Source: Candidatus Krumholzibacteriota bacterium (lineage in GTDB: Bacteria > Krumholzibacteriota > Krumholzibacteriia > JAJRXK01). From it: a stretch of 64,000 nt of DNA. The stretch is from NCBI GenBank assembly GCA_963764625.1, contig CAVXTH010000005.1:256001-320000 (forward strand), given 5' to 3'. A model generated the notes under the pieces. It ran no database searches and was not told where the DNA came from. It worked only from the letters and a program-made list of their open reading frames with translations. Positions 1 to 64,000 of the stretch are shown here, one piece after another (position 1 is the first letter of the stretch; every line of letters starts with the position of its first letter). The translations under genes and the position numbers were made by a program.

Positions 1-52
1 GCAATCGAGTCTTGAGACGCACCGAGGTCGCGCTTTGGGCCGTCGTCTTCAT
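1..52 (-). CDS. 5' end of a gene running off the window (MKTTAQSATSVRLKTRL...)
   Basis: ATG at 52-50, preceded by AGGAG/AAGG just after the DUF4159 stop; frame open to the window edge. Confidence 0.45.
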   Translation of the reverse strand, partial: MKTTAQSATSVRLKTRL

Positions 53-66
53 CCTTGGATGCGCTC

Positions 67-783
67 CTAGGGCTGAGTCAATGCGTAGATGCAGACGTTG
101 ATGGCCATCTTCATGGCCGCCTCGCGCTTCTGTGGGGGATCTCCATGCACGCTGGGATCTTCGAGGCCATCGCCGATGTCGCTGCTCCAGCTGTAGTAGA
201 TCACCATCCTTCCGCCGCGAAAGAGTCCGAAACCCTGGGCGGGATCCCCATCGTGATAGTGGATCTTCGGTAAACCGGGCAGGGAGTAATACGCCCGGTA
301 GATCGGGTGTTTGCTGCTCAAGGGCACCAGCTCGTCGTCGGGATAGAGCTGGGCCACCGTGCGCCGGAACGAGCGGTCGAAACCGTAGTTGTCATCCACC
401 CACAGGAAACCGCCCGCATCGAGGTAACGGCGCAGGCGCGCGAGGTCTTCCTGCGAGAGCGCGATGGTGCCGTGGCCGGTGGCGTACATGAAAGGATGCG
501 AGTAGAGACGCTCGTCGTCCAGGGTCACCGTGACCTCTTCCTCGGTGGTGGGCAAGCCGGTGCGCACGCGCAGCTGCTCGAGCAGATTCGGGAGCGAACT
601 GGGGTCGGAATACCAATCTCCCCCGCCGGTGTAGTGCAAACGCGCCACCGTGAACTGCCCGAGATGCTCGGGAGCTGAGGGATCGTCGATCGCCGCTCCC
701 GCCGGCGCGGCGGCGATGAGCGACCAAAGCAGGCAGACTCCCCCCACCCAATTGCGGAGCCGGAAAGAGAGAGGTCGTGGCAT
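67..783 (-). CDS. DUF4159 domain-containing protein (secreted)
   Basis: Signal peptide then ARLHYTGGGDWYSDP, PFMYATGHG, LRRYLDAGGFLWVDDNYG, LPKIHYHDG and DIGDGLED motifs. True start is the ATG at 783 within ORF 67..1176. Confidence 0.9.
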   Translation of the reverse strand: MPRPLSFRLRNWVGGVCLLWSLIAAAPAGAAIDDPSAPEHLGQFTVARLHYTGGGDWYSDPSSLPNLLEQLRVRTGLPTTEEEVTVTLDDERLYSHPFMYATGHGTIALSQEDLARLRRYLDAGGFLWVDDNYGFDRSFRRTVAQLYPDDELVPLSSKHPIYRAYYSLPGLPKIHYHDGDPAQGFGLFRGGRMVIYYSWSSDIGDGLEDPSVHGDPPQKREAAMKMAINVCIYALTQP

Positions 784-883
784 CAGCTCTCCAGTGGGCG
801 CCCCGGTCCCGGGGGTGTCAGGGCCATAGAGGGGAAATTCCCTCTCCATACCCTTACGAAGGACCGTCTGTTCCAGCCAACCC

Positions 884-3800
884 CTACCCCTGAGTTGGAT
901 AGTAGCGCGGCAGCTCCACCACGGCGGCGGCGCCCTGATGGTCGCTCCGATTGGCCAGATGGATGCGTCCGCCCATCTTTTCGGTGAGATTCCGGCAAAT
1001 GACCAGACCCAGCCCGGTGCCATAGCTCTTGGTGGAAAAATAGGCGTCGAAGAGGCGTTCCTCGGCCTCGGGAGAGATCCCAGGGCCCTCGTCGACGACC
1101 TCGAGCTGGATCCTCTCACCCGCCACCGAGGCGGTGATCTCCACTTTCCCGGTTTCGCCCATGGCCTGCCAGGCATTCTCCACCAGGTTCGTGAGGATCT
1201 TCAGCATCGCCTCGCGGTTGGCGAGTACGTGGAGTCCTTCCCCGCCGTGGATCCGCAGCTCGTGGCTCCCATCCGGCGAGGGATACAGCAGAAAAACTTC
1301 GTGCAACAGGTCGCCCAGCTCGACAGCCTCCAGCTCGGGCAGATCGGGACGGCCGAGCAGACTGAACTCCGAGGCGATCTCGCGAAGGCGTTGCACCTGA
1401 CGCTCGATCTGCTCGACGCTGTCATCGACGATCTGTAGTTTCCGCGGATGGTCGTCGTGGCACGCCTGCCTCACCATCTGTGCCGCGAGCTGAATGGGCG
1501 TCAGGGGATTCTTCACTTCGTGCGCCACCTGCCGCGCCATCTCGGCGTAGAGGGCCAGACGGCGGCTCGAAAGCAGTTCGGTCACGTCGTCGAAGAGTAC
1601 CAGCCAGCCCGCATTTCCCGCCTCGAGTTGAATGGGAGAAATGACGGCCCGCAGAGTTCGGGGAGCATCGTCACCGGTGAGCACCACCTCGGTGGAATTG
1701 GTCTCGGCCAAGAGTTCCTGCCCTCTCAGTTGCGCCAGGAGTTCTTTCTTCTCCGCTTCCCCGAGCTTCCGCGCCGCCGGATTCGACTCCACGACGCCAA
1801 GCTCCGTGTCCAAGACGAGCACTCCCGCGCTCAAGCCACCCAACATGGCTTCCAGAAACGATCGGCGCGCGGCCAAACTGCGTTGGCTCTGCTCCAACTC
1901 CCGGGTCATCAAATTGAAGGAATGGGTGAGCTCACCGATTTCGTCGTCGCCCTTTTCCGGCAAGCGCACGTCGAGCTCTCCCGCTCCAACCCGACGGGTT
2001 GCGCCCAAGAGCACCAGAATGGGGTTGACGGTGCGCGCGGCGAGGTACAGGCCCGCCGCGGTAGCCAGGAGAAACGCGAGCGAGGAAAGCCCGAACAGAA
2101 AGAGATAGCTGCGCCGTTGTTCGAGGGCGGCCACCGTGGCTTGGGTGAAGAGCCGGCCCGCCAGTACCCCGCGGCGCTTTTCGCCCGGTCCCGGCACGAT
2201 GGTGTAGGCGCGTGCCACCACCAGTCCCTGGCCCGGCTCGGTGGTAACGTAGCGAGGACTGCCACCACGACGCAGAAGACGCTGCGCATCGGCCGGAAGC
2301 ACGGGAACGATGAGGCCGGCTTTGAACAGATCGTCCCGGCTGCTGACCACTGCCCACGCCCCGTCGAAGAGCGTGAGATCGGCTCCCACCGTGCGCGCGA
2401 CTCGCCCAAGATCATCGTCCTCGATCCGGCGCCTCAGATAGATGGAGTAGGTTTGATTCTCCGTCCCCGGTTCCTGATAGAGGCGGCCGAGGTACCAACC
2501 GGTGGAATCGTCTTCGAGAATCAACACCGCGCCGGAGAGAAGTTGCAGGAGACGGTGCTCCTGGGTGGGAAGAAGTTCGCGGCCGCTTTCGTCGTAGATC
2601 ACCTCCCCGGAGGGATCGAAGATGGTGGCCTGATCGCGCTCCTCGCCAGCGACCGAGGTCTGCTCCCCCAGCTCGCCCGTGGCCAAGAGAGTGTGGATGG
2701 GACCGGAGTCCATCCGTACCCGCAGAGCGTCGTCCAGGCCGTTCGCCAAAAGCCGCAAGCGCGGTGTCCAGACGACGCGTGACCTCTTCCATGTTCGAAC
2801 GACGCAGGTTTGCCGACGCCCTGCGACTCTGGAACACCCCGAACACGATCACCGGCAACAGCACGAGCACGACCATGGCGCCCAGCAGCCGTTCCTGGTA
2901 ACCCAACCGGCCCAGGGATGAGGGCCAACTCGAGCTTCCTGGACGCAGGGCCACCGCCACGAGCAGGCACATGAGGCCCAGGGCGCCGGCGACGAGATAG
3001 AGCGCGACCAGGCGTGTGGCGTCCAGCAACCTCTCGTTGGCCGTGGGAAGCGCGAACGCCACCACGAGCTTCTCGCCGTCTTCCCCCACGATCCGCGCCT
3101 GGTAGGGAGTGCCCTTGCGTCGGACCTGGCGCCAGGAACCATCCTCGGCCAGGGCGGACACCGGAAGTCCCACCAGCACCGGATCGGTGGCGGCGATCAC
3201 CGTCTTTTCCCCCATCCGCCCCATGATGACCGGCTGCTCGAACTCCTGGCGGGGAGAGAGCAGGTCCCGTCCGGTGGCGAAGCCTAGGGCACTCGGGCCG
3301 CCGGTGGGTTTGAAGTCGACCGGCGCCGCCGGATCGGTGGTCCCGTAGGGCAAGTCGACGCGGAGCCAACTTGCGTCGCCGTTGGGGAAGAAATACTTCA
3401 GGTCCAGCCAACCGCGGTACACGAGGAAGGTGCCGCGCGCACTCTGGACTTGCACCGTGCTTCACCCCGAAGGGCTCCTCTCCGATCGGCCTTAAGGAGG
3501 GTATGACCACCGGCTGCGCCTGGTAGGGCAGACCCAGATCGAAGTCGCTCAGCACCTTTCCCTTCGCATCGAGCAACACGATGTGCGAGCCGTAGCCCAG
3601 GGCGCTGAGACTGCTGCTACTCGCCCACAACTCGAACGCGACGTTGCTGCGATCGAGATTCGGATCGGCCAGCCGGCGTAGTTGGACATTGTCCTGCGAG
3701 AGTTCGCGCAATAGCTCTTCCACTAGAACTCTCCGCCAGTTGTCCCTGGGATGCAGACGGTCCAGCGCGCGCTCGGTGGCCACCGTCTCCTTCAGCCCGC

Positions 3801-5445
3801 GGTAGACCTGGCGCAGTCCTTCCGCCTGCGCCGCGCTCAACCACAAAATGAGACCCAAGGCCGCGACCACGCGTACCGAGAAGGAGGGATGCTGCATGGC
3901 CCGCGAAACCGAAACCGCCAGGATCGGCAGGAGGAAAGCCCAGAAAGCGCGCGAGCTACCGCCGCCAAAGAGGAGAACCGCCACGGCCAGCAGCAGGCCC
4001 GCCGCCAGGGCCAACAGGTGCCGGGAGCGAAAGCCGCGCAGCCAACGCTCCCAGCCCAGAAACACGAAGCCCACCGGAGCCAACAGGGCGAGTAGCATGG
4101 CCCAGTGGAGCACTTGGAACGGAAAGGTGAAGAAGGGCGCGTCCAGACCGATGAGTTTGGGATTGGCATTCTGGGCCACGACTCGCTGGAGAGAGTAGAC
4201 CCAAGCCATGGCGCCGCCGCTGAACATGAGGAGAAGAATCATCCCCGTCCACTTGCGCGCCTTCGATTCTCCTTCGCGCAGGAAGTACAACCACGAAGGC
4301 AAGAGCAGCAACAACAACAGCGCCAAGGCCAAAGAGGATACGAAGAAGTCGAGCACGCTGCGCAGAAAACCGAAGCCCCAGGTGGTTGCGAAGTAGGCCG
4401 GTTCCAGAAGCCAATGCATGGGTCCGTGCTCGGTCGCGAACGCGAGATGCAATACCTGCGCGCGATCGATTCCAAAGCGGAACAGAAGCAGCAGCACGCA
4501 CAGGATCGCCGCCGTCAGCACGCTCTTCCGATCGACGCGCCTCCCACTCCAGCCGCGCCAGGCAAGGGTGGTGGCGAAGAGGAACGCGGTGAGCAGAAGG
4601 ATGGCGAGAGAGCGACCCTCGTGTTCGAGGACCATCCGCCTCTCCTCGCGCGCGCCGGGCGCCGTGAGAATCACCCACGCCCAGGGGTCCTGCTCGGGAA
4701 CGGCGACGACGCGCTGCAGAGAGCCGGTGATCTCCTCTGCATTGGGGGGAGAGGCCCTCAGGCTCACTTCCAGTCCGGTCTTGCCCGAAAGCAGACGACC
4801 CGGATCGATGCCGACTCCGAGGCGGGGAAAGAGTTCCCTGGTGATCCCCAGGCTCACGTCCAGGTAGGTCACCTGCCCCAGGGAGTCCTGCGCGGAGACG
4901 GTGAGATAGCGCCGGAATCCGTGATCGACGAGCAACGGCCGTGGGCCGGGCGGTACTCGCTCGGGACCCGGCACCTGACCCGCCCAATCGACGATGTGGC
5001 CATCTTCCCAACGGGAGATTCCGATTTCCAGGTCCAAGGAAGCCAGGCGGAGCGAGCGCGACAAGAGCTGCAGGTCAGCATCCGGGAGCAATGCCTGTTG
5101 TGCCCGGGCCCGGGCATTTCTCTCCAATTCCAAAAGAGAGGCGCGAACCCGTTCGGCGCCGGTGTCCAGTCGCGTTCGCGCGAGTCTGAGCCACACCGCG
5201 TCTTCACGCGAGGCGACGCTCGACAGCCTCAGACCCATGAAGGAAGCGAGCAGGAGCAGCGCGACCAGGGTGAATTTGAGGAGCATGGTTCCGCGCGGTA
5301 TTCTCTTGCGGCCGCGCAGCCACGAGAGCGCCGCCAGCATGCTGAAGACGAGGGCGGCGGCCGGCCAGGCCACCACCTCACCCGTAGTGGAGAGAAGAAG
5401 GGCGCCGAGAGCAAGGACGACCCAAAGGGGAAAGGTTCGCACCAT
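884..5445 (-). CDS. Very large (~1520 aa) multi-TM HAMP sensor histidine kinase, NtrY-like; two +1 frameshifts (~3460, ~2760)
   Basis: H-box MARQVAHEVKNPLTPI, N-box NLVENAWQA, G boxes DEGPGI and GTGLGL, HAMP (DEIGELTHSFNLM). The N-terminal TM-rich part is spread over ORFs 2599..5445, 2412..3455 and 884..2758. Confidence 0.85.
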
Positions 5446-5476
5446 CAGTAGCTCACTCCGCGGCTCCTACCTTCGC

Positions 5477-6016
5477 TCAGGGAAGAGCGCGTAATTCAGC
5501 CACTCGCCAATCGCGTTCCGCCCTCCGGAGACTGATATAGAACCGGCGCACGCTTGAATTGTCCAATTCTACTTCCAGAACGCCGTGAGCGTTGTCAGGG
5601 TCCTCGAATTCCTGAGGACACTGACACTCGGTCTTCTCGACCGAGTGCTGTGCGAGGAATGCTTTCCACAAGTAGAACACCTGTTGGTGGCTGCGCAGGG
5701 GTTCCTCGTCTTCGGCGGAGGTGCCGCTTCTCGGAGGATCGAGCTGGAAGAGGATGTCGTCCTCGTCCATGAGAGCCGTCGCCTTCTCCGCGTTTCCCTC
5801 GGTCAGAGCCACGCCGAGTTCGCGGAAGGTCTTTTCGGCCGCCACGGCCAGAGGACGCAACTCGGGCGCCATCTTCCTGGTGGGCGCAGTCACGCGCCGA
5901 AGGGGGGCGCTGTCGCGCCGCGTCACTTTGGCCTCTTTCGTTTGCGCCGCGGCGAGGGTGGGCAGAAGGAGCAGGGCGCACAGAGGGAGCGCGGTCGTTC
6001 GATGGGAGCGGAGCAT
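5477..6016 (-). CDS. Secreted NTF2-like protein, DUF4783-like
   Basis: Signal peptide (AAA|Q). The pattern ALTEGNAEK...SHQQVFYLWKAFLAQH...W resembles DUF4783. Confidence 0.55.
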   Translation of the reverse strand: MLRSHRTTALPLCALLLLPTLAAAQTKEAKVTRRDSAPLRRVTAPTRKMAPELRPLAVAAEKTFRELGVALTEGNAEKATALMDEDDILFQLDPPRSGTSAEDEEPLRSHQQVFYLWKAFLAQHSVEKTECQCPQEFEDPDNAHGVLEVELDNSSVRRFYISLRRAERDWRVAELRALP

Positions 6017-6106
6017 GGGCCCTCCACGGATGGAAGTGACGGGGCGGCTTCAAGAGAATAGCATTCCCGCACCGCAGTGGACACTGCTTCGCCGAATTTG
6101 GGCACG

Positions 6107-6141
6107 AAAAGGGCCGCCCCGAGTTCTCGAAGCGGCCTCTT
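6107..6141 (-). terminator. Intrinsic terminator after secF
   Basis: Minus strand GGCCGC-UUCGAG-AA-CUCGGG-GCGGCC followed by CUUUU. Confidence 0.7.
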
Positions 6142-6162
6142 GAAGCGAGCGGAAGGAAGCTC

Positions 6163-7095
6163 TCAGGCCAAGGCGCCGCGCTTTCCCCGCTTACGATCGG
6201 ATGAGCGCCACCGATACCACAGAATTACCAGTGGGCTCGCCACGTAGATCGAGGAATAGGTACCCACGACCACCCCGACCGTCAAGGCGAACGCGAAATC
6301 GTGGATCACCGCGCCGCCGATCAGGTACAGAATGAAGGCCACGAAGACTGTGGTCAAAGAAGTGATGATCGTGCGACTGAGAGTCTCGTTGATGCTGCGA
6401 TTGACCACCTCTTCGTAGCTCTCCTTGCGCCGCAGCCGCATGTTTTCGCGAATACGGTCGAAGACGACGATGGTGTCGTTCAGGGAGTACCCGATGATGG
6501 TCAAGAACGCGGCTACGATACTCAGACTGATCTCCTTGTTCATCAACGAGAAGAGTCCGAGAGTGATCAGGACATCGTGCACCAAGGTGAGCACCGCTGC
6601 CAAGCCGAAGTGGAACACGAAGCGGAAGGTGATGTAGATCACGATGAGAATCAGGGATACGAAGATGGCATTAGTGGCGCCCTTGCGCAGCTCCTCCCCG
6701 ATCTTCGGTCCCACCGTCTCCTCGCGGCGAAGCTCGACCTTGTTGTCGGGAAGAGCTTTCGCGAGGACTCCCTGCACCGTCTGGTGATCTCCGGTCACGG
6801 CCTGCGCATCATCCAACTTGTCCACGTAGATGAGAACCTCCTCCGGACCGCCGAAGGTCGTCACCTGAGACACCTTGATCCCGCTGGCCTGGAGCGCGCT
6901 GCGAACCTGGGACACCTGCGGAGCCGGCGTGATGCGGACCTCGACGATGGAGCCGCCCCGGAAGTCGATGGACAGAAGGGGCCCGTGCTTCACGATCAAG
7001 GAGACGACACCCGCCAGGATCAGCGCGAGGGAGATTGCGGCTGCAATCTTCTTCTTCCCCAAGAAATCGATGTGCTTATTGGTCAAAAACTGCAT
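6163..7095 (-). CDS. secF: Protein translocase subunit SecF
   Basis: IDFRGGS, VGPKIGEEL and GYSLNDTIVVFDRIREN motifs. Confidence 0.98.
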   Translation of the reverse strand: MQFLTNKHIDFLGKKKIAAAISLALILAGVVSLIVKHGPLLSIDFRGGSIVEVRITPAPQVSQVRSALQASGIKVSQVTTFGGPEEVLIYVDKLDDAQAVTGDHQTVQGVLAKALPDNKVELRREETVGPKIGEELRKGATNAIFVSLILIVIYITFRFVFHFGLAAVLTLVHDVLITLGLFSLMNKEISLSIVAAFLTIIGYSLNDTIVVFDRIRENMRLRRKESYEEVVNRSINETLSRTIITSLTTVFVAFILYLIGGAVIHDFAFALTVGVVVGTYSSIYVASPLVILWYRWRSSDRKRGKRGALA

Positions 7096-7108
7096 GGTAG
7101 CCGTCCCC

Positions 7109-8845
7109 CTAAATGCTCAGCTTGCGGGGCGTTCTTCCCTGCAGCCAGAAGTCATAGACGGTTCGGGTGAAGATCAACGCGGAGAACATGCTGGTCAGAA
7201 TCCCGATGCTCAGCGTGACGGCGAATCCCTTGATGGGGCCAGTCCCGAAGTAGTACAGCACCACGGCGGCGATGAAGGTGGTGAGGTTCGCGTCCACGAT
7301 GGTGCGCGTGGCATTCGCATACCCCGCGTCGATCGAGGCTCGCACCGACTTTCCTTCGCGCAATTCCTCTCGGATGCGCTCGAAAATGAGTACGTTCGCG
7401 TCGACCGCCATCCCCACCGTCAGGATGATCCCCGCGATACCAGGCAGAGTCAGGGTGAGGTGCAACTGGGCCAACAGTCCCATCAAGAGCAGCAGGGTCA
7501 CGAACAGCCCAAAGGTCGCCAACACCCCCGCCACGCGGTAGTAGACGATGATGAAGATCACGACCACGATGAAGCCCAGGATGGCCGCGTTTACTCCCTG
7601 TTTAATGGAGTCTCGTCCCAGGCTCGGCCCCACGGTGCGCTCTTCGGCGATGCTGACATCGGCGGGAAGAGCACCGGCCCTGAGCATCAGAGCCAGGTCG
7701 CGCGCCTCGGCATCGGTGTTGAAGCCACCGGAGATCACGGCCGAGCCGTTGGGAATACGCGAGCGGATGTTCGGTGCGCTGATCACCACGTCGTCCAACA
7801 CAATGCCGAGCTTGCGTCCGACATTGGCGCCGGTCACGTTCGCGAACTTGATGCCGCCGCGGCGGCTGAAGCCCAGATTCACCATGAGAAGCGGCGGCCG
7901 ATCGGGATCGGGAGAGACCCCAGCGTTGCGCACTTCGCCTCCGGTGAGCTCGATCTTCTTGTCCACCAGATAGAGCAAGTAGGCTGGACGGCCGTCGTTG
8001 CCGGTGAGCTTCTCGCTGCCCCACAGGAACTCGGCGTCACGCGGCATCATGCGCTGGGCCGCCGGTGTATGGAGCAGGGCGTCGACCCGGTCCTTGTTCG
8101 GCTCGGTGACCGGAAGTCCTCCCCGGTTCTTCAGGAAGGGCCCCATGAGAGAGGTGAGAGGGTGCTGCTTCTCCCAGTCGTCGACTGAATTCTCCGTCTG
8201 GTCCTCCCCGCCGAGATCGGTGAGGAGATCCCCCTGGGAGCTGTCCGCCTTGGCGACCTGCCCGTTCGCCTTCGAGGCGGTGGAGTCGGGGGCGATGGTC
8301 TGGGTACCCCCGTTCTCCTGGGCGGCAGAGGTCGAATCGGCGGCCGTCTCGCTTCCCGTCAGAACCCGATCCAAACGAGCCAGAAGACTGGTGATGTCTG
8401 CGCCTTCGCGAACCATGCGGAATTCGAGACGCGCGGTGCGGCCGATCAGCCGCTTCGCCCGCTCAGCATCCTGGAGCCCGGGCAATTGCACGATGATCCG
8501 GGAGGTTCCCTCGCGGCGCACATCCGGTTCGGAAACCCCGAACTGGTCGATGCGGTTGCGGAGGATTTCCAGCGTGCGCTTGATCGCGTCCTCGGAGGTG
8601 CCCTGCTCGACCGTGCTTTGATCCACGTCGAGCACGAGGTACATCCCGCCCTGGAGGTCGAGTCCCCGCTTGATTGCGTGGGCATGGAGCTTGTCCAGCT
8701 TGGCCACTCCCTTCGGAGTGGCGGCGAGGGACGTTTCGGTCTCGGCGCTCATGCGGCTCAGCTGGAGAGTGGGCCAGAGGTTGATCGCGGCCCAGATCGC
8801 CAGCACCACGATGAGGGCGGCCTTGATCTGTAGTGATCGTTTCAT
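7109..8845 (-). CDS. secD: Protein translocase subunit SecD
   Basis: GLDLQGG, RIDQFGVSEP, LRAGALP and GMAVDANVLIFERIREE motifs. Start is ATG 8845. Confidence 0.98.
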   Translation of the reverse strand: MKRSLQIKAALIVVLAIWAAINLWPTLQLSRMSAETETSLAATPKGVAKLDKLHAHAIKRGLDLQGGMYLVLDVDQSTVEQGTSEDAIKRTLEILRNRIDQFGVSEPDVRREGTSRIIVQLPGLQDAERAKRLIGRTARLEFRMVREGADITSLLARLDRVLTGSETAADSTSAAQENGGTQTIAPDSTASKANGQVAKADSSQGDLLTDLGGEDQTENSVDDWEKQHPLTSLMGPFLKNRGGLPVTEPNKDRVDALLHTPAAQRMMPRDAEFLWGSEKLTGNDGRPAYLLYLVDKKIELTGGEVRNAGVSPDPDRPPLLMVNLGFSRRGGIKFANVTGANVGRKLGIVLDDVVISAPNIRSRIPNGSAVISGGFNTDAEARDLALMLRAGALPADVSIAEERTVGPSLGRDSIKQGVNAAILGFIVVVIFIIVYYRVAGVLATFGLFVTLLLLMGLLAQLHLTLTLPGIAGIILTVGMAVDANVLIFERIREELREGKSVRASIDAGYANATRTIVDANLTTFIAAVVLYYFGTGPIKGFAVTLSIGILTSMFSALIFTRTVYDFWLQGRTPRKLSI

Positions 8846-8997
8846 TCCGTTTTCACCCAACTGGCACTGGAAATGAGGTCCGCGCCCTTAGGTATTGGTT
8901 GATGCCGTGAGAATCAGCCGGGCACACCCGGCCTCAGCGAGATCCGGGCGGAGGCGGCCTTTTGGCAAGGAGTTCCGTCTGCGACCGAAACCCAACA

Positions 8998-9025
8998 AGT
9001 ATAGCCGGGGCACTCAGCCTGTCAA
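8998..9025 (-). promoter_or_regulatory. Sigma70-type promoter for secDF
   Basis: TTGACA (9025-9020), 16-nt spacer, TATACT (9003-8998). Confidence 0.75.
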
Positions 9026-9040
9026 CGGAGGCACTGAGCT

Positions 9041-10210
9041 TCAGGACTGCGGAGTGCTCGCGATGATCTCGCTCAGAAACACCGGTTTGACGTCCTGAGG
9101 GTCCAGTTGGGGCAGGATTCGCTCCAACACCCGCGCCGTAGCCGGCCGGGGATGGCCGATTCCCACCGCGGTTCCCTTGCGGCGGGCCCGCTCGATGAGC
9201 CGCTGCAGGCGCTGTTCGATGACGGCGGGATCCTCCACGTCGAGGTCCAAGAAGAGGTCATTGCGCAAGGCGGGCACCTTCTGTCGGCGCGCCGTCTGGT
9301 AGGCCACCGAATGGGGAGTGGTGAGGCTATCCAGGAAATACAGGCCCCGCTCGGCCAGCACTTGCGCCACCACCTCCATCCCCTCGGGATGCTGGGTGAA
9401 TTCGCTGCCCATGTGGTTATTGACGCCCTGCACCCCGGACAGGCCGTCCAGCGCGCGCTCGAGGCTGCGGCGAATCTCCTCGCGACTCATGTCCACCATC
9501 AGGGCCAACGGCCCCGGACCGGGGGTCGAGCCGGCTACCGGCTCCATCGGCATGTGGAGGATTGTCTCCTTCCCGGCGCGATGCGCCTCGCGCAGCACCC
9601 TCAGGCTGGCCGGTCGCTCGGGAAGAATGGCTACCGTGATGGGCACCGACAGAGCCAAGAGTTCGCGCACCGTGGCATTTAGATTGTGCCCGAAGTCATC
9701 CACCACGATGGCCAGACGGCCCTTGGGCGGAGGCGGGGGCTCGATCTCCGGCGCGCGCGGGCCGCGCCGGGCCAAGAGCCGATGACTGACGTACCCGCGC
9801 CCCCCGAGCCAGAGTTCGAGAACCGAGGAACCGTTCTGTTCGAAGCGTTCTCCCCTTGCGACCTCGCCCCCGGCCGCTTCGATCCGCCGGGTGACGGCCA
9901 CGTTCAGGTCGAAGAGATCACAGCTCGCACCGACCTCAACGCTCACGGGATGACCCGGTCGAGTGACGATGCTGTCCTGGGGAATGCCCAGGTCGAGAAG
10001 CCCCTGGCGCAGGCTGCGCTCCCAGATCGGGTCACAGTGCTCGCGGGCGCTTTGCACGCCCTTCTCCGCCAGCCAGATTTCTCCCCGATCGCTCTGCAGC
10101 CAGCTAACCGCGGCGCTGGCGGCGACCAGGATGAGCACCAGAGCGAGGAGCGTGAAGCGCAAACCCCGTGGCATTTTCTTTTTCCGGCGGCGCTTGGAAC
10201 TTGCGAACAT
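9041..10210 (-). CDS. Divergent polysaccharide deacetylase family protein (YibQ/DUF610) with N-terminal TM anchor
   Basis: LAIVVDDFG, ILHMPMEP, GVNNHMGS, FLDSLT and AVGIGHP motifs. Confidence 0.93.
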   Translation of the reverse strand: MFASSKRRRKKKMPRGLRFTLLALVLILVAASAAVSWLQSDRGEIWLAEKGVQSAREHCDPIWERSLRQGLLDLGIPQDSIVTRPGHPVSVEVGASCDLFDLNVAVTRRIEAAGGEVARGERFEQNGSSVLELWLGGRGYVSHRLLARRGPRAPEIEPPPPPKGRLAIVVDDFGHNLNATVRELLALSVPITVAILPERPASLRVLREAHRAGKETILHMPMEPVAGSTPGPGPLALMVDMSREEIRRSLERALDGLSGVQGVNNHMGSEFTQHPEGMEVVAQVLAERGLYFLDSLTTPHSVAYQTARRQKVPALRNDLFLDLDVEDPAVIEQRLQRLIERARRKGTAVGIGHPRPATARVLERILPQLDPQDVKPVFLSEIIASTPQS

Positions 10211-10316
10211 CGATGGGGGTTCTCCGGTGGGGTCTCAGAGCGCGCGGGGCCCAGCTCCACGCGCCGCGGGTTCGCGCTTTCTTAGCACAGGGTTTGCCGG
10301 TCCGTCCACGAACGAA

Positions 10317-10344
10317 GATGCCCCCGCCCAAGGGCGGGGGCATC
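10317..10344 (-). terminator. Intrinsic terminator hairpin after the lipoprotein pair
   Basis: Perfect inverted repeat GATGCCCCCGCCC-AA-GGGCGGGGGCATC. The minus-strand tail is UUCGUUCGU. Confidence 0.75.
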
Positions 10345-10376
10345 AGCTGCGGAATCCGGTGCGCGGATTCAGGGAA

Positions 10377-11006
10377 TCAGGCGCCCACATCCTGTCCCTG
10401 ATCCTCCCAGACCTTGATCTTGTAGATGTCCGGTCCGTCCGGCTGCGAGACTTTGATCACGTAGAAGTCGTTGTCTCCGGTGACCAGGGTGTACTGCGAC
10501 AACCCTTGGAATTGCACTTTGATGCCCACCTTGTAGCGCGCCTTCAGCGTTCCCTCGTAGAGCGGATCCGTGCCGGGATCGGTCCAGTCGATGATCTTGA
10601 CGAAGGTGGTGAACTCGATGCTCAGAATGGGAGGGATCGCTTCTTGGGTGATCAGATCGAACCCGGCGTCCCCGCGGAACATCGCGCCGGCCGAGTCGAG
10701 TTCATTTTGGCGACCCCAGCTGGGACCGATGAAATTGTCGAGCCCGTCGTTGGGATCGAAGAAGAACAGAAATTGATCGTCCAGAAGTTTCTCGTACTCC
10801 ACGATCGAGCGTTGCTCCCAGACGTTCTTGAAGTTCGCCATGAGACTATCCGGCGTGGTGGCGAGGCCAATGGGGCCGCCGGTGTCGGGCGGGGGAACCT
10901 TGCTCTCGTCGGGAGAGAACACGCCGCAGCCCATACCCAGCGCTGCGACGAGGAACAACAGGAGGACGGGAGTCAGTCGGCGACCGAATCGAGTTGAGGC
11001 AAACAT
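10377..11006 (-). CDS. Hypothetical lipoprotein (NTF2-like), paralogue of the next gene
   Basis: Lipobox-like GMGC and the pattern PDSLMANF...EYEKLLDDQFLFFFDP...WGRQNE. ATG 11006 is preceded by GGAGG. Confidence 0.8.
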   Translation of the reverse strand: MFASTRFGRRLTPVLLLFLVAALGMGCGVFSPDESKVPPPDTGGPIGLATTPDSLMANFKNVWEQRSIVEYEKLLDDQFLFFFDPNDGLDNFIGPSWGRQNELDSAGAMFRGDAGFDLITQEAIPPILSIEFTTFVKIIDWTDPGTDPLYEGTLKARYKVGIKVQFQGLSQYTLVTGDNDFYVIKVSQPDGPDIYKIKVWEDQGQDVGA

Positions 11007-11113
11007 GAGCTGAAACCTCCAATGAAGCGTCCTTGTGGACAGGATTGTAGCAGATCTCCGGGGACGACGCCATCGCCCCACGCAAGCTGAATCATGGGTC
11101 TAGCAAATGGGTG

Positions 11114-11683
11114 TCAGTTTCCTCCCCCTAATTCGGCCCTCAGTTCCCCGAAGGGAAGTCCCGAGCTGTCATTGTCCCTCCAGAGGACCAGGGTCACCAG
11201 ACTCTGGCGCAGAAACTCGTAGTCGGCGATGCCGTCCCAACTTCGACCGGTGGGGGCGCCCGAGGCGTCCACTTCGTTGATGACGTACCGCGCGGTGATG
11301 GTTGTGATGTCACCGCTGTCGGATTCCGAGATGATGCTGTCGGTGAGAGCAGCACTATAGAGAGCGCCCTCGAAGGCACTCTGGATGAAGTTGCTCTCCC
11401 GATCCTTGTTCCAGACCGTGGCGAACACCGAGGGATACAGCGCCATCAGATTCGCCGTGGGCTCGTACACGAAATCGGTGCCGATGACTTTGAGGTATTC
11501 GTTCGCGTCTCCACAATGCAACGCCCCCTCCAGATTGAAGATCACGTTTGGCACCGAGTCGTTGAACTTGAAACTGACGTCGCAGCCGCCTCCGAAGATG
11601 GGCGCCTCCGGGGTGCGCGTATGGAAGAAACACCCCCCCAAGAGCAAGCTGGCGAGCACCGTGATGAAGAGAAGACGCAACAT
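11114..11683 (-). CDS. Hypothetical lipoprotein (NTF2-like)
   Basis: Lipobox LGGC and the pattern PNVIFNL...EYLKVIGTDFVYEP...WNKDRE, similar to 10377..11006. ATG 11683 has AAAGG upstream; alternative start at 11713. Confidence 0.8.
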   Translation of the reverse strand: MLRLLFITVLASLLLGGCFFHTRTPEAPIFGGGCDVSFKFNDSVPNVIFNLEGALHCGDANEYLKVIGTDFVYEPTANLMALYPSVFATVWNKDRESNFIQSAFEGALYSAALTDSIISESDSGDITTITARYVINEVDASGAPTGRSWDGIADYEFLRQSLVTLVLWRDNDSSGLPFGELRAELGGGN

Positions 11684-11693
11684 GCGAGGCCTT

Positions 11694-13850
11694 TCAGAAA
11701 GCCCAGGTAACATAGGTGGACGAGGTGAAATAGCGCCGGTCTCGCGCGATGCGGATGACCCGTGGGGGTCCGTAGGCCCACACGTACCCCAGATCCAGGG
11801 AGAGGGTGAGACGGTCGTTCAGGAACGACTGATTCCCGCTCAGTCGGGTACGAAGATCTCCCAGGAACTCGTCGTTCTTACCCTGCAGGGTGCGAAAAGT
11901 CCGATTGGTTTCGACCGAGGCGGAGTACCCGAACACGATCGGCACCTTGACCGATGCCTTGAGTCTCTGTTCGTCCTGGCGGCGGTTCAAATCGTCGCTG
12001 TATCCGCCCGCCTCCACCTCGCCGAGGAGCAATTTGTTGCCGCCCCGCGTGCGATCGATGGTGTGACTCAGCATGAAGCCGATCGCCCCAGGGAAGCCCA
12101 AGCTGAGATCGGACGTGAGCTGGGTGCGCTTGTAGAACTTGTCCCTCTGCGTCACTTCCGGAACGTAGGAATAGAGGTAGTCCGTGTAGTCGATGCCCAG
12201 CTGGTAGCTCTGGGTGAAACTCACTGCCGAGCTGAGTTGCCACTTGTAGTCCCCAGTGACCTTCCAGGTGTCCTGGTCGCGATTGTTGTTGGCCACCTGC
12301 CTTCCATCCAGAAACACGTTGGCGGTAGTCTTGTACGACCCCACCACGGAGACGTCGATCTTGGTGAACGCTTTCGAACTGAGCTTGGCTTCCAGCCGCT
12401 TGGAAAGGACGTCGGTGTCCAGGGTTCCCGTCTCCAACTTGTAGTTGTACACCTGTTGGGTCAGATCCTCTCCGTAGAGAACCCTGAGATCGGTGGCGCC
12501 CAGTAGATGCTGGTCGAGGGTGAAGGCAATGTTGTTCGAGTTGCTGAAGTGCTTTCCGCGCAGCTCTTTCGTATCCCGAGCGCGCCGATCGTCCCAGCGC
12601 TGGACGAGCCCGAGACTCACTTTGAGGCTTCCCGCCTCCGCGTAGTGAAAGTAGACGTCGCCCGAGAAATTCTGATTCTGTTCGGGAATGAACCCCTGCT
12701 CGCTCAGCTTGTAGCGAGTCTCCTTGCTCTCGTAGCCGAAGCTTAGCCTCGTACTCACGGAGCGGAATACCGGCGTTTGCGCCGTGAGATTGACGCTTGT
12801 CAGGTTCCGGTTCTCGGTTTCGTTTCCCACGATCTTCAGGCGCGTGGAGGGGTCGAAGAGCGAGACCCCGCGGAAGTCCTTCAGGTAGTCGAGCCGTTCT
12901 TCGTCGAAGACCTGGCGGCTGACCTGGGCGGAGAAACGACGGCTGGTGCCCTGGGACCAATTCATGTTTACCCCCAGCGTGTCGCTCACGCTGGTCTTGG
13001 TGTTGGTCAGGGCGTCACTTCCGTCGGTCGCGGCCGAGAGGGTCTGGGGTCCGGCGGACACGTCGAACCCGGCATTCACCGCGAGACCGAGATCCCCCAG
13101 CTTGCGGCCAGCGCCGAGGCTGACGGTGCCCTTGTTCAGAGTCGAGTTCCCGGCTCCCGAGCGCGAACCCGAACTGATCTTGTTGTCGGCGATGTTGCCT
13201 CGAATGGACCACTTGCTGTCGATCCCCGTGTCGCCGAGGTCCACGGCGCCGTTCAGGATGGATGACAGATTGGTGTTCTCCGAGGTGCTGTTGGCGAATC
13301 CCACGCGCTCCGATTCGTTGGTCAGGCGGCTGAAGTCGAGGCTAAAACTCCCCCAATCGCTCATGGGCCGTTTCCAGCTGCTCCTGAGGGTGCGACCGTT
13401 TTTCTTCTGCTGGGTGGCGGGTTCCTCGGAATGTTCTCGATGATAACTGCTGGTGGTCGAGAACCCACCCGCGACCATGAGTGGCAGATTGATGTCGAAG
13501 TAGGGACCGAAGCTCGATTGGCTGGAGTTGAATCCCCCCTTGACCGAGGGACGCTTCGCTGGCTCCTGCCCCGCAAAGGCAAGCCAAGACATTCCGCCCA
13601 CTGCCTGCAGCTTTGCGCGTAGGTTCTGGACCGTGAGGGTATCCGCCGCGGCGGTCGCGGTGGCGGCCGATGTGTCGCTGGCTGCTTGACTGAAACTGGA
13701 CAAGTTTCCTGCCTCCGTCTGCGCGCTGTCGGCGGCTGCGTCGCTCTGGGCGAGAACCTTCCCGGCGCTCGTCAACAAGAGCCCGAACACGAGAGCCGCC
13801 TCTACGACGCCACGAGCTGTGGTCCTCCACCCCCTGCGGCTCCTGGTCAT
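11694..13850 (-). CDS. Large (~718 aa) outer-membrane beta-barrel protein of unknown function
   Basis: Signal peptide, many alternating amphipathic beta-strands and a C-terminal STYVTWAF beta-signal. The start overlaps the rsmA stop (ATGA). Confidence 0.8.
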   Translation of the reverse strand: MTRSRRGWRTTARGVVEAALVFGLLLTSAGKVLAQSDAAADSAQTEAGNLSSFSQAASDTSAATATAAADTLTVQNLRAKLQAVGGMSWLAFAGQEPAKRPSVKGGFNSSQSSFGPYFDINLPLMVAGGFSTTSSYHREHSEEPATQQKKNGRTLRSSWKRPMSDWGSFSLDFSRLTNESERVGFANSTSENTNLSSILNGAVDLGDTGIDSKWSIRGNIADNKISSGSRSGAGNSTLNKGTVSLGAGRKLGDLGLAVNAGFDVSAGPQTLSAATDGSDALTNTKTSVSDTLGVNMNWSQGTSRRFSAQVSRQVFDEERLDYLKDFRGVSLFDPSTRLKIVGNETENRNLTSVNLTAQTPVFRSVSTRLSFGYESKETRYKLSEQGFIPEQNQNFSGDVYFHYAEAGSLKVSLGLVQRWDDRRARDTKELRGKHFSNSNNIAFTLDQHLLGATDLRVLYGEDLTQQVYNYKLETGTLDTDVLSKRLEAKLSSKAFTKIDVSVVGSYKTTANVFLDGRQVANNNRDQDTWKVTGDYKWQLSSAVSFTQSYQLGIDYTDYLYSYVPEVTQRDKFYKRTQLTSDLSLGFPGAIGFMLSHTIDRTRGGNKLLLGEVEAGGYSDDLNRRQDEQRLKASVKVPIVFGYSASVETNRTFRTLQGKNDEFLGDLRTRLSGNQSFLNDRLTLSLDLGYVWAYGPPRVIRIARDRRYFTSSTYVTWAF

Positions 13851-14689
13851 GATGGGTTCCGCAGCTCTTTTAAGTAGAGGTCCAGGGCCCGAAAATCCGA
13901 ATCGCTCAGATCCTCCGGACGAGATCGGGGGTCGATTCCGATCGTCTCCTTGATGCGGTCGAGCTCGTCGCTGTCGACGTCCCAATTCCGCTTCAACAAT
14001 CCCCCAACTTGCTTGCGCCGTTCGCGGAACAGCGCCTTGACCAGAGCCGTCCCGCTCTCTCCCAACTCCACGCTGTTCTTCCGTGGCCGAAGCTCCACCA
14101 CCGCCGAATACACTTTGGGCGGCGGAAGGAACGAGCCCGGACGCACCCGGAAGACTCTTCGCGCATGACACCGAGCACCCAAGAGCACCGTGAGCACGCC
14201 GTAATCCCTTCCGCCTGGCCGCGCGCAGAGACGGGCGGCTACTTCGGCCTGCATCATGAGAATCGCGCCTCTGCACGCGGGCCGAATGATCGCCTCACGC
14301 AGGGCGAAGAGCACGGGGCTCGTCACCTGGTAGGGTAGATTCCCCGCGAAACACATGGGCTCCTGGCCCACCATGTCGGCCAGATTCTCCCGGGCGATGT
14401 CCGCCCGGCGTACCGTCAGGCCGCTGGGCACGTACTCGGTTTCGAGCAGCTCGATCATCCGATCATCGAGTTCGAGGGCTTCCACTCTCAGACCTGCGTT
14501 CAGCAGGGCGCCGCTCAGGGCGCCCGCGCCGGCTCCCAATTCGACCACGCGCTCAGCGCCCAAAAGCTGAACGGAATCCACGATCCGTGCCAGAACCCGC
14601 TGATCGACCAGGAAATGCTGGCCCAGACGCTTGCTCAGGCGCAAACCGTACTTCCGCAGAAGCGCTGCTTGGGTTTCATGCGGAGTCAT
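13847..14689 (-). CDS. rsmA: 16S rRNA m6,2A dimethyltransferase KsgA/RsmA
   Basis: KRLGQHFL, VVELGAGAG, GNLPYQVTS and SFLPPPKVYS motifs. Start is ATG 14689. Confidence 0.97.
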   Translation of the reverse strand: MTPHETQAALLRKYGLRLSKRLGQHFLVDQRVLARIVDSVQLLGAERVVELGAGAGALSGALLNAGLRVEALELDDRMIELLETEYVPSGLTVRRADIARENLADMVGQEPMCFAGNLPYQVTSPVLFALREAIIRPACRGAILMMQAEVAARLCARPGGRDYGVLTVLLGARCHARRVFRVRPGSFLPPPKVYSAVVELRPRKNSVELGESGTALVKALFRERRKQVGGLLKRNWDVDSDELDRIKETIGIDPRSRPEDLSDSDFRALDLYLKELRNPS

Positions 14690-14893
14690 ACACCAGAACG
14701 CGAGAGCGCCGTCACGAAGCCGGCCTTGAACCACTGAGGACGAGAATCCCCTCGATGTCCGAGTTCCACGAACTCGGGGACACGCCCGAAACGAGCGCGA
14801 ACCGTAGCACAGATGCGCTGGCAAGACCTCCGGAGAGGAGAGGCGAGAGGATGAGGAGGACCGGTGGAATCCCGATCCTTGTTTGATAGCAAG

Positions 14894-14923
14894 AGGATAG
14901 CACCCCGAGCCTTGGCCTGTCAA
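14894..14923 (-). promoter_or_regulatory. Sigma70 promoter upstream of the rsmA leader
   Basis: TTGACA (14923-14918), 18-nt spacer, TATCCT with a TG extended -10. Confidence 0.7.
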
Positions 14924-15753
14924 CGCGCCTGCTTCGTGGGTACTGCGCAGCGCGAGGGCCGCAGGGCGTGGAAATAGGGCGAGAATTCGACCGCGAACAG
15001 GGCAGCGAACGAGGTGGCCATGCACTCTGCGAGTTCCTCGATGCCGATTCCCCGCGCGCTGGCGAGATGCTCCGCGGTCAGACGCAAATAGGCCGGTTCG
15101 TTGCGGCGCCCGCGGAAGAGCTGCGGCGGGAGCCAGGGAGCGTCTGTCTCCAGCAGCAGACTCTGCAAGGGAAGTCCCTCGATCGCCACGGGCAGCTTGG
15201 ATTTGGGGTAGGTGAGGGGACCGCCCACCCCCAAGAGGAATCCCTCTTCGTGCGCCCACCGGGCAAATTCTGCGTCGCCCGCGAAAGCGTGGAAGACACC
15301 GCGTCTCTCAGGAAGGCCCTCTTCGAGCAGGAGGGCTCGCGCCCTGGCATAGGCGTCGCGCACGTGGAAGATCATGGGCAGCTCGTGTCGCTTGGCCAGG
15401 GCGATCTGGGCGCGAAAGGCTTCTTCCTGCAGCGGCCGCGGTGAAAGGTCACGATAGAAATCGAGCCCGCATTCCCCCACGGCGACGATGCGCCCTGAAC
15501 TCGCCAACTCCTCGAGGAGAGCTTCGGTCGTTGCGTTCCAATCTCTCGCGTCGTGCGGATGAATGCCGGCGGCGACCCACTCGTCGTCTCCGGCTGCCGC
15601 CTGCTCGAGAGCCGCATTTATGGAAGGTGCGTCGTAGCCGACGTGGAGATACGCGCTGACCCCGGCCGCCCGCGCTCGCTCGCGCACCTGCGCCCGGTCG
15701 GAATCGAACTCGTCCCGGCCCAGATGAAGATGACTGTCGATGAGCCCCGCCAC
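14920..15753 (-). CDS. tatD: TatD family nuclease
   Basis: IDSHLHL, GIHPH, AVGECGLD, FHVRDA, LLETDAPWL and NEP motifs. Confidence 0.96.
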   Translation of the reverse strand: MAGLIDSHLHLGRDEFDSDRAQVRERARAAGVSAYLHVGYDAPSINAALEQAAAGDDEWVAAGIHPHDARDWNATTEALLEELASSGRIVAVGECGLDFYRDLSPRPLQEEAFRAQIALAKRHELPMIFHVRDAYARARALLLEEGLPERRGVFHAFAGDAEFARWAHEEGFLLGVGGPLTYPKSKLPVAIEGLPLQSLLLETDAPWLPPQLFRGRRNEPAYLRLTAEHLASARGIGIEELAECMATSFAALFAVEFSPYFHALRPSRCAVPTKQAR

Positions 15754-15756
15754 GGT

Positions 15757-16890
15757 CTACGCGCTCCCCTTGGCGCTCTCAGAACCCAGAGCTTCCATGA
15801 ACGCGTGCGCGAAAACCAGTCCGACGTTCACGTTGACCGCGATGTCGTCGCGCGCCTTGAACAGAATTCGCGCGGCGCGTCCCGGATCCACGTCGAGTTC
15901 GCAGTGAACCCAGGCGGAAAGCCTTTGCATGAGCGCCTCGTTTTCCTGAAAACCCTCGCGCAGGCGAACCAGAGAGAGAAGATCGGCAACGAGAAAATCG
16001 ATGGTGCGCAGCGCGACGTCCCGCGAAGCGCTCAGGCTGGCATCGGTGAGCTTTGACCCCTTGCCTCCTTGCGGATCCTGACCCCGGGAGACTCTCTCCG
16101 CCCCTGCCAGAAGTTCGGCGCGTTCGGCCGCGAGGAGTCGTTCGAGCAGCGTTCTTGCCCACGAGGCCACCATGAGCGACTGGGGATCAATGAGATCCAG
16201 AGCACGTCGGGCGTTTCCACCGCTGACCGCCGCGATCTGCTCCGCCGCGTCCGCGTCGAGTCCGTGTCGTTGCGTCAGCCGCGTTCTGATTTCCTCCTCG
16301 GCGAAAGCGGGAACCCGTACCCGCGCGCAGCGGCTGCGCACCGTGGCCGGCAAGAGATGAGACTGATGGGAACAGAGCAGGAGCACGGCGGTGGGCGGCG
16401 GCTCCTCGAGCGTCTTGAGCAGGGCGTTGGCCGCGGCGCGGTTCATGCGGTGAGCATCCGCGAGGATCACGACTTTGTGAGGAGCTTCGAACGGAACCGC
16501 CTCGGCGAAGCGGCGCACGCGACGAATCGTACAGAAGCCGGGGTTGTCGACCTCGCCAATGGCGATGATGGCCGTGCTCGCCTGTCGAATGCGCGCCAAA
16601 GGTTCTTCCGCCTTGGCGTCGAGAATCTCCCGGTAAGTCTCCACTTTCAGATTGGCCTGCGCGGGAAACACGAAGAGAAGATCGGGATGCGACAAGCGCG
16701 CCACGCGATTGCGAGGGGCGTACTCATCTCTCTCCAGGAGAATCTCGGCCAGCGCCAGTGCGATCTCCTGCTTGCCCGAGCCCTCGGGACCCTCCAGAAG
16801 AACGCTGTTCGGCAGCTCACCGCTTTCGGCGGCTCGAGCGAGGCTCGCAAGTAGGGGACTGCGATCGAGAGGATTCCGGGCGCGGGTCAT
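15757..16890 (-). CDS. holB: DNA polymerase III subunit delta'
   Basis: GPEGSGK, HPDL, ANALLKTLEEPP and TVRSRC motifs. Confidence 0.93.
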   Translation of the reverse strand: MTRARNPLDRSPLLASLARAAESGELPNSVLLEGPEGSGKQEIALALAEILLERDEYAPRNRVARLSHPDLLFVFPAQANLKVETYREILDAKAEEPLARIRQASTAIIAIGEVDNPGFCTIRRVRRFAEAVPFEAPHKVVILADAHRMNRAAANALLKTLEEPPPTAVLLLCSHQSHLLPATVRSRCARVRVPAFAEEEIRTRLTQRHGLDADAAEQIAAVSGGNARRALDLIDPQSLMVASWARTLLERLLAAERAELLAGAERVSRGQDPQGGKGSKLTDASLSASRDVALRTIDFLVADLLSLVRLREGFQENEALMQRLSAWVHCELDVDPGRAARILFKARDDIAVNVNVGLVFAHAFMEALGSESAKGSA

Positions 16891-16947
16891 GGCATCCTCT
16901 CAGGAAGAGGCGAGTTCGCGCAATGTACCGGACGAAGGAAGGGTCGG

Positions 16948-18150
16948 TCAGCGGCGGAACCAAGACCTGGGATCGACGGGGGTCTTCCCGTGCCGAATCT
17001 CGAAATAGAGCTGGCTACCATCGAGCGATCCCGTATCTCCCACTTCCGCGATCACCTCGCCGGATTGGACGCTGGCCGAAACCGCTGGGTAGATCTGCGA
17101 GCAATGAGCGTAGAGGGTGTACCAACTGTCGCCGTGGTTGACGATAATGCACTTACCATAGCCGGGCAACCAGTTCACGTAGTCCACCACTCCGGGCGCC
17201 ACGACGTGGATGGGGGCGCCCATGGTCGCCGCGATGTTGATTCCCCGGTTCACCACGACCGTTTTGAATCGCGGGTGAACGGAGCGACCGAAACCACGCG
17301 TGATGGTGCCCGCCACCGGCATGATGAGCTTCCCCTGCAGGAGCGGAAAGTTAGCGGAAACTACGGGTCCGCCGGCCCGGCCCTGCTTGTCCAGCTGCGC
17401 CATGAGGTCTTCGAGTTGTGAGGCCGAGCCCTCCAATTCCTCCACGGACGATTCCCAGTGCTTGCGCTCCTTCTTGATCTGATGGAGCTCTTTTTGTCTC
17501 TCTTCTCTCAGACTCGTCACTCGGGCCCTTTGCTGTTCAACCTGTCCGCGGTTCTGCTCGATCTGGGCCAGGTGCCCGGTCAGTTCTTGCTCCTGGTCCT
17601 TCAGGGCGACGCGATCCCGCTCCATGGTATCGATGAAATGGCGTTCCGCTCGCGCGATCGAGGTCATGGCGCGCATCTTTCGCCCCAAGTGGTTCAGCTC
17701 TCCGCTCGTTGCGAGCACCGCGAAAGTATTCTGGGTGCGGTACATGTACATGCGGCGCAGTTGCGTGGCCAGACGACTGCGGCGGAGCGTCATGTTCGAG
17801 TCGCGTTGCGCGATCTCGCGCTCCATGGCGTACACCTCACTCGCGAGATCGGCCTGGCGCGCAGTGAGTCCTTCGAGGAGTTCCTTCGTGCTGGCCGCCT
17901 CCTGCTCCAGCGCCTGCATGCGTTTCAGCTGTTGGCCTTCGTCCTGCGCCAACGAGTTGGCCTTGTTCCGCGAGCTCTTGATCTGGGCCCGCAGCCGTTC
18001 CAGCTCCTGCTGTTGATCGGTCAGGTTCGAATCGTTCTTGGTCTGGGCAAAGCCTGCCGCGGCGACCCCGAGCAGAACGACCAACGCCAGAGGTAGAAAG
18101 CCGAGAACGAATCGTCCCGTGCTTCGATGGTAAAGAGGAGTGAGACGCAT
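16948..18150 (-). CDS. envC: Murein hydrolase activator EnvC (coiled coil plus M23 domain)
   Basis: Signal/TM segment, long coiled coil, and an M23 domain with degenerate Zn ligands (NRGINI, LYFEIR). Follows ftsEX. Confidence 0.9.
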   Translation of the reverse strand: MRLTPLYHRSTGRFVLGFLPLALVVLLGVAAAGFAQTKNDSNLTDQQQELERLRAQIKSSRNKANSLAQDEGQQLKRMQALEQEAASTKELLEGLTARQADLASEVYAMEREIAQRDSNMTLRRSRLATQLRRMYMYRTQNTFAVLATSGELNHLGRKMRAMTSIARAERHFIDTMERDRVALKDQEQELTGHLAQIEQNRGQVEQQRARVTSLREERQKELHQIKKERKHWESSVEELEGSASQLEDLMAQLDKQGRAGGPVVSANFPLLQGKLIMPVAGTITRGFGRSVHPRFKTVVVNRGINIAATMGAPIHVVAPGVVDYVNWLPGYGKCIIVNHGDSWYTLYAHCSQIYPAVSASVQSGEVIAEVGDTGSLDGSQLYFEIRHGKTPVDPRSWFRR

Positions 18151-18155
18151 GGTGA

Positions 18156-19031
18156 TCACAGTCGAAGATGACGCCGCAGCGCAGCCCCGCTACCCACGAC
18201 ACCCAGGAGGGTACTGAGAAAAATGAACCCCACGATTTGCCCACTCGCGAAGAAATAGACGCCACTGATCTCGCGTTCGAGCAGTCGATGGGCGATCAGG
18301 AGCAGAATCATCGCCAGCGCCCCGGCGGCGGCGCCCTGCAGCGCCCCACCGAGCAAGAACGGGGTTCGAATGAACCAGTTCGTCGCGCCAACCTGTTTCA
18401 TGATTTCGATGCTGCGCCCGCGCTCCTCCACCGTAAGCCGCACCGTGTTGGAGATGACGAAGATGGCCGAGACCAGAACCAACAGTCCCACGATCAGATC
18501 GACGACCTTGAAGACGCGGGTGAGATGATCGAGTCGGTGGACGGTGTCCACCTGAGAGACGACTTCATCCACCGAGGGAAACTGCCCCAGCACTCGGATG
18601 AGATCGTCCATCTTCGTGGCGTCTCGGGTGATGTTCTCGTCGAACTTCAGACGGAACGAATCCGGAAGCGGATTCTCGGCGAAATCGTCGAGCAAAGAGG
18701 CGTCATCCCCCAGATCGGCCCGGAATTGCGCAAGCGCCTTCTCCTTGCTCACGAAGTAGACCGATTTCACTCCGTACACGGCCAGCAACTCGTGCTGCAG
18801 AGTTTGTTTCTCTTTGTCCTGAATCCCGGGCTTGAGAAAGACCTCGGCGTCGATATCACCGCGTACCGACTGCAGAACCCCGTCGAGATTGATGGTGATG
18901 AGACTGAAGAGAGCGAGCATGAGCAGTGCGGAACCCATGATGAGCACCGCTACCGTGCCGCTGACCCGGCGTCGGGCCAGGCCGAGCAGGGCCTCGCGCA
19001 CGAAGTGTTTGAGCTGCGTCGTGCCGTACAT
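18156..19031 (-). CDS. ftsX: Cell division permease FtsX
   Basis: Four TM segments; NPLPDS and ISNTVRL...IEIMKQVGATNWFIRTPF motifs. Confidence 0.96.
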   Translation of the reverse strand: MYGTTQLKHFVREALLGLARRRVSGTVAVLIMGSALLMLALFSLITINLDGVLQSVRGDIDAEVFLKPGIQDKEKQTLQHELLAVYGVKSVYFVSKEKALAQFRADLGDDASLLDDFAENPLPDSFRLKFDENITRDATKMDDLIRVLGQFPSVDEVVSQVDTVHRLDHLTRVFKVVDLIVGLLVLVSAIFVISNTVRLTVEERGRSIEIMKQVGATNWFIRTPFLLGGALQGAAAGALAMILLLIAHRLLEREISGVYFFASGQIVGFIFLSTLLGVVGSGAALRRHLRL

Positions 19032-19897
19032 CAGCCCTTCTCCTCGCGGTCGACCTTGATGAGATTGCCCTCCCAGGTTTGGGGGGTGCGGGGTTGCGCG
19101 CCTTCTTTCAGCGGCTGGTAGGCCTTGTTCGCCACTGCCCGCTCCTCGCGCGAAACCTGGGGCCGATAGCGCTCGACATCAGCCACCACACGCCCATCTT
19201 CCAACTTCACGATGCGCTCACCGTACTGACGAACCATGATGTGGTCGTGGGTACACATGACGACCGCGGTTCCGGCCGAGTTGATGCGAAAGAGCAAGTC
19301 GATCACTTCCTGGCTGACCTCGGGGTCGAGATTTCCCGTGGGTTCGTCGGCCAAGAGGATTCGGGGGCTGTTTACGATGGCGCGCGCGATCGCCACCCGC
19401 TGGCGCTCTCCCCCACTGAGAGTGCGTACGTCTTGATTTCGCTTGTGATGGAGACCCACCCAATTGAGCACCCGGGAGACGTTTCGCTTGATCTCCGCGC
19501 TGTTGACTCCGACGACCATCTGGGCGAAGGCGATGTTGTCGAAGACACTCCGGTCGTCGAGCAGACGGAAGTCCTGGAATACGACTCCGATCTCGCGGCG
19601 TAGGCTGGGGATGCGTGCACGCTTCATGCGGCTGGATACGAACGACCCCACCACGACGCGCCCCTCGGTGGGAAACTCATCCATCGTGAGCAGCCTCAGT
19701 AGACTGCTCTTCCCCGCGCCCGACGGGCCGACCAGAAAGAGGAATTCGCCGTTCGCGACCTGGAGATTTACGTCGCGAAGCGCATAGTGCTCTCCGTAGC
19801 GGAGATCCGCGTGATAAATGGAGATGATGACCCGCGGATCCTGGGCGATCAGAGCGGGATCGATGTCCTCTCGCGGATGTTCGTGATTGGTATTCAT
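19031..19897 (-). CDS. ftsE: Cell division ATP-binding protein FtsE
   Basis: GPSGAGKS, IGVVFQDFRLL, LSGGERQR and LADEPTGNLD motifs. Confidence 0.96.
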   Translation of the reverse strand: MNTNHEHPREDIDPALIAQDPRVIISIYHADLRYGEHYALRDVNLQVANGEFLFLVGPSGAGKSSLLRLLTMDEFPTEGRVVVGSFVSSRMKRARIPSLRREIGVVFQDFRLLDDRSVFDNIAFAQMVVGVNSAEIKRNVSRVLNWVGLHHKRNQDVRTLSGGERQRVAIARAIVNSPRILLADEPTGNLDPEVSQEVIDLLFRINSAGTAVVMCTHDHIMVRQYGERIVKLEDGRVVADVERYRPQVSREERAVANKAYQPLKEGAQPRTPQTWEGNLIKVDREEKG

Positions 19898-19913
19898 GAG
19901 GTTTTACCGGTAC

Positions 19914-19933
19914 CAAGGTGACATGTCACCTTG
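19914..19933. promoter_or_regulatory. Perfect 20-bp palindrome directly upstream of ftsE (putative operator or hairpin)
   Basis: CAAGGTGACA|TGTCACCTTG. Confidence 0.5.
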
Positions 19934-19959
19934 CACCATTGCAACAAGAAGGCCAGGTA

Positions 19960-21292
19960 TCACATCTTGATGTCGATGTAGAACTTCTCGCGGAGACCCT
20001 TCAAGAACTTCTTCAGCTCGACCTGGATCTTCTGGTCCTCTACGGCGTCGTGCAACTGGTCCTTTACCTCGTCATAGGTCATGACGTGGGCGGGGTTCTT
20101 GGCGTCCAGGCGGAGCACGAAATAGCCTGCCGTGCCCTTTATCGGCTTTCCCACGCCTCCCGGCTGCAGCCCCTGAAGGGCGTTTCGGAACGCGGGCGTG
20201 AGCTTTTCCAGGGGAAAGGTGCCCAGGACTCCGCCTTTCTCGCGACTGGTGGGATCGTCCGAATAATTCTTAACCAGCGTGGCGAAATCCCGACCCCCGA
20301 GGGCCTTCTCGTAGACCTCTTCGGCCCGGGCCTCGGCTCGGTCCCAATCCGCGTCGGTGATAGGAACCCTCAGCAAAATCTGGCTCAGAGTCACCTTGGT
20401 GTCGGTGCGCTCCATGACCTTCAGAATGTGGACTCCGAGTTCGGTCGTCACCGGGTCGGAAACCTGGCCGACCGGAAGGGTCCAGGCCATCTCTTCGAGC
20501 ACCGGATGGAACAGATCACCTTTGGCGAACGAACCCAAGAGCCCACCCCTGCCGGCATTGGGACCTTCGGAATATTTCTTGGCCACATCCTCGAAGCTCT
20601 GGTTGGCATCGAAGGCGGCATGGATGGCGTCCAACTTCGTCTTCAGGCTCTTCTGGGCTTTCTCCTCCGGCTGCGGCACGACCAGCACGTTGGACACCGT
20701 GATGGTCTCGGGCGAGCGGGGCACCTGGTCGAGATGATCCTGGTAGAACGAGCGCACTTCGTCCTCGCGAACCTCGATGAGGGGGCGAATGTGGGTCGAG
20801 ATCATGCGGCTGGTATAGAGCCGGTTGCGGATGAGATCACGATTGCGCGCTTGTAGATCGTCGAAAGTCATGCCGTTGCGGGCCAGTTCCTTCACCAATT
20901 CGGCTTTGGTGCCGAACCTGGAGATGATCTCGTCCAGACTCCGCGCCACCGCTTGATCGACTTCGTCGTCCTTCACTTCGACGCCGTCGAGCTTGGCCTG
21001 GGCCACCAGTAATTTCACGTCGATGAGACGATCCAACATCTCCTTGCGGATGGTGGCATCGTTCTCCATGGTCGAGTCACTCTGTTGCGACTGATCGAAC
21101 TTGTACGATTCGACTTCGCGCTCCAGATCGCTCGCGAGGATGGCTTCGTCGTCGACGACCGCCACGATGCGGTCCACCAGCTCCGGTCCCTGCGCCCTCG
21201 ACGGCACAGAGCGCGCTCCCAGACCCACCGCCAGCAGTAGGCACGATCAGAACGGCCCCGCGGCGTGGAGTCCGGTGCAAAAGGTCGGTCAT
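19960..21292 (-). CDS. surA: SurA-like chaperone with two parvulin PPIase domains; +1 frameshift in the signal peptide (~21240)
   Basis: VDRIVAVVDDEAIL, FEDVAKKYSEGP..GG.LG and YSDDP..GGVLG motifs. Start MTDLL at 21292 overlaps the upstream stop. Confidence 0.85.
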
Positions 21293-23054
21293 GAAGTCCC
21301 TTCCGCCGAAGTGTCAGTTTGAGCCGACTGAACTTTGAGATCCGCTTTCGCGAGGTTCTTCGGATAGGTCTTCACGTCGTATTCCTTGCGCCACGCTCCC
21401 ACTTTCTCCTGAAAGATCTTCTCGGAGGCTTCCGATTGGAGTTTGGCGCGCACGGACGCGAACACGTCCTTGAGTTCGACCTTCTGCGACGGATGGATGA
21501 GGTCGAGGCGTCCGATGCCCCAGGTGCCGTCCTTCAACTGCATCGGATCACAGATCTCGCCGATTTCGCTCTGTTGCCACAGCAACGGGGTGCGGGGATT
21601 GATGTTGATCTGCGCCACCGGCCCGAAATGAGCGCCCTTTTCCTCGGGCATCAAGCCCTCTTCGCCGTACTTCTCGGCCAGATCGCTCCAATCCCCCATC
21701 TTGGTGGCCTCCTTGCGCGCGGCGCGCACCTTCGCCTCGTCGTGATTCACGATCACGACTCCCTCGCGGAGCGGGGGCTTCTGATACTCCTGTTTATGCT
21801 CGTCCCAGTACTTCTGATACTGCTCGTCCGTGACCTTCACGTCGGGGGAGATGAGCTCGTTGTGGATCTTGGTGATGATGATCTGCTGCCGGCGAGCCCG
21901 CATCTCATCCTGTACCTCGGGACGATCGAAGTAACCTCGCGTGCGCGCCTCCACCGGCATGATCGCCTTGCTCGCGATTTGCTCGACGAAATTCCGCAGT
22001 CCGCCCAAGCGCTTGTCGCGCCGGGGACGGCCCAGCCAGGCTAACGCCTTGTAGTAGTCGTAGAAGCGGCGCAGATCCCAACTCTCGTCGTCCCAACTCA
22101 TGAGGACCTTGCCCATGTCGCCAGCGCTGGAGATTCAGGTCCGTCCACTCCTCCTTGGGGGGAACGGGAAGGAGCGGTTTGTCCTTGGGAAGTGAATCGA
22201 AGAGAATTTTCAACACGTCTTCGTTCAACTTGAAATTGTGTTTGGCGAAGACTTCCTTCGAAAATGCGATCGATTTGAGATTCAGAGCCTGAGTGTGCAC
22301 GCTCTGGCGAATCTTGTCCTTCATCTGTTCGTACGGGAGGCGCCTTCTGGTCTTGCGCTTCCCCTTCGAGGCGAATGAGGAAATAGCCGGCCGCGTTTTC
22401 GATCGGTTGGCTCAGCTCGTGCGACTTGAGCGCGAAAGCGGTCTTCTCGACATCGTCGGGAACAGTCCCGTAGCGCAAGGAGGCAGTCCAATCTCCACTG
22501 GGTCCGGGATCACCCGCGTCCAAGCGGCTCGCGACATCCGACCACCTCTCTCCTCCCGTGACCAAGTTCCTCGCCTTCTGGGCATCCTCTTCGGTGTCGA
22601 ACACCATGTAGGAGATCAAAAGGATGCGGCAGAAGTTCTTGTAATAGGCCTTCATCTCGTCTTCGGTGATCTCGTGGGAGTCCTTCACCAAGTCGGACTT
22701 CATGAGCCGAAGCGCCATATTCTCTTCGATCAGCTTCAGGGTCTTTTGGGTGCTTTCCTCTTCCCCGTACCCCAGCTCCTTGCCCTTTCTCTCCATCACT
22801 CTCTTGTTGATCATCGCGTCGAGAAAATCGCGCTTGCCCGAGTCGGTATTGATATCGACCGGGAGGGAGCTCGGGTTCATCGAGTTCACTTTTCTCTCGA
22901 ATTGTCCGAGCGTGATCGTGTCATCCCCGATGGTCGCCAGCGGAATCTTATTGTGGTCGGACTCTCCGCACGCAGCCAGAACGAGGGCCAGGATGACCGG
23001 TGCCAAAAGAACGAGTCCGCCGCGGCGCGAGGTATTTTGTGCAAGAGAAACCAT
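21289..23054 (-). CDS. PrsA/PpiD-like parvulin foldase lipoprotein; two +1 frameshifts (~22335, ~22120)
   Basis: Lipobox LAAC, LATIGDDTITL, and two rotamase-like repeats across ORFs 22098..23054, 21905..22324 and 21289..22116. Confidence 0.8.
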
Positions 23055-23139
23055 TTCTATCTCCTCACGGACGTCTCCGTGAATGTCAGAGGACTATCTT
23101 CGAATTCAGCGCCCTTGAAGAATGAATAGCGCGCTCGCT

Positions 23140-26100
23140 TCACTCGCGACCAGCCAGATGAGCCCTGGGGCTCGTCTTCGCGGTCGATTGAGATCCCACT
23201 TCGGCCAGCTTCTCCAGCACGACCAGGGAAGCCACCAGAGAGTCTTCCCGCGACGCCTCGACGGTCATTTCCAGTCGATCCACGGCGTTGAACGCCAGTC
23301 GCGGCATTTGGGTTCCGGCCAAGTTCGTTAGAATAGAGGCGTTCGGCCTGCTAGCGCCACCAAAAAGCATGCGCACGCCTCGCCGCACGCGCCGGATGTC
23401 TTCGACCCCGGCGCGCAGAGCCCGGAGCTTGATACGCGTGATATCCAGCAGATTCTGGGTCGGATCGGGCGGAGGGCCAAATCGGTCGCGCAACTCCTCG
23501 GCCAGATGATCCAGCGCCTCCTCGTCGACCACGCGGCCCAGATCGCGGTACCAGCGGATTCTCTCCTCGGGTTCGGGCAGATACTCGTCCGGCAGATACG
23601 CACCCACTTGCAGTTCGACTTTGATGTCGTGGAGACGGGGCAGACCCTCGCCCTTGAGTTCCAGGATCTCCTCTTCGAGGAGTTTGCAGTAGAGATCGAA
23701 GCCAATACTGGCGATGTGACCGTGCTGTGCTTCGCCCAGGATGTTGCCCGCTCCCCGAATCTCCAGATCACGCATCGCGATTCGATAACCACTACCCAGA
23801 TCGGTGTATTCCTGGATGGCGGCCAGCCGCTTGCGCGCGTCCGGAGCCAGGGTGGTTCCCGACGGGGTCATGAGATGCGCGTAGGCCAAGTGGCGGCTGC
23901 GTCCCACCCGTCCTCGCAGCTGATAGAGTTGACTCAGCCCGAGTCGATCGGCTCGATCGATGAGGATCGTATTGACGTTGGGCATGTCCAGGCCGCTCTC
24001 GATGATCATCGTGGTTACGAGGACGTCGTACTTGCGCGCCAGGAAGTCGCGCATGATCTGTTCGAGCTGCGCCTCTTTCATCTGGCCGTGCGCAATCGCG
24101 ATTCGCGCGTGGGGAACGATTCTTCCCACGACCTCCGCCATGGCGTCGATGGTCTCGACCCGATTGTGCACGAAGAACACCTGACCACCGCGGTGCATTT
24201 CCCTGAGGATGGCCTCCTCGATGATGTCCTCCCGATACGGCACGACTTCGGTGTGAATGGGCAGACGATCGCGCGGAGGAGTCGCAATGATGGACATGTC
24301 GCGAGCTCCCATGAGTGAGAGGTAGAGAGTGCGCGGAATGGGAGTCGCCGAGAGCGCCATCACGTCCACTTGCTTGCGCATTTCCTTCAGTCGTTCCTTG
24401 TGGCGCACTCCGAATCTCTGTTCCTCATCCACCACCAGAAGGCCGAGCTTAGCGAATTTCACATCCCGGCCCAGAAGTCGATGCGTTCCCACCAGGATGT
24501 CGATCTCTCCCTTTTGCAGTCTCTGTAGGGTTTCCTTCTGTTCCTTGCGCGATTTGAAACGGCTCAGGACCTCGATACGGACCGGAAATTCGCGCATCCG
24601 TTGCGAAAAAGTCTCTCCATGCTGCTCGGCGAGAATCGTGGTGGGACAGAGCATCGCGACCTGCAGACCACCCATCACCGCCTTGAACGCGGCGCGCATG
24701 GCGACTTCGGTCTTGCCGAATCCGACGTCGCCGCACACGAGACGGTCCATGGGTCGTGGAGACTCCATGTCTTTCTTCACCGCCTCCACCGCGGTCAATT
24801 GGTCCGGAGTCTCTTCGTGTAGAAACGACGCCTCCATCTCCTGTTGCAAGTGGGTGTCCTCCCCGAAAGGGTGGCCGGGCAGGGCGCTCCGCGCCGCGTA
24901 AAGAGAGAGCAGCTCCTGCGCCATGGCACGAATCGCTTTGCGCGCCCGCTTGCGCGTACGCTCCCATTGTCCGGATCCGAGTTTGTGAAGAGTGGGTTCG
25001 CCACTCTCACCGATCTCGTATCTCTCCAGGAGCAACAATTTGTCGGTGGGAAGGTACAGGCGGTCCTTGTCCGCGTATTCCAACAAGAGAAATTCGTTCT
25101 CGACTTCTTCGACCGTGAGCTTGCGCAATCCGAGGTATCGAGCGATTCCGTGTTCGGCGTGCACCACGAAATCGCCCGAGTGAAGGGTCTTGGGATCCTT
25201 GACGCGGGCCGAGCCATGAAAACGAGAGCGACGCGTGGGTCTCTGATAGCGATCGAAGAATTCATGGTCGGTATAGATGGCGAGTTCCGCATCGGGCCAG
25301 GCAAAGCCCGCCCGCAGACTGCCAACGCATAGCCGAGGGCGCGCCAGAGTTGCTTCGGGATCGAACTCTTCGAAGAGCTCGCCCATGCGTTCGGCCTGAC
25401 CCCGGTTTCCGCAGTAGAGAAGCACCTCCAGATCCTTCTCGCGCAAGGCCGCGGTTTCCCGCAGCAGCTTCTCCACCTCGCCCTTGCCGCGCTCCTGGGC
25501 ACGCATCTTCAATTGAAGGGCCGCCTGATCCGAAGGCGGCGCGAGAGGCGCGGGAGCGCTGCCGGGGAGCACGACCTCACCCAACCATGCCCGGTCCCTC
25601 GACTGAATCTCCCGCTCCAACTCCTCGAGCGTGGCCATGAGCTCCTGGGCGGCGGGAACTGGATCGCCGTGCGCGAGACGATCGCGCCGAACTCTCCGGG
25701 TCTCGCGATCCAATTCCTCGCTTCTCTTGGCCAGATCGTCGGGAGAGACGAACACGATGGCGGCATCGGTCTTCAGGTAGGAGAGCAGCGTGGCCAGTGG
25801 GTCAAAAAATGGCGCCAGAGTCTCGATCCCATCGAAGTGAAGCCTGTCCTGCAGCTTTTCGATGAGGTGGGTTCGATCGTCCGGCGAGAACTCCTCCATC
25901 GATTCCACCCGCGCCATGGCTTGCAACAGCGTATCGTCGTTCATCACGAACGGACCGGCGGGAAGGATCATAGCGCTCTCTAGTTCCGCGATGGACCGCT
26001 GGTCGGCCGTCTCGAAGCTTCGAATACTCTCCAATTCCTCACCGAAGAACTCCAGGCGCACCGGCAGCTCTTGTCCCGGGCTAAAGACGTCGATGATCCC

Positions 26101-26671
26101 GCCGCGCACCGCCATGTCACCCGGCGCTTCCGCCAGACCGGACGGCCGATATCGCGAGGGCGGCCAGCTTCTCCTGCAGCTCGTCGGTGTTCAAGCGTTC
26201 GCCGCGGCTCAGGATCAGGCGATGACGCTGCAATTGGGCCGACGCCATCACCTTGTGCCGAAGTCCATAGATCGTGGTCACGAAGAATCCTGGCACGCCG
26301 GAATCCAGCGCCTGCAGGGCGGATTGGACGTTCGCCAGAATCTCGCGCGTGGGAGAGCGGCGGTCGAAAGGGAGGATTTCCAGTTCCGGCAGGTAGGTGA
26401 CCGGAGCCGAACTCAGGGTTTCCAGGTCGTCGCAGATCGCCTCGGCTTCCTCCAAGCCCGCCGCCACGATCAACCACTGGGCTTCGCGCCGTGAATAGAA
26501 TGCGTTCAGAAGAAGGGAGATCGCGCTGCCCCGCACTCCCGAGGCAATGCAGGTGGCGGGGGAAGATCCTCGCGACTCCTCGGTGAACCAGGATCGCAAA
26601 CCAGGAATCGAGAGGATGCGGTCGAGTGCTTCCGGGGAGAGTTTACTGGCGGGTGACTCGCCCGCGTTCAT
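23140..26671 (-). CDS. mfd: Transcription-repair coupling factor Mfd; +1 frameshift at ~26155
   Basis: AVRGGIIDVF, GDFVVHAEHGI, CGDVGFGKTEVA, DEEQRFG, QLRGRVGRS and DLEIRGAGN motifs. The N-terminus lies in ORF 26117..26953 (ATG 26671). Confidence 0.97.
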
Positions 26672-27846
26672 CCTGCCCTCCCCGTGCTCAGTCCTCGCAG
26701 TCGCGTCGCCAGCGGCGGCAGGACCTCCAGTACCCGGTCGATCTCGTCCTTTGTTGTCTCGCGACTGAGCGAAATCCGCAGCGCGCCGTGCAAACGCTCG
26801 GGCGCGAGTCCTTGGGCCAAGAGGACGTGGCTGGGCGTAAGACTGCCGGTGCTGCACGCGGACCCGGCCGAGCACGCGATGCCCGCTTCGTCCAAGAGCG
26901 TGAGCAGGGCTCCCGCCTCCATGCTCTCGACCGTGAAGTGGGTGGTGTTGCATACCCTCGGAGCGGATTCGGAGGTGATTTGGAGACTCGGTACGCTCTC
27001 CTTGAGTCTGCTCTCCAGGCGCCCGCGAAGAGCGCTCATGCCATGCGCCGCATCGTCCAGAAGAGACAGCGCGAGTTCGAGTGCCATGGCCAAACCGACG
27101 ATCCCCGGCGGGTTCTCGGTGCCTCCTCGCCGTCCGCCTTCCTGTCCGCCCGCCGGCAGCTGCGAGTAGAATGGCACCTCATCGCGCACCAGCAGGGCTC
27201 CGGCCCCCTTGGGCCCGTGGAATTTGTGAGCGGAGAGGGAGAGCAGGTCCACCGCTCGTGCGATGCTCTCCAGAGGGACTTTCCCCACCGCCTGCACCGC
27301 GTCGGTGTGTATGCGCGCGCCGCTCGCGTGGGCTATGTTGGCGAGTTCCTCGATGGGTTGGATCGCGCCCGTCTCGTTATTGGCCGTCATGACGCTCACC
27401 AGCGCCGTGTATGGCCTGATCATTTTCTTCAGCTGGCTCGGCTCGACGCGCCCTTGCGCGTCGACCCCCAGCTTGGAGAGCTCGCAGGCCCCCTCGGCTT
27501 GCAGCTGCTCGGCCGTGGCCAGCACCGCCGGATGCTCGATCGCGCTGACCACGAGATGGCGGGGATTTGGCGCGGCGAGAACCACGCCGCGAAGAGCCAG
27601 TACGTCCGCCTCCGTCCCTCCCGAAGTGAACACCACTTCTTTGGGCGAGAATCCCAGGCCCGACGCCACCGAGCGTCGCGCTTTTCTCAGCGCCGCCGCA
27701 ACTTGATCGCCACGGCGGTGATGACTGCCTGGATTGCCCCAATTCTCCCGATAGAAGGGCAACATGGCATCGACGACCCTCGGGTCGGGTCTCGTGGTGG
27801 CGTTGTTGTCCAGGTAGATCAGCTCAGTCTCGTTCATCGCGGGCAC
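26668..27846 (-). CDS. iscS: Cysteine desulfurase (IscS/NifS class)
   Basis: IYLDNNATT, FTSGGTE, HTDAVQ, SAHKFHGPKG and SAGSACS motifs. GTG start with GGAGG. Confidence 0.95.
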   Translation of the reverse strand: MPAMNETELIYLDNNATTRPDPRVVDAMLPFYRENWGNPGSHHRRGDQVAAALRKARRSVASGLGFSPKEVVFTSGGTEADVLALRGVVLAAPNPRHLVVSAIEHPAVLATAEQLQAEGACELSKLGVDAQGRVEPSQLKKMIRPYTALVSVMTANNETGAIQPIEELANIAHASGARIHTDAVQAVGKVPLESIARAVDLLSLSAHKFHGPKGAGALLVRDEVPFYSQLPAGGQEGGRRGGTENPPGIVGLAMALELALSLLDDAAHGMSALRGRLESRLKESVPSLQITSESAPRVCNTTHFTVESMEAGALLTLLDEAGIACSAGSACSTGSLTPSHVLLAQGLAPERLHGALRISLSRETTKDEIDRVLEVLPPLATRLRGLSTGRAG

Positions 27847-27862
27847 AAGGTAGTCCTCCGGC

Positions 27863-29125
27863 TCAAATCGCGCGATCCATTCCGCTCATCGACTCGTCCA
27901 CCACCTCATCCGCCAAGCCGGCCGCCACGATCTCGAAAAGAGGGCTCTTTCCGCCCTCGCTCAAGACCGTTTCGGGCGCGAAATCCTCGCGAGATACCGC
28001 TCTCTTGAAGGTATCCGCAAGCACCACGACTCGCCGGTGGGCCGCTCTCGCGGCCGCGGCGAGCCGCGCGGTTCCGATCTTGTTGGCGAAACTGCCGTCT
28101 TGGAACACCGAATCCGCTCCGACGATCAGAAGCTCGGCGTCGGCGATTCTGGAAACGAGATCCTCGTCCTCAAGAAGCGTGACCTCATACCCCATGCCCC
28201 GAAGCTCCTCGGCAAAAGCTACCCCCTCCCCACCGGGTAGCGCGCGGGAGAGAAGCACGGTTCGTGGAGCGCGGCCCGTTTCTCTCGCCTTGTCGAAGGC
28301 GTCGCGTACCGTGCTGGAGGACGAGAACGTCGCGACCGTTTTCGTGTCCAGGAGCCGGCGCGCGCCGGCAGAGGCGGTGCGCGTGAGGGCTTGCACGTAC
28401 TCCGACTTCAGCTGCCGCACCCGATCGCGCAGAAGCTCGCGCTCGCGCGGACGCAAGGGAGCCACCCGCGGCGCCGGGCCCTCCTTTAGCTCCAAGGGGC
28501 CCTGCCCCGAAAGCCAACGCCAGCCGAGCTGGGCCAGGGGAGTCATGGCGGGTCGCGCGGTCGCGAGTTCCTGGGCGGTAACTACGACCTCCGCCCAATT
28601 CGAAAGGGCGGGAATCAGCTCGTCGAGTTCACGCAACAGGAAGGCCGCGAGCTCGGCTGCTCCGTGCCTCAGGTCTCCGCGCAATTCTCTAAGGGTGTCA
28701 AGGAGCCGCTCCGGCGGCTGGGGCAAAAGCGAGTGCAGCGCCTCGGAAAGGCGAGGCACCGTCTTGTAGGCTTCGAGTTCGGACGGGCGTGACCAACGCG
28801 ACTCGTCGTTTTCCCGGTTGAGACGCGGAGACTCGGGGTCGTGCACGAGCCAGAGGAACGAATGTACTCTCCACAGGGTGTCGCGCGCCTCCTCGAACAC
28901 TTCGAAAGGAGCCGCGGCGGCTAGCGGGCGCAGCGAATCTCCCTGGTAGCCGGTCTCCTCGCGAATCTCGCGGCGCGCCGTCTGCTGCGGAGTCTCGTGC
29001 GCTTCCACCCTGCCGCTCACCACCGACCACGCATCCGGATAGGAATGCATACTCGCGCGCCGGTGCATGAGAAGCACGCGTCCCTGACGCCAGAGAAAGG
29101 AGGATGCGGTATCGCGGCGTCTCAT
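27863..29125 (-). CDS. NUDIX hydrolase fused to an eIF2B/IF-2B family (R15P isomerase/MtnA-like) domain
   Basis: Nudix box SGRVEAHETPQQTARREIREETG. C-terminal HGA, TFSSSSTV, PGGEG, VGADSV and ANKIGT motifs. Confidence 0.9.
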   Translation of the reverse strand: MRRRDTASSFLWRQGRVLLMHRRASMHSYPDAWSVVSGRVEAHETPQQTARREIREETGYQGDSLRPLAAAAPFEVFEEARDTLWRVHSFLWLVHDPESPRLNRENDESRWSRPSELEAYKTVPRLSEALHSLLPQPPERLLDTLRELRGDLRHGAAELAAFLLRELDELIPALSNWAEVVVTAQELATARPAMTPLAQLGWRWLSGQGPLELKEGPAPRVAPLRPRERELLRDRVRQLKSEYVQALTRTASAGARRLLDTKTVATFSSSSTVRDAFDKARETGRAPRTVLLSRALPGGEGVAFAEELRGMGYEVTLLEDEDLVSRIADAELLIVGADSVFQDGSFANKIGTARLAAAARAAHRRVVVLADTFKRAVSREDFAPETVLSEGGKSPLFEIVAAGLADEVVDESMSGMDRAI

Positions 29126-29234
29126 GTGCTTCGCTGAAGGGGTTCAAAGCAGGAGGCCAGTCCCCTCGGACTGGCCTCTGCGCTCGTCGAGCTCGTTTCC
29201 ACGGCGCTGCACCAGGCGTCGCGGAACGCCCTTA

Positions 29235-29876
29235 TTAGTTGTTGAAACCGGCCTTGAGTCCACCGAAGCTGCTGGGCTCGGTTCCCACCACCGGCTCCGT
29301 GGGCTCGACCTTGCCGTCCCATTGTTCGTCGAAACCGGGTTCGACGTAGGCGGCATCGCGACTCCCAGCCGCCAAGAACGGCCAGTTCGTCTGATCGGGC
29401 GGCGCGAGATCGTCCAGACGAGTTCCCCCGGTCCAATCCACCGTTCCCAAGATCGAGATGGCGCGCAAGTACGGGGGGAAGACCTGAGTGACGTCCGAAC
29501 GGGAGAGACCGGAGAGAACCCCGGTGAGAATCGCCGTTCCGTCTGTGAAGGTGCCGAGATTGGCGTAGTCCGCAACCGTCGTGTTGTCCTCATACAGGGC
29601 GATCACTCCCGACGCAAAAGTCTGGCTGTTGCCAGTATCCGTGAGGAGATTGGCGCCGGTGACCACGATGGTGTAATCCTGGCCCGCAAAGTCCAGCGGA
29701 ATGGGAGGCACGACCAAGCCGGAGCCTTCCTGCACCACACTGTACATGGTGAGCGGGTTCCCGATGGTGGTGGGAATGGTCGCCTGTCCCAGGAAGTCGA
29801 AGGCCTGCTGTGCGAATGCGAACTGCGGCACGCCGATCAGGAGCACGCAGCAGAGGGCGAGGAGCATCTTCTTCAT
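29235..29876 (-). CDS. Secreted acidic beta-rich protein with C-terminal VGTEPSSFGGLKAGF motif
   Basis: Sec signal (AFA|Q) and AGGAGG RBS; paralogous to the next gene (TFTDGTAILTG versus TFTDGTLLLKG). Confidence 0.85.
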   Translation of the reverse strand: MKKMLLALCCVLLIGVPQFAFAQQAFDFLGQATIPTTIGNPLTMYSVVQEGSGLVVPPIPLDFAGQDYTIVVTGANLLTDTGNSQTFASGVIALYEDNTTVADYANLGTFTDGTAILTGVLSGLSRSDVTQVFPPYLRAISILGTVDWTGGTRLDDLAPPDQTNWPFLAAGSRDAAYVEPGFDEQWDGKVEPTEPVVGTEPSSFGGLKAGFNN

Positions 29877-29888
29877 GTGTTGTCCTCC

Positions 29889-30563
29889 TTAGCGTTGGCT
29901 GCCGTATTGAGATTTCATTGTACCCCAGTCCGCGCTCGGTGCGGGCACGGCGGAGTCAATGTCGAGAATTCCATCCAGCTGGAGATCATATCCGTCGGGA
30001 ATCTGTGCTCCAACGTCGTTGGTGAAAGACCCACCCCAGGTGAAGATACAACCACTGCAGCTGGTGATGAGCTCACCGGAGAGTCCATCCGCCGGACCGC
30101 CGTAGCTTCCAGCGCCGAAGGGATCGTAGCTGATGGCAAAGCTGGTGAAGGAACCCTTCAGCAGCAGGGTACCGTCGGTGAAGGTCGAGGGGACGGTCCC
30201 GTTGGGGGGGTTGATTCCGTAGGCCGCGTTCTTCGCGGCATCGCGGTAGACCTCGAGCGTTCCACCGGTGTAGTAGTAGGTGGTGAAACCCGGGGCCGGG
30301 TCATCCACGGAAGCACCAGTGCTGATGAGACCGTAGACGTAGAAGGTGACCTCTTCGGTGCCGAGGTCGACGCCCATCAGAGGATCAGCCCAGTCGGAAA
30401 CGCCGACGAACTGCAGCTCGTCGCCCGGATTGCTCGGCGGATATCCGCCGGTTTCCCACGCATAGCCAACGTAATCGGTGATCTCGATCCCTTGCGCAGC
30501 CGTGGCCGGAATCAAAGCCCCCACCGCAAACAAGACAACGAGCATCGAGCGCAAAAATCGCAT
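29889..30563 (-). CDS. Secreted acidic beta-rich protein with C-terminal VPAPSADWGTMKSQY motif
   Basis: Sec signal, GGAGG RBS and YYTGGTLEVYRD; paralogue of 29235..29876. Confidence 0.85.
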   Translation of the reverse strand: MRFLRSMLVVLFAVGALIPATAAQGIEITDYVGYAWETGGYPPSNPGDELQFVGVSDWADPLMGVDLGTEEVTFYVYGLISTGASVDDPAPGFTTYYYTGGTLEVYRDAAKNAAYGINPPNGTVPSTFTDGTLLLKGSFTSFAISYDPFGAGSYGGPADGLSGELITSCSGCIFTWGGSFTNDVGAQIPDGYDLQLDGILDIDSAVPAPSADWGTMKSQYGSQR

Positions 30564-30740
30564 GTGTGCCTCCCTGATTTCCTGACTGGTGCGCGCGAGC
30601 TAGGACCTCACGCGCGCCAGCACGCTGTAGAGTCGAGACGGCTCATAAGTCCCGGGTGCCGAGAGGCAACGCAAGCGAGCGCTGACGAAGGCCCCGGGGA
30701 CTTTGGGGACACGAATCGAGGTGTATAGAGGAGCCCAGTC

Positions 30741-30770
30741 AGAATACAGCGTCATGACGGCGAATTGCAA
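30741..30770 (-). promoter_or_regulatory. Sigma70-like promoter with a palindromic site in the spacer
   Basis: TTGCAA, 18-nt spacer, TATTCT. The spacer contains CGTCATGACG (30750-30759). Confidence 0.55.
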
Positions 30771-30811
30771 GCGTTCCTTCCAAATGGCGGAAACTGGCGC
30801 CCCCTCGGAAC

Positions 30812-32936
30812 TCAACCGCGTCCCGCCAGGGAAACTCGCCTCCCCAGAAGACTTTCCGTGAGCAGGAACAGGCCGGCCAGAAGCAGGAACAGCCGGTGAA
30901 CGGGACGGCCGGTGCGAGCTTGTTGAAGGTCTTGCGCTACGTCTTCGCCCTCCAAGGTCCGAACGCCGCGCCCCGCAGCCCCGAACACCTCACGGGTGAA
31001 GTCCGCGGTCTCAAAGAATTTGCGCGTGGATTCCCCAGCCGGAACATTCGCCGCGAACTGGGCCCAAGGGGAGCCGTCGAGAAGAACCGTATACAGACCC
31101 GGATCGGCGATCACACCGAAGCGAAGCCGCGGCGGTGCCGCGGTGGCATCGACTTCCACCGCTTGCGTCTCTTGGGTGGGCGTGCGCAACTGAACCGCCG
31201 TTTCGGCTTTCAACCCGCCCGGCGCCTCGCTCGAAAGGGCTTGCCCCACCTCGATGTCTCGATGCAGCCCCCCACCGGCGGCAGTCGCCAGATAGGCGGT
31301 CGCCCGCTGCGTGAAGGGAAGAAACATGGGAGAGAACGGGAGATCTCCGGAGCTGGCCGAGGGATGGAATCCGCAGAGCAACAGTCGGCCCTCACCCACC
31401 GCGATCTCGCTGACCGCGACACCACCTCCACGGTACTCGAACAGAGGCTGACCGGCCCCTCCTTCGATGCGGTAGAAGTCGCGCAACTTTGCCTCTTCCA
31501 AAGTGGCGATCTCCTCAGGGGTGAAGCCCTGGAAGATGGGGTGATTCCGCGCGAGCACTTCGAGGTGTTCGATGCTCTCTTCCCCGCCGCGGAACTCGCT
31601 CAGACGCGCCGTGGTCCAGGAGGGAAAGAGCTTCTCGTTCGCATACTCACGTTCCCTGGGGTCCCCACAAAACAGGAGCATGGTCCCGCCGCCGCGCAAA
31701 TAATCGGTGAGCGCGGCCAGGCGCGCCGCGCCGAAGTCGTGCGGATCGGCCGCCAACACCACCCGGTGGGAGGCAAGTGATTCCACGTCCATGCGGGAGC
31801 AATCCACGCTCGTGAGCGCAAAATCGCCTTCGGCGTCCCCCGCGGGATTCAGAGCGGCGGCCAAAAAGACCAGGGGATCGCGCCGGGCCTCGGTCTGCGC
31901 GAAGCCCCTCAAGACCAGCACCGGAACCCGATCGGTGACTTCGACCACGAAGTACCGCTGGTCGTCGGGAGGGAAGCGATCGGGCCTGAGGCGCGCCGAG
32001 CCCGCCAGGTCCCCGGCGGCGGGAAGAGTGACGGGAAAGGAATGAAGCGCAGTGGTTCCCGGAGCCAACTCCAACTCCGTCTCGCCCATGGGCTCGCCTC
32101 CCAGGTTCAAGAACACCTGGACCGGCAACGACTTCTCTCCGTCCTGACGAATCCCCACCGAAATCTCCGCGCTTTCACCGGGGCGCAAGAGGGTCGCGGG
32201 CCGGCGGATCTGCTCGACTTCCCGGTTCACGAAGGGTTCGGCCGCGACTTTGCGCAAGAAGACATGAGTGTCGGGACGCGCCGCCAGACGTTGCGCCAGC
32301 GTGGAGCGCGCCATCGAGTCGCTCGGCGTCTCCTGGAAGTCGCTCACGAGGTAGATCTCCCGGTGAGGATGCGATGCCCGGTCCAGGAAATCGAGGGCCT
32401 GATCGAGAGAGGCGGCATAGGAGGTGGCGGAAAAACCGCACTCCCGCGCGCTCAACTGCGCCAGAACCAGACTCGGATCGCGCACGAAGTCTTCGAGCAA
32501 CGGATGCAGACCCGTGTCGAAGAAGGCGACGCCGAATTCATCGCTTCCGGAAATTCCGTCGGCGATCTGAGCCGTTTGCTGGCACGCGAGATCGAAAAGT
32601 GTGCCGCCGGAAGCCTGTGCGCGCATCGAGGCGCTGTCGTCGACCAACACCAGAACGCTCACTCCACTGCCCGAAGGCGCCAACCAGGACAGCCCGCCCG
32701 TGACAGTGGGGCGGGCCATGGCCAAGACGACGCAGATCAGCGCGCCCACTCTGAGCGCCAGGAGAAGCAGGCGGCGAAGTCGCAAGCGATGACTCTGTTG
32801 TTCCTGCGAGGGCTTGAGAAACCGCATCGGAGCGAATCGAATCTCGAAAATGCGATCTGCGGCGCAGGAAGTGCAGCAGGATGGGAATCCCCGCCGCGAC
32901 CAGACCGAAGAGAAATGCGGGATGGAGAAAGTTCAC
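30812..32936 (-). CDS. BatA/N-terminal double-TM + vWA + glutamine-amidotransferase-like membrane protein; +1 frameshift at ~32850
   Basis: MNFLHPAFLFGL..IPILLH, LLLALRV...MARP, MIDAS DDSASM, YLVSDFQ and a C-terminal TM segment. Confidence 0.88.
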
Positions 32937-32945
32937 CGCCCACTC

Positions 32946-33851
32946 CTAGCTCAAGCGCGCACGTTTGGCGAGGTACGCCATGAGCGCGACGTCGAATGGA
33001 GTTTGGGTGGTGAGCGGTACGTAATCGATCTGGTGCATGCCACACTCGCGCCCCAAGTGCTTGCGCCAGGCGCTCACTTGCGCGGCGTAACTCTCCTTGA
33101 GATGCCACGGTTGCGCGCTGATCGGAGCGAGCTCTCCCTCGGGATCCACGAATTTCGCCTGTTGGGTGAATTCCAGATCCACCTCCCGCGGATCGAGTAC
33201 GTGAAACACGAGGACTTCGTGTTGACGGTGGCGAAAGTGCTTCAGGCCGCGCAAGACGGTCTCGGGATCGTCGATGAGATCGCTGATGACGATGACGAGC
33301 CCGCGCCTCCACAAACGATCGGCCAACTCACTCAACACATTTCCCACGTGGGTTTGCTTGCCGACTTCCGCGTTTTGCAGGCGAGCCATCAGGTGCATCA
33401 GTTGCTTGCGCGAGCTCCTGGGCGGGATCATCTCCAACGCTTTCGTATCGAAGGTCACCAGCCCCACCGCGTCGTTCTGCTTCAGGAGAAGATAGGACAG
33501 AGCCGCGGCCAGCAACTTGGCGTAGCGCAGCTTCGAAGGCAAACCCTCTGAGGGCGGAGTGTCCATCGAAGCTGATACGTCCAGGAGAAGTCTCGCCATC
33601 AGATTGGTTTCTTCCTGGAAAACCTTCACGTAGTGACGGTCGGTCTTGGCGAAGACCCGCCAATCGATGTTCTGCGTGCTCTCGCCGGGGATGTACTGCC
33701 GGTATTCCGCGAACTCCACCGAGAAGCCGTGATAGGGGCTGCGGTGCAAACCCACCAGAAAACCCTCCACCAAGCCACGCGCAATGAGTTCCAGGCTTCC
33801 CAGGCGTCCCAGGAGCTCGGGATCGAGGAGCATTTCGCGGGGCTTCGCCAC
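32946..33851 (-). CDS. DUF58 domain (vWA-like) protein
   Basis: GLHRSPYHGFSVEFAEYRQY, IDWRVFAKTD, LLDVSASM and ISD motifs. Confidence 0.95.
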   Translation of the reverse strand: MAKPREMLLDPELLGRLGSLELIARGLVEGFLVGLHRSPYHGFSVEFAEYRQYIPGESTQNIDWRVFAKTDRHYVKVFQEETNLMARLLLDVSASMDTPPSEGLPSKLRYAKLLAAALSYLLLKQNDAVGLVTFDTKALEMIPPRSSRKQLMHLMARLQNAEVGKQTHVGNVLSELADRLWRRGLVIVISDLIDDPETVLRGLKHFRHRQHEVLVFHVLDPREVDLEFTQQAKFVDPEGELAPISAQPWHLKESYAAQVSAWRKHLGRECGMHQIDYVPLTTQTPFDVALMAYLAKRARLS

Positions 33852-33860
33852 TCTGGGCTC

Positions 33861-34853
33861 CTAGAGATCGCTGGGGACGGAGTTCAGAAAGCTCTCGATG
33901 AGATCGTCGCGACTGAGTCCCTCGGCCTCAGCGCGAAAATTCGTCACCAAACGGTGGCGCAACACGGGCATGGCAATCGCACGCACGTCGTCCAGACTCG
34001 GAGTTGGCCGGCCCTGAAGTGCGGCCCGCGCCTTGGCGCCCAGGACCAGGAACTGAGCCGCCCGCGGACCCGCCCCCCAGGCAAGAAACTCCTCGGCCTT
34101 TTCGTGAGCCTCCGGCGTGCCCGGGCGGCTGAGTCGCACGAGACGCACCGCGAACTCCACCACGTTCTCGGCCGCCGGCACGCTTCGCACCAGCATCTGA
34201 TACTCCTGGATCTCCTCGGAGCGAACCACGGTGTGCAGCTCCTCCTCCACCGGACCGGTAGTGCGCCTCACGACCTGCATTTCCTCGTTCAGATCGGGGT
34301 AGTCGATCTTGATGTTCAGCATGAACCGGTCGAGCTGAGCCTCGGGCAGGGGATAGGTTCCTTCTTGCTCGATGGGATTCTGCGTGGCGAGCACGAAGAA
34401 CGGCCGCCCCAGGTCGTGAGTCTGTCCGGCCGCGGTCACCTGACGCTCTTGCATCGCCTGCAGCAGGGCCGATTGCGTTTTGGGCGGAGTCCGGTTGATC
34501 TCATCCGCGAGCACGATGTTGGCGAAGACCGGCCCTTTCACGAATCGGAAGACCCGCTGGCCGGTCGATTGGTCCTCTTCCAGAATCTCCGAGCCGGTGA
34601 TGTCGCTGGGCATGAGGTCGGGAGTAAATTGGATGCGACGAAATTCGAGATCCATGGCCTGGGCTACGGTGCTGATGAGGAGGGTCTTCGCCAGCCCGGG
34701 AACGCCTTCGAGCAGCACGTGCCCTCCGGCGAAGAGAGTGATGAGCAGCTCATCGATGACGGCATGCTGTCCCACGATTCGCTTGCCGATCTCGGCACAC
34801 AGGGCTTCCCGCAGGGCGCCCAGCTTTTCCAGTTTTTCCAAGTCGCCGATCAA
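33861..34853 (-). CDS. moxR: MoxR family AAA+ ATPase
   Basis: GVPGLAKT, RIQFTPDLMPSD, LADEINRTPPKTQSALL and NPIEQEGTYPLPEAQLDRF motifs. Probable TTG start at 34853 after AAGGAG. Confidence 0.96.
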   Translation of the reverse strand: MIGDLEKLEKLGALREALCAEIGKRIVGQHAVIDELLITLFAGGHVLLEGVPGLAKTLLISTVAQAMDLEFRRIQFTPDLMPSDITGSEILEEDQSTGQRVFRFVKGPVFANIVLADEINRTPPKTQSALLQAMQERQVTAAGQTHDLGRPFFVLATQNPIEQEGTYPLPEAQLDRFMLNIKIDYPDLNEEMQVVRRTTGPVEEELHTVVRSEEIQEYQMLVRSVPAAENVVEFAVRLVRLSRPGTPEAHEKAEEFLAWGAGPRAAQFLVLGAKARAALQGRPTPSLDDVRAIAMPVLRHRLVTNFRAEAEGLSRDDLIESFLNSVPSDL

Positions 34854-34983
34854 ATCTCTCTCCTTTAGAATAGTGAGACCGCGATCGAAACGAAGCCGCA
34901 GCTCACAAGGAAAGCGCTCGGGCCTCGCTCGCCAAGTCCCCGGCATCAATGAATTTCACCCCGAACTAGGCGATGGGAAAATC

Positions 34984-36303
34984 ATGGGTAGGAAAACCGG
35001 CTTACGATGCATCGTTTTGGGCCTCTGCCTGACCTTCTCTGCGACATTCCTCACGGCCTGTGGCCAGGCCGACCAAGCGTCGACCGATCCCTCTGAAGTC
35101 TTCATTCTCGGCGTCTCCTCTCTCGATTGGAGCCGCCTGGACGCACTCATGGACAAGGGGGAGCTCCCCCACTTCCGCAAGATCGTCAAGGAGGGCGTAC
35201 GGGCCGATCCCCAGGGCGAAGACCCGCTCCTGATGGCCTCGCTCTGGACCAGCATCCAGACCGGCAAGAAGTACGCGGGGCATCGCGTCTTCGGGAACTT
35301 CGAGACCATGCCGGACGGACTCGTCTGCCCCACCCGGACGGTGTCCCGGTTCACCACCAACGTGTGGCAGATGCTCTCGCGAAACGACCACAGCGTCGCC
35401 ATCGTGGGATTGCCGGTCACCTTCCCCGCAGAGACAGTACAGGGACAGGTCATCAGCAATGTTGCGTTTCCCAATCGATGGACCGAGACGAGCGAGGTCA
35501 CCTATCGGCCGAAGCCTGGACTGAGGGAGACCTTCCCCAACGCACTCTATGACGAGGTCAAAGGCCTGTACCATGGCGCCGATACCATCAAGCGGGAGGA
35601 ACTCACGCGCTTCTTCGTGTTGAACGAATCCGAATTTGCCATGGCCTTCGACCAGCCACTGGGATCGATCATCAAACTGCAAAACCCGATGCGGGACTTC
35701 GCCCTCACTCATCAAGTGGATCTCAGCTACCTCGACATGGCCTTGGATCTGAAGAAGAAGTATCAGCCGGACGTCACCGCCTGTTTGCTCGAGCTTCCAG
35801 CCGTGGTCTCGCCCGTGTACTGGTACTTCACCGAACCCGAGGGCACGATCGCCGAGAATCCCAACTACCGCCGCTTTCGCAACACGGTGGACGAAACCTA
35901 CCGGTGGGTCGACGAACAGCTCGGAAGAGTTCTGGATGCCCTTGACGAGAACGGGACTCTGATCGTCATGAGCGAGCGTGGGTTTGGCATCGATCACATC
36001 CAGGAAGGCGGCGATCGCGTCATCCCGGTCGCGCAAGCGCAGCCCAGGGGAGTTCTCATCCTCTACGGCCACGGCGTCGCCAAGGACAAGCGCCTGCAGT
36101 TCACCAAGATCTTCGACTTCGCCCCGACCCTGCTGGCCATGGAACGCACGCCCATCGGGGACGACCTCGATGGAACTCCGCTCATGGGCGCATTCACCGA
36201 CGAGTTCGCGGTGTCTCACAGACCGCTGTACCGCGACAGCTACGACAAAGAGGCAAAGGGAAAGACGCGGTTCGAGGAGATCGGGACGACAATGTCACAG
36301 TGA
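34984..36303 (+). CDS. Alkaline phosphatase superfamily (type I phosphodiesterase-like) lipoprotein
   Basis: Lipobox LTAC; GELPHF, WTSIQTGK, VDEQLGRVL, VMSERGFG and DFAPTLL motifs. Several metal ligands look substituted. Confidence 0.85.
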   Translation: MGRKTGLRCIVLGLCLTFSATFLTACGQADQASTDPSEVFILGVSSLDWSRLDALMDKGELPHFRKIVKEGVRADPQGEDPLLMASLWTSIQTGKKYAGHRVFGNFETMPDGLVCPTRTVSRFTTNVWQMLSRNDHSVAIVGLPVTFPAETVQGQVISNVAFPNRWTETSEVTYRPKPGLRETFPNALYDEVKGLYHGADTIKREELTRFFVLNESEFAMAFDQPLGSIIKLQNPMRDFALTHQVDLSYLDMALDLKKKYQPDVTACLLELPAVVSPVYWYFTEPEGTIAENPNYRRFRNTVDETYRWVDEQLGRVLDALDENGTLIVMSERGFGIDHIQEGGDRVIPVAQAQPRGVLILYGHGVAKDKRLQFTKIFDFAPTLLAMERTPIGDDLDGTPLMGAFTDEFAVSHRPLYRDSYDKEAKGKTRFEEIGTTMSQ

Positions 36304-36331
36304 CGACGACCACCGTCCGCAGTGACTTCGC

Positions 36332-37969
36332 TCAGAGGAGCTTGCGGTCGCGCAGACCGAAGACCTCTTCGCGGAGGATCGAGACGGGAGGGGCCCCGGC
36401 CGAGAGAGCGCGATCGTGGTAGGACTTCAGCGAGAAGGAGTGTTTCTCGATCTCGCGCAGATCCTCCCGCAGCTTGAGGAAGAGAAGCTTTCCCAGAGTG
36501 TAGCCCAGGTACTGCGGATCGAAGCATCCCCTCTCGGTTTCCCGTTGGGCCAGCACATCGTCCATGTAGCAGTGGCCGGTGAGGAAGCGCTTCGATTCCT
36601 CGAACTTCCACGAACCGGTATGGAGACCGATGCTGCACATCAATCGCGCGCTGCGCTCCAACGCGGCATGACGCTGACAGATTCCGAACTTCAGATCCTC
36701 GTTCCGGAACGACTCCTCGAACAGGAGTTGCTCGCAGTAATGAGCCCACCCCTCCCAGAAGTGGTAGCTCACCGCGAATAGGCGAGTGGCTCGGCTCGGC
36801 GCGCGACGTACGTGCATCGCGTGGAGGAAGTGGCCCGGGATGACTTCGTGACCGGTGATCACGCGCAAGCGTGAGTCGTTGAACATCGAGATCCACCGGC
36901 TCCGGCGTGCGGCAGGCCACTCGTCCTCCGGCGGCGTGAGGTAGTACCAGGCACGCAGGGAGGAGGGCGCGAAGGGTCCGGGATCTTCGAGCGATGCGAT
37001 CGCCCAGCGCATCCAAGGTGGCGTGACTCCGATTTCGGGTCTGGCATCGCTGGGAATCGTCACCAGGTCGCGCGCCCGCACGAATTCGTGGAGCTCAGAG
37101 ACGATTTCTTCGCCGCTAGCCGACAACTCCATCGGCCACGAGACGTCCTTGGCGATGGAGTCGAGCACTTCGCGGGGGGTCGCCTTGGAGTCGTACTGGC
37201 GGCAGAGTTCCTCCAAGGAGGCTCGGTTCCGATTCAGTTCGGCCTCACCCGCTCGCAGGACCTCGTCCAGCTCGAGTTCCAATCCCTCCTGCTCGCGCAA
37301 CATTCCCTCGAAGCTTTCTCTGCCCATGGCGAACTCTTGGTGCGCGCGCGGCAGGGCCTCGCTTTCCAGGTACTCCAGGTGGTCGCTGACCGCTTTCGCC
37401 GCCTCCTTCACCGTGCCCGAGAATCCAGAGGGTAGGGGACCTTCTTCTAGCGCGGCGTGGTGAATTCCCGTCTGCAGGAAGGACTCGAGACCCCTGAACA
37501 CCGAGATCGCGGTCATGACGGCCGGGCTCGAGAGCTCCGGTTCGAGTTCCTCGCGGACCGCGGCGAGGAACGAAGGGACCTGTTTCAAATGAGTGAGAAG
37601 CGAGTGCGCGCGCTCCGCCCATGGGGCATAGTCCCAACGCAGGTAGGGCGAAGGATCGACGAGATCGGCCGCGTGCATCGGGTCGATCTCCTCCTTGCGC
37701 TGGACCGTGAGCCGCCAGACCTCGCTGCGCAGAGCATGGTGGAACAGGCGCGCGTCGAGTCCCACCGAATTGGGTCCCAGGCTCTCCAGGATTTCCTTTA
37801 GAAAGAGAAGGCGGCTGCGGCGCGCGTCTTGGCCAATCTGCGCCAGATACCCGTCGTACTGATGCAAACCCAGAGCTCTGGCCTCGTCTGGCCGGTAGAG
37901 GTGCGTTCGTTCCTCGTACCGGTCGAGGAGCGAATCCAAGCTCGGGCAGGGGTTGGAAGAAATGCGCAA
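36332..37969 (-). CDS. DUF885 family protein (putative metallopeptidase)
   Basis: HEVIPGHFLH, EGWAHYCEQL and YLGYTLGKL motifs. Confidence 0.92.
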   Translation of the reverse strand: MRISSNPCPSLDSLLDRYEERTHLYRPDEARALGLHQYDGYLAQIGQDARRSRLLFLKEILESLGPNSVGLDARLFHHALRSEVWRLTVQRKEEIDPMHAADLVDPSPYLRWDYAPWAERAHSLLTHLKQVPSFLAAVREELEPELSSPAVMTAISVFRGLESFLQTGIHHAALEEGPLPSGFSGTVKEAAKAVSDHLEYLESEALPRAHQEFAMGRESFEGMLREQEGLELELDEVLRAGEAELNRNRASLEELCRQYDSKATPREVLDSIAKDVSWPMELSASGEEIVSELHEFVRARDLVTIPSDARPEIGVTPPWMRWAIASLEDPGPFAPSSLRAWYYLTPPEDEWPAARRSRWISMFNDSRLRVITGHEVIPGHFLHAMHVRRAPSRATRLFAVSYHFWEGWAHYCEQLLFEESFRNEDLKFGICQRHAALERSARLMCSIGLHTGSWKFEESKRFLTGHCYMDDVLAQRETERGCFDPQYLGYTLGKLLFLKLREDLREIEKHSFSLKSYHDRALSAGAPPVSILREEVFGLRDRKLL

Positions 37970-38115
37970 AGTCGACCGCCTTCAAGGACTGGGACCACCC
38001 CACGAGGGCGTCATGGGGACCAAGGCTTCGTGTTCGCGCGCAAACTCGGGCGCACATCCAGAGCATTGCGCAGCTTCGCGAGCCCGGCTAGGCTCGCATC
38101 TCAAAGAGGATCCCC

Positions 38116-39180
38116 ATGCGAACTTGTGAAATCCTCATCGTGGGCGGAGGCATTGGTGCCTGTGCCGTGGCGTTGTCCATGCAGGAGACGGGCCACAAGG
38201 AGGTCTGGCTTCTGGCCCCCACCTTCCTGGGAGACGATAGTTCCGCGCTCTCCCCCGCCCTGCTCCATAGCTACCACGAGTTGGCCGCTCTGGCGGATGC
38301 GTCCGCCCCCGCGCCGCAAGCCTACCAGATTTGGGCCCAAGAGGCCGACGAGGAACTCGGACTCGCGCGCTGCGGTATGTTGATCGTGGCTGACGAGGCT
38401 CTCGCGCCCCGCGTTTTGGGGCGAGGACTGCGGCTTCGTCCTCACGGAATAACGGCGGAGGAGCTCGACGAGGACGGGTTGGCGCATCGCGAGCCACGTG
38501 GCTCGTTTCCAGCCAAAGGAGCCGGTTTGTGGCTGCCCGAGGCCTCCCTCGTCGATCCGCGGCGGACGGTGGACGTGCTGGGTCGGCTCGCCGCCAGCAG
38601 AGGGGTGCGGGTGATCCAGGGGGAGCAGCCGCTCGCGCTCACGGTCGCGGGGGATAAAACCACCGGAGTCGCGACAAGCCACGGTAGGATTGAAGCCGAA
38701 TGGACCATCGTGGCAAGTGATCCGGCTCTGCGCCAGCTGGCGCCCGCGCTCGCCGAGCGGGGGCTGCAGCGCGAGGTCCGTCCCTTTCAGCTCGTGCAAC
38801 CGCCGGCGGATTTCGGCCCGCCGATCGGTATTCTGTGGCACGAACGCCTCGGCCTGAGCTGGCGTCCCCTCCCCTCGGGGTGGATCCGGCGCAACGGCCT
38901 CGCTCCCGAGAACGCGCGCGCCGGCGATCCCCTCCTTCCGGGGCTCGATCGGGCGACCGTGTGGACCGAGGGATTCTGGACCCACGAGCGAGGGAGGGAC
39001 CAGCGGCCTCTGGTGGGGCCGGCTCCGGACATGCGCCGCCTTCTGCTCGCGGCCGGTTTCGGGGCGCGGGACTTCGATCTTGCCCCCACCGCCGGCCACC
39101 TTCTCGTACAATGGCTTCAGGACAAGGGCCTGCCCGGAGGCATGGCGGCAATACTGGATCCGCGGAGGTTCGTGGTCTGA
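38116..39180 (+). CDS. FAD-dependent oxidoreductase (DAO/glycine oxidase family)
   Basis: ILIVGGGIGA Rossmann motif, D.RPLVG, AAGFG...LAP..G and terminal DPRRF. Confidence 0.88.
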   Translation: MRTCEILIVGGGIGACAVALSMQETGHKEVWLLAPTFLGDDSSALSPALLHSYHELAALADASAPAPQAYQIWAQEADEELGLARCGMLIVADEALAPRVLGRGLRLRPHGITAEELDEDGLAHREPRGSFPAKGAGLWLPEASLVDPRRTVDVLGRLAASRGVRVIQGEQPLALTVAGDKTTGVATSHGRIEAEWTIVASDPALRQLAPALAERGLQREVRPFQLVQPPADFGPPIGILWHERLGLSWRPLPSGWIRRNGLAPENARAGDPLLPGLDRATVWTEGFWTHERGRDQRPLVGPAPDMRRLLLAAGFGARDFDLAPTAGHLLVQWLQDKGLPGGMAAILDPRRFVV

Positions 39181-39232
39181 ACTCCTCCTTCGAGCCGGAG
39201 CGCCGCCCCAGCAGACAGAACAGGGGATAAGC

Positions 39233-39571
39233 ATGTTGATCCTCGTGAGCCGTGACGAAGAACTCGTGAGCGAGCTGTTACGAGAGGCAGAGAGCGAACA
39301 CGCACAACTCCTCCACGTACCGCGCCAGGAGACTCTGCAACGCTGCTCACAGGGAGAACCGCTCCGCCGGGTGTTCATCGATTTGAACGTGGGGGACGAG
39401 GCCCTCGACTTCATCGCCGCGCTCAAGGCCGGTCCCTGCGAGCCCATCATCATCGCCTTCCTCGACCACTTCGTCGGCGATCTGCCCATCCGGGCCAAGC
39501 TGGCCGGAGCCGATCGCATCATCCCGCAGACCCAGTTTCGCCGCGAATTCCCCCGCTTGCTCGCAGAATGA
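39233..39571 (+). CDS. Stand-alone atypical receiver (CheY-like) domain protein
   Basis: VFIDL, IIIAF and A..AGAD.II pattern; lacks the conserved Lys. Confidence 0.7.
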   Translation: MLILVSRDEELVSELLREAESEHAQLLHVPRQETLQRCSQGEPLRRVFIDLNVGDEALDFIAALKAGPCEPIIIAFLDHFVGDLPIRAKLAGADRIIPQTQFRREFPRLLAE

Positions 39572-39580
39572 GCTCTCCGC

Positions 39581-40231
39581 TCAGGGCTGCTCTTGGTCCA
39601 GCACCCGGCTTTCGAGAACGTATAGGGTCCAGTCCTCCCATTGGCCGTCGAGGGGTGCGGCGGGAAGTCCGTCTTTGGGATGGAGCTGCGCGCGGGAGCG
39701 CCAGCTGACGCGATGAGGCTCGGTTTGCTCGCTGACCAGGGTGGCGATCTCTTCCTTGCTCCGGCCGTCGTGGCGCAAGTCGAGCTCGAAGAACACGCCG
39801 AAATGGACCTGGCTCACTTCTTCGCGTTCGGAGTTGATGTAGCCTAGGGGTCTTAATGCCTGGGCCTCCACCCGCAAGCCGGTTTCCTCTTTCAGCTCGC
39901 GCAGCGCCGCGCCGTGGATGAACCCGCTACCTTTGCTCTCGTCTTTGTCCATCGGTTCCATGTGGCCCCCGAAACCGATCGTCCACAGGCCGCCGAGCCG
40001 AGTCTCGGTGTGCTTGGCACGCCGCTGATAGCACAACACATCGTCACCGAGCGTGATCACCATGTAGGGGATGATCTGTTTGAAGTGGCTGCACTGCTCC
40101 ATGTACCGGCGCTCGGCGAAAAACGCGTATTTCTCCACCGCGGCGAGATCCACCGCATCCAGGGCGAGAAATCCCTGCGGTGAGAGATTGGGAAAGATGT
40201 GTTTGCGATCGACGACCAAGATGAACTGCAT
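39581..40231 (-). CDS. NUDIX-fold predicted phosphoesterase (COG4112-like)
   Basis: FKQIIPY, IGFGGHM, LRELKEETG and VSQVHFG motifs. Confidence 0.85.
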   Translation of the reverse strand: MQFILVVDRKHIFPNLSPQGFLALDAVDLAAVEKYAFFAERRYMEQCSHFKQIIPYMVITLGDDVLCYQRRAKHTETRLGGLWTIGFGGHMEPMDKDESKGSGFIHGAALRELKEETGLRVEAQALRPLGYINSEREEVSQVHFGVFFELDLRHDGRSKEEIATLVSEQTEPHRVSWRSRAQLHPKDGLPAAPLDGQWEDWTLYVLESRVLDQEQP

Positions 40232-40300
40232 GCTGCCTCACTGCCCTTTCGCTCGTGCGCGGATCTTGGATTCGCCGCGCGAGGACTCATTACCCCGGGA

Positions 40301-41299
40301 CTACCAATAGTGCTCTTTGAAACGGCGATAGTACTCGACCGTCGAGCTCAGGCCTTCCTCCAACCCGACTCTGGGCTGCCATCCGGTCGCGGTGCTGAAC
40401 TTGGAGTGGTCCGCCACGAAATCGCCGGTCTCGATCACGCGACGTTCCTCCGGCCAGGGAACTAGCTTCAGACAGCCGCTCCCCGCGGCTCGAATGACCA
40501 TTTCGGTGACTTCCTTGAACGGTCGCGAATCATCTCCGCCCAGATGAAACGCTTCCCCCACCGTTTTCTCGTGATTCTCTCCGCAGCGCAGGAACGCCTC
40601 GGTGACGTCGTCCACGTAGTTGTAATCGCGCTTCTGCCGTCCGTCCCCAAAAATCGAAATCGTCTCATCGTCGAGGGCCAGACGCAGGAACCAGTTCAGG
40701 ATTCCGTATTTCCCGTGTTTCATCTGGTGCCGCGGGCCGTAGGTGTTGTTCACCCGCAGGCTGGTGAACCGCATCCCATAGGCTCTTTCGTATACGAAGC
40801 CGTAGAGTTCGGCCGCGACCTTGTTTACGCCATAGATGTCGGTGGGATGCATCGGATGGTCCTCGGTGACCGGCGTCTGCTTCAGCACTCCGTACTGACC
40901 CCGGGTTCCGGCGTAGATCACGTGGCACTGCGGGGCGTGGTGACGAACCGCTTCGTACATCACGAGGTTGCCCCTGCAGTTGATGTCGACATCCCACAGA
41001 GGTCTGGTCATCGAATCGACGTGGCTGGTCTGCATGCCGATGTGAAACAGCAGGTCCTTCCCCGTCACGACGGCATTCATCGACTCGGCGTCACGGATGT
41101 CCTGAATGCGCACCTCCACCTCGTCCTTCACCGGCTCCAGATTGAAGCGATTGCCACCGAAGAGCGGGATCAGCGCGTCGACGACGGTCACTTCGGCTCC
41201 GGCCTTCACCAGGGCAATCGCCAGCGAGCTGCCGAGAAATCCCAGTCCCCCGGTGACCAGGACTCGCTTTCCCTGGTAGAATTCATGCGCTTGCGTCAA
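40301..41299 (-). CDS. NAD-dependent epimerase/dehydratase
   Basis: VTGGLGFLGS, YGVNK, NTYGP and GDGRQKRDYNYVDD motifs. Confidence 0.93.
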   Translation of the reverse strand: MTQAHEFYQGKRVLVTGGLGFLGSSLAIALVKAGAEVTVVDALIPLFGGNRFNLEPVKDEVEVRIQDIRDAESMNAVVTGKDLLFHIGMQTSHVDSMTRPLWDVDINCRGNLVMYEAVRHHAPQCHVIYAGTRGQYGVLKQTPVTEDHPMHPTDIYGVNKVAAELYGFVYERAYGMRFTSLRVNNTYGPRHQMKHGKYGILNWFLRLALDDETISIFGDGRQKRDYNYVDDVTEAFLRCGENHEKTVGEAFHLGGDDSRPFKEVTEMVIRAAGSGCLKLVPWPEERRVIETGDFVADHSKFSTATGWQPRVGLEEGLSSTVEYYRRFKEHYW

Positions 41300-41428
41300 A
41301 TTGCTCTCCTATGGAATTCCGTCGTGGTTTGGCAGTGTATGCCTACCCGTTCCCCTTCACAACCGGCGGGATTTCGTGGCGAGATGCGCGATCTCGTCAA
41401 GCCATCCAGAATTGGAGAGGAAGAGCTC

Positions 41429-41854
41429 ATGGATTTCAAGAGAGATGGAAATCGCCTTCTCATGCGCCTGCATCGTGGTGAGAAGATCATGCAGACGGTT
41501 CAGCGATTCGCCGAGGAGCAGAAACTCAAGAACGCGGCGGTGATCGGCATCGGAGCCGCAGAGAATCTCGATTTGGGCTACTGGGACCGCGAGCGTAGGG
41601 AGTACGCCCGGCGCCAATTCGCCGATCCGCACGAGATCCTGAGTCTCTCGGGCAACCTCTCGTGGAAGGACGGAAGCCCCTTCCTCCACGCGCACGTGCT
41701 TCTGGCCAATCGCGACTTCGCCGCGGTGGGGGGCCATCTCTTCGCGGCGACGATCACCGCCACCGCCGAACTCCAGATCTGGCCCGGCGAGTTCGAGCTG
41801 CACCGCGAGATGGACTCAGACGTCGGGATGAAGCTCTGGAACCTGGGCGGCTGA
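41429..41854 (+). CDS. PPC/DUF296 domain protein
   Basis: GIGA, EILSLSGN, HAH and GGHL motifs. Start is ATG 41429. Confidence 0.9.
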   Translation: MDFKRDGNRLLMRLHRGEKIMQTVQRFAEEQKLKNAAVIGIGAAENLDLGYWDRERREYARRQFADPHEILSLSGNLSWKDGSPFLHAHVLLANRDFAAVGGHLFAATITATAELQIWPGEFELHREMDSDVGMKLWNLGG

Positions 41855-41871
41855 GGCCTTATCTTGGATCC

Positions 41872-42780
41872 ATGCGCAGATTCCTTCTGCCTCGTCGGCG
41901 CGGCTCCATCCGAGCGAGCGCGACTTTGCGACTCTGCCGCCGCGCCGGCGCCGGCTCGTGGCGGGGAGCGGTGGGGCTTGTTCTGCTCGGGATTTTCCTG
42001 CCTCTGCTCAACGCCTCCTCCTGCAGTCCGAGCTCGAGCGACGCCACCATCATCCCCGCGGGCCTGAAGATCCAGAACGCGCTGCCCGCCTTTCCCACCG
42101 TAGAGCAGCCCGACTACGTGTTGTTCGACGTTCCGTTCCCGACCTCACTGCGGCTCGATCTGAATCAGATCGCGAGCCCGGACGAGATCACCCTGAGCTT
42201 CTGGCCGCCGATCGAGGATGGTTGGAAAAAGCGCGCCAGTACTACCTCGGCCATCTTCTGGATCGACGACTTCACACCGGACCCGAGCACCGAGTTTCAA
42301 CGCATTCTCATCGACGGCCCTCGCTTCACGCATCCCTGGCTGTGGGAGTTCCTGGTGAAAGAACGGAGCACGCCTTCGGCCGAGATCTTCGCCATGTGCT
42401 ACCAGCGCCAGGCAATTGGTCCTTCACCTCAGTGGGCTCTTCTGCTCTTCTACGACTTCGCGACCGCACGCGACATCACGACTCCCGGCGATCTCTTCTC
42501 GCTCCAGGCGGCGACGGTGGATCTCGCGAGCGTCGAACAGTCGGCCGCGGGCGAGCGCCGCTACGTTCAGTCCGTGGACGGTCTCGTGCCGGGAGAGTTC
42601 TACGCCATGGGGGTCATTCTCGACAGCAACAACGACGGTATCTACGACCCGCAAGTCGACTGGTGGGGAATAGCGACCGAGGGATTGACCTCCTTGATTC
42701 CGACCTTCGTGCCAGCCTCTGTCGACCCCACCAACGTCCAGATTCTCGAAGCGGAATTGCGCCGGCCGCCGGCGTATTGA
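41872..42780 (+). CDS. Hypothetical exported protein or lipoprotein
   Basis: Hydrophobic segment followed by SSC; EF-hand-like DSNNDGIYD near the C-terminus. Start uncertain. Confidence 0.65.
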   Translation: MRRFLLPRRRGSIRASATLRLCRRAGAGSWRGAVGLVLLGIFLPLLNASSCSPSSSDATIIPAGLKIQNALPAFPTVEQPDYVLFDVPFPTSLRLDLNQIASPDEITLSFWPPIEDGWKKRASTTSAIFWIDDFTPDPSTEFQRILIDGPRFTHPWLWEFLVKERSTPSAEIFAMCYQRQAIGPSPQWALLLFYDFATARDITTPGDLFSLQAATVDLASVEQSAAGERRYVQSVDGLVPGEFYAMGVILDSNNDGIYDPQVDWWGIATEGLTSLIPTFVPASVDPTNVQILEAELRRPPAY

Positions 42781-42797
42781 GAGGTGCTCCTCAGTTC

Positions 42798-43790
42798 TCA
42801 CGGACTGTCCCGCTCTTGCTCGGAGTCATCCTCCGCATCCATCTCGGACAGGCGGCGTCGATTGCGGTAGACGGTGCGCGCATAGCCCGCGAGAAAGAGA
42901 AGCGTCATCAGCCCAAAGAGCGAAGCCACCTGCGAGACGGCGGCGATCCACCCGTAACGGGAGTCGAGGCTCTCGTCGAAGGAGAGCGCGAACGCGTGCA
43001 CGGTGGAACCGGTGAGGCGCAGAAAGGCCTCATCGAAACGCTCGCCCCCCGCAACCGCGTCGACCAGCGCCCGCCAGCCCCCCTGGTCGCGGAGACGATC
43101 CTCCAGAGAGAGAACGGCGGAAAGACTCAACGCATAGGCCTGCCGAGCGGCGAGTCCTCCGCGGGGAAACGCGACTTCGATGCGCTCCAACGCGGGTAAT
43201 TCGTTCGACACCGCCCCGCGCACCAGAGCGTAGGTATCCAGCCAACGCCACTCGCCCGACTGCGCCTGCGCCACGCCCTCGACGAACCAGCGCGGGAGAG
43301 ACACGTTCGCGCCGACCCTCTGTCCGAGATACGCGTGGGAGAGCTCGTGCCGCAGGATTTCGGGGAGGCCCTTGGCTCCGGTGGCTACCGCGTCCGCATC
43401 CAAAACGATGGGACCTGCGGGCCAGTTGGTGAACCCCACTCCCCACTCGGGAATCAGGCCGTTGGCCCAAGGACGGAACGTACCGCCACTCAACACGACG
43501 ATCTCCACCGATCGCGGCGCGCGCAGCCCCAGCTCCGCTGCAATCGGAGGGGCAATTTTGGGCCAGAGTTCGACGATGCCGTCGACCATTTTGCCCAGGC
43601 CCTTCTCGGCCCGAATGTTGACCGGTGGAGGTCCGCTGACCCGGTGCAGTGGGGTGCGATCCCCTTGCCCCCACGCGCTGACCACCGAAGAGAGCGCCAG
43701 GAGAGCTGAAACGAATCCGATTCGCAGAGGACCTCGAACCCTGGCACCAACGCGCGCGGGCGCGGCGACCGATCGCAAGGACGCAATCAC
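42798..43790 (-). CDS. Peptidase MA-like (HExxH) metallohydrolase with C-terminal TM
   Basis: PEWGVG, LRHELSH, PRWFVEGVA and AYALS motifs. Start uncertain. Confidence 0.85.
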   Translation of the reverse strand: MIASLRSVAAPARVGARVRGPLRIGFVSALLALSSVVSAWGQGDRTPLHRVSGPPPVNIRAEKGLGKMVDGIVELWPKIAPPIAAELGLRAPRSVEIVVLSGGTFRPWANGLIPEWGVGFTNWPAGPIVLDADAVATGAKGLPEILRHELSHAYLGQRVGANVSLPRWFVEGVAQAQSGEWRWLDTYALVRGAVSNELPALERIEVAFPRGGLAARQAYALSLSAVLSLEDRLRDQGGWRALVDAVAGGERFDEAFLRLTGSTVHAFALSFDESLDSRYGWIAAVSQVASLFGLMTLLFLAGYARTVYRNRRRLSEMDAEDDSEQERDSP

Positions 43791-43804
43791 GCGCGAGCCA
43801 CCAG

Positions 43805-44812
43805 TCAGCCTTGACTCGAGGATGCGGCGCCGACCGCGGTCCGTAGGAAGTGCAGGATTTCGCGCCAAGCTTTCTCCGATGCCGCCAGCTCCTCTTGGGA
43901 ATGGAGTGCTGGATCATCCCAGAAGAGGAACCCGTGCGCCCCCTCCGGATACACGCGCAAGAGGTCCTGCGTGCGGCCGGCTTTGTCCAGGGCCGCCTTC
44001 ATGGTCCGCGCCTGGTCCTGGGGAACGATGCGGTCCTTTCCCCCTTGCACCAACATGATGGGCGCGGGACCGAGTTGATCGATCAAACTGAGCGCCTGTC
44101 TTTTCGCGAACGCTTCGGGCTTGTCCTGCGGGCCGGTTCCGTAGACGCGAACGCTGAGGGAGTCACTCGTATCGAAGTCGTTGTCGAGGAGGTACTGATA
44201 CCAGGAGTAGATGTCCATCACGCCGTAGGCCGCCACGACACCGTGCAGGAGTTTCTTGCCCAGAGGACGCGCCGCGACTTTGACCGAGATGAGAGCGCCA
44301 TGGCTGGTTCCCAGCATGACGAACTTTCCCGGATCCACGCCCGGATGAGTTTCCAGCAGCTTCATCGCGGCCAAGACGTCGTCGACCTCCCCTTCGGCGA
44401 CTTCCACCCGCCCCTGGCTGCCATCCTCACCCCGGTAACTGGGAGCGAACACCAGAAAGCCCTGCTTGGCGAGCCAGCGACACTTGGCCTTCACCGCCTC
44501 GGAAACCCCATTCACCCCGCCGTGATTGAAGATGAGACAGGGCTCGACCTCGAGTTGGCTGTAGGGAGCGATGAAGAGATAGCCGGTCACGCGCAGCTCG
44601 TCGCTGGCATAGCCCAGATACGCTTCCTCCACGCTGTCGGTCATGGCGTGAGAGAGAAGCGAGAAGCCTTCCTCGACAGGAGCGCTCGAGCCGGGCCGGT
44701 GTTTCTTGCCCTGCTCCACCTTGCACGCGAAGAGGGACAGGACGAAGAGAAGGAAGATCCAGCGCCTCGCGAGCTGGCGCGTTTTGCGGGCGGGAATCGA
44801 CCGGTCTTCCAT
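43805..44812 (-). CDS. S9/alpha-beta hydrolase family lipoprotein
   Basis: Lipobox LFAC; NHGG, YRGEDGS, nucleophile GTSHG, QGGKD and HGF motifs. Confidence 0.88.
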   Translation of the reverse strand: MEDRSIPARKTRQLARRWIFLLFVLSLFACKVEQGKKHRPGSSAPVEEGFSLLSHAMTDSVEEAYLGYASDELRVTGYLFIAPYSQLEVEPCLIFNHGGVNGVSEAVKAKCRWLAKQGFLVFAPSYRGEDGSQGRVEVAEGEVDDVLAAMKLLETHPGVDPGKFVMLGTSHGALISVKVAARPLGKKLLHGVVAAYGVMDIYSWYQYLLDNDFDTSDSLSVRVYGTGPQDKPEAFAKRQALSLIDQLGPAPIMLVQGGKDRIVPQDQARTMKAALDKAGRTQDLLRVYPEGAHGFLFWDDPALHSQEELAASEKAWREILHFLRTAVGAASSSQG

Positions 44813-45153
44813 TCTGACTCTCTCCTCTTTTGGCCGCGCGGAGCCACGAGCTGCTTCCTCATGGTTCATGAGGTGGAAAATCATACTCCAGATGGCGTTT
44901 CCTCTCCACGGAAGGAACGAAACTCCCGTTGTGGACGGTACCGCACAGAGGCTCGGAATCCGCCCTAAGAGCACGGGTTGAGCGCAGGGTCGAGAAACCG
45001 GCGAGCTACTTGCTTCTTGGGATCAGATCGAGTCGGTCGCACACTCCTTTCGATCGAGCTTCGGAGGAAGCGTGCGTCGCGGCTCCTCTCGTCCATCGTC
45101 GGCTCACGAGCCGCAAGTACGTGTCGAAAGCACAGCCTTGAAAGTGGCTCATC

Positions 45154-46527
45154 ATGCGCCAAAGTCTATTCGTCTTCCTGGCATTTCTCTTCTTGCTCGC
45201 GCCGAGCACGGCGTCCGCGCAGGGTTATGATGCCCGGAGCATGGCCATGGGTGGGGTGAATCTCGATCAGGGCTCTGGACGTCTGGCCCGCATCAATCCA
45301 GCGTACCGTGCCGTTCCACCGCGCGTCTCGAAGAAGACCACCTCGATTCCGGTGCCAATCGGAGTCATCCAGTTCATCAAGTACTTCCCCGAGCTCGATC
45401 CCGATAGCGAGGACTTCAGCGCCATCGGCATCATCAATTTCATCTCGAACATCCCCTGGGCCTGGGAGTTCCAGCAGCCACGCGATCCCAGCGAGGGAAT
45501 CGAGATTTGGCTGGGCCAAGACCAGCTCGCGTTCGACCTGAAGGATGCGCGGGAAATCATTCCACGTGACGGTTACACCATGGGTAGCATGAGCAGTCCG
45601 GTCGATCTCGGCTTCAACTTTGGGCTGGGGGAAAAGGCGGGGCTTTTGCACCTGAGTCTCATGCGGCCGTTTCTGCAAACTCAGATCGATTTCACGATGG
45701 ACGACAAGCTGGTGGGAATCCTCGCCGATGCTCAGCCGGTCACGCCGTCTACCGACTACACCGCGAGTGCGAATGCACTCATGCAGGCCGGATTCAGCAG
45801 TGGTCTCGCCTGGGCGGTACCCTTGCATGAAGAGGGCAACGGTGGCACCGACGGAGAGGGCGGCGGTCTCTGGTTCGGCGCGGGCTACCGGCACTATTTC
45901 GGCGGGGGCTACGTACAGCTCGACGGAGATTTGGGTCTGCGCAGCGGTGACCCCATCTTTTCCACCGCCGGCACCGACACTTTCGACGCCACCTTCAAGG
46001 CCGACTACCAGCGCGCCTGGCCCAACAGCGTGAGCAGCGTGGGCTACGGGAACGCCATCGACCTGGGAGCGGTGTGGCGCTCGGGGAGACTGGAACTCGG
46101 AGCCGGCGTGGCGGACATCTTCGCGAACCTCACCTGGAAGAACACGCAACTCGATCACTCGTATCTCGATCCGGACTTCAATGAGGTCGTCACCGAAAAC
46201 GTCGCGGAACACTTCGTGAGCACCACGGAGATTCCCGTGAGCTGGATGACCAATGCGAGCTGGTTGGGCGATTCCTATCTGCTGGCCGCGAGCGTGGTGC
46301 AGCAACCCGGCGGGCTGAGTCTTCACGGAGGGGCCGAGGTCTGGGTCAACCCCTGGCTGGCGCTTCGAGGAGGACTCTCGCGCGATCAACGCAGCCGTTT
46401 GCAGGCCGGCTGGGGAGCGGGATTCCGCATGGGCCCCTGGGGAATCGACGCCGGATTCCAGACGCACAACCTCGGCCTGACCGATGCCCGCGGCGTCTCG
46501 CTGGGCCTCGCGGTCACGCTTTACTAG
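45154..46527 (+). CDS. Outer-membrane beta-barrel (FadL/PorV/DUF5723-like)
   Basis: Signal peptide, ARSMAMGG plug motif, NPA, beta-strands and terminal Tyr. Confidence 0.8.
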   Translation: MRQSLFVFLAFLFLLAPSTASAQGYDARSMAMGGVNLDQGSGRLARINPAYRAVPPRVSKKTTSIPVPIGVIQFIKYFPELDPDSEDFSAIGIINFISNIPWAWEFQQPRDPSEGIEIWLGQDQLAFDLKDAREIIPRDGYTMGSMSSPVDLGFNFGLGEKAGLLHLSLMRPFLQTQIDFTMDDKLVGILADAQPVTPSTDYTASANALMQAGFSSGLAWAVPLHEEGNGGTDGEGGGLWFGAGYRHYFGGGYVQLDGDLGLRSGDPIFSTAGTDTFDATFKADYQRAWPNSVSSVGYGNAIDLGAVWRSGRLELGAGVADIFANLTWKNTQLDHSYLDPDFNEVVTENVAEHFVSTTEIPVSWMTNASWLGDSYLLAASVVQQPGGLSLHGGAEVWVNPWLALRGGLSRDQRSRLQAGWGAGFRMGPWGIDAGFQTHNLGLTDARGVSLGLAVTLY

Positions 46528-46538
46528 GGATGCGCGCC

Positions 46539-47138
46539 ATGAAAAAACCGATTCATCACCGTCCCAAGCTCTCGCGCGCGCTCCTCGCCTGCGCCGCCAT
46601 CCTGCTTACGGCGTGTGCCGGCGGGACCATCATTCTCAATCTCGACATTCTCAGCTTCATTCCCGAGCAGGATTTGAACACGAGTTACTCGGCAACCGTT
46701 CCGGGAACCGGAACCTGGATCCCGGTAGTGGGCCTGATTCCCCCCACCAAGATCGATCTCCTCGAGGGTTTGGGAACCGCGGCCCTCATGCAGGAAGGGA
46801 CCCTCCATCTCGAGGGTGAGTTCGACAATCAGAGTGGACAGGCCGATGTGCGGCTCGATCTCTTCCTGGGAGCCACCGCGGCTGGCGCCACCGCGAGCAT
46901 GACCCCGGTCATGAGCATCCCGGTCTCGGTGCAGGACCAGACCGTGACTCCCGTGAGCGGAAGCACCCAGCTCGACCAGGCCACCCTCGACCTCTTCAGC
47001 GGCAACGAAATCTGGCTCCGCGTGGATGTCTACGCGCGGGTGCCGGGCGGCCCCAGTCTCGTGAACCTCTCCGGCACCGCAAGTCTCACCGAGCTGAACG
47101 CACGCCTGCTCGCCAAGGAAGATCTGATCCGGCAGTAG
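46539..47138 (+). CDS. Hypothetical beta-rich lipoprotein
   Basis: Lipobox LTAC; lies immediately downstream of the barrel gene. Confidence 0.8.
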   Translation: MKKPIHHRPKLSRALLACAAILLTACAGGTIILNLDILSFIPEQDLNTSYSATVPGTGTWIPVVGLIPPTKIDLLEGLGTAALMQEGTLHLEGEFDNQSGQADVRLDLFLGATAAGATASMTPVMSIPVSVQDQTVTPVSGSTQLDQATLDLFSGNEIWLRVDVYARVPGGPSLVNLSGTASLTELNARLLAKEDLIRQ

Positions 47139-47139
47139 G

Positions 47140-47413
47140 AAGCATGAGGGGACGTGAGTCGCATCAGGATCCGCCTTCTCGGCCAAGGGGGAGGTCCCAG
47201 TCCCCCATTCGACCAGCGGAACCCCATCGAGTACGACCTAGGGCCTCACCACGCCCAGCGAGCTTCCCCAGGCGAGCTACCGGCGGCGCCCGTGTGCCAG
47301 CCTGCTCGTGACCCGATGCCGCGAACTCACATCCCCTCGGGGCTCAAGAGCCTGACATTCAAGGTTTCGTGGCTATCAAGAGAAGGCCGGGACCCTGTCT
47401 TCAGGATCCCGGC
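47140..47413 (-). ncRNA. Candidate structured non-coding RNA (~270 nt), unassigned
   Basis: Long-range stem 47338-47325 with 47159-47146, nested hairpins whose mismatches become G-U pairs only on the minus strand, a 5' hairpin at 47413-47386, and an upstream promoter-like motif. Confidence 0.55.
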
Positions 47414-47419
47414 TTCGTT

Positions 47420-47448
47420 AGTTTAGTACTTTCGAAGTCCTTTTTCCA
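47420..47448 (-). promoter_or_regulatory. Putative promoter for the ncRNA candidate
   Basis: TGGAAA (47448-47443), 17-nt spacer, TAAACT (47425-47420). Predicted +1 is near 47413. Confidence 0.4.
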
Positions 47449-47470
47449 GAGCTTCGGGGTCCCTCGCGGG

Positions 47471-47500
47471 AAAAAAGGCCCCCTGCGCTCAAAGGGATCT
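47471..47500 (-). terminator. Intrinsic terminator of the ECF/DUF4252 operon
   Basis: AGAUCCCUUUG-AGCG-CAGGGGGCC followed by U6. Confidence 0.65.
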
Positions 47501-47503
47501 CGC

Positions 47504-48139
47504 CTACTTGTCCGTGTCCTTGGCGCCCTTCAGGTCCTTGGCGTCGAGCTGCTCGAGCATGGGAAGGTCGAAGTGCTTGCCCAGCTTGCTGAGCTGCGCG
47601 AAGTCGATACTTCCCACCACGTTCACGAACACCGCTTCCAGTCCGTCGCCGTCTTCATAGTGGATTTCGCTATCCTTGTCGCCCATTCCCAGAAGCGCGA
47701 CGCCATTGAGCAGGGGCGCCCCCTTCGTTCCCCCCTTCTCGTCGAGCTTCACCATGATGTTCCAGGTCTCGCCTTCCTTCCTCACCTTCACCACTGAGTT
47801 CCAACCCTCGGCAGCCAACTTAGTTCCAATCTCTTCGAGGCTCGCCGAGAGGGCCTTCCCCTCGCTGATCGGGTAGGAGAAGACGTTGACCTGTAGGAGC
47901 TTCAGCCCCCCCAGCATCTCCGCCATCTGGGGATCGTCCTCCACCACGGCCCAACGAGCCAGGCTGAGCAAGGGCTGGGTGAGGGAGATCTCCACCACGC
48001 TCTTCCCCTGGTCGAAGGACTTGAAGCGTCCGAGATCGATGTAGCCGGGTTCGCCCGAGAGGTTGTTCTGGTTCGATCCGGCATACGCCACGGGGGCGAG
48101 AAAAACCACGATCGCCAGAGCGAGAAGACATTTACGCAT
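47504..48139 (-). CDS. DUF4252 domain-containing periplasmic protein
   Basis: Signal peptide; PGYIDL, VEISL, GLKLLQVNVF, GWNSVVKVR and FVNVVGSID..QLSKLG motifs. Confidence 0.88.
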   Translation of the reverse strand: MRKCLLALAIVVFLAPVAYAGSNQNNLSGEPGYIDLGRFKSFDQGKSVVEISLTQPLLSLARWAVVEDDPQMAEMLGGLKLLQVNVFSYPISEGKALSASLEEIGTKLAAEGWNSVVKVRKEGETWNIMVKLDEKGGTKGAPLLNGVALLGMGDKDSEIHYEDGDGLEAVFVNVVGSIDFAQLSKLGKHFDLPMLEQLDAKDLKGAKDTDK

Positions 48140-48172
48140 GACATGCTCTCCGATGGTTGTGGCGGCCATGGA

Positions 48173-48730
48173 TCAGCCGCCGTTGCTGGAATTCGTAACA
48201 CCAGGCGCGGGCGATACGCCTGAAGCTTCGAGTCCCATTCTCATGGTATCGGCAACGCGTTTACGGGTTTCGTTTCGCAGAACGCGCTCCGTCGAATGCA
48301 TGGCCATCCCCATGAGGGTCAAGGCCGTGCGAACATCCTCGGCTGCCGCACAGAGCGTCGTATCGTCGTACGCAATTTGCGCGCGATCCGTGGCTTTGAG
48401 GCGCCGGAAAATCTCTTGCAGATCCAGCTCACAGGGCGTGGACGTAGTATCGGACGGGGCGATGGCCACTCGAGTGGCTTCATCCGTGGGTAGATTGGAA
48501 GGCTCTTGGGGCGCGAGACGAAACAGCACGAAGAGAATCAAGACGAGTGCCGCGGCGGGAAGGATTACGGGCCGCAGACGCAGGAATGCCCACCACTGTC
48601 GAACGCGAGAAATCTCTCCCTGCGGCTCGGCATCGACTCTGGCCATGATGCGGTCGACCAGTTCCTCGGGACACCGAGGCGGCTCGTAGTCGCGCAGGCT
48701 TTCCTTGAAGAACTTCTCGTCGCCGTTCAC
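48173..48730 (-). CDS. Putative single-TM anti-sigma factor
   Basis: Overlaps the ECF stop (GTGA); short cytoplasmic N-terminus (CPEELVDRIMARV), one TM segment and a periplasmic tail. Confidence 0.75.
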   Translation of the reverse strand: MNGDEKFFKESLRDYEPPRCPEELVDRIMARVDAEPQGEISRVRQWWAFLRLRPVILPAAALVLILFVLFRLAPQEPSNLPTDEATRVAIAPSDTTSTPCELDLQEIFRRLKATDRAQIAYDDTTLCAAAEDVRTALTLMGMAMHSTERVLRNETRKRVADTMRMGLEASGVSPAPGVTNSSNGG

Positions 48731-49302
48731 GCCTGCGCCTCCTTGGGCTCTTCGAACATTTGCCGTACTCTCTTGCGTGCGCGATGGAGACTTACTTTCA
48801 CCGCGGAAAGCGAGAGCTCCGTCACCGAGGCGATCTCCTCGTAGCTGAACCCCTGTAGCTCTCGCAAGATGATGATCGAGCGTTGGGGTTCGTTCAATTT
48901 TTGCATCGCGCGCACGATACGACGCACCTCGCTTTGGTCCTCGATCTCGCGGGCGCCGGCCCCCTCATCGCTGAGGTCGAACGAAAGCTCTCGCCCTGAA
49001 CCCCCATCGAACTCCCGAGGCGAGCCGACGCCCAGGCTGATCTGGCTGGGGTCAGCCTGGTGACGCCGGCGAACCTTGCGCCTCCGTAGGCGGTCCAGGC
49101 AGGCATTCCGGCAGACCCTCAGCAACCACGCCGGCCGTGACTCCGCCTCGACCTCATCCCCTCTCCGCCAGAGCTTCAGAAAGACGTCCTGCACCACATC
49201 CTGCGCGTCTTCGTTCGAGTTGAGCAGATGCACCGCCAGTCCAAAGACGGCGTCCTTCTGCTCTCGCAGGAGACGGTTGAATACGGGGCGATCCATCTTC
49301 AT
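48727..49302 (-). CDS. ECF RNA polymerase sigma factor
   Basis: DAQDVVQDVFLKLW, WLLRVCRNACLD and SYEEIA...VKVSLHRARK motifs. Start is 49302 or 49296. Confidence 0.95.
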   Translation of the reverse strand: MKMDRPVFNRLLREQKDAVFGLAVHLLNSNEDAQDVVQDVFLKLWRRGDEVEAESRPAWLLRVCRNACLDRLRRRKVRRRHQADPSQISLGVGSPREFDGGSGRELSFDLSDEGAGAREIEDQSEVRRIVRAMQKLNEPQRSIIILRELQGFSYEEIASVTELSLSAVKVSLHRARKRVRQMFEEPKEAQA

Positions 49303-49317
49303 CTGCCATTCATTAAC

Positions 49318-49345
49318 TAGACGCGCCAGCCCGCAGGGGGTTACA
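49318..49345 (-). promoter_or_regulatory. ECF-type autoregulatory promoter
   Basis: TGTAAC (49345-49340), 16-nt spacer, CGTCTA (49323-49318), just upstream of the ECF start. Confidence 0.75.
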
Positions 49346-49506
49346 GCCCTGCACCCGGGGTCCGGGCTCCTCAACCATCACTTTTCCCCGGAGACTGCCT
49401 CTGGTACTATCCCTGTCCCGGACGAGAAACGATCGCAGCCACTGCGTCCGATGGGTTCTTTGCTCGGGCCCGTTCCTGCAATCCGATCTCAGGCTTACGG
49501 AAAATC

Positions 49507-50488
49507 ATGGAACCGAGTTCTCAAGAAGCGTTCGAATTTCTCGACTTGGAGCCTCAATCGTCCGATTTACTCGACGATGCGCTCAACGGGCTCTCCTCCA
49601 CCCCAAAGTACCTGCCGTGCAAGTACTTCTATGATGAGCGGGGGAGCCAGCTCTTCGAACAGATCAGTGAGCTGCCCCAATATTACCTCACCCGGAGCGA
49701 ACTCGAAGTCATGAGGAATTCCTCGGCCACCATCGCCGAGCACCTGGGGCCTGGTTGCATGGTCATCGAGCTCGGCAGTGGCAACAGCCTGAAGACCCGC
49801 TGTCTTCTCAACGAGCTGCGAGCTCCGGCGGCCTACGTACCGGTGGAGATCAGCCGCAACGCCCTGCGCCAATCGTGCGCCCGCCTGCATCAGGAGTATC
49901 CCAAGCTGGAGCTTCTTCCGGTGTGCGTGGATTTCACTAAGCCCTTTCCTTTGCCCACCCCCAGGGTCGAACCGCGTCGAAAGGTGATCTACTTTCCGGG
50001 GTCAACGATCGGAAATTTCACCCCCAAGCAGGTCATCCCACTGTTGGAAATCATGGTGAGCGCTCTGGGAAGGGGCGGAGCCCTGGTCCTGGGGATCGAC
50101 CTCAAGAAAGACCCGCGAGTTCTCCATCGGGCCTACAACGATGCCCGTGGCATCACCGCCGCGTTCAACTTGAACTTGCTGGTTCGTCTCAACCGCGAGC
50201 TCGGAGCCGACTTTGAGCTCGATTGTTTTCGACACTATGCCTTTTACAATCCGCCCAAGAGCCGCATCGAAATGCACCTCGTTTCTACCCGCGACCAGAG
50301 TGTGATGAGTACAAGGGGAACAATTCGATTTCGGACGCGGTGAGAGCATTCGTACCGAGTACTCATACAAGTACGATCCGGTTTCGTTTGCTGAGTTGGC
50401 GCGCGACACCGGCTTTCGAATGGTCGACCACTGGACCGATCGCCACCGGCACTTCGGAGTACTCCAACTCGAGGTGGCCGACGACTGA
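49507..50488 (+). CDS. egtD: L-histidine N-alpha-methyltransferase EgtD; +1 frameshift at ~50335
   Basis: KYFYDERGS.LF, YYLTR.E, ELGSG, FPGSTIGNF, AYND..GITAAFNLN and RIEMHL motifs. ESIRTEYSYKY continues in the +1 frame to TGA at 50488. Confidence 0.93.
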
Positions 50489-50509
50489 CCCCTGGAAGGA
50501 TCCACAAAC

Positions 50510-52357
50510 ATGATGATCACTCCGCGCGACACCAAGAACGGGGGCGGTACGCTCAAGCGAGAAGACATCGATCCGCGCTATCAGTGGCGGCTCGAAGACA
50601 TTTACGAGAACTTCGACTCCTGGCGGGTGGACTTCAAGAAGCTCGAGGGCATGATTGACAAGATGATCGCTCTCAAGGGAAGTCTGAACCAAGGGTCGGG
50701 GTCCCTGCTCCAGGCGCTCCAACTCAATGACGAAATCGATCAGCTGGCCTATCGGGTCTACTACTTCGCGGCGCTGAAAGCGGACGAGGACGTCCGGCGC
50801 AACGATATCGACGCGATGCGGCAGGAGGTGAGCCTTTTATTCGCGCGCAGCGCCACCGCCACCGCCTGGTTCAATCCCGAGTTGATCTCGCTCGGCCAGG
50901 ACACCGTAAACTCGTGGATGGATGAGAACGAAGATCTCGCGCTCTATCGCTACGCGATGCGCCAGCTCTTTCGCCAGCAGGAGCACGTGCTGGACGAGGC
51001 GAGTGAGACTCTGCTCAGCTATGGCTCTTCGTTCAATTCTTCGCCGTCGGAGATCTATTCCATGCTCTCCACCGCTGACATTCGGTATCCAGTGCTGAAG
51101 CTGTCCACCGGAGAGGAAGTACAGCTCACCTATGGCCGGTACTACGCCATCTTATCCAAGCAGCGAAACCAGGAGGATCGAGCCAAGGCGTTTCACGGGC
51201 TCTACGAGACCTTTGCCGCCAACAGCAACACCTACGCCGCCCTTTACAACGCCATTTGTCAACGCGACTGGGCTCGCGCGCAGGCGCGCCGGTACGACTC
51301 CTGTCTGGAAGCGGTACTCCACGGCGACGCGATTCCCTCTTCGGTGGTGACGAACCTCATCGAGAGCACCAGAAAAGGCACAGCTCCCCTGCACCGGTAC
51401 TACGAATTGCGTAAGCGGGTATTGAATCTGAAGGAAATCCATCTCTATGACGGGACTCTGCCCCTGCTCGAGATCGACAAGCACTACGAATACGAAGCCG
51501 CGGTACAAGAGGTCTTGGCTTCGGTGGAACCTCTGGGAGAGAGTTACCATCGCCGCATGGAGGAGGCGTTTTCAAAACGCTGGATCGACGTGTTCGAAAA
51601 CGAGGGCAAGCGAACAGGAGCTTACTCGGCCGGCGTATACGGGGTGCACCCCTACGTGCTGTTGAACTTCAACCAGACCCTGGACAACATCTTCACCATT
51701 GCGCACGAGATGGGCCACACCATGCACACCGTGCTCGCCAACGAGAGCCAACCCTTCTGTTACTCCGATTACACCATCTTCGTGGCGGAAGTGGCGTCGA
51801 CTCTCAACGAACGGCTTCTCCTCGATCACATGCTCGCGCACACCGATGATTCCCGCGAGAGGATTCTCCTGCTGCAGCACGCGATCGATTCGATCGTGGG
51901 CACTTTCTACAGCCAGGTCCTCTTCGCCGCGTTCGAACTCGAGGCGCATCGCATCGTGGAGCGCGGCGAACCGGTGACAGCGGAAGTCCTGAACGAACTC
52001 TATTCCTCACTACAATCGGAATGGTACGGAAAGGGCGTTACGCTGGACGAACTGTACGCAACTACCTGGGCCCGCATTCCCCATCTCTATCGCAGTCCGT
52101 ACTACGTGTATCAATACGCCACCTGCTTCGCCTCTTCGGCGCAGATCTTCACCAGCATCAAGAGCGAAGCGGCGGACAAGCGCGAGGAAATCACCGCGCG
52201 CTATCTCGACTTGCTTCGCGCCGGTGGCAGTGATGATCCGATGGAGCTGTTGAAACGGGCGGGCGTCGATCTGAGTCGCGCCGAGCCGGTGCAGGCCGTG
52301 GTCGATCAGTTGGACGAATTGGTCCGTGGTCTGGAAGGCGAATTCGCCCAGCTCTGA
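50510..52357 (+). CDS. pepF: Oligoendopeptidase F (M3B)
   Basis: GKRTGAYS, HEMGHTMH, FVAEVAST and WARIPH motifs. Confidence 0.96.
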   Translation: MMITPRDTKNGGGTLKREDIDPRYQWRLEDIYENFDSWRVDFKKLEGMIDKMIALKGSLNQGSGSLLQALQLNDEIDQLAYRVYYFAALKADEDVRRNDIDAMRQEVSLLFARSATATAWFNPELISLGQDTVNSWMDENEDLALYRYAMRQLFRQQEHVLDEASETLLSYGSSFNSSPSEIYSMLSTADIRYPVLKLSTGEEVQLTYGRYYAILSKQRNQEDRAKAFHGLYETFAANSNTYAALYNAICQRDWARAQARRYDSCLEAVLHGDAIPSSVVTNLIESTRKGTAPLHRYYELRKRVLNLKEIHLYDGTLPLLEIDKHYEYEAAVQEVLASVEPLGESYHRRMEEAFSKRWIDVFENEGKRTGAYSAGVYGVHPYVLLNFNQTLDNIFTIAHEMGHTMHTVLANESQPFCYSDYTIFVAEVASTLNERLLLDHMLAHTDDSRERILLLQHAIDSIVGTFYSQVLFAAFELEAHRIVERGEPVTAEVLNELYSSLQSEWYGKGVTLDELYATTWARIPHLYRSPYYVYQYATCFASSAQIFTSIKSEAADKREEITARYLDLLRAGGSDDPMELLKRAGVDLSRAEPVQAVVDQLDELVRGLEGEFAQL

Positions 52358-52369
52358 GCTCAGCCGCCG

Positions 52370-54080
52370 CTAGTGCCAGACGAGGGCTCCCCCCGCGCCG
52401 TCATCGAGACCCAGATGCAGCGGGAACTGGGTCGAATCCGCAGCGCTCACCAAACCCGCCCCCCCTACATCGGTCACGATCGACTGGCTGGGGTCCTCGA
52501 TGACCTGGAAGTAGTATTCAAAAGTCTGGAAAACCTTCGTATTGCGTGCCCGCGCGAGCAGGGTGATTTCTCCCATTTGACGGCGCAGATAGTCGCCGAC
52601 CCCGCAAAAATCCAATCCGGTCACGCCCTCGCAGGTCCCTGGCTCGAAGAAATCCGGGTTCGCCCAGAGCAGATTGGGCACGAAGATCTCGATCGCGGTA
52701 TCTCCCGACAGCAGCAGCTCGCCTTTCGAAGTGACATCACGGAAGTTCGAGAGATCGTCGAACCTTCCCCCGTTCTGCAAGAGGTTGTCCGGGTCGTTCT
52801 CGCCACGCCACTCGTAGGAGAAAGATTGAGCGGCACCGAATCCACCGGTGTCCGGTTCGCGCGGGCTCCCCACCCCGTTGAGTTTCACCGGAATGCGAAA
52901 GAGGGTTCCCTGCCACACTTCGGCCCCGCTCAATGCGATGTCCAGGAAACGATCCCCCGTCCAGTAACGGGTCACGTTGGCAAGGGCCTGGTAGCTGACG
53001 GTGTTCTGCGGCCAGGTGCCATCGTTCGGATCACGCAGCAGCAACTGGTCGCTCGAAGTGGGTGCGATGGCCGAGACCTGGGGGGCGAATCCGGTGTGGA
53101 ACGAGAACTCGACCGGAGTCGGATCGACGGCCCGCAAGCGGTCGACGGCCCGGCCGAAGAAGGTGTAGTCGAAGGCTCCCGTCTTGAACGCGAGGGTATC
53201 TGACTCCACCGGCAGGCTGTAGTTGGTTTGCAGCTGTCGCGGCGGCCCACTCCGTGATTCCATTTCGTAGCGGCCCTGGAAGCGCACGCGGGGGAGAGAC
53301 GCCGTCTTCAAGACCACCGGATCGGGATCCTGACCGGTCAATTTGAACACGACCTCCGCTCCCGCCGGAATGGTATCGCCAGCCGCGATGGTGGCTCTGA
53401 GCTCCCCTCCCGTGCCGTCCTCCATGTGGTAGTAGGGATAGGTCGCGTCGACAACGAGTTGGGTGGTGGGAGCTTCGTTCACGATTTCGAATTGGAGACG
53501 CGCCTGGTCCAACGGAGTCTCCTCTCCGCTCCTCGGTCGAGGCGAACACCCAGAACGAGTGGATCTGGTCGGAGGAGAAGAGCAAAACCTCGGGACAATC
53601 TCCTCCGGTTGGACAACGGGAGGTGATCTGCTCGATGGGCGTCGAATTCTCACAGAAGAAGGACTGTTGATCACTCCAGTAGGGCATGTCGGCTGCGTCG
53701 CGCGGCATCCGGCGGTCGCCCTCTTGGGGAAGCTGCGTAGCGCGATACTGGAACCCACGAATGGCGGTGGAGGGATCTACCAGTTCCCATTCGATGCGGA
53801 AAGACTCGGCCCCAGGGATTCGTGCCGTCGCCGTGCGCTGTGGTGAATCCGCGTCGGGTCCCTGTGAGGTACCCTTCCAGAGCAACAGAGAGCCGGGTGC
53901 GAGCTTGGGGCTCGTCGTGACCTGATAGACCGAGAAGTGAATGTTTAGGTTCGACCCGCCGGGTTGAACCAAGCCACCACCGCCCGGGTTGTCCGACGAA
54001 CACGAGGAAAGACCCGTGGCAAGGGCAAGGCCCAGGAGCAGGCCCAGAGCGAAGTGGCCGCGGGACCGGCGGTTTCTCAT
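52370..54080 (-). CDS. Large hypothetical lipoprotein; +1 frameshift at ~53530
   Basis: Lipobox LSSC in ORF 53031..54167 (ATG 54080), continuing in ORF 52370..53758 (NEAPTT, RAVD..AVDPTP Ig/FN3-like patterns). Confidence 0.7.
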
Positions 54081-54218
54081 GAACACACTCTCCCAATGAA
54101 AAGAGAACGACCCGGGTAAGCCCAGAATCTGGTGGGGCGACGCGCGCGCCTCTCGTAGAATGTCCAAAGTCCAATCCGCCGCGTCAAGTCATCACGGCTG
54201 GGTAGAGGGAGGTCTCTC

Positions 54219-54884
54219 ATGCGAGTACTCGGGTTCGGTTGGGTTCTTCTGGCTGTATTTCTGCTCTCCCCGCCAGCTTCGGCCGGCCCACTCAAAGCCA
54301 TCGCGCTGAAGGGCGGAGTTTATAAAGGCAATCAAGACTACGACTTCGGCGGACAGAAGCTCTTCGAGCCCAACGGGCGCTGGACCGGCACCGGCGGTAT
54401 CTCGCTCGAATGGAAATTCGGGCGGCGCACTAATCTCCGTCTCCTCACCGAGGCGATCTACACGCCGAAGCAGATCCAGCAGGACGTGCTCGTGTTGGAC
54501 GACTCGGGCCAGCCCACCGGGGAGACGCAAACGTTGCATGGGGGACTGAACTATCTGAGCATTCCCGTGCTGGCCAAACTCCAAACCGCGGACCAAGCCT
54601 CGAATCTCTACTTTCTGGTGGGCTTCAGCGCCGATCTGGTGCTCAGCCGGGATGACTTCCTCCTCGTTTTTCAGGACTTCCACAATACGGTGATTTCCGC
54701 CCAGGTGGGAATGGGGCTGGACAACGCGTTCACCGACCATTTGGGTGGCGTGCTCGAATTTCGGTACATTCAAAACGTGATGAATGCGTACGGCGGAGAA
54801 GACCTCGGGCCGTACGTGAGGCTGAACTCGATCCGTCAGCGCGGATTCTGCATCATGCTTGGCTTGCGGTACCTGCGCGGATAA
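54219..54884 (+). CDS. Outer-membrane beta-barrel protein (porin/PorT-like family)
   Basis: Signal peptide, LNYLSIPVLAK motif, and terminal strand LGLRY. Confidence 0.8.
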   Translation: MRVLGFGWVLLAVFLLSPPASAGPLKAIALKGGVYKGNQDYDFGGQKLFEPNGRWTGTGGISLEWKFGRRTNLRLLTEAIYTPKQIQQDVLVLDDSGQPTGETQTLHGGLNYLSIPVLAKLQTADQASNLYFLVGFSADLVLSRDDFLLVFQDFHNTVISAQVGMGLDNAFTDHLGGVLEFRYIQNVMNAYGGEDLGPYVRLNSIRQRGFCIMLGLRYLRG

Positions 54885-54890
54885 TTCTCC

Positions 54891-55550
54891 ATGCGAACTC
54901 TGTCTTCATTTCTTTGGCGTCTTGCGATCCCGCGCGCGCTTCTGGGCGGGACGCTACTGCTCTTAGTGCTCCTGTATGCCGAAACTCCCGCGCGCGCGCA
55001 GAGTCGGCCTATGCCACTGCGCCGCCCTCCGGTCGAGGAAGGCATCAAGCACATCTGGGCCCTTCATATCATGTTTTCCGCCCCCGAGCCCATGATCGGA
55101 GGCGCCGTGCACTACGTGCCCGCGCACGGATGGGGAGGGTACGGGTCTCTGTGGATCGCGACCAGCAACACCGCGGATGAAACTTACTACTACGAGAGTC
55201 TCGATCGGGAGACGGTGGAAGGACTTCTGGGAGGCACGCCAGAGAAGATCGTGCGCGATTGGGGAGGCGGACGGGCCGGGCTCACGCGGCGCCTGAGCCG
55301 CGAACTCTACGCCTACGGCGGCATCGGGTTCATGCGCTCCCACAATTTCCAGCAGTATCAGAACGTCCTGCGGCCCACCGCCGGTCCCGACGGCCGGCTG
55401 TGGATCGACGCTTCGGATCCGGATACCGTGAAATTCGTGGCGGAGATCGGCGGGGTTCTCTACACCGAAAGCGGATTCGCGTTCTCCGTGGGCCTGGGAA
55501 CCTTCCCGGTCGGCGTGACCGTCGGACTCGGCTTCGGAACCAAGCTGTAG
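54891..55550 (+). CDS. Probable small outer-membrane beta-barrel protein
   Basis: Signal peptide and Gly/aromatic-rich strands ending VGLGFG. Confidence 0.65.
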   Translation: MRTLSSFLWRLAIPRALLGGTLLLLVLLYAETPARAQSRPMPLRRPPVEEGIKHIWALHIMFSAPEPMIGGAVHYVPAHGWGGYGSLWIATSNTADETYYYESLDRETVEGLLGGTPEKIVRDWGGGRAGLTRRLSRELYAYGGIGFMRSHNFQQYQNVLRPTAGPDGRLWIDASDPDTVKFVAEIGGVLYTESGFAFSVGLGTFPVGVTVGLGFGTKL

Positions 55551-55584
55551 AGTTGGCTCCGCTCGAGGTAGAAAGTCGCCCGAC

Positions 55585-55848
55585 TCAATCGCAGTCGACG
55601 CTGTCCGGCTGGAGGTTCTCGCATTTGATGCTCTCGGTCATTCCCGAGGCCAGCTCCGCGCAGCACGCGCGTTGCGCCGATTTCACCGCGTCCTGTTTGC
55701 TCTTGCCGGAACCGTTGCGGCACACGGTCTGTTGCTCGTAGGTTACGCAGACTTTGCAGTTGACTCTTCTCACTCCGCGCACCGCGAAGATCGCGAGCAG
55801 AACGACCGCGAGAGTGAACCCTAGACCCAGGACACCACCCTTGGACAT
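55585..55848 (-). CDS. Small membrane-anchored Cys-rich protein (87 aa, 7 Cys)
   Basis: N-terminal TM then CKVC...C...CC...C...C; GAGG RBS. Confidence 0.8.
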   Translation of the reverse strand: MSKGGVLGLGFTLAVVLLAIFAVRGVRRVNCKVCVTYEQQTVCRNGSGKSKQDAVKSAQRACCAELASGMTESIKCENLQPDSVDCD

Positions 55849-55959
55849 GATACGAACCTCCACTGGGTCACGGGGGTGAGAACCAGACAACTTCGCGGCT
55901 CAGAATACCGAATTGCGATGGCGAGTGCCACACTTCAGAGGACGAAGACGGGAGCGAGA

Positions 55960-57420
55960 ATGAATCAGCCATCCCCACCCACGAGAGCTCCGGCGTTCCC
56001 GGCCGGGGCGACCTGGCTCAATGCCGCGTGCCCACCGCGGCTGGACGAGGAGCTGAAGGGACATATCGTAGTGCTCGACTTCTGGACCTATTGCTGCGTC
56101 AACTGCATGCACGTTCTCTGTGTTCTCGATGCCATCGAGCGAAGATTTGCGGATGAACCCGTCGTCGTGGTGGGCGTGCATTCCGCCAAGTTCACAGCCG
56201 AACGTGAACTCTCCCATCTGAAAGCCGCCATCGCCCGCCATCACATCCGGCACCCCGTCGTGGTCGACAACGAACACGAGCTGTGGCAGCACTATGCGAT
56301 CAAGGCCTGGCCCACTCTGGCACTCATCGACGCCAAAGGGCGCTTGCGCGAGATTCTGGCGGGGGAAATCCGCGAGAATGAGCTGGCCGAGAAGATCGAG
56401 GCGCTGCTGGCCGTGGCAAGAGTGGAGGGCTCGCTGGCGGAAGAGCCCTGGAGAGCTTCGACGAAGCAAGAGGACGGCCGTCCACCATCCCTTTCGAAGC
56501 CTTCGCTCCTCCGTCATCCCGGCAGAGTCCTGGTTCATGGAGAGAGAATCTACATCGCCGACACCGGGCACCACCGCGTTCTGGAGAGCGATCGGTCTGG
56601 GCGCGTCTTGCGCTCCTTCGGCGAATCGGGAGCCCTGCACTTCAAGGATCCCCAGGGACTGGCCCGGCTCGGGGACCAACTCGTGGTGGCGGACACGGGA
56701 AACCACATGCTCAAAAGCGTGGATCTGGCCTCGGGGAGCATCACGGCGCTGGCGGGTACGGGTGAATTGTGGCGAGGAGAACCGCTGGGGGTCTCACCCC
56801 TACCCACCGAGATGTCGCTGCGTTCGCCGTGGGATCTATGCGCGAGTAACGGGATCGTGCTGGTAGCGATGGCCGGAAGTCATCAGATCTGGCTCTACGA
56901 CCCCGAGCGAGAGATTTTCGGTCCCTTCGCCGGAAACGGCGCGGAAGATCACCGCGACGGCCCTCTGCGCGAAGCCTCGTTCGCCCAGCCCAGCGGTCTC
57001 GCTCTTCTGGGCAACTACCTCTTTGTCGCCGACAGCGAGGTATCCAGCGTGCGCGCCGTAAATCTCCAGACCCAGCGGGTGGAAACTCTCACCGGACTCG
57101 GGCTCTTCGATTTCGGTGATCGCGACGGCCCCGCGCAAGAGGCGCGTCTCCAGCACCCGCTGGACGTTTGCGTGGGGTTCGCAAAGGACCGCCCTCTGGT
57201 CTACGTGGCGGATACCTTCAACAACAAGATCAAGTCCATCGAGCTGGAGAGCCTGGAGGTGAGAACGGTGTTGGGAGACGGCAGCGCGAGCGAGCTTCAC
57301 GAGCCCCAGGGAATGGACTCTCTCGGCCAGGAGATCCTCATCTGCGACACCAACAACCATCGCCTGCGCCTGGGCGACCCCGTTGGCGGGAGCCTCCGCG
57401 ATTTTCCTCTGCGCGACTGA
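55960..57420 (+). CDS. Thioredoxin-like + NHL-repeat protein (NHLRC2 homologue)
   Basis: LDFWTYCCVNCMH and GVHSAKF motifs; NHL repeats IADTGHHR, SPWD, AQPSG, QHPL and EP.G. Confidence 0.93.
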   Translation: MNQPSPPTRAPAFPAGATWLNAACPPRLDEELKGHIVVLDFWTYCCVNCMHVLCVLDAIERRFADEPVVVVGVHSAKFTAERELSHLKAAIARHHIRHPVVVDNEHELWQHYAIKAWPTLALIDAKGRLREILAGEIRENELAEKIEALLAVARVEGSLAEEPWRASTKQEDGRPPSLSKPSLLRHPGRVLVHGERIYIADTGHHRVLESDRSGRVLRSFGESGALHFKDPQGLARLGDQLVVADTGNHMLKSVDLASGSITALAGTGELWRGEPLGVSPLPTEMSLRSPWDLCASNGIVLVAMAGSHQIWLYDPEREIFGPFAGNGAEDHRDGPLREASFAQPSGLALLGNYLFVADSEVSSVRAVNLQTQRVETLTGLGLFDFGDRDGPAQEARLQHPLDVCVGFAKDRPLVYVADTFNNKIKSIELESLEVRTVLGDGSASELHEPQGMDSLGQEILICDTNNHRLRLGDPVGGSLRDFPLRD

Positions 57421-57483
57421 GCTCCCAGGTCGAGAAGACAACAGCCTAAGAAGCTGGGCCCAAGATGCTGCCTGGGGAGGGAC

Positions 57484-57831
57484 TCAAGCCGGGTCGGCGA
57501 TGTCCCAGCCCTTCGCCTGCTCCTCTTCGTGGATCTGATCGAGGGTCTTGGCCCCGTCCAGGGGTCCAGTGACCTCGGTGATGTTCGTCCCGGCCTCGAA
57601 GAGATCCCGGTTCTTGTCCGTCCAGTCCGTGTACTCCTCGGGCAGGTCGTCCTCGGGCCAGATCGCCTTGATCGGGCACTCCTCGATGCACAGGGTGCAA
57701 TCGATACACGTATCGGGGTCGATCACCAACATGTGAGGATCTTGAATCTCCCAAAAACAATCGACCGGACAGGCTTCGACACAGTCGGTGTAGCGGCAGT
57801 TTACGCAACGAGCGGTGACGACGTGGGCCAT
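57484..57831 (-). CDS. fdxA: 7Fe ferredoxin (FdxA type)
   Basis: CVNCRYTDCVEACPVDCF and IDPDTCIDCTLCIEECP motifs. Confidence 0.95.
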   Translation of the reverse strand: MAHVVTARCVNCRYTDCVEACPVDCFWEIQDPHMLVIDPDTCIDCTLCIEECPIKAIWPEDDLPEEYTDWTDKNRDLFEAGTNITEVTGPLDGAKTLDQIHEEEQAKGWDIADPA

Positions 57832-58013
57832 GGGATGGTCCTCCTTGACGCAGCTGGACATCTCCCGGGACAGAGCCGGGCGGTTCAGGGGCGAAGCCTA
57901 CGCCCACCGGTGGCGAGCGTCAATCGTCGGCTTGCCGGACCGAGGCGATTCCGCGTACCATGGGCCCTGCTTCAAGAAATCTCATTCGTCCTTTCGAGCC
58001 TGCGAGATCCTCA

Positions 58014-58808
58014 GTGCGCGTCTACCTCGATCTCTTGCAAAAGATCCTCGACGAAGGCTGTGACAAGCCTGATCGCACCGGCACCGGAACCCGCAGCATC
58101 TTCGGGTACCAGATGCGCTTCGATCTGGCCGAGGGCTTCCCGCTCTTGACCACCAAGAAGCTGCACCTGCGCAGCATCATCCACGAGCTCCTGTGGTTTC
58201 TTCGGGGAGAGACCAATTTGGCCTATCTCCACGATCATAAAGTGACGATCTGGGATGAATGGGCCGACGCCCACGGCGAACTCGGCCCTATCTACGGCTA
58301 CCAGTGGCGCAGTTGGCCCGCTCCCGACGGTCGCCACGTCGACCAGATCGCCCGCCTGCTCGAAGGACTGCGCGAGAATCCCGACAGTCGACGCCACCTC
58401 GTCTGCGCGTGGAACGTGGGGCAGATCGAGGAGATGGCGCTCCCCCCCTGCCACTGCCTCTTCCAGTTCTATGTGGCGAAAGGAAGGCTCTCCTGCCAAC
58501 TCTACCAGCGCAGCGCCGACGTCTTCCTCGGAGTGCCCTTCAACATCGCCAGCTACGCTCTTCTCACCATGATGATGGCACAGGTCACCGGGCTTGTGCC
58601 CGGTGAGTTCGTTCACACCTTCGGAGACGTGCATCTTTACGCGAATCACTTCGATCAGGCCAAGGCGCAGCTTACGCGCGAGCCGCGTGCCCTGCCGCGC
58701 ATGGTCCTCGACCCGGCCAGGGGGGAGCTCGGTGATTTCGTCTACGAGGATTTTCGGCTCCAAGGGTACGAGCCGCATCCGCACATCTCGGCCCCGGTTG
58801 CGATATGA
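58014..58808 (+). CDS. thyA: Thymidylate synthase
   Basis: [22 protein letters not shown] and [14 protein letters not shown] motifs. GTG start at 58014. Confidence 0.98.
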
Positions 58809-59320
58809 AAATCTCAATCCTCGTCGCGGCCTCCGAGAACGGAACCATCGGCCGTGGCGGGGATCTTCCTTGGCATCTCCCCACCGACCTCAAGCGCTTC
58901 AAACGCCTGACGATGGGGCACTGTCTCCTCATGGGCCGCAAGACCTTCGATACCATCGGGCAAGCCCTGCCCGGAAGGCAGACCGTGGTGCTCAGCCGGG
59001 ACCCTCAACTTCGGATCGAGGGAGTGCGCGTTCAGCACAGCTTCAACGATGCTCTCAAGACCTGCGAACAGCTCGAGCAAGACGAGCTCTTCGTGGTGGG
59101 GGGAGCCCAGATCTACCGCCTGGCGTTGCCCCATGCGCAGAAAGTGTATCTTACGCGCGTTCATTTCGTAGTCGAGGGAGACGCGAGTTTCCCCGAGCTT
59201 GCCGCCTCGAAGTGGCAGCTCTGCTGGGAGGAAGCTCACGAGCCCGAAAGCGAGGGCAGTCCCGCCTTCACCTTCCAAGTCTGGGAACGTGTGTCGACTG
59301 GCCTTGGCTCGGGGCAGTAG
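58805..59320 (+). CDS. folA: Dihydrofolate reductase
   Basis: [23 protein letters not shown] and VVGGAQIY motifs; ATGA overlap with thyA. Confidence 0.98.
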
Positions 59321-59366
59321 CGCGGACTATTGTTCTGGAGAGGCTTCGTTTCAGGGAGGGTATCCG

Positions 59367-59705
59367 ATGGATATGCGACAACGCGACGAAGGCGAGGTCG
59401 TCATCTTCGACCTTCAAGGCGAGTTGAGAGGTGGCCCCGCCGACGATGCGATCTTCAAGACTGGCGTCCAGAATACCATCGACGCCGGCGCTCTACACAT
59501 TCTTCTGAATCTCTCGGATCTAAGGTGGATCAACTCGACGGGCCTGGGGTTCATCGTGGCCGTCTATCACTCCATGCGCGATAAAGGGGGCACCCTCAAG
59601 ATGTGCCAACCCAACGAACGCATCGCGCACATCTTCGCCACCACTCGCTTCGACAAGGTCATCGGGATCTACCCGAGCGAGAAAGAGGCGCTCGCCTCGT
59701 TCTAG
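59367..59705 (+). CDS. STAS domain anti-sigma factor antagonist
   Basis: LLNLSDLRWINSTGLG motif; GGAGG RBS. Confidence 0.92.
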   Translation: MDMRQRDEGEVVIFDLQGELRGGPADDAIFKTGVQNTIDAGALHILLNLSDLRWINSTGLGFIVAVYHSMRDKGGTLKMCQPNERIAHIFATTRFDKVIGIYPSEKEALASF

Positions 59706-60115
59706 ATGTCGAGCACGCTTGCGGCGCGTTCGTAATCCTCGGGTCTCACGTACAGCAGATAACCGAAACGTCCGGCGCCGGCTTTGACCCCGCTCGAAGC
59801 GAAGACGTTGATTTTGGCGTCGTAGAGCTTGCGGTGAATCTCGCCCAAGGCTCCGAGTTCGTCCTCCCCTTCCACGAGAATCGCGCGTTGAGGTTGCGAG
59901 AGACTCAGGCCCAGACGTGGCGCCGCCCGAAGCAGGCTGCCGCTCTCAGCCGGAAAGAGAGTGAGTTGCGCTCGACTCGGCCCCACCGGCATGGCGCTGA
60001 ACGCGAGCATGTCCACTCCAGACTCCGCCAATGCATGCAAAATCTGATAGGTCGCACCCGGCCGGTCCTCGGTGCTGGCATAGTAATAGTCCACGCGCGA
60101 AATCTGAACTGCCAT
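59702..60115 (-). CDS. Tandem ACT domain protein
   Basis: EDRPGA..IL.AL.ESGVDMLAF and EDELGAL..I..KL.DAKINV repeats. Confidence 0.85.
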   Translation of the reverse strand: MAVQISRVDYYYASTEDRPGATYQILHALAESGVDMLAFSAMPVGPSRAQLTLFPAESGSLLRAAPRLGLSLSQPQRAILVEGEDELGALGEIHRKLYDAKINVFASSGVKAGAGRFGYLLYVRPEDYERAASVLDI

Positions 60116-60162
60116 GGCAGAACTCCTCCTGAGAATCGAAGACTTGCGCTCGACTCTTTACC

Positions 60163-61634
60163 TCAAGGCTTCTGATTGTCGATCTTCGAACCCTCCTCCG
60201 GATTCAGCGGAACCTCGTGGCGCAGGACCTCCCGGTTCAAGACCTTGAACTCCACGCGGCGGTTCTGGGCGCGACCGGCCGCAGTCGCGTTGTCCGCGAT
60301 GGGCTCGCTTTCTCCGTAGCCGCGAATGGCAAACTGCTCCGCGCGCAGCTGCGGGAAGTTCTCCTGCAACCAGCCGAAGACCGCGCGCGCGCGCGCTTCG
60401 CTCAGCTTCTGATTGAACTCTGCCGCTCCCTGCGAGTCGGTATGTCCACCGATTTCGATGCGCAGGCTGGGCCATTTCACCAGGATCTTGGCCACGTCGG
60501 TAAGAGCGGGATACGAATCCGGTTTGATCTGGGCCTTCGCGCTCTCGAAGTGCACGTTGTTCAACCGCAGCAAGCCGGTGTCGAGCAGCTGGATCTCCCG
60601 TGCGCTCTGGGGAATCGGGCAACCGCGTTCGTCCACCGCGATGTTCTTCGGAGTCCCCGGGCAGCGGTCGATGCGATCGGGTACACCGTCGCCGTCGTTG
60701 TCCACCTCGCAACCCCACTGGTCGACCTGTTCTCCTTCAGCCGTATCGGGGCAACGGTCGATCCCGTCGGGAACCCCGTCGTGATCCGCGTCGAGCGCGC
60801 AGCCCATTTCGTCCACCGGCACGCCGGGTGCAGTGTCGGGGCAGCGATCGAGGAGGTCATACACTCCGTCGCCATCGCCATCGAGAGGACAGCCTTCGTC
60901 GTCCACCTTCGCGCCTTGCGGCGTGTCCGGGCAGCGGTCGAGTCCGTCGAAGACGCCGTCGTTGTCGCTGTCGGTGGGACACCCACTCGCATCGACCTAG
61001 GCCATGCGCGGAGTGTCCGGACAGCGATCAATGCGGTCGGGTACGCCATCGGCGTCACCGTCGGCTCCATTGGCGACCGAAGGCAAAGTGCAGACCGGCA
61101 GTAATAATCCAATTGGTCGGGAAGTTGTCTTCATTGGGTCCCGCGCTCTTGCGCTCGGTCACCACGCGCCGCAGATCCAAGCGCAGGTCGACGCGCCGGC
61201 CTTCGGCCGTGGCGAGAGCCACGAGCAAACCACCGCCCGCTTCCCATCCATTCCAGTTTTCCTCGCCCGCTCCGAGCTCGTTGATGTGCAGGCGAGTCAC
61301 TCCCGCGGTGAGATAGGGGTTGACCCGGTGAAACGGAAGAATCTCGAAGATGCCGTTCGCGCTGAGGTGGGTCATGCGGAAATCAGTACCGCCCAAGTCT
61401 TGCGTGGGGTTCAACTCGAGAGTCCCCTCGACTCCGAAGCGCGACCAGGGCATGAAGGCGAGTCGTCCACCATAGATGATGTCGTTTTCGAGGGGCCTGC
61501 CTCCCGTCCAGATATTGCTCTCCAGCCTGGGCCGAAAACCCGAGATGCGGACCTTCTACTTCCGCGGAGGCCGGAGCGGCCAGGAGAAGCACACCCAAGA
61601 GAATCGAAAACCGGAAACAATGAGAGCGATCCAT
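60163..61634 (-). CDS. OmpA family protein (beta-barrel + TSP3 repeats + OmpA_C); two +1 frameshifts (~61500, ~61075) and an in-frame TAG at 60999-60997
   Basis: Signal peptide, beta-strands, five D-rich CP repeats, GHTDSQG, LSEARA and NRRVEF. Confidence 0.88.
60613..61062 (-). repeat. Five tandem 90-nt (30-aa) thrombospondin type-3-like repeats DxDxDGVxDxxDRCPxT....VDxxGC
   Basis: Repeats read directly from the translation; exact 90-nt period. Confidence 0.9.
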
Positions 61635-61908
61635 TCTATCCTACCCTCTTCGACTGGGATATCCGTCCATGAGGACTCGTGACGGTGGCGTACGCAGACG
61701 CTTCCGCGCCGCGTGGGCACCGCGCCCCTAGAGTGCCTCGAAGCGATGAGAACGAAAAGGAAAAGATTCAGGATCCACTATAAAATCATTGGTGGTGCCT
61801 TGATTGAGTTCTAGTACTCCCCTTGACAGAGAATTCGAACGAGTGATCTAATCGAAGTCTCGTATTCCTTCAGACCATTTACTCTCGTCACTGGAGGAGG
61901 ATGTCTCC

Positions 61909-63063
61909 ATGCAGATGAATCGTCGCAGGATGAGCGGAATTCTCGCTGTTCTGCTCATCGTTTCCCTGGCCTGGGTCGGTTGCTCGAACGACTCGAGCAA
62001 TATCACCGGACCGCAAAACCAAAACCAAGCCGAACTCGCACAGTTGTACGGTCGGGCCAATCCCGCCATGCAATCGGCGATGGACATTCAGCTCAAGAAC
62101 ACAGCCGTTCTCATGGCGACCGATCGGGTCGTCGGGAACGGCGACGGGCGTGGATGACAACGGCGCTCCCGTACTCCTCGTTCTCACCGAGAACGCAATC
62201 GACACCTCCATTTTCCCGAGCCGCATCGAGGGCTTGAAAGTGAAGCAGATGGTGGTCGGACATCTCGTCGCCATGAAAGGCCCTCCGGGCGGCGGGGCGG
62301 CGGCGGACACGGTGGTGGCGGCGGCGGCGGTGTGAGCCATACGGCCATCCAGACTCCGCCCATCGAACTCGGCACCTCAGGTGGCTGGTCGTATGACCTG
62401 GCCAATGGCTACTGCTGCGGCGGCACGCTCGGCTCCCTGATTCAGATCGGTGGCAACCAGTACGTACTCTCCAACTACCACGTCTTCGAGGCCGATATCG
62501 TCAACGGTGGCAACAACCTTACGGCCAGCAACGGCGATCCCATCATTCAGCCCGGCCTGATCGACGTGAACTGCAGCGCCGGAAGCGCACAGGCCGTGGC
62601 CACCCTGTCGCTCAAGCACTCGTTGCCGAACAACAACGTCGACTGTGCGGTGGCCCAGGTCATTCCGGGCATGGTCAAAAGCGACGGATCGATCCTTGAG
62701 ATCGGGACCCTGAGCAGCCAGACCGTGGCCGCCTTCGTGGGCCAGGCCGTGAAGAAGAGCGGCCGCACGACCGGTCTCTCGCGTTCCACCGTGAGCGGTC
62801 TCAACGCCAGCGTGAGCATCAGCTACGAGAACGAGTGCGCCGGCGGCACGGCCTTCACCAAGACCTTCACCGGTCAGATCGTCGTTGGCCAGAAGCACTC
62901 GAGCTTCCTCGACAGCGGGGATAGCGGTTCTCTCATGGTCGAGGACGTAAGCACCAACCCGCGCGCGGTGGGTCTGCTGTTTGCGGGCAGCCGTAGCGCC
63001 GCCATTGCCAATCCCATCGACGATGTGCTAGGCTTCTTGAACGCCTCGATGGTCGGCAACTAG
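61909..63063 (+). CDS. Nal1-like trypsin-fold serine protease lipoprotein with prodomain and poly-Gly linker; compensating +1 (~62137) and -1 (~62296) frameshifts
   Basis: Lipobox-like WVGC; GTLG, LSNYHV, QPG..D, VDCAVA, KSGRTTG, GDSGS and VGLLFAGS motifs. Confidence 0.88.
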
Positions 63064-63112
63064 AACCAGTTCGAAGATTGATCGCCACGCCCAGCGTGGC
63101 TCCCAAAGGCAT

Positions 63113-63143
63113 GAACGCTCTGCTCCCCTTGGAGCGGGCGTTC
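63113..63143 (+). terminator. Hairpin after the protease gene (possible terminator)
   Basis: GAACGC..UGCUCC-CCUU-GGAGCG.GCGUUC; weak U tail. Confidence 0.45.
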
Positions 63144-63229
63144 TGCTATGCTCCCGGGGTGGAGGCTCCCAGTTCTGGAGGGCGATCATGGGGTTTTCAG
63201 GTCGTTACCCGCGCCTGCGGGCATCGAAT

Positions 63230-63554
63230 ATGCGATTCCTGGTCTTGTTCGTTCTCACGCTCGCCGCCAGTGCCTGCGGAAGGGAGGACTGGGAGCCACG
63301 GCTCCCCTCCAGCGCAGGAGACCAAAATGACATTTCGACGCCCCATCGACGACGTCCTCGCGGACCACGATCAGGAGATCCTGGCCATTCCCGGGATCAC
63401 GATGATCTACGTGGGGGCCACTCGAGAGGGAGATCCGTGTATCAAGGTGGGCGTGGTCACCGCGACTCCCGAGGTGGAGGAGCGCATCCCCAAGGAACTC
63501 GAGGGCTGGCCGGTCGAGGTTGAGGAGACCGGAGAAATCGAGCCCATGCACTGA
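63230..63554 (+). CDS. Small lipoprotein consisting of a free-standing protease-prodomain-like module; probable +1 frameshift at ~63285
   Basis: MRFLVLFVLTLAASAC lipobox, then in the next frame ILAIPGITMIYVG...IPKELEGWPVEVEETGEIEP. Alternative start at ATG 63327. Confidence 0.7.
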
Positions 63555-63609
63555 GCGCAGAGTCCGCCCACGAAGCCAGTGGTCCTGCGAATCGCGGAGC
63601 GGTCAGGGT

Positions 63610-64000
63610 TCAGCGCAAGAGCGGCGAGTCTCCGAAGAACTCCCTCAGTTCCGCCCGCGCCTTCCGATTCACCGCGTCCGACCAGAGATCCACCCGATTG
63701 CGATCGTCACTCAAGATCTGAGCCCCAGGCAACTGCGTTGGATCGAAGCGGTTGGCCCACGCGTGGTTCATCTGCACCACACGCCAGTGTTCGTAGTCGT
63801 CATTGATGAAGTCGAGTGGACGGGGGAGTCTCTCGTCCGGGAGTTGAAACTCGGGATCCATCGCCCCCAGAAGCACGACGTTGCCCAGGGTATTGGGCGG
63901 CTCCTGGGTGGGAAGCGCCCACACCACGGGAAACTGCTGCTTCAAGGTCAGACCGACGGACGCGACCAAAGGATCGTGCCACTCCCGGCATTCCACGTTC
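63610..64000 (-). CDS. C-terminal part of a spermidine-synthase-like (fused MFS/spermidine synthase) protein; partial
   Basis: TLKQQFP.V, GNVVL and ILSDDRNRVD motifs. Confidence 0.6.
   Translation of the reverse strand, partial: NVECREWHDPLVASVGLTLKQQFPVVWALPTQEPPNTLGNVVLLGAMDPEFQLPDERLPRPLDFINDDYEHWRVVQMNHAWANRFDPTQLPGAQILSDDRNRVDLWSDAVNRKARAELREFFGDSPLLR

Follow-up and report, generated by a model that had tools for sequence, protein, structure and literature searches.

Structured non-coding RNAs (ncRNAs) of more than about 200 nt that combine multi-helix junctions with invariant loops are uncommon in bacteria, and the large ncRNAs of this kind whose roles have since been found are ribozymes, ribonucleoprotein RNAs or global regulators. 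Among the described systems that come closest to the locus reported here, 6S RNA (ssrS; RF00013 and the family of the Flavobacteria type) is a rod with a large central bubble, and the large bacterial SRP RNA (RF01854), which is essential, carries the loop pattern of domain IV (helix 8) together with an apical tetraloop. The raiA motif RNA represents the orphan multi-stem structured ncRNAs that were found by comparative genomics, and the small RNAs of the MicA/RybB type are envelope-stress sRNAs driven by ECF sigma factors.

The locus lies within a stretch of 64,000 nt of DNA from Candidatus Krumholzibacteriota (hereafter the window; all positions refer to it unless another locus is named), a phylum that to our knowledge is represented only by metagenome-assembled genomes (MAGs). 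From our point of view it is fairly probable, judging from sequence comparison, that an intergenic gap of this window holds a stand-alone, trans-acting structured ncRNA gene on the minus strand whose family is not yet described. Like 6S RNA, the candidate would be a stand-alone gene with a sigma-70-type promoter and a core of ~200 nt closed by pairing of its 5' and 3' parts, and its 3' end could come from processing rather than from a T-run terminator; unlike 6S RNA, it forms a three-way junction with short junction strands, has no Rfam match and is absent from the corresponding site of a syntenic relative (L004). With the large SRP RNA it shares the length of ~270 nt, the closing helix, a long hairpin arm and two adjacent hairpins with complementary loops (CGCC/GGCG), which resemble the Alu domain. 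It differs from that RNA in having neither the domain IV loop pattern nor an apical tetraloop nor an Rfam match, and the absence of an essential RNA from the intact syntenic L004 locus would be unexpected, although a relocation is possible.

The orphan ncRNAs of the raiA type are similar in their multiple helices, near-invariant loops and covarying stems and in having no cis target gene adjacent, whereas the candidate belongs to another phylum, has no match in Rfam 15 and has been seen in four genomes so far. What links it to sRNAs of the MicA/RybB type is that it adjoins an ECF sigma/anti-sigma operon as well as outer-membrane and lipoprotein genes; however, its putative promoter is not of the type seen upstream of the neighbouring ECF sigma gene, and it has three times the length of these sRNAs and far more structure. 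We judge it to be a new RNA family of a familiar kind, namely an orphan structured bacterial ncRNA, represented by four genomes (three distinct sequences) of one uncultured lineage.

Genomic setting

The window consists of chromosomal DNA of ~62% G+C with housekeeping genes that include SecDF, TatD, FtsEX, SurA and Mfd, and within the genome collection its genes have their closest relatives in MAGs that bear the label Candidatus Krumholzibacteriota. The gap and its neighbours are arranged as follows:

45154-46527, plus strand: gene for a beta-barrel-like protein with signal peptide, convergent operon
46530-47138, plus strand: lipoprotein gene (LLTAC lipobox), last gene of the convergent operon, ending at 47138
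47139-47503: intergenic gap of 365 bp between the stops of two converging operons
47504-48169, minus strand: DUF4252 protein gene, last gene of the ECF-sigma operon, ending at 47504
48173-48730, minus strand: anti-sigma-like protein gene, ECF-sigma operon
48727-49374, minus strand: ECF sigma factor gene, ECF-sigma operon

In the flanking coding frames GC3 amounts to 0.76-0.82 (0.79 and 0.82 for the lipoprotein and DUF4252 genes, respectively) compared with 0.62-0.65 in the overlapping opposite-strand ORFs. This contrast fixes the coding strands, and the two operons are therefore truly convergent. The original prediction, which had described a 365-bp gap without a credible ORF between convergent operons, is thus confirmed in its boundaries and strands, and the gap holds no conserved reading frame: which frames are open changes from species to species, and the core carries 1-nt indels.

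Homologues and synteny

An alignment of the DUF4252 proteins served as an anchor, and a search of the genome collection with it gave 60 loci. The comparison with related MAGs that had been suggested was made with the gap sequence by blastn and nhmmer, which found homologues in 3 of the 60 loci (L001, L002 and L003), all of them from Krumholzibacteriota-type MAGs. A covariance model (R1) built from the RNA core and run over the window and the 60 loci (737 kb) recovered the same four sequences (window, L001, L002 and L003) at 163-239 bits, with one copy per source. Beyond these four members, the best score of R1 in the same 737 kb was 16.6 bits in L008, and nothing better appeared when the Krumholzibacteriota-like loci L004-L008 were searched with the filters off. 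The L008 match was rejected, as it lies within long ORFs and folds no better than shuffled sequences (z -0.87). The sequence occurs once in the 64-kb window (blastn), each of the three loci (12.6 kb each) likewise contains a single copy, and the syntenic position is the same throughout. A distant blastn search returned no match in plasmid and phage collections.

The position of the RNA is syntenic in four genomes, and the flanking proteins have identities to their window counterparts of 77-88% for L001 and L002, compared with 50-76% for L003 and L004. All four copies adjoin the 3' end of the orthologue of the lipoprotein gene; the other neighbour differs in L003. There the RNA is divergent from its upstream neighbour gene, and read-through from an upstream operon therefore cannot explain the L003 copy. 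L004, which is fully syntenic, has a gap of 145 nt without a homologue at the RNA site, so that the RNA must be dispensable or relocated in that lineage.

Conservation and strand

Identity across the 206-nt core is 88.3% between the window and L001 and 68.4% between the window and L003, compared with 59-67% and 38-51%, respectively, at the third codon positions of the four flanking genes. As measured against these positions, the conservation of the core is far above the neutral level. L001 and L002 do not differ at any of 209 positions (6812-7020), with flanks that are ~95% identical.

The consensus fold of the sense strand has an energy of -98.35 kcal/mol, to which covariation contributes -3.5; for the antisense strand the two values are -70.88 kcal/mol and -0.12. 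In the window, L001 and L003, respectively, the G-U pairs of the helices number 12, 10 and 9 and the A-C pairs 0, 0 and 1, an asymmetry that places the RNA on the minus strand of the window. It had been proposed that most helix imperfections are G-U pairs on this strand, which agrees with 12 G-U and 0 A-C pairs among the 69 pairs of the window. Conservation above the neutral level combined with compensatory changes on one strand, which we take as the mark of a stand-alone structured ncRNA, was hence found with three distinct sequences. Selection acts here at the level of RNA, on one strand and on a common architecture preceded by a conserved promoter-like block.

Secondary structure and covariation

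The minus strand of 47140-47448 folds with a minimum free energy (MFE) of -146.1 kcal/mol (z -4.78), and 0 of 100 dinucleotide shuffles were as good; the predicted fold is thus beyond chance. The plus strand of the same segment reaches -129.8 kcal/mol (z -4.0). RNAalifold on the four cores yields a three-way junction with a closing helix (P1), an arm with two hairpins (P2) and a further arm (P3), and the same architecture emerged when the MFE fold was computed for the core of the window, for L001 and for the core of L003 one by one; taken by itself, the L003 core is only modestly more stable than its shuffles (z -1.67). In the window the elements are:

47321-47338, minus strand: 5' strand of P1, pairing with 47162-47146 (17 pairs, two of them compensatory, 96% of cells paired)
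47225-47318, minus strand: P2 domain, stem 47318-47312 with 47231-47225 (two compensatory pairs)
47307-47274, minus strand: hairpin P2a with the invariant 11-nt loop ACACGGGCGCC at 47295-47285 (three compensatory pairs)
47273-47236, minus strand: hairpin P2b with the invariant GGCG loop at 47255-47252 (one compensatory pair, in the outer part of P2b)
47167-47223, minus strand: arm P3, a long hairpin that contains a 5-nt bulge and ends in the 8-nt apical loop CUGGGACC at 47200-47193
47146-47162, minus strand: 3' strand of P1, the likely 3' boundary of the structured RNA

The proposed test for covariation had a positive outcome, in that both sides changed in a compensatory manner in 11 of the 69 pairs and 94.7% of the 207 cells held standard pairs, although the statistics are weak, with three distinct sequences and a tested structure that was derived from these same sequences and is hence favoured. 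Six slid registers, which served as controls, gave 0-2 compensatory pairs, and 0 of 500 shuffles reached the observed values. Helices 6 and 7 of P3 contribute three compensatory pairs in all, with 97-100% of their cells paired, and the P3 loop changes at one base in L003. The P2 arm is probably better supported than the counts of compensatory pairs show, because the separate fold of L003 pairs GCUUCGGGCU with GGUCCGAAGU, which sit one column off the alignment. The CGCC of the P2a loop is complementary to the GGCG of the P2b loop, both loops being invariant, and a loop-loop contact between P2a and P2b is thus conceivable from the sequences.

Of the layout that had been drawn from the window by itself, the closing helix GAGGGGAUGUGAGU/ACUCACGUCCCCUC was recovered, with 47338-47325 pairing to 47159-47146. 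Its supposed extension GCAUCGGG/CCUGAUGC is absent from the MFE fold and not conserved; instead, CAUCGGG pairs with CUCGAUG to form the stem of P2 (47318-47312/47231-47225), which is kept in L001 and L003. The 7-bp stem CUUGAUA/UGUCAGG had to be given up as well, as it falls into the variable linker with a 7-nt indel in L001 and L002. Hairpins do sit inside the closing helix as suggested, but three were found where two had been claimed, two of them on the common stem P2 and the third being P3. The window copy has a CUGAUG where P3 meets P1 that recalls a hammerhead motif; it was dismissed, since it is not conserved in L001 or L003.

Putative promoter, 5' hairpin and 3' end

The core (89% identical to L001) is preceded by four elements:

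47469-47496, minus strand: intrinsic terminator of the upstream operon (hairpin and T6), stem 47496-47479 and tail CCTTTTTTCC; identity of the region to L001 42%
47414-47450, minus strand: promoter-like block, TGGAAA (47448-47443), 17-nt spacer and TAAACT (47425-47420); identity to L001 86% and to L003 76%, with 41-42% just upstream
47386-47413, minus strand: 5'-terminal hairpin of 12 bp with nine G-C pairs, starting at the predicted +1; identity to L001 81%
47339-47385, minus strand: variable linker, the last four bases (CCCC) being invariant; identity to L001 64%

A hairpin followed by a T6 run had been assigned to the upstream gene as its terminator, and a pattern scan indeed found it at 47496-47469, where its sequence would insulate the RNA gene from the ECF-sigma/anti-sigma/DUF4252 operon. 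The identity of an intrinsic terminator fits this upstream element and not the conserved core.

The block CTGGAAAAAG.AC...AGTACTAA.CT occurs in all four copies with the same 17-nt spacing and is AT-rich in a G+C-rich genome, and in each copy the first hairpin begins 5-7 nt past the -10-like hexamer. The sequence and spacing of the postulated promoter TGGAAA-N17-TAAACT, with a predicted +1 near 47413, can hence be found as described, but it agrees with the sigma-70 consensus at only 8 of 12 positions, which is below the cut-off of the scanner (9/12), and it was therefore not called. In other intergenic regions of the window, TTGACA is followed after N16 and N18 by TAnnnT, and from these clear motifs it appears that canonical promoters are in use. 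A promoter of the RNA that depends on the ECF sigma factor was rejected, as the block does not resemble the motif upstream of the sigma gene, which reads TGTAAC-N16-CGTC in the window and is of the GTAACT type in L001-L004.

The 12-bp 5' hairpin at 47413-47386 was confirmed by pattern scan. Between the window and L001 it shows two compensatory changes (G-C to C-G and C-G to U-A), in L002 it contains one A/G mismatch, and L003 has a much longer hairpin at this place. The 5' extension of the RNA in L003 (8457-8590, plus strand) further contains two near-identical direct repeats of ~20 nt (UCGAAAUGCC..GUUCUCC), which are arranged in and after the long hairpin, where the other copies have only the 28-nt hairpin.

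At the other end of the RNA, the window and L001 continue after P1 with a pyrimidine-rich tail that has no T run, and in the window, L001 and L002 the distance from P1 to the convergent stop codon is 7 nt. In L003 a UUUU-containing tail and a further hairpin come after P1, with ~85 nt to the convergent stop codon. The pattern scan called no intrinsic terminator after P1 in the window, L001 or L003, and in the window no terminator-like site on the minus strand from P1 down to 46800. Since the window and L001 have no terminator after P1, transcription may continue in antisense direction into the gene that converges on it.

Relation to known RNA families

A search of the whole window against Rfam 15 (4227 families) gave 0 matches at gathering score. 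Three focused searches in E-value mode (E up to 10) gave chance-level matches only, none of which was common to the window and L003 and none of which belonged to a 6S or SRP family. The best of them was ROSE_3 with 17.4 bits (threshold 43), which covers only the 5' hairpin; others were miRNA precursors on the 5' hairpin of L003 and RsmV at 6.9 bits. The Rfam comparison that had been suggested as a check thus lends no support to the identity of a known RNA. A scan of the window for tRNA and tmRNA found 0 genes. Full-text searches gave no literature on ncRNA in Krumholzibacteriota and no description of such an RNA, and among the titles listed for DUF4252 none is about an RNA.

The loose likeness to SRP or 6S RNA noted at the outset, which for SRP RNA had already been doubted, is not supported, neither by Rfam nor by the fold. 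The strands at the junction measure 1-7 nt and hence leave no 6S-type central bubble, and the 6S rod is at odds with the three-way junction in the consensus and in three separate MFE folds. The domain IV (helix 8) pattern of SRP RNA is absent from P3, which has one 5-nt bulge of variable sequence and an 8-nt apical loop. A riboswitch or other cis leader was rejected as well, since there is no downstream gene on the strand of the RNA: what comes next in its direction is a convergent plus-strand gene, reached at its 3' end, and the same holds for L001-L003.

Proposed function and alternative explanations

For the stand-alone ncRNA gene that we favour, the following course can be imagined. A housekeeping-type promoter, TGGAAA-N17-TAAACT, would start transcription at ~47413, and the first 28 nt would fold at once into a stable 5'-terminal hairpin; in bacterial RNA decay, a hairpin at the 5' terminus protects from 5'-end-dependent degradation. 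After a variable linker of ~47 nt, the conserved core of ~193 nt (47338-47146) would fold into the three-way junction, in which P1 closes the structure, P2 bears two hairpins and P3 is a long hairpin. The loops might then represent contact surfaces for a protein or another ligand, perhaps also for each other, and the RNA would act in trans rather than on a neighbouring gene. We infer transcription, start site and stability of the RNA from sequence features, and the original prediction of a minus-strand ncRNA, possibly of a new class, was otherwise supported by every comparative test made. Given that the stems change by compensation and the loops are near-invariant, we further infer from this pattern of conservation that the RNA works through its folded shape. 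Any proposal for its binding partner or biological role would be speculative.

Two other readings would tie the RNA to its neighbours. It could be a base-pairing regulator, acting either as a cis-antisense RNA that extends past P1 and lowers the expression of the convergent operon (45154-47138) or as a trans-acting sRNA with a seed in one of its loops. The short distance of 7 nt between the end of P1 and the convergent stop codon in three copies, the lack of a terminator-like site on the minus strand down to 46800, the association with the 3' end of the same gene in all four copies while the other neighbour differs in L003, and the envelope-related nature of the neighbours (ECF sigma operon, beta-barrel-like protein and lipoprotein) would all fit such a role. 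We nevertheless regard it as unlikely, because a covarying three-way junction of 193 nt is far more elaborate than an antisense RNA or an sRNA with a seed would require, because P1 and the convergent stop lie ~85 nt apart in L003 with another hairpin in between, and because L004 keeps the operon without the RNA. When the window was searched for targets of five conserved words from single-stranded parts of the RNA, the search pointed to a site at 37987-37997 (minus strand), 28 nt upstream of the DUF885 gene 36332-37969, which is complementary to the conserved P3 loop region at 10 of 11 positions; this is the sole loop complement near a gene start, and about one would be expected by chance in 128 kb. 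Considerably less probable still is a cis-acting 3' element, that is, a large insulator, terminator or mRNA stabiliser common to both convergent operons. The site exactly between two converging gene ends, the G+C-rich fold that is stable on both strands (z -4.8 and -4.0) and the 5' hairpin of the window, which with its CTTCTCTT tail was flagged as terminator-like, are in line with it. However, this terminator-like call was not repeated in L001 or L003 (0 sites), the upstream operon already has its own hairpin and T6, and no upstream gene reads into the L003 copy. Moreover, the excess of G-U over A-C pairs speaks for selection on one strand only, and the loops and the AT-rich promoter-like block are conserved, neither of which a terminator needs.

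That the RNA is a 6S or large SRP RNA that has diverged beyond the reach of the Rfam models can hardly be maintained, even though the size (~270 nt with a core of ~200 nt), the helix that closes the two ends, the stand-alone promoter and the neighbouring hairpins with complementary loops, reminiscent of the Alu domain of large SRP RNA, would suit it. Against it stand the Rfam searches without a 6S or SRP family among their matches, the short junction strands without a 6S-type bubble, the 8-nt loop of P3 in place of a tetraloop with SRP domain IV loops and the missing copy at the syntenic site of L004. The lowest probability of all, close to negligible, we assign to a feature other than RNA, which could be a gene for a small protein, a pseudogene in decay or a mobile repeat (MITE/REP). 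The gap does contain frames of 59-92 codons that are free of stops, but they are not kept between species and are broken by 1-nt indels, the GC content by codon position of the 90-codon ORF is atypical (0.67/0.55/0.69), and the gap ORF has no match in Pfam or NCBIfam, for which reasons a small ORF was rejected. A mobile repeat, in turn, would fit poorly with a sequence that occurs only once in the 64 kb of the window and once per locus, has a syntenic position in four genomes and lacks a match in the plasmid and phage collections.

A bolder version of the trans-acting ncRNA, which we consider doubtful, is that of a founding member of a new class of mid-sized, elaborately folded bacterial RNAs with a biochemical job of its own, for example as a subunit of a ribonucleoprotein, a ligand sensor acting in trans or a ribozyme. 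If this were true, the near-invariant loops would form a tertiary core that includes the P2a-P2b contact, and the RNA would be confined to a lineage within Krumholzibacteriota, a phylum that is uncultured. The candidate provides a defined sequence, strand, boundaries and secondary structure for searching, for the mapping of metatranscriptomes and for synthesis and probing. For now, its value is limited by the number of four genomes and the absence in one syntenic relative.

Observations on neighbouring genes

Some further features of the surrounding genes came to light. In L003 (6692-~8262, minus strand) and L004 (6680-8254, minus strand), a gene for a RuBisCO large-chain-like domain with a C-terminal cupin sits between the DUF4252 gene and the RNA site on the opposite strand; it is absent from the neighbourhood of the RNA in the window, L001 and L002. 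Within the 145-nt gap of L004 (8263-8292, plus strand), the motif TGTAAC-N15-CGTC is similar to the ECF-type promoter that the sigma operon nearby has, and its direction is towards the convergent lipoprotein gene, at the 3' end of that gene; its presence may be due to chance.

In the window itself, the ECF-type promoter-like motif TGTAAC-N16-CGTC (49345-49320, minus strand) falls inside the longest ORF of the sigma gene, which has a TTG start at 49374. For this reason the true start of the gene is probably the in-frame ATG at 49302, with which the similarity to L003 from residue 25 onwards agrees. Lastly, the Mfd-like (TRCF) ORF at 23140-26115 (minus strand) opens with a UvrB-interaction domain at residue 2, and its start is overlapped by a 165-codon ORF in another frame (25980-26477, minus strand) without a Pfam match; the arrangement could stem from a frameshift or an error of assembly, or the N-terminus could be an unusual one.
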